Shown piece after piece: positions 1 through 12,500 of a stretch of 12,500 nt of DNA (its first letter is position 1; each line of letters starts with the position of its first letter). The stretch lies in contig JBAXOY010000091.1 in the NCBI GenBank assembly GCA_037133055.1, positions 1 to 12,500 on the forward strand. The letters run 5' to 3'. Both the position numbers and the translations under genes were made by a program. The notes under the pieces were generated by a model that ran no database searches, was not told the origin of the DNA, and saw only the letters and a list, made by a program, of their open reading frames with translations. Source of the DNA: Chlamydiota bacterium. GTDB taxonomy: Bacteria > Auribacterota > Tritonobacteria > UBA1439.

Positions 1-949
1 CGAATCCCCCCGTGTCGTCCCACGGAACGAGCATGCCGTTCTTGCCGGGCACGATCGCATCGCGTATCCCCTCGATGTCGGAGGCGACCACGGGGAGACC
101 CGCGCACCCGCTCTCGAGCGCGACAAGCCCGAACCCCTCGACGTCGCCCTCAACGGGGATGTTCGGCATGACGAACACCGAGGCGAGCCCCATGAGCCCC
201 CGCATGAGATCCGCGGGGGGCTTGCCGGCGAGGAGTACGTGGGGTTCCATGGCGTGCCGCCTGATTTCGGCCTGTATCGCCGCCCGCTCCTTCCCCTCGC
301 CGACGACGAGGTAGAGTATGAGGGGATGCGCGCGTGCGAGCGGGGGGAGCGCCCTGCCGATGAACTGCGCGATTCCCTTCCGCTTCACCAGACGCCCCAC
401 GGTGAGAAGCATGGGGCGGCCCGGATCGACACCCCGCTCACCGAGCCAGAGGAGCGCGGCCTCGCGGTCGGCGGGACTCGGGATATGCGCGGCGGGGTCC
501 ACCCCGTTTGTGATGACGACGCATCGCTCCTCCGGCATTCCGATGGCCAGGCAGAGCGCGCAGGTGTGCCGGCTCACCGCGACGACCCTGTCGAGCCGCC
601 TGAGGCTGAAGCCGATGACCGCACGATAAAAGGGGAACCGGAAGGCGATGTCGCGGCCGTGAACCGTGACGGCGACGGGGCGCGCCAGAATTCGCTTCAG
701 CAGGAGGCCGAGCGGCGCGAGAAGGGCGTCGCCGAGGTAGATCGCGTCGGGCCTGCGGCGCCGGGGGAGGAGCGCGAGGGAGCGGATCAGTGCCCGGGGG
801 AGGAAGAAGGGGAGGAACCACTGCGATCCGCCCCACCGGATCACCGTCGCGTCGGTGTCGCGCGCGAGACGGCGGATGAGCTCGTAGTTCATCGCCTGCA
901 TCCCGCCCACCGACGGCGGGTGTTTCCGGGAAATGCAGAGGAGTTTCAT
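1..949 (-). CDS. Glycosyltransferase family 4 (GT-B fold), 3' end outside the window
   Basis: Not in the ORF track because there is no stop in the window. Manual translation from ATG at 949 gives MKLLCISRKHPPSVGGMQAMNYEL...VTVHGRD...VVAVSRHT...VITNGVD...LLTVGRLVKRKG...YLVVGEG...FVMPNIPVEGDVEGFGLVALESGCAGLPVVASDIEGIRDAI, including the GT4 EGFGLVxLE signature. Confidence 0.93.
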   Translation of the reverse strand, partial: MKLLCISRKHPPSVGGMQAMNYELIRRLARDTDATVIRWGGSQWFLPFFLPRALIRSLALLPRRRRPDAIYLGDALLAPLGLLLKRILARPVAVTVHGRDIAFRFPFYRAVIGFSLRRLDRVVAVSRHTCALCLAIGMPEERCVVITNGVDPAAHIPSPADREAALLWLGERGVDPGRPMLLTVGRLVKRKGIAQFIGRALPPLARAHPLILYLVVGEGKERAAIQAEIRRHAMEPHVLLAGKPPADLMRGLMGLASVFVMPNIPVEGDVEGFGLVALESGCAGLPVVASDIEGIRDAIVPGKNGMLVPWDDTGGF

Positions 950-958
950 GCAAGGGCT

Positions 959-967
959 ATTGTATCA
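959..967 (-). promoter_or_regulatory. Extended -10 element (TG-a-TACAAT) for the glycosyltransferase
   Basis: Minus strand reads TGATACAAT, ending 9 nt upstream of the ATG at 949. Confidence 0.5.
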
Positions 968-996
968 CTTCTGTCCCCCCCGGATAACGCCCGACA

Positions 997-1005
997 TGCT
1001 ACACT
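997..1005 (+). promoter_or_regulatory. Extended -10 element (TG-c-TACACT) for the nucleotidyltransferase/SDR genes
   Basis: TGCTACACT about 60 nt upstream of ATG 1065, divergent from the GT4 promoter. Confidence 0.4.
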
Positions 1006-1064
1006 CTCGATGCGGGACATCAAGGCGCAGCGTCATGAGTGCGCATTGAAACGGAGAGGCGGAT

Positions 1065-1589
1065 ATGACAGGAAAAGATTTTTTTCGCGCGGTAGTCAAC
1101 GGGAAGAAAGATGTTATCGGCCTTATGCTGAAGCTCCTCAAGGACGCCTCGGCTGACTACTGTCTGGTGGGAGGCCTGGCCGTCAACGCATACGTGGAGC
1201 CGGTGGTGAGCCTGGACCTGGACATGGTGGTCATCTCGTCCGGCCTGGAGCCGCTGTGCCGCGCCGCGAGGGCGGCCGGTTTTAGCGTGGAGAGATTCGC
1301 GCGCAGTGTGAACTTGAGCATCCCGGAGTCTGACGTGCGAATCCAGCTTCAGACGGATTCCCGCTACCAGGAATTTATCCCCCGGGCGCGGACGGAGACT
1401 GTCCTTGGCTATACGATGCGCGTCGCTGCGATCGAGGACGTCCTGCAGGGGAAGCTCTGGGCGTATTCCGATGCGACCCGCCGCGGGAGCAAAAGGCAGA
1501 AAGACCTTGCCGATATCATGCGCCTGGTGGAGAGCCGTCCGTCCCTTGCGGCGATGCTGCCTGATGAAGTAACAAGGGCGCTGACATAA
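1065..1589 (+). CDS. Nucleotidyltransferase-fold protein (AbiEii/DUF6036-like), 174 aa
   Basis: YCLVGGLAVNAY...SLDLDMVV (GG plus DxD motif) and C-terminal K...R..KDLADI helix. SD-like GGAGAGG upstream. Confidence 0.75.
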   Translation: MTGKDFFRAVVNGKKDVIGLMLKLLKDASADYCLVGGLAVNAYVEPVVSLDLDMVVISSGLEPLCRAARAAGFSVERFARSVNLSIPESDVRIQLQTDSRYQEFIPRARTETVLGYTMRVAAIEDVLQGKLWAYSDATRRGSKRQKDLADIMRLVESRPSLAAMLPDEVTRALT

Positions 1590-1608
1590 GGTTGGACAGA
1601 GGCCATCC

Positions 1609-2439
1609 ATGAGAAATCTTGACGGGAAGATCGCCGTCGTGACCGGGGCGAGCCGGGGAGTGGGGCGTGGGATCGCCCTCGCGCTCGGGGAAGAGGGGGC
1701 GACCGTGTATGTTACGGGGCGAAGTTCCGGGAGGAGCAGAACGGAGGGCATCCCGGGGACGGTCGAGGAGACGGCCGCGGCCGTCACGGAGAGGGGAGGG
1801 GAAGGGATCCCGGTCCGCTGCGATCACACGGCGGATGCCGAGGTTGAAACGCTGTTCGAACGCGTGAAGGGGGAGCAGGGCCGGATCGACCTTCTGGTCA
1901 ACAATGTCTGGGGAGGATACGAGCGGCACGATCTCAAGGGTTTCCTCGCGCCATTCTGGGAGCAGCCGATGAGGCACTGGAACGGGATGTTCGTCGCCGG
2001 GGTCCGGGCGCACCTCGCGGCGAGCCGCCTCGCCGCGCCGCTGATGCTCCCGGCAAAAAAGGGGCTCATCATTCACACCACCGCGTGGGACCGGGAGAAG
2101 TATCTGGGAAACGTCTTCTACGATGTCGCGAAGGCCGCGGTGAACAGGATGGCGTTCGGAATGGCGCGGGATCTCCGGACGCACGGCATCGCGGTCGTGG
2201 CGCTCGCGCCGGGGTTCGTGAAGACCGAGCGGGTCATGGCCGCTTTTGCCGGCGCGGCCGAGGTACCCGAGGCGCTCGAGTCGCCCGAGTACGTCGGGCG
2301 AGCCGTCGTCGCCCTCGCCTCCGACCCGGGGGTTATGGAGAAGTCGGGCCGCGTTCTCACGGCGGGCGAATGCGCCGCGGAGTACGGATTCAGCGACATC
2401 GACGACAGGCGGCTCCCGCCGTTCCGGATAGAGCCCTGA
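1609..2439 (+). CDS. SDR family NAD(P)-dependent oxidoreductase (DHRS1-like)
   Basis: TGASRGVG glycine motif, IDLLVNN, catalytic YDVAK (YxxxK), APGFVKTE. GAGG RBS upstream. Confidence 0.95.
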   Translation: MRNLDGKIAVVTGASRGVGRGIALALGEEGATVYVTGRSSGRSRTEGIPGTVEETAAAVTERGGEGIPVRCDHTADAEVETLFERVKGEQGRIDLLVNNVWGGYERHDLKGFLAPFWEQPMRHWNGMFVAGVRAHLAASRLAAPLMLPAKKGLIIHTTAWDREKYLGNVFYDVAKAAVNRMAFGMARDLRTHGIAVVALAPGFVKTERVMAAFAGAAEVPEALESPEYVGRAVVALASDPGVMEKSGRVLTAGECAAEYGFSDIDDRRLPPFRIEP

Positions 2440-2499
2440 CACCCTGCTCATATATCCGGGGCCGGTTTCGTCGGGGAGGAGGGGGAGGCCTCCGGGTGG

Positions 2500-2631
2500 G
2501 AAGGGTGTGAAAGGTGCGAAGGGTGTGAAGGGTGTGAAGGGTGTGAAAGGTGCGAAGGGTGTGAAGGGTGTGAAGGGCGTGAAGGGTGTGAAGGGTAAGA
2601 AGGGTGAGAAGGGTGTGAAGGGTGTGAAGGG
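2500..2631 (+). repeat. 9-bp tandem array, consensus GAAGGGTGT, 14 full units plus a partial unit
   Basis: Units from 2500: GAAGGGTGT, GAAAGGTGC, GAAGGGTGT x3, GAAAGGTGC, GAAGGGTGT x2, GAAGGGCGT, GAAGGGTGT, GAAGGGTAA, GAAGGGTGA, GAAGGGTGT x2, then GAAGGG. 2500-2535 equals 2536-2571 (36-bp higher-order duplication). Ends 8 nt before ATG 2640. Confidence 0.98.
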
Positions 2632-2639
2632 GGGAGGGG

Positions 2640-3158
2640 ATGAAGAGTGAAGAGGGCGGAAAGGAAAAGGCGGCTTCGTCCTTTGAAGAACTGCACATCT
2701 ACCAGCGGGCGCGTGAGCTGACGAACGCGGTGTATGCGCTGACGCGCCAGGAGCCATTCAGTTGCGATCGCGGCCTGGTGGACCAGATTCGCCGCGCCTC
2801 CGTCTCGATCATGTCGAATATCGCCGAAGGGTTCGAGCGCGGCGCAAAGGCGGAGTTCATCCAGTTCCTCTACATCGCCAAGGGCTCCTGCGGGGAGGTC
2901 CGCGCACAGTTTCAGGTCGCGAGGGACCAGCAGTACCTCGACGCGGCCAACTATGACCGCGCGCACGACCTCGCCCGGCGCGTGAGCGGCATGATCTCCA
3001 ACTTCATCGCCCACCTCCAGAAAACGGAATATCAGGGTGAAAAGTACTCCCGTCCCCGACGCCAGCACGCCGCCGCCCAGCAGGAGAGGGTAGACGCGCT
3101 GCGCGCCGCGCAGCTCGCCAGCATTCATGCGCGGGAAGAGAGGGAGAAAACGTTATAA
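2640..3158 (+). CDS. Four-helix-bundle protein (23S rRNA intervening-sequence protein / Avd-like family)
   Basis: SFEELHIYQRARELTNAVY...DRGLVDQIRRASVSIMSNIAEGFERG...EFIQFLYIAKGSCGEVRAQ...DQQYL is the family signature (SxxxNIAEG, FLxIAKGSxxE). GGAGG RBS upstream. Confidence 0.93.
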   Translation: MKSEEGGKEKAASSFEELHIYQRARELTNAVYALTRQEPFSCDRGLVDQIRRASVSIMSNIAEGFERGAKAEFIQFLYIAKGSCGEVRAQFQVARDQQYLDAANYDRAHDLARRVSGMISNFIAHLQKTEYQGEKYSRPRRQHAAAQQERVDALRAAQLASIHAREEREKTL

Positions 3159-3200
3159 AGGTGAGAAGGGTGTGAAGGGTTAGAAGGGTGTGAAGGGTGG
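3156..3200 (+). repeat. 9-bp tandem array of the same family, 5 units, starting on the stop codon of the four-helix-bundle gene
   Basis: TAAAGGTGA, GAAGGGTGT, GAAGGGTTA, GAAGGGTGT, GAAGGGTGG. Confidence 0.95.
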
Positions 3201-3286
3201 CACGCTCAATCATGCCACGCCCCACGCCCGGCCCGTCGCTCTCCACCCATGTTTCGGCCGCGCCTCCGGTTTTCCGCTGTCGTGTT

Positions 3287-3320
3287 TCTCCCTTCTTACC
3301 CTTCACACCCTTCGCACTTC
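3287..3320 (-). repeat. Inverted copy of the 9-bp array, 3 units plus a partial unit, containing the dnaE2 stop codon
   Basis: Minus strand reads GAAGTGC GAAGGGTGT GAAGGGTAA GAAGGGAGA. The dnaE2 TGA is at 3305-3303. Confidence 0.9.
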
Positions 3321-6300
3321 GCGGGGTGTCGAGGCACACAGCCTCAGCCGGTCCACCTTGAGAACGACAACCCCTCCGTCGTCCTCCGCGATCCCCCGCA
3401 CCGCGAAGGCCCCCGGCGATTTCAGGAGATGCCCGAAGCGGGTGTATGCCGAGGGGAAGAGAACGGCCTCGAAGAGGGCGGTCGTGTCCTCGAACGTGAG
3501 GAACCGCATATACTCCCCCTTCGACGTCCTCACGCGCTTCGTGCAGACGATCCATCCGACGAGCTCGACGCGCCTTCCCGCATGGCGCCCGAGCCCGTCC
3601 GCCCTGATGAAGCCGGCGGGGAGCGCCGCCCCGACCGCCTCGATCGGGTGCCGGGAGACGTACGCGCCGAGGATTTCCCGCTCGAGCTCCATCCCGGTCC
3701 GCGTGTCGTAGTCCGGGATGCGTGGAACCGGAGATCCGGGGAGCCGGAGAGTCGGGGAGTCGGAGAAGGGAAGAAAAGGCGTGTGGGCGTGCGGGCGTGT
3801 GGGCGTGTGGGCGTGAGAGAAGATGGAAGGAGTGACGGCATGCGGGCGTGGCGGCGTGGCGGCGCTACGGAAGAGCGGAGATTCATCGGGACCGCGCCCG
3901 GCGGTGTCCATCAGATACAGTTCGCAGAGCATTTCGGGGCGGGATCCGCCGAGGCCGTCGCACGCGCCGCACAGAATGAGCCTCTCGGCCTCGCGCCTGT
4001 CGGGGGCGGCGCGGCGGCAGAAATCCTCGAGCGAGGCGAACGGTCCCTCCCTCCCCCGCGCCGCGACAATCCTCGCCGCCGTCTTTGACCCGAGGCCCCC
4101 CACCTGCGCGAGCCCCGCCTGGATCCAGCCGGGCCCCGCGCGAAACGCCGCAGCGCTCGCGTTCACGTGCGGCGGGAGGACCTTCAGCCCGAGACGGCGC
4201 GCCTCGTCGAGGTAGCCCTGCGTGTCGTAGAAGCCGCCCCCGTTCGAGAGGACCGCCGCCATGAACTCCGCCGGCCAGTGCGCCTTGAGGAACGCGACCT
4301 GCCACGAGAGGAGCGCGAACGAGGCGCTGTGCGCCTTGCAGAAGGCGTAGCCGGCGAAGCTCTCGATCTGGCGCCATATCTCGGAGGCCGCCTCCCCCGG
4401 TATGCCGCGCGCCGCCGCGGCGGCCTCGAACCTTGCCCGGGCCTCGTCCATGGCTTTGCGGGAGCGCATCGCGCCGCTCATCGCCCGCCTCAGGAGGTCG
4501 GCCTCCGCGAGCGTCATGCCGGCCACACAGTGCGCGACCCGCATCACGTCCTCCTGGTAGATCATCACGCCGTGCGTCTCGGCGAGGATCTTCTCCATGC
4601 CGGGGTGCAGGAATACCGTCTTTTCCCTTCCCCGGTGCCGGTCGATGTATTGCCGCATCATCCCGCTCTCCGCCACGCCGGGCCGGATGACGGAGCTCGC
4701 CGCGACGAGGTCCTGGTAGGTCGCGACGTCGAGTTTCCGGAGGAGCTGCCGCATCCCCGGGCTCTCGATATAGAAGCAGCCCATTGTCTTCCCCTCCCGG
4801 ATAAGCGACACGGTGGCATTGTCGCGGAAGAGCGTCCGAACGTTCCCGACCGCCGGCCGCGCTCCGCGGTTCGCCTCGATCATCGCGAGCGCGTCCTCGA
4901 GCACCGCGAGCGAGCGCTGGCCGAGGAGGTCCATCTTCACGAGCCCGAGTTCTCTCGCCGCGCGCATCTCGCACTGCGTGACCGTGACCCCCTTCGCGGC
5001 GGGCTCCAGCGGGATGACCCGCGTGAGCGGGAACGGCGCGACCACGATGCCGCCGGAGTGCACGCCGAGGTGACGCGGGAAACCGTCGATCGCTGCGGCG
5101 AGACGGATGACGGTGCGGAGCGGCTCGCGGGAAAGGGGGAGGTCGCGGCACTCGGGGAGGAGCTTCACCGCGGCCGGGATCGAGGCGGCGTCCGTGTGGG
5201 GGAGATGCCGGGTCCACCGGTCGATCTCGGCCGCCGGGACGCCCAGCGCCTTCCCGATCTCCCGCACGGCGGAGCGCGCGGTGAAGGTGACGTGCGTCGA
5301 GAGCATCGCCGTGCGGTCCGCGCCGTACTTCGCGTAGACGTAGTCGAGGATCTCGTCGCGCCGTTTCCAACTGAAGTCGAGGTCGATGTCCGGCGGGGAA
5401 TGCCGCGCGGGGTTCAGGAATCGCTCGAAATACAGGTTGTGCCGGAGCGGGTCCACGTGCGTGATCCCGAGGCAGTAGGCGGCGATGGAGCCCGCCGCCG
5501 ACCCGCGCCCGATCACGGGGACGCCGCGCCGGTTCGCCTCCCGGACGATGTCGTGGACGACGAGAAAGTAGGAGTCGAAGCCGAGCCGCCCGATCAGTTC
5601 GAGCTCGCGCCGCGCACGCGCGCGGGCGGCGAGCGCGGGCGCGCGGTAGCGCGCCGCAAGCCCTTCGAGGCAGAGGGCGCGGAGTCTGTCCCCCGCCGTC
5701 TCCCCGTCGGGCAGGTCGAGGCGGGGCAGGTGGAATCTCCCGAGGGGAAGTTCCAGTCTGCACTCCGCGGCGATGAGCCCCGCGTGCGCCGTCGCCTCGG
5801 GGAACCCGGAGAAGATACGCCGCATCTCCGCGCCGCTCCGCATCCATGCGCCGGGGGGGGGCAGCGCCCCCGGGGGGAGGGTCCCGACGGTCGCGCGCGT
5901 CCTGATAGCCGCGAGGACCATGTGCGCCTCGCGGCTATCAGGGGAGGCGAAGAGGACGGGGCCGGTGGCGACGGGCAGTACGCGCAGACGCGCGGCGAGG
6001 CGGGCGAGCGCGGCGATGCGCGGAGGGCCGTTGGCGGCGGGCACCTCGAGGTAGACGCCCGGGGGGGGCGCCCCGCGGGGGAGAAGCCGGAGCAGCCGGC
6101 CGGCGGGGAGTAGGATGAAGAGGTCGGGGTCTCCGGCGCTCAGGAGCGCGCGGAGGAGGGGAGGGAAGGCCGCATCCCCGCGCCCGGGCTCCGCGAAGAG
6201 CCTCTTCCCTGACAGGTGAAAGGAGGTCACCAGCCCGCAGAGCTTTTGATACCCCTGGAGGTTCCGGGCGAGGAGGACGAGCCGCGCATCTTCGCCCCGG

Positions 6301-6503
6301 AGCTCCGCTCCGATGATCGGCGTAATCCCCGCGGCCCGCGCGGCCAGATAGAACGGCACGGCGCCGTAGAGCCCGTTCGTGTCGGTGAGGGCAAGGGCTT
6401 TCATCCCGAGCGCGGAGGCGCGGGCCACGAGGTCGCCGATGTCGCTCGCCCCCTCGAGGAAAGAGTGGTTGCTGTGGCAGTGAAGATGGGCGAAGTTATC
6501 CAT
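3303..6503 (-). CDS. dnaE2: DNA polymerase III alpha subunit, error-prone DnaE2-type, 1066 aa
   Basis: PHP start HLHCHSNHSFLEG, GRGSAAGS, FERFLNP, catalytic PDIDLDF and KMDLLG, YAFCKAHS, HhH, C-terminal OB fold (RFLTFEDTT). No tau-binding C-terminal domain. PHP ligands degenerate (TDT, ATGPVLF). Follows lexA-dinB with an 8-bp overlap (ATGGATAA). Confidence 0.9.
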   Translation of the reverse strand: MDNFAHLHCHSNHSFLEGASDIGDLVARASALGMKALALTDTNGLYGAVPFYLAARAAGITPIIGAELRGEDARLVLLARNLQGYQKLCGLVTSFHLSGKRLFAEPGRGDAAFPPLLRALLSAGDPDLFILLPAGRLLRLLPRGAPPPGVYLEVPAANGPPRIAALARLAARLRVLPVATGPVLFASPDSREAHMVLAAIRTRATVGTLPPGALPPPGAWMRSGAEMRRIFSGFPEATAHAGLIAAECRLELPLGRFHLPRLDLPDGETAGDRLRALCLEGLAARYRAPALAARARARRELELIGRLGFDSYFLVVHDIVREANRRGVPVIGRGSAAGSIAAYCLGITHVDPLRHNLYFERFLNPARHSPPDIDLDFSWKRRDEILDYVYAKYGADRTAMLSTHVTFTARSAVREIGKALGVPAAEIDRWTRHLPHTDAASIPAAVKLLPECRDLPLSREPLRTVIRLAAAIDGFPRHLGVHSGGIVVAPFPLTRVIPLEPAAKGVTVTQCEMRAARELGLVKMDLLGQRSLAVLEDALAMIEANRGARPAVGNVRTLFRDNATVSLIREGKTMGCFYIESPGMRQLLRKLDVATYQDLVAASSVIRPGVAESGMMRQYIDRHRGREKTVFLHPGMEKILAETHGVMIYQEDVMRVAHCVAGMTLAEADLLRRAMSGAMRSRKAMDEARARFEAAAAARGIPGEAASEIWRQIESFAGYAFCKAHSASFALLSWQVAFLKAHWPAEFMAAVLSNGGGFYDTQGYLDEARRLGLKVLPPHVNASAAAFRAGPGWIQAGLAQVGGLGSKTAARIVAARGREGPFASLEDFCRRAAPDRREAERLILCGACDGLGGSRPEMLCELYLMDTAGRGPDESPLFRSAATPPRPHAVTPSIFSHAHTPTRPHAHTPFLPFSDSPTLRLPGSPVPRIPDYDTRTGMELEREILGAYVSRHPIEAVGAALPAGFIRADGLGRHAGRRVELVGWIVCTKRVRTSKGEYMRFLTFEDTTALFEAVLFPSAYTRFGHLLKSPGAFAVRGIAEDDGGVVVLKVDRLRLCASTPREVRRV
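3729..3867 (+). repeat. Two families of 8-bp tandem repeats inside the dnaE2 coding sequence
   Basis: CGGRGAGY-type x5 at 3729-3768 (CGGAGATC CGGGGAGC CGGAGAGT CGGGGAGT CGGAGAAG). GGGCGTGT-type x5 at 3777-3816. Degenerate CGGCATGC GGGCGTGG CGGCGTGG CGGCGCTA at 3836-3867. Confidence 0.85.
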
Positions 6504-7677
6504 GCGAAGGCGATATACGCAGCAGCGCCGTCCCCCCGGCGATCGCCCCGTCGCCGTACCGGTCCCGGATACGGTCCATCGCCGCGTAGAGGCTTTTGCG
6601 TCTGCCCCGGTCCGGGCCGCCGAACGGCAAGGCGGGCTGCCATCCGCTCCCGGCGAGGCCCGAGAGGCGGACGCCGACTAGGCGCAGCTTCAGCCTGCGC
6701 GTCCATGCGTTCCCGAGGAGTTCCCCGGCGGCCGAGAAGACCTCTCCGTCCATGTCGGTCGGCTCGCGGAGCGTGACGGAGCGGGTGACGGTCTGGAAAT
6801 CCGCGTAGCGGAGCTTGAGCGTCACGGTCCGCGCCTGAGTCCCCGCCCCGCGGAGAGACCGGCAGGCGCTTCCCGCGAGCTTCCCGAGTTCGGCCAGTAT
6901 CCTCTCCCGGTCGAGGATGTCCCCGGGAAAGGTGACCTCGCGGCTCACGGACTTCGACCCGGCGGGCGACGTCACCGGGGATGCGTCTTCGCCCCGCGCC
7001 GCCCGCGCCAGCCACGCCCCGGCCGGGCCGAGCGCGGCGGTGAGTATCCGCTCGCCGAGCAGGCGGAGATCGCCGACCGTGGCGGCGCCGAGGAGGCGGA
7101 GCCGCTCCCCCGCGCGGGGACCGACGCCGGGGATGGACCGGACGGGGAGCGGCGCGAGGAATGCCTCTTCGCGTCCGGGGAGCACCCGGCAGATGCCGTT
7201 CGGCTTTGCGCAGGCCGAGGCGATCCGCGCCACGAGCTTGTTCGATGCGACGCCGATGGATGCGTCGAGCTTCAGGTCCCTCCTGATCTCGTGGTGGATC
7301 CGCTCCGCGGCGGAGAACGGGTGACCGAAGAGGGCGCGGCAGCCGGTCATGTCGAGGTAGGCCTCCTCCATGGAGAGGGGCTCCACGTCGGGCGTGAAGC
7401 GCTCGAGCGTCTGGAAGAGCCCGGCCGATACGGCCGCGTAGTCGCCGAAGCGGAGGGGGAGGAAGACGCAGTCGGGGCAGAGCCTCTTCGCCCGGGCGAG
7501 CGGCATCGCGGCGCGGACGCCCCGCCGGCGCGCCTCGTAGGAGGCCGAGGAGACCACCCCGCGGCGGGCCGGGTCGCCCCCGACGGCGACCGGGCGCCCC
7601 TTCAGCCACGGCCGCCGGAGCAGCTCGACCGAGACGAAGAACGCGTCCACGTCCAGGTGCAGTATGACGCGCTCCAT
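6496..7677 (-). CDS. dinB: Y-family DNA polymerase IV (DinB)-like protein, possibly catalytically impaired
   Basis: ILHLDVDAFFVSVE, SSASYEARRRGV, LSMEEAYLD, KPNG, IPGVG, TVTLKLRYADF, RLVGVRLS, clamp-motif-like QPALPF and C-terminal MDRIRDRYG. Start set at ATG 7677 (AAGGA 8 nt upstream) rather than 7698. Confidence 0.92.
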   Translation of the reverse strand: MERVILHLDVDAFFVSVELLRRPWLKGRPVAVGGDPARRGVVSSASYEARRRGVRAAMPLARAKRLCPDCVFLPLRFGDYAAVSAGLFQTLERFTPDVEPLSMEEAYLDMTGCRALFGHPFSAAERIHHEIRRDLKLDASIGVASNKLVARIASACAKPNGICRVLPGREEAFLAPLPVRSIPGVGPRAGERLRLLGAATVGDLRLLGERILTAALGPAGAWLARAARGEDASPVTSPAGSKSVSREVTFPGDILDRERILAELGKLAGSACRSLRGAGTQARTVTLKLRYADFQTVTRSVTLREPTDMDGEVFSAAGELLGNAWTRRLKLRLVGVRLSGLAGSGWQPALPFGGPDRGRRKSLYAAMDRIRDRYGDGAIAGGTALLRISPSHG

Positions 7678-7710
7678 AGTAAATATCCTTTTCACCACGG
7701 CAAGAATTGG

Positions 7711-8319
7711 TTACCGGTATTTCCTGAGCACCGCGACGACCACCCCCTGGATCGTCACCTCGGACGCGGGGAGGACGATCGGATCGAGGGCCGGGTTCGC
7801 GGGGATGAGCGTGACCATCCCCTTTTCCTGCCGGAACTTCTTCAGCGTCGCCTCCTCGTTGCGGATGAGGGCGATCACCGTCTCGCCGTTCCGGGCGGTG
7901 CGCCGTTTCTCGACGACGACGTAGTCCCCGTCGCGGATCCCCTCGCCGATCATCGAGTCCCCCCGGACCCGGAGGACGAAGGCGCTCCCCTTCCCGGCGA
8001 ACTCCTCCGGCACAACCATCGTCTCCCGGTCGGCGAGCGCCTCGATCGGCCTGCCGGCGGCGATCATGCCGAGGAGCGGGAGCTCGATGGCGGCGAGCCG
8101 GATATCCCCCGCCGGGACAAGCTCGATCGACCGGCTGCGGTGCTCCTCCCGGCTGATGGCGCCCTTTTTCTCGAGGTTGACGAGGTGTGTGTGCACCGTG
8201 GCGGGGGATCCGAGGCCGAACCTCTTCCCGATCTCACCGATGCTCGGGGCGTAGCCCCTCCGCGCGATGAACTCGTCCAGGTAGTCCAGTATCTGCCGCT
8301 GCCGCCGTGTAAGATGCAT
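7711..8319 (-). CDS. lexA: SOS repressor LexA, 202 aa
   Basis: LTRRQRQILDYL...GYAPSIGEI...SPATVHTHL winged HTH, Ala-Gly cleavage site IAAGRP, catalytic Ser GDSMI and Lys ATLKKF. Start at ATG 8319 with AGGAGGT SD at 8330-8324. Confidence 0.97.
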   Translation of the reverse strand: MHLTRRQRQILDYLDEFIARRGYAPSIGEIGKRFGLGSPATVHTHLVNLEKKGAISREEHRSRSIELVPAGDIRLAAIELPLLGMIAAGRPIEALADRETMVVPEEFAGKGSAFVLRVRGDSMIGEGIRDGDYVVVEKRRTARNGETVIALIRNEEATLKKFRQEKGMVTLIPANPALDPIVLPASEVTIQGVVVAVLRKYR

Positions 8320-8353
8320 GGGGACCTCCTTTCGGCGTCCGTTGCCCAGTATC

Positions 8354-8382
8354 AGGATAGGCGAATAAAAAGCGAAAATCAA
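8354..8382 (-). promoter_or_regulatory. Sigma70-type promoter of the lexA operon with a candidate LexA operator in the spacer
   Basis: Minus strand: TTGATT (8382-8377), 17 bp, TATCCT (8359-8354). The spacer TTCGCTTTTTATTCGCC is a TTCGC direct repeat with an 11-bp period. Confidence 0.7.
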
Positions 8383-8403
8383 GGGCAAAAAAACATAACT
8401 GCT

Positions 8404-8445
8404 CAGAAGCCAGAATTCAGAAGTCAGGAGTCAGGAGTTAGAATG
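8404..8445 (+). repeat. 7-bp tandem array, consensus CAGRAGT, 6 units
   Basis: CAGAAGC CAGAATT CAGAAGT CAGGAGT CAGGAGT TAGAATG. The last units supply GGAG and the ATG at 8443. Confidence 0.9.
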
Positions 8446-8571
8446 AGGACTTCAGCGACAGCATTTAAGGACTTGGGATACGGCGATGTTTCCGAGTTAA
8501 CGCGGTTACTCGAAGAGGTCAGCACTCTACTGGAAACTAGTTCGCGATCCATTCTGGATTCTGGCTTCTGA
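8443..8571 (+). pseudogene. Internally deleted four-helix-bundle (IVP family) gene, 42 aa
   Basis: MRTSATAFKDL-GYGDVSELTRLLEEVSTLLETSSRSILDSGF*. The N-terminal FxDL start is fused directly to the DLGY...LEEVSxLL last helix, and the central NIAEG region is missing. Confidence 0.7.
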
Positions 8572-8586
8572 CTTCTGACTACCTGA
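8551..8586 (-). repeat. Inverted 7-bp array, reverse complement of the 8404-8445 array
   Basis: Plus strand ATTCTGG ATTCTGG CTTCTGA CTTCTGA CTACCTGA. Contains the TGA stop (8569-8571) of the remnant ORF. Confidence 0.9.
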
Positions 8587-8616
8587 GTAGTTGCAAAAAA
8601 TACCATGCGACGGAAG

Positions 8617-9774
8617 TCAGAGTCTCATCATCCCCGCCAGCATTCCCGCCCCGAATCCCCGCCTGAGCCGGATCGCGCGCGCGGGGCAGATCTCGTTGCA
8701 GCAGTAGCAGAGGATGCAGCGGCGGTCTTCGATCCTGACCCGGCCGCCCTCGATGGAGAGCGCCTTCGGCCTCGGGGGGCAGACGCCGACGCAGGCGCCG
8801 CAGCGGGTGCACGCACGGCGCAGTATCCGCGGCCTGCGGGCGAACCAGCCCTTGATGGCCCGCTCGACGAAGGCGGGCATACACGCCGGCCCCTCGCGTC
8901 CCTCCGCCGGGACCGCGCGGAATCCGCTCACGCGCACGTCCCCGGCCTTCTCCCCCAGGATCTCTATCTCATCCTCCCGCGTTTTCCCGAGCCCCCGCTC
9001 CGCGGCGATGCGCAGCATCGGGACGCTCAGGGGATCGATCCCCACGGCGCGGCACGCGGTCGAGTCCACGGCGACCGGGTCCGCGCCCGCGATGATGAGC
9101 CCGATGAGAAACGGGTCTCCGGCCCCGGGGCCGTTCCCGTCCATGCCGACGACCGCGTCGAGGATATGGAGCTTTGCGGGGACCGTGAGCCCGAGGTCGG
9201 CGAGCATCCGCCCGAACCGCTCGCGGTCGGGGAACCGGCAGTGCAACTCCGCCTTCTTGAGGCCGGGGATGCAGCCGAACATGTTTTTCACCGCGGCGGT
9301 GATGCCGGTGAAGTTGTGCGTCTTGAACTTCGGGAGGGAGATGAGCGCGGGCGCCCGCACGACCGCGCGCGCCACGACGAACTTCCTGATCAGGCAGCCC
9401 TCCGGCGCCCGGATCTCCTCCTCTTCATCGAAGGGGACGAGGGGGACTCCGGCCTCCGCGGCCATCGCCCCGATCCCCGACGCGGCGGCGACTTTTGCGA
9501 AGGAGTGGAATCCGGGGCTGTCGCCGATCCGGGGAAAGGCCCCGGCGTCTTTTGCGAGCGCGGTCACCGCCTCGATGACGGCCGGGTGCGTGGTGACGGC
9601 CTTTTCCGGGGGGTGGGGCGCGAGCATGTTCGGTTTGAGGAGGACGGCCTGCCCATGAACGACGAACGCCCCCATGCCGCCGAGCAGGTCCATGGCCCGC
9701 GCGACCGCGGCGCGCGCCTCGCCGGCGTCGTACGAGCGGCACCGCGCCACCGCGATCCTCGATCGGCGATCCAT
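8617..9774 (-). CDS. DUF362 domain protein with C-terminal 2x[4Fe-4S] ferredoxin domain, 385 aa
   Basis: VLLKPNML, TTHP, GDSPG, ISLPKFKTH, AVKNMFG, GMDGNGP, DPVAVD, then CTRCGACVGVCP and CILCYCCNEICP. Start reassigned to ATG 9774 (GGAGG upstream). The track's 150-codon extension overlaps the opposite-strand gene. Confidence 0.9.
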   Translation of the reverse strand: MDRRSRIAVARCRSYDAGEARAAVARAMDLLGGMGAFVVHGQAVLLKPNMLAPHPPEKAVTTHPAVIEAVTALAKDAGAFPRIGDSPGFHSFAKVAAASGIGAMAAEAGVPLVPFDEEEEIRAPEGCLIRKFVVARAVVRAPALISLPKFKTHNFTGITAAVKNMFGCIPGLKKAELHCRFPDRERFGRMLADLGLTVPAKLHILDAVVGMDGNGPGAGDPFLIGLIIAGADPVAVDSTACRAVGIDPLSVPMLRIAAERGLGKTREDEIEILGEKAGDVRVSGFRAVPAEGREGPACMPAFVERAIKGWFARRPRILRRACTRCGACVGVCPPRPKALSIEGGRVRIEDRRCILCYCCNEICPARAIRLRRGFGAGMLAGMMRL

Positions 9775-9884
9775 GGCCCCTCCCGGGCGTCGGCGCGCGG
9801 CGGAAAGCGCCCGCGCCCCGCGTGCGGACACATTGTACTTCCCCCCCCGGCCGGAGGAAATATTTTTCTCGGCGCGCTGAATCC

Positions 9885-9913
9885 TTGCGCCGTAGCCGGT
9901 TCCGCGGTAGAAT
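9885..9913 (+). promoter_or_regulatory. Sigma70-type promoter for the lipoprotein-ppa-cyclase cluster
   Basis: TTGCGC (9885-9890), 17 bp, TAGAAT (9908-9913). A divergent TACAAT -10 for the DUF362 gene lies at 9837-9832. Confidence 0.6.
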
Positions 9914-9931
9914 GCTGGCGGTATGCGGGGT

Positions 9932-9975
9932 TCATGCCGGGCAAGGGGGAGCCGTCCATGAAATGCCCGGCATGA
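9932..9975 (+). repeat. Perfect 12-bp inverted repeat with a 20-nt loop in the 5' leader
   Basis: TCATGCCGGGCA (9932-9943) and TGCCCGGCATGA (9964-9975). Confidence 0.85.
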
Positions 9976-10014
9976 GGAAGGGATCCCGGGAATGGGGCGC
10001 GTTCTGAAGGAGGG

Positions 10015-10284
10015 ATGATGAGACCGGTTCTGCTGTGCGCTCTTCTCATCTCGGCGGTGGGGACCGCCGGCTGCATCAACAAGGGGCCGTACTACATCTA
10101 CGGCGACTACATCGAGGAGCACGGGGAGGGAGAGTACGAGGACGCGGACGAGTACCCGCCCGAGGAGACCGCCACGGAAGAGGAACACGACTGGGATCAC
10201 GACAAGAATTGCGACAAGGAACACAAGGATCGCGATGCTGCGAAGCCGAAGCCGGAGGCGGCGGGCGCGAAGAAGATGATCTGA
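10015..10284 (+). CDS. Small acidic putative lipoprotein (start could also be 10018)
   Basis: MMRPVLLCALLISAVGTAG-C signal peptide with lipobox-like TAGC and D/E/Y-rich low-complexity body. AAGGAGG SD directly upstream. Confidence 0.7.
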   Translation: MMRPVLLCALLISAVGTAGCINKGPYYIYGDYIEEHGEGEYEDADEYPPEETATEEEHDWDHDKNCDKEHKDRDAAKPKPEAAGAKKMI

Positions 10285-10344
10285 GCGCGCGCGGCGCCCC
10301 CCGGCGCGGGGATTTTACGGACACGAGCGAAGGAGCACCGACAG

Positions 10345-10842
10345 ATGGAAGAGATGTGTGCGCCCGTCGACGCGGTGGTGGAGATACCGAAGGGGAGCCG
10401 GAACAAGTACGAGTACGACTTCGCGACCGGCGCGATACGCCTCGACCGGGTGCTCTTCTCATCCGTGCATTACCCGACCGACTACGGATTCATCCCGTGG
10501 ACCAGGGCGGCGGACGGCGATACGCTCGACGTGCTCATCATCGTCGAGGAGCCGACCTTCCCCGGGTGCCGCGTGAAGATACGCCCCATCGGCGTGCTCC
10601 AGATGCGCGACGAGCGCGGCGTCGATGAAAAAATACTCGGGGTCCCCGTGGCCGACCCGCGCTTCGATGGGATCAACGACATCGCCGATCTCCAGAAGCA
10701 CTGGCTCGCCGAGATCGAAAACTTTTTCGGCACGTACAAGCTTCTCGAGCACAACAAGGAGACCTGCGTCGAGGGATGGAAGGGCGCGGATGCCGCGAGG
10801 GCGGTGCTGAAGAAATACGCGGTCGCGCCGCCCCCGCGATGA
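10345..10842 (+). CDS. ppa: Family I soluble inorganic pyrophosphatase
   Basis: VEIPKGSRNKYEYD, LDRVLFSSVHYPTDYGFIP, DGDTLDVL, RPIGVLQMRDE..DEKIL, FFGTYKLLE. AAGGAG RBS. Confidence 0.97.
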   Translation: MEEMCAPVDAVVEIPKGSRNKYEYDFATGAIRLDRVLFSSVHYPTDYGFIPWTRAADGDTLDVLIIVEEPTFPGCRVKIRPIGVLQMRDERGVDEKILGVPVADPRFDGINDIADLQKHWLAEIENFFGTYKLLEHNKETCVEGWKGADAARAVLKKYAVAPPPR

Positions 10843-10868
10843 CCCCCCCCTCGGACACGGAGCACGCG

Positions 10869-12488
10869 ATGCCAAGGCTGTTCATCAAGGATGGCACGGG
10901 CCAGGGCCTGTACCACGAGCTGTCGCCCGGCACCACCACGATCGGGAGGGGGCGGGACTGCACCATCGAGATGGGGAGCCTCGGTGTTTCCCGCACCCAC
11001 GCCGCGATACAGCTCGCCCCGGGGGGCGAGGCCGTCATCGAGGACATGGGGAGCAAGAACGGGACCCTCGTGAACGGCGCGCGGGTCGAGCGGGCGGTGC
11101 TCAGGGAAGGGGATGAGATCGCGATCGGCCAGGCCTCGTTCGTGTACCACGCGGGCGCCACGGACGGTGGGGCGGAGCCTGAGGCCGCGCCGCCCGGCGA
11201 GGGGCGCGTCGAGTCCGAGGTGCGCAGCGTGATGAAGGTCGACCCGATGCGCGGGGTCGACCGGGGCGAGGAGGCGGACAGCCCGGAGGTGCTCCGGAAA
11301 TCCCACCGGTATCTGGCCATTCTCTATCGTGTCGGGCGGACGGTCTCCGCCACGCTGAACCTGAATGAGCTCCTCAAGGCGCTCATGGATATCGTCTTCG
11401 AGGTGGTGCACCCCGACGAGGCGTTCATCATGCTGAAGGACGAGGCGACCGGGGCGCTTAAGCTCCGCATCTTCCGATCGAAGGCATCCACGGCGAAGGA
11501 GGGGACGGTCGCCGTGAGCCGGACGATACTCGACAAGGTGACCCGCGAGGGGGTCGCGATTTTGAGCGCGGACGCCTCCGCCGACAGCCGCTTCAGCGCC
11601 GCGAAGAGCGTCCTCCGGTTTCACATGATGTCCACCATGTGCGTCCCCCTCATGAGGGAGGAGAAGGTGCTCGGGGTGATCCATGTCGCCAACCGGGTCT
11701 CCTCGGGCGAGTTTCGGGAGGAGGACCTCCAGCTCTTCTCGGGGATCGCCGCGCAGGCGGCGCTCGCGATCGAGAACGCCACGCTTTACCACAACATCCA
11801 GCTCGAGGTCCGGCGCCGGAACAACCTGCAGCGCTATCTCCCCCCGAGCGCCGTCGAGCAGATCATGGACGGCACGCGCGAGCTCAACCTCGGCGGCGAG
11901 ATCAAGGAGGTGACGGTCCTCTTCTCCGACATCCGCGGCTTCACCCATCTTTCGGAGGATCTCCCGCCGAACGAGGTGGTGGGGATGCTGAACGAGTATT
12001 TCAACGAGATGACCAGGATCGCATTCCGCAACGAGGGGACGGTCGACAAGTTCATCGGCGACGCGCTCATCGTCGTCTTCGGCGCGGCGGTCCCGCATCC
12101 GGACGACCCGTCGCGCGCCGCCCGCACGGCGGCCGAGATGCAGGCCGCGATGAAGGGGCTCAACGCCCGCTGGGATGCGCAGGGGAGGAAGACGTTCCAG
12201 ATCGGGATCGGCATCAATACCGGCGAGGTCCTCTACGGCAACATCGGCTCGGAGCAACGGATGGAGCTCACGGTCATCGGCGACGTGGTGAATCTGGCCT
12301 CGCGCCTCGGCGATGTCGCCCGCGGGGGGGAGGTGCTCCTCAGCGGCTCGACCCGCGACGCGCTCGGCGGGAGCGTCCGGGCGGAGCGCATAAAGCCGCT
12401 CGAGGTGCAGGGGAAGGCGGCGCCCGTCGAGGTCCACCGGATGAGGCTAGGAGCCTGTCCGAGTAATCCTATTTTGCCGCACATTTGA
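10869..12488 (+). CDS. FHA-GAF-class III adenylate cyclase
   Basis: FHA (IGR, VSRTHA, DMGSKNGTLVNG), GAF (SRTILDKV, STMCVPL, GIAAQAALAIENA) and cyclase core (LFSDIRGFT, DKFIGD, GIGINTG, LTVIGDVVNLASRL). Lys/Thr specificity residues indicate ATP use. Start at 10869 (GGAG upstream); ATG 10839 overlapping the ppa stop is an alternative. Confidence 0.93.
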   Translation: MPRLFIKDGTGQGLYHELSPGTTTIGRGRDCTIEMGSLGVSRTHAAIQLAPGGEAVIEDMGSKNGTLVNGARVERAVLREGDEIAIGQASFVYHAGATDGGAEPEAAPPGEGRVESEVRSVMKVDPMRGVDRGEEADSPEVLRKSHRYLAILYRVGRTVSATLNLNELLKALMDIVFEVVHPDEAFIMLKDEATGALKLRIFRSKASTAKEGTVAVSRTILDKVTREGVAILSADASADSRFSAAKSVLRFHMMSTMCVPLMREEKVLGVIHVANRVSSGEFREEDLQLFSGIAAQAALAIENATLYHNIQLEVRRRNNLQRYLPPSAVEQIMDGTRELNLGGEIKEVTVLFSDIRGFTHLSEDLPPNEVVGMLNEYFNEMTRIAFRNEGTVDKFIGDALIVVFGAAVPHPDDPSRAARTAAEMQAAMKGLNARWDAQGRKTFQIGIGINTGEVLYGNIGSEQRMELTVIGDVVNLASRLGDVARGGEVLLSGSTRDALGGSVRAERIKPLEVQGKAAPVEVHRMRLGACPSNPILPHI

Positions 12489-12500
12489 TAAAATTACGGT
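12447..12500. mobile_element. Possible left end of an insertion sequence or MITE
   Basis: CTAG (12447-12450) followed by GAGCCTGTCCGAGTAAT and an abrupt switch to AT-rich sequence. The other end and any transposase are not visible. Confidence 0.35.

Follow-up and report, generated by a model that had tools for sequence, protein, structure and literature searches.

Four-helix-bundle genes between inverted tandem-repeat arms: candidate cassettes and a derived IS66-type miniature element beside a lexA-dinB-dnaE2 operon

The window analyzed here (12,500 nucleotides of contig JBAXOY010000091.1; genome G000) contains lexA (7711-8319), dinB for DNA polymerase IV (6496-7677), and a gene for a second DnaE (3303-6503; dnaE2-like, as inferred from the operon context), all of them host genes on the reverse strand and outside the elements described below. 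At both ends of this operon lie four-helix-bundle sequences set in short tandem-repeat arrays, which the original prediction took for one three-array architecture, possibly a mobile unit, bracketing an SOS mutagenesis cassette. This raises the question of what such units of gene and arrays are, how they reach their sites, and whether their position around the SOS operon has any meaning.

The intact gene and the miniature element

The gene at 2640-3158 (forward strand) is intact and encodes a four-helix-bundle protein of 172 aa; the product matches TIGR02436 (E 8e-34, 116 bits; curated cut-off 24) and PF05635 (E 6e-35, 120 bits; cut-off 33.8). Its structural model (pLDDT 85.9) has four long helices like Xcc0516, supplemented by a fifth, C-terminal helix specific to the clade, and superimposes on 2GSC with an rmsd of 1.4-1.6 and a TM-score, by target, of 0.85-0.88. 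The solved relatives 2GSC and 2RLD have five chains each, and by analogy the protein would form a homopentameric ring.

The gene is preceded by a 9-mer array (2494-2631, forward strand; 15.3 copies of GAAGGGTGT) that ends at a G-rich ribosome-binding site, reaching this site and the ATG at 2640; the 5' arm of the orthologous locus (L057) in a sister genome has only about 4.5 copies. Downstream follow a direct array of the 5' type (3160-3199, forward strand), a short CCACGCC repeat remnant (3211-3229, forward strand; drawn from a repeat call at 3215-3229 and the sequence) between both 9-mer arrays, and an inverted 9-mer array (3290-3317, reverse strand; 28 nt, 93% complementary). The latter provides the TGA stop codon (3303-3305) of the convergent dnaE2, and represents a 3' arm that has been displaced from the cassette, or else an orphan arm located at the dnaE2 stop. 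In the predicted fold of 2494-3317 the outer arms pair and enclose the ORF in a long stem, and the region 3150-3330 is also predicted to fold (z -4.3).

Homologous loci at varied sites carry the same forward 5' arm (29/35) and an inverted arm 3' of the stop (30/35); a direct array after the stop is atypical, being found at one of the 35, namely the ortholog L057. Since the locus departs from the usual layout, lies opposite a convergent gene and is common to the sister genome, it is not a recent insertion. It is flanked by protein-coding genes on both sides and no rRNA gene; a genome-wide scan for ends revealed no IS66 end pair at this locus, and 8-bp target duplications were found at 0/20 loci of its clade. 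One 201-nt contig of depth 2 from an RNA run lies within the gene, and is too weak to show transcription.

The second locus is a 200-bp miniature inverted-repeat transposable element (MITE) of IS66 type (8395-8594, forward strand), derived from a 444-bp four-helix-bundle cassette on C135. It is bounded by 12-bp terminal inverted repeats, on the left ATAACTGCTCAG (8395-8406, forward strand; family majority GTAACTGCTCAG, the ISDge4 end in the accessible part of PMC12898284) and on the right at 8583-8594 (reverse strand), each with one base change relative to the family ends, and by an 8-bp target duplication whose left copy AAAAAAAC (8387-8394) and right copy AAAAAATA (8595-8602) match at six of eight positions. 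These repeats and the duplication had been overlooked in the original prediction. Inside lie a 5' heptamer arm of the CAGRAGT family (8403-8443, forward strand) and an inverted heptamer 3' arm (8551-8580, reverse strand) that overlaps the stop codon, with 29 nt pairing at 79% complementarity, and the element is predicted to fold into a single long hairpin (z -5.1). A remnant of 42 codons (8443-8571, forward strand) fuses the gene's first 11 codons to its final third without a frameshift, through a deletion of 237 nt at the microhomology AGGACTTGG (8468-8476). An HMM search of the remnant gave no match; over 33 aa it shares 88% identity with a PF05635 protein, and its source is the full gene on C135, by in-frame deletion of the gene-bearing cassette. 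Both genes thus belong to the family as predicted, but the architecture proposed for them is not a common one: the second locus has just the 5' arm and the one inverted arm over its stop, and at the first locus the array thought to overlap the stop codon merely abuts it (TAA, 3156-3158).

MITE matches were found at 35 loci of this genome, none with a transposase, and the 237-nt deletion junction is common to 15 of 24 copies. Flank identity is 0.84 at 8 bp and 0.22-0.33 at other lengths; duplications matching at 7/8 or better occur in 16/25 copies (eight perfect; null mean 0.07), as well as in 9/13 copies in relatives, with the window copy at 6/8 and the full C135 copy at 5/8. A bias of copies toward the sense orientation is not significant (15 sense vs 6 antisense, p 0.08). 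In the contigs of the read runs searched, no junction skipped the whole MITE or the whole cassette, and four runs showed no exact unoccupied version of the MITE site in this window. A gutted relative's cassette has spread through the genome with the ends and the 8-base duplications of a known transposon family.

The family ends match those of ISDge4, an active member of IS66/ISBst12, at 12/12 and 11/12 positions, and ISDge4 generates an 8-bp repeat (PMC12898284, as far as its accessible text goes). Genome G007 has 23 MITE matches and an IS66 element with GTAA-N4-TCAG ends, which differ from the MITE ends in the middle four bases. A search of G000 (draft, 92% complete) for an IS66 transposase was negative, and no element with exactly the MITE's ends was detected with the PF03050 profile in G000, 40 relatives, the class and five further genomes, or with an end-pattern scan of five relatives and viral contigs (the latter with 0 matches). 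The 200-bp element is likely a gutted cassette moved in trans by an IS66 transposase of the ISBst12 group; the suggestion that other machinery acts in trans is supported at the second locus, by ends and duplications. As a general vehicle of cassettes IS66 was rejected, such ends being present in merely 3/77 relatives of the C135 gene (L135, L173, L190). Duplications of 8 bp at arm boundaries showed no excess (0/20; 7/65 vs a null of 5.5), in a test that is low-powered at ordinary cassettes because the arm ends are fuzzy. Repeats of the GTAAGCT series are graded from deleted gene through fused arms to single arm.

Arms, empty sites and dispersed arrays

Arms occur beside 61/77 relatives of the C135 gene vs 1/175 control ORFs, and inverted arms, family-wide, at 50/78 genes vs 0/121 control ORFs; 28/78 family loci have no arms at the threshold used, and arms are also lacking at the C49 gene, which lies beside a tRNA. 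The repeat unit tracks the protein clade: arm similarity is 0.41 for proteins more than 60% identical in different genomes vs 0.02 for paralogs within one genome, a signal that comes from the pairs above 60% identity, a class overrepresented owing to the choice of 13 genomes for their C135-like gene. Such tracking is also expected from simple co-inheritance. Of 22 cassette loci in relatives, 13 correspond in G000 to a direct junction of both flanks, with the gene absent (12 distinct empty sites, all 12 between co-oriented genes), and where empty sites carry repeats the unit is unlike that of the relative's cassette at 5/6. Arm enrichment, the family membership of the remnant and the empty sites support the idea of gene and arrays as a mobile unit; none of the three outcomes that the original prediction named as refuting it was obtained.

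GxxExxY genes share the same arm layout, which therefore is not specific to the four-helix-bundle protein; of eight PF01797 (Y1/HUH) matches, just two had gene calls, both without such arrays within 300 bp. Our literature search found no paper describing the cassette, and repeat arms at these genes are unmentioned in the accessible portions of PMC5524665, PMC8700078, PMC3936711 and PMC3281130.

The tandem arrays noted at both loci and inside dnaE2 are real. The genome contains 209 repeat arrays in total, and the count in its first 60 contigs is above chance (131 vs 0 in block-shuffled DNA). Orphan 9-mer arrays occur in G000 alone among nine class genomes, as does the cognate gene, and all of those that could be classified (11/11) have sense orientation. 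The largest family is TTTGGGA (73 arrays), for which none of the four TIGR02436 matches in G000 is the cognate gene; no ordinary gene among those listed is flanked by both TTTGGGA arms. The notion that arrays have four to five units because a pentamer needs five sub-sites is unsupported, since four G-tracts explain the TTTGGGA arrays and 9-mer arrays span 3-15 units.

Competing explanations

Three in-frame 8-mer arrays (3713-3766, 3778-3815 and 3845-3864, reverse strand) encode part of the variable linker of DnaE2 before the OB fold, and their units resemble arms of other four-helix-bundle clades (L215, L225, L228). With the bracket formed by the two loci, and with another fused-arm repeat in the lexA leader of G007, they favor the view of the original prediction that loci and arrays are one SOS-linked module or composite element. 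This is largely refuted and now highly improbable: the operon lies between the same upstream genes in G002 and G007 with neither element, G003 keeps lexA-dinB with neither, dnaE2 of G002 adjoins a glycosyltransferase gene with no cassette, and the linker inserts of relatives are different or absent (in an alignment that leaves out the G002 row). The elements also differ in repeat unit and protein clade (35% identity), and the 209 arrays and 35 MITE loci are genome-wide. Locus 1 and the MITE are likely two unrelated insertions, and the SOS neighborhood is likely chance.

The explanation we favor, and hold to be somewhat probable, is that the cassettes are four-helix-bundle genes between inverted tandem-repeat arms, gained and lost at gene junctions and likely selfish, whose arms would pair into a long RNA stem, the predicted binding site of the ring-shaped protein, the 200-bp element likely being moved in trans by IS66. 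Arm enrichment, clade-specific units, empty sites, the common deletion junction, terminal inverted repeats and 8-bp duplications are its observed part. The long RNA stem may allow the insert to be tolerated within, or excised from, the host transcript, by analogy with RNase III acting on 23S rRNA intervening sequences; the pentamer may bind its own arms, as Avd does an RNA stem-loop; and orphan arrays, those of dnaE2 included, would be left-over or seeded arms. A more far-reaching version, which we put forward tentatively, is an undescribed class of selfish elements in which each clade's pentameric ring recognizes its own 7-9-mer arm as RNA or ssDNA and causes both cassettes and single arms to insert at the stop codons in operons that are transcribed.

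Rather unlikely, though less so than the other alternatives, is that the arms are cis-acting RNA or DNA structures (hairpins, G-quadruplexes) that grow by slippage and spread by recombination and gene transfer, with the protein as a passenger. Most TTTGGGA arrays have four G-tracts (56/73), as for the GGGNATC repeats in the accessible text of PMC4692102, the MITE spread in its deleted form, with no intact gene in cis, array length varies from 15 copies here to about 4.5 in L057, the layout recurs at GxxExxY genes, and the Coxiella ORF seems expendable (PMC4990558, in the part available). This would leave unexplained why the same unit accompanies one protein clade across many phyla, and why 9-mer arrays are limited to the genome with the cognate gene and have a single polarity. 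An Avd-like route, in which cassettes and single arms insert via an RNA intermediate, through a reverse transcriptase that the protein recruits in trans while bound to the cassette RNA, appears improbable. The fold is common to Avd and the four-helix-bundle family (PMC10053308, accessible text), with a TM-score of 0.86 between our model and Avd 4DWL, Avd pentamers bind an RNA stem-loop (bioRxiv 2023.10.23.563531, accessible text), and the strict sense polarity and the sites at transcribed junctions fit. Identity to Avd, however, is 12-14%, the Avd profile NF033474 scores 15.5 against a cut-off of 80, the window holds no reverse transcriptase, and PF00078 is matched in 0/1 (G000) and 2/9 class genomes vs TIGR02436 in 8/9 of the genomes searched; furthermore, the MITE signature is of the DDE transposase type.

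Relation to known systems

The 23S rRNA intervening sequences of Coxiella and Leptospira encode the same protein family (S23p), are sporadically distributed, and have an ORF in a stem of terminal inverted repeats with tandem heptamers before the start codon; in that of Coxiella, heptamer repeats precede the ORF and RNase III cleaves a stem of 28 bp (PMC4990558, in part). The cassettes described here differ in lying at protein-coding operon junctions, in their clade-specific 7-9-mer arms, in the dispersed orphan arms, and in the IS ends of one family. MITEs and MICs of the IS66 ISBst12 group likewise have ISDge4-like 12-bp ends and an 8-bp duplication (PMC12898284), and, by the definitions in PMC3129680, lack a transposase and occur as many copies with one deletion (both sources in their accessible parts); the interior here is a four-helix-bundle cassette with heptamer arms instead of transposase DNA, and such ends are absent from locus 1 and from 74/77 relatives.

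The G-rich heptamer repeats of Xanthomonas and Nostoc are similarly dispersed intergenic arrays, each with about four units, that lie close to starts and stops and in some cases form inverted pairs, and in the available text are tied to no gene and generally not found with mobile elements (PMC4692102). The arrays described here fall into many coexisting unit families, several of which correspond to arms of a four-helix-bundle clade. Cyanobacterial STRR are comparable dispersed repeats that we group with these heptamers. REPIN/RAYT systems also have a single gene between inverted repeats, and gene-less repeats dispersed between genes, whereas the cassette has no HUH transposase and has tandem arrays as arms in place of palindromic REPs. 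Avd of diversity-generating retroelements (4DWL, 8UB7) shares the four-helix-bundle fold, and the solved members of the family are pentamers; here, no template repeat or variable repeat accompanies the gene.

The SOS connection is unimportant. If the tentative version above were true, the protein would be the source of long-unexplained heptamer repeat families, the rRNA intervening sequences would be a special case that landed in 23S rRNA, and one arm register, which differs from an IS66 end at one base, would allow transposases to capture cassettes (L190). The ISDge4 transposase, with proven activity, has the same ends as the mini-element (PMC12898284, accessible text), and the clade-specific arms would serve as matched cognate and non-cognate ligands. 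The cassettes tie together the S23p proteins of rRNA intervening sequences, dispersed heptamer repeats, and patchy four-helix-bundle genes in operons, three things left unexplained in the accessible parts of the papers on them.

The four-helix-bundle cassette beside dnaE2

The ORF at 2640-3158 encodes the expected TIGR02436/PF05635 protein, as confirmed by profile searches; its structure model, a four-helix bundle with one additional (fifth) helix, resembles Xcc0516 (2GSC) and BT_0352 (2RLD), with a weaker match to Avd (4DWL, 8UB7). Every array named in the original prediction was recovered with Tandem Repeats Finder and a repeat finder. The single architecture proposed for this locus (locus 1, 2494-3317) and for the remnant-bearing locus beside lexA (locus 2, 8395-8594) had to be abandoned: locus 2 consists of an arm, the remnant and an inverted arm, whereas locus 1 has an extra direct arm (in the order arm, gene, direct arm, and an inverted arm that supplies the dnaE2 stop).

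Relatives of locus 1 were found at 48 metagenome loci, of which 35 were scored (excluded were seven partial hits, three with short flanks and three duplicates). A forward 9-mer arm is located 5' of the gene in 29 of the 35, an inverted arm lies 3' of the stop in 30, and both are present in 25; a direct 3' arm was seen in one, the orthologous locus L057. Neighbouring genes differ among these relatives. Locus 1 is a cassette, i.e. a gene between a forward and an inverted arm, without IS ends. Its gene was not found in the eight other genomes of the class at E 1e-30, and the 9-mer array pattern gave no match in them vs 76 overlapping matches in the source genome, G000.

The gap between the glycosyltransferase gene and dnaE2 (950-3300) is a variable cargo slot, and the cassette is one among its occupants; the two genes meet directly in the relative G002, and the gap contains other genes in G001. 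In the window, the slot holds an AbiEii-like nucleotidyltransferase gene (1065-1589; weak Pfam hit), an SDR gene and the cassette.

Arms, clades and empty sites

Arms are linked to protein clade across the family. Among 80 relatives, from many phyla, of the full-length protein on contig C135 of G000 (77 scored), inverted arms were found at 61 vs 1 of 175 control ORFs, and nearly all armed loci carry one heptamer family. The predicted enrichment of arms beside four-helix-bundle genes was also borne out in a family HMM-picked set of 90 loci (inverted arms at 50 of 78 scored vs 0 of 121 controls). The repeat unit tracks the protein, with arm similarity high only above 60% identity (Mantel r 0.61), a class inflated by 13 genomes selected for a C135-like gene; among paralogs within one genome it is near zero. 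Co-inheritance alone predicts such a pattern of unit and clade. REPIN/RAYT systems and the cyanobacterial STRR repeats are among the closest comparisons.

An armless four-helix-bundle gene of G000 (C49:2825-3145) adjoins an apparent tRNA gene; its orthologs occupy the same position in five genomes (G001, G002, G004, G005, G008) with full or partial arms, and this clade therefore looks vertically kept. Two GxxExxY genes (C111:335-661 and C122:7590-7913), presumably encoding nucleases, share the inverted-arm layout of the cassettes, here built from 10-mers, and are candidates for a second cassette type or a trans-acting partner.

Empty sites, another prediction, do exist: for 13 of 22 cassette loci of class relatives, the two flanks directly adjoin each other in G000 and the gene is missing. 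These correspond to 12 sites, all of them between genes co-oriented with the cassette. A strong orphan array (an arm without gene) is present at 4/12 sites vs 149/1780 junctions (p 0.014), or, by a looser score, at 6/12 vs 231/1780. The orphan unit is usually unlike that of the relative's cassette; these junctions are therefore reused. A census of 18 units in G000, using our own gene caller (2542 genes), gave 209 arrays, 187 of them outside genes or at gene edges, 22 with the unit of the locus 2 element and four within 300 bp of a TIGR02436 match. Orphan arrays retain cassette polarity (5'-type arms after stops, 3'-type arms before starts), and within a GTAAGCT series there are loci with the gene deleted, others with the arms fused and others with one arm alone. 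TTTGGGA arrays number 73 in G000 (mostly four G-tracts; 14 in frame within called genes), and matches to this pattern range from 0 to 232 across class genomes.

The mini-transposon beside lexA

Locus 2 is a mini-transposon, a 200-bp MITE (MITEs and MICs are defined in the accessible text of PMC3129680) with CAGRAGT arms. The assignment of its remnant (8443-8571) to the four-helix family was upheld: the remnant gave no HMM hit, but has 88% identity to one PF05635 protein, matched in a search against longer proteins. Its full-length form lies on C135, in a 444-bp cassette, and many deleted copies were also found (tblastn). Sharp common ends are shared by 35 loci (blastn), 25 of them scorable at both ends; flank identity is maximal at 8 bp (0.84 vs 0.22-0.33), and an 8-bp duplication of at least 7/8 was found in 16 of the 25 (shuffled pairings average 0.07). 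In 15 of 24 deleted copies the same 237 nt have been lost, in frame and at a 9-nt microhomology, and the others show five different junctions; amplification therefore came after deletion and required an enzyme in trans.

Matches were found in G003 (20), G006 (11), G007 (23) and, as one partial match, in G005; none were found in G001, G002 or G004. In relatives, 14 loci yielded 13 copies with both ends complete, nine of them flanked by duplications, and loose ends occur at the same boundaries in independent assemblies. In two copies (L032 in G006, L106 in G007), another palindromic repeat has inserted within or next to the element.

The ends of the MITE family agree with those of ISDge4, an IS66/ISBst12 element observed to transpose with an 8-bp repeat (PMC12898284, in part). 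PF03050 had no match in G000, and a 1842-bp IS66 element in G007 (ends GTAA-N4-TCAG) has middle bases unlike the MITE's, so that no cognate transposase copy was found in these two places, and membership of the transposase in IS66/ISBst12 is therefore what we infer. Among the 77 scored C135-protein relatives, IS66-type ends with duplications occur only in L135, L173 and L190. The last, a Nostoc cassette (about 2460-2890), has a perfect 8-bp duplication and IS66-like ends formed by the heptamer array itself but for one change, which suggests that arms can turn into transposon ends.

The SOS operon and a proposed mechanism

The original prediction tied both elements to lexA-dinB-dnaE2. LexA and DinB score above their profile cut-offs and DnaE under both equivalog cut-offs; the dnaE2 label hence rests on operon context and a second DnaE-like match in relatives. 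The 8-mers within dnaE2 resemble arms of clades at L215, L225 and L228; the linker around them is short in G001, and G003 and G007 have other inserts there. The SOS link was not sustained: DUF362-lexA-dinB-dnaE2 is kept in G002 and G007, and lexA-dinB in G003 (dnaE2 end on another contig), without MITE or four-helix gene. With two unrelated elements involved, in a 3-Mb genome that carries 209 arrays and 35 MITE loci, the bracketing of the operon is best read as chance.

Upstream of lexA, a TTCGC-N6-TTCGC direct repeat (8361-8376, minus strand), conserved in G002, G003 and G007 and with only one other strict match in G000, is a likely LexA operator; the MITE insertion is about 18 bp away. In G007 (L233), a fused-arm ACAAATG/CATTTG heptamer palindrome (about 2560-2640) lies between the putative LexA box and the lexA start, and dnaE2 (4774-6813) appears internally deleted (residues about 234-598 missing in the tblastn match). 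An acidic, lipoprotein-like 89-aa ORF at 10015-10284 had no Pfam hit and is partly conserved in G002.

In the literature covered (the protein, heptamer repeats, IS66, intervening sequences and insertion cassettes; few subscription journals, no supplements), neither repeat-armed cassettes outside rRNA nor IS66 derivatives of repeat-armed four-helix-bundle cassettes were described. The accessible portions of earlier reports describe arrays of such short repeats without a gene link (PMC4692102), four-helix-bundle genes within cas operons (PMC3936711) and the homology to Avd (PMC10053308).

No enzyme for primary insertion was identified; a reverse transcriptase was not found in G000 and is present in two of nine class genomes. 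The signatures of mobility and the link between arms and clades are observed, and long stems are predicted by folding (z -5.1 and -4.3). As far as the available text of each report goes, the Coxiella intervening sequence has heptamer repeats and a 28-bp stem that RNase III cuts (PMC4990558), and all five protomers of Avd bind an RNA stem-loop (bioRxiv 2023.10.23.563531). By analogy with these two systems, the protein ring would bind the stem, and the stem would make the insert tolerable to the host.
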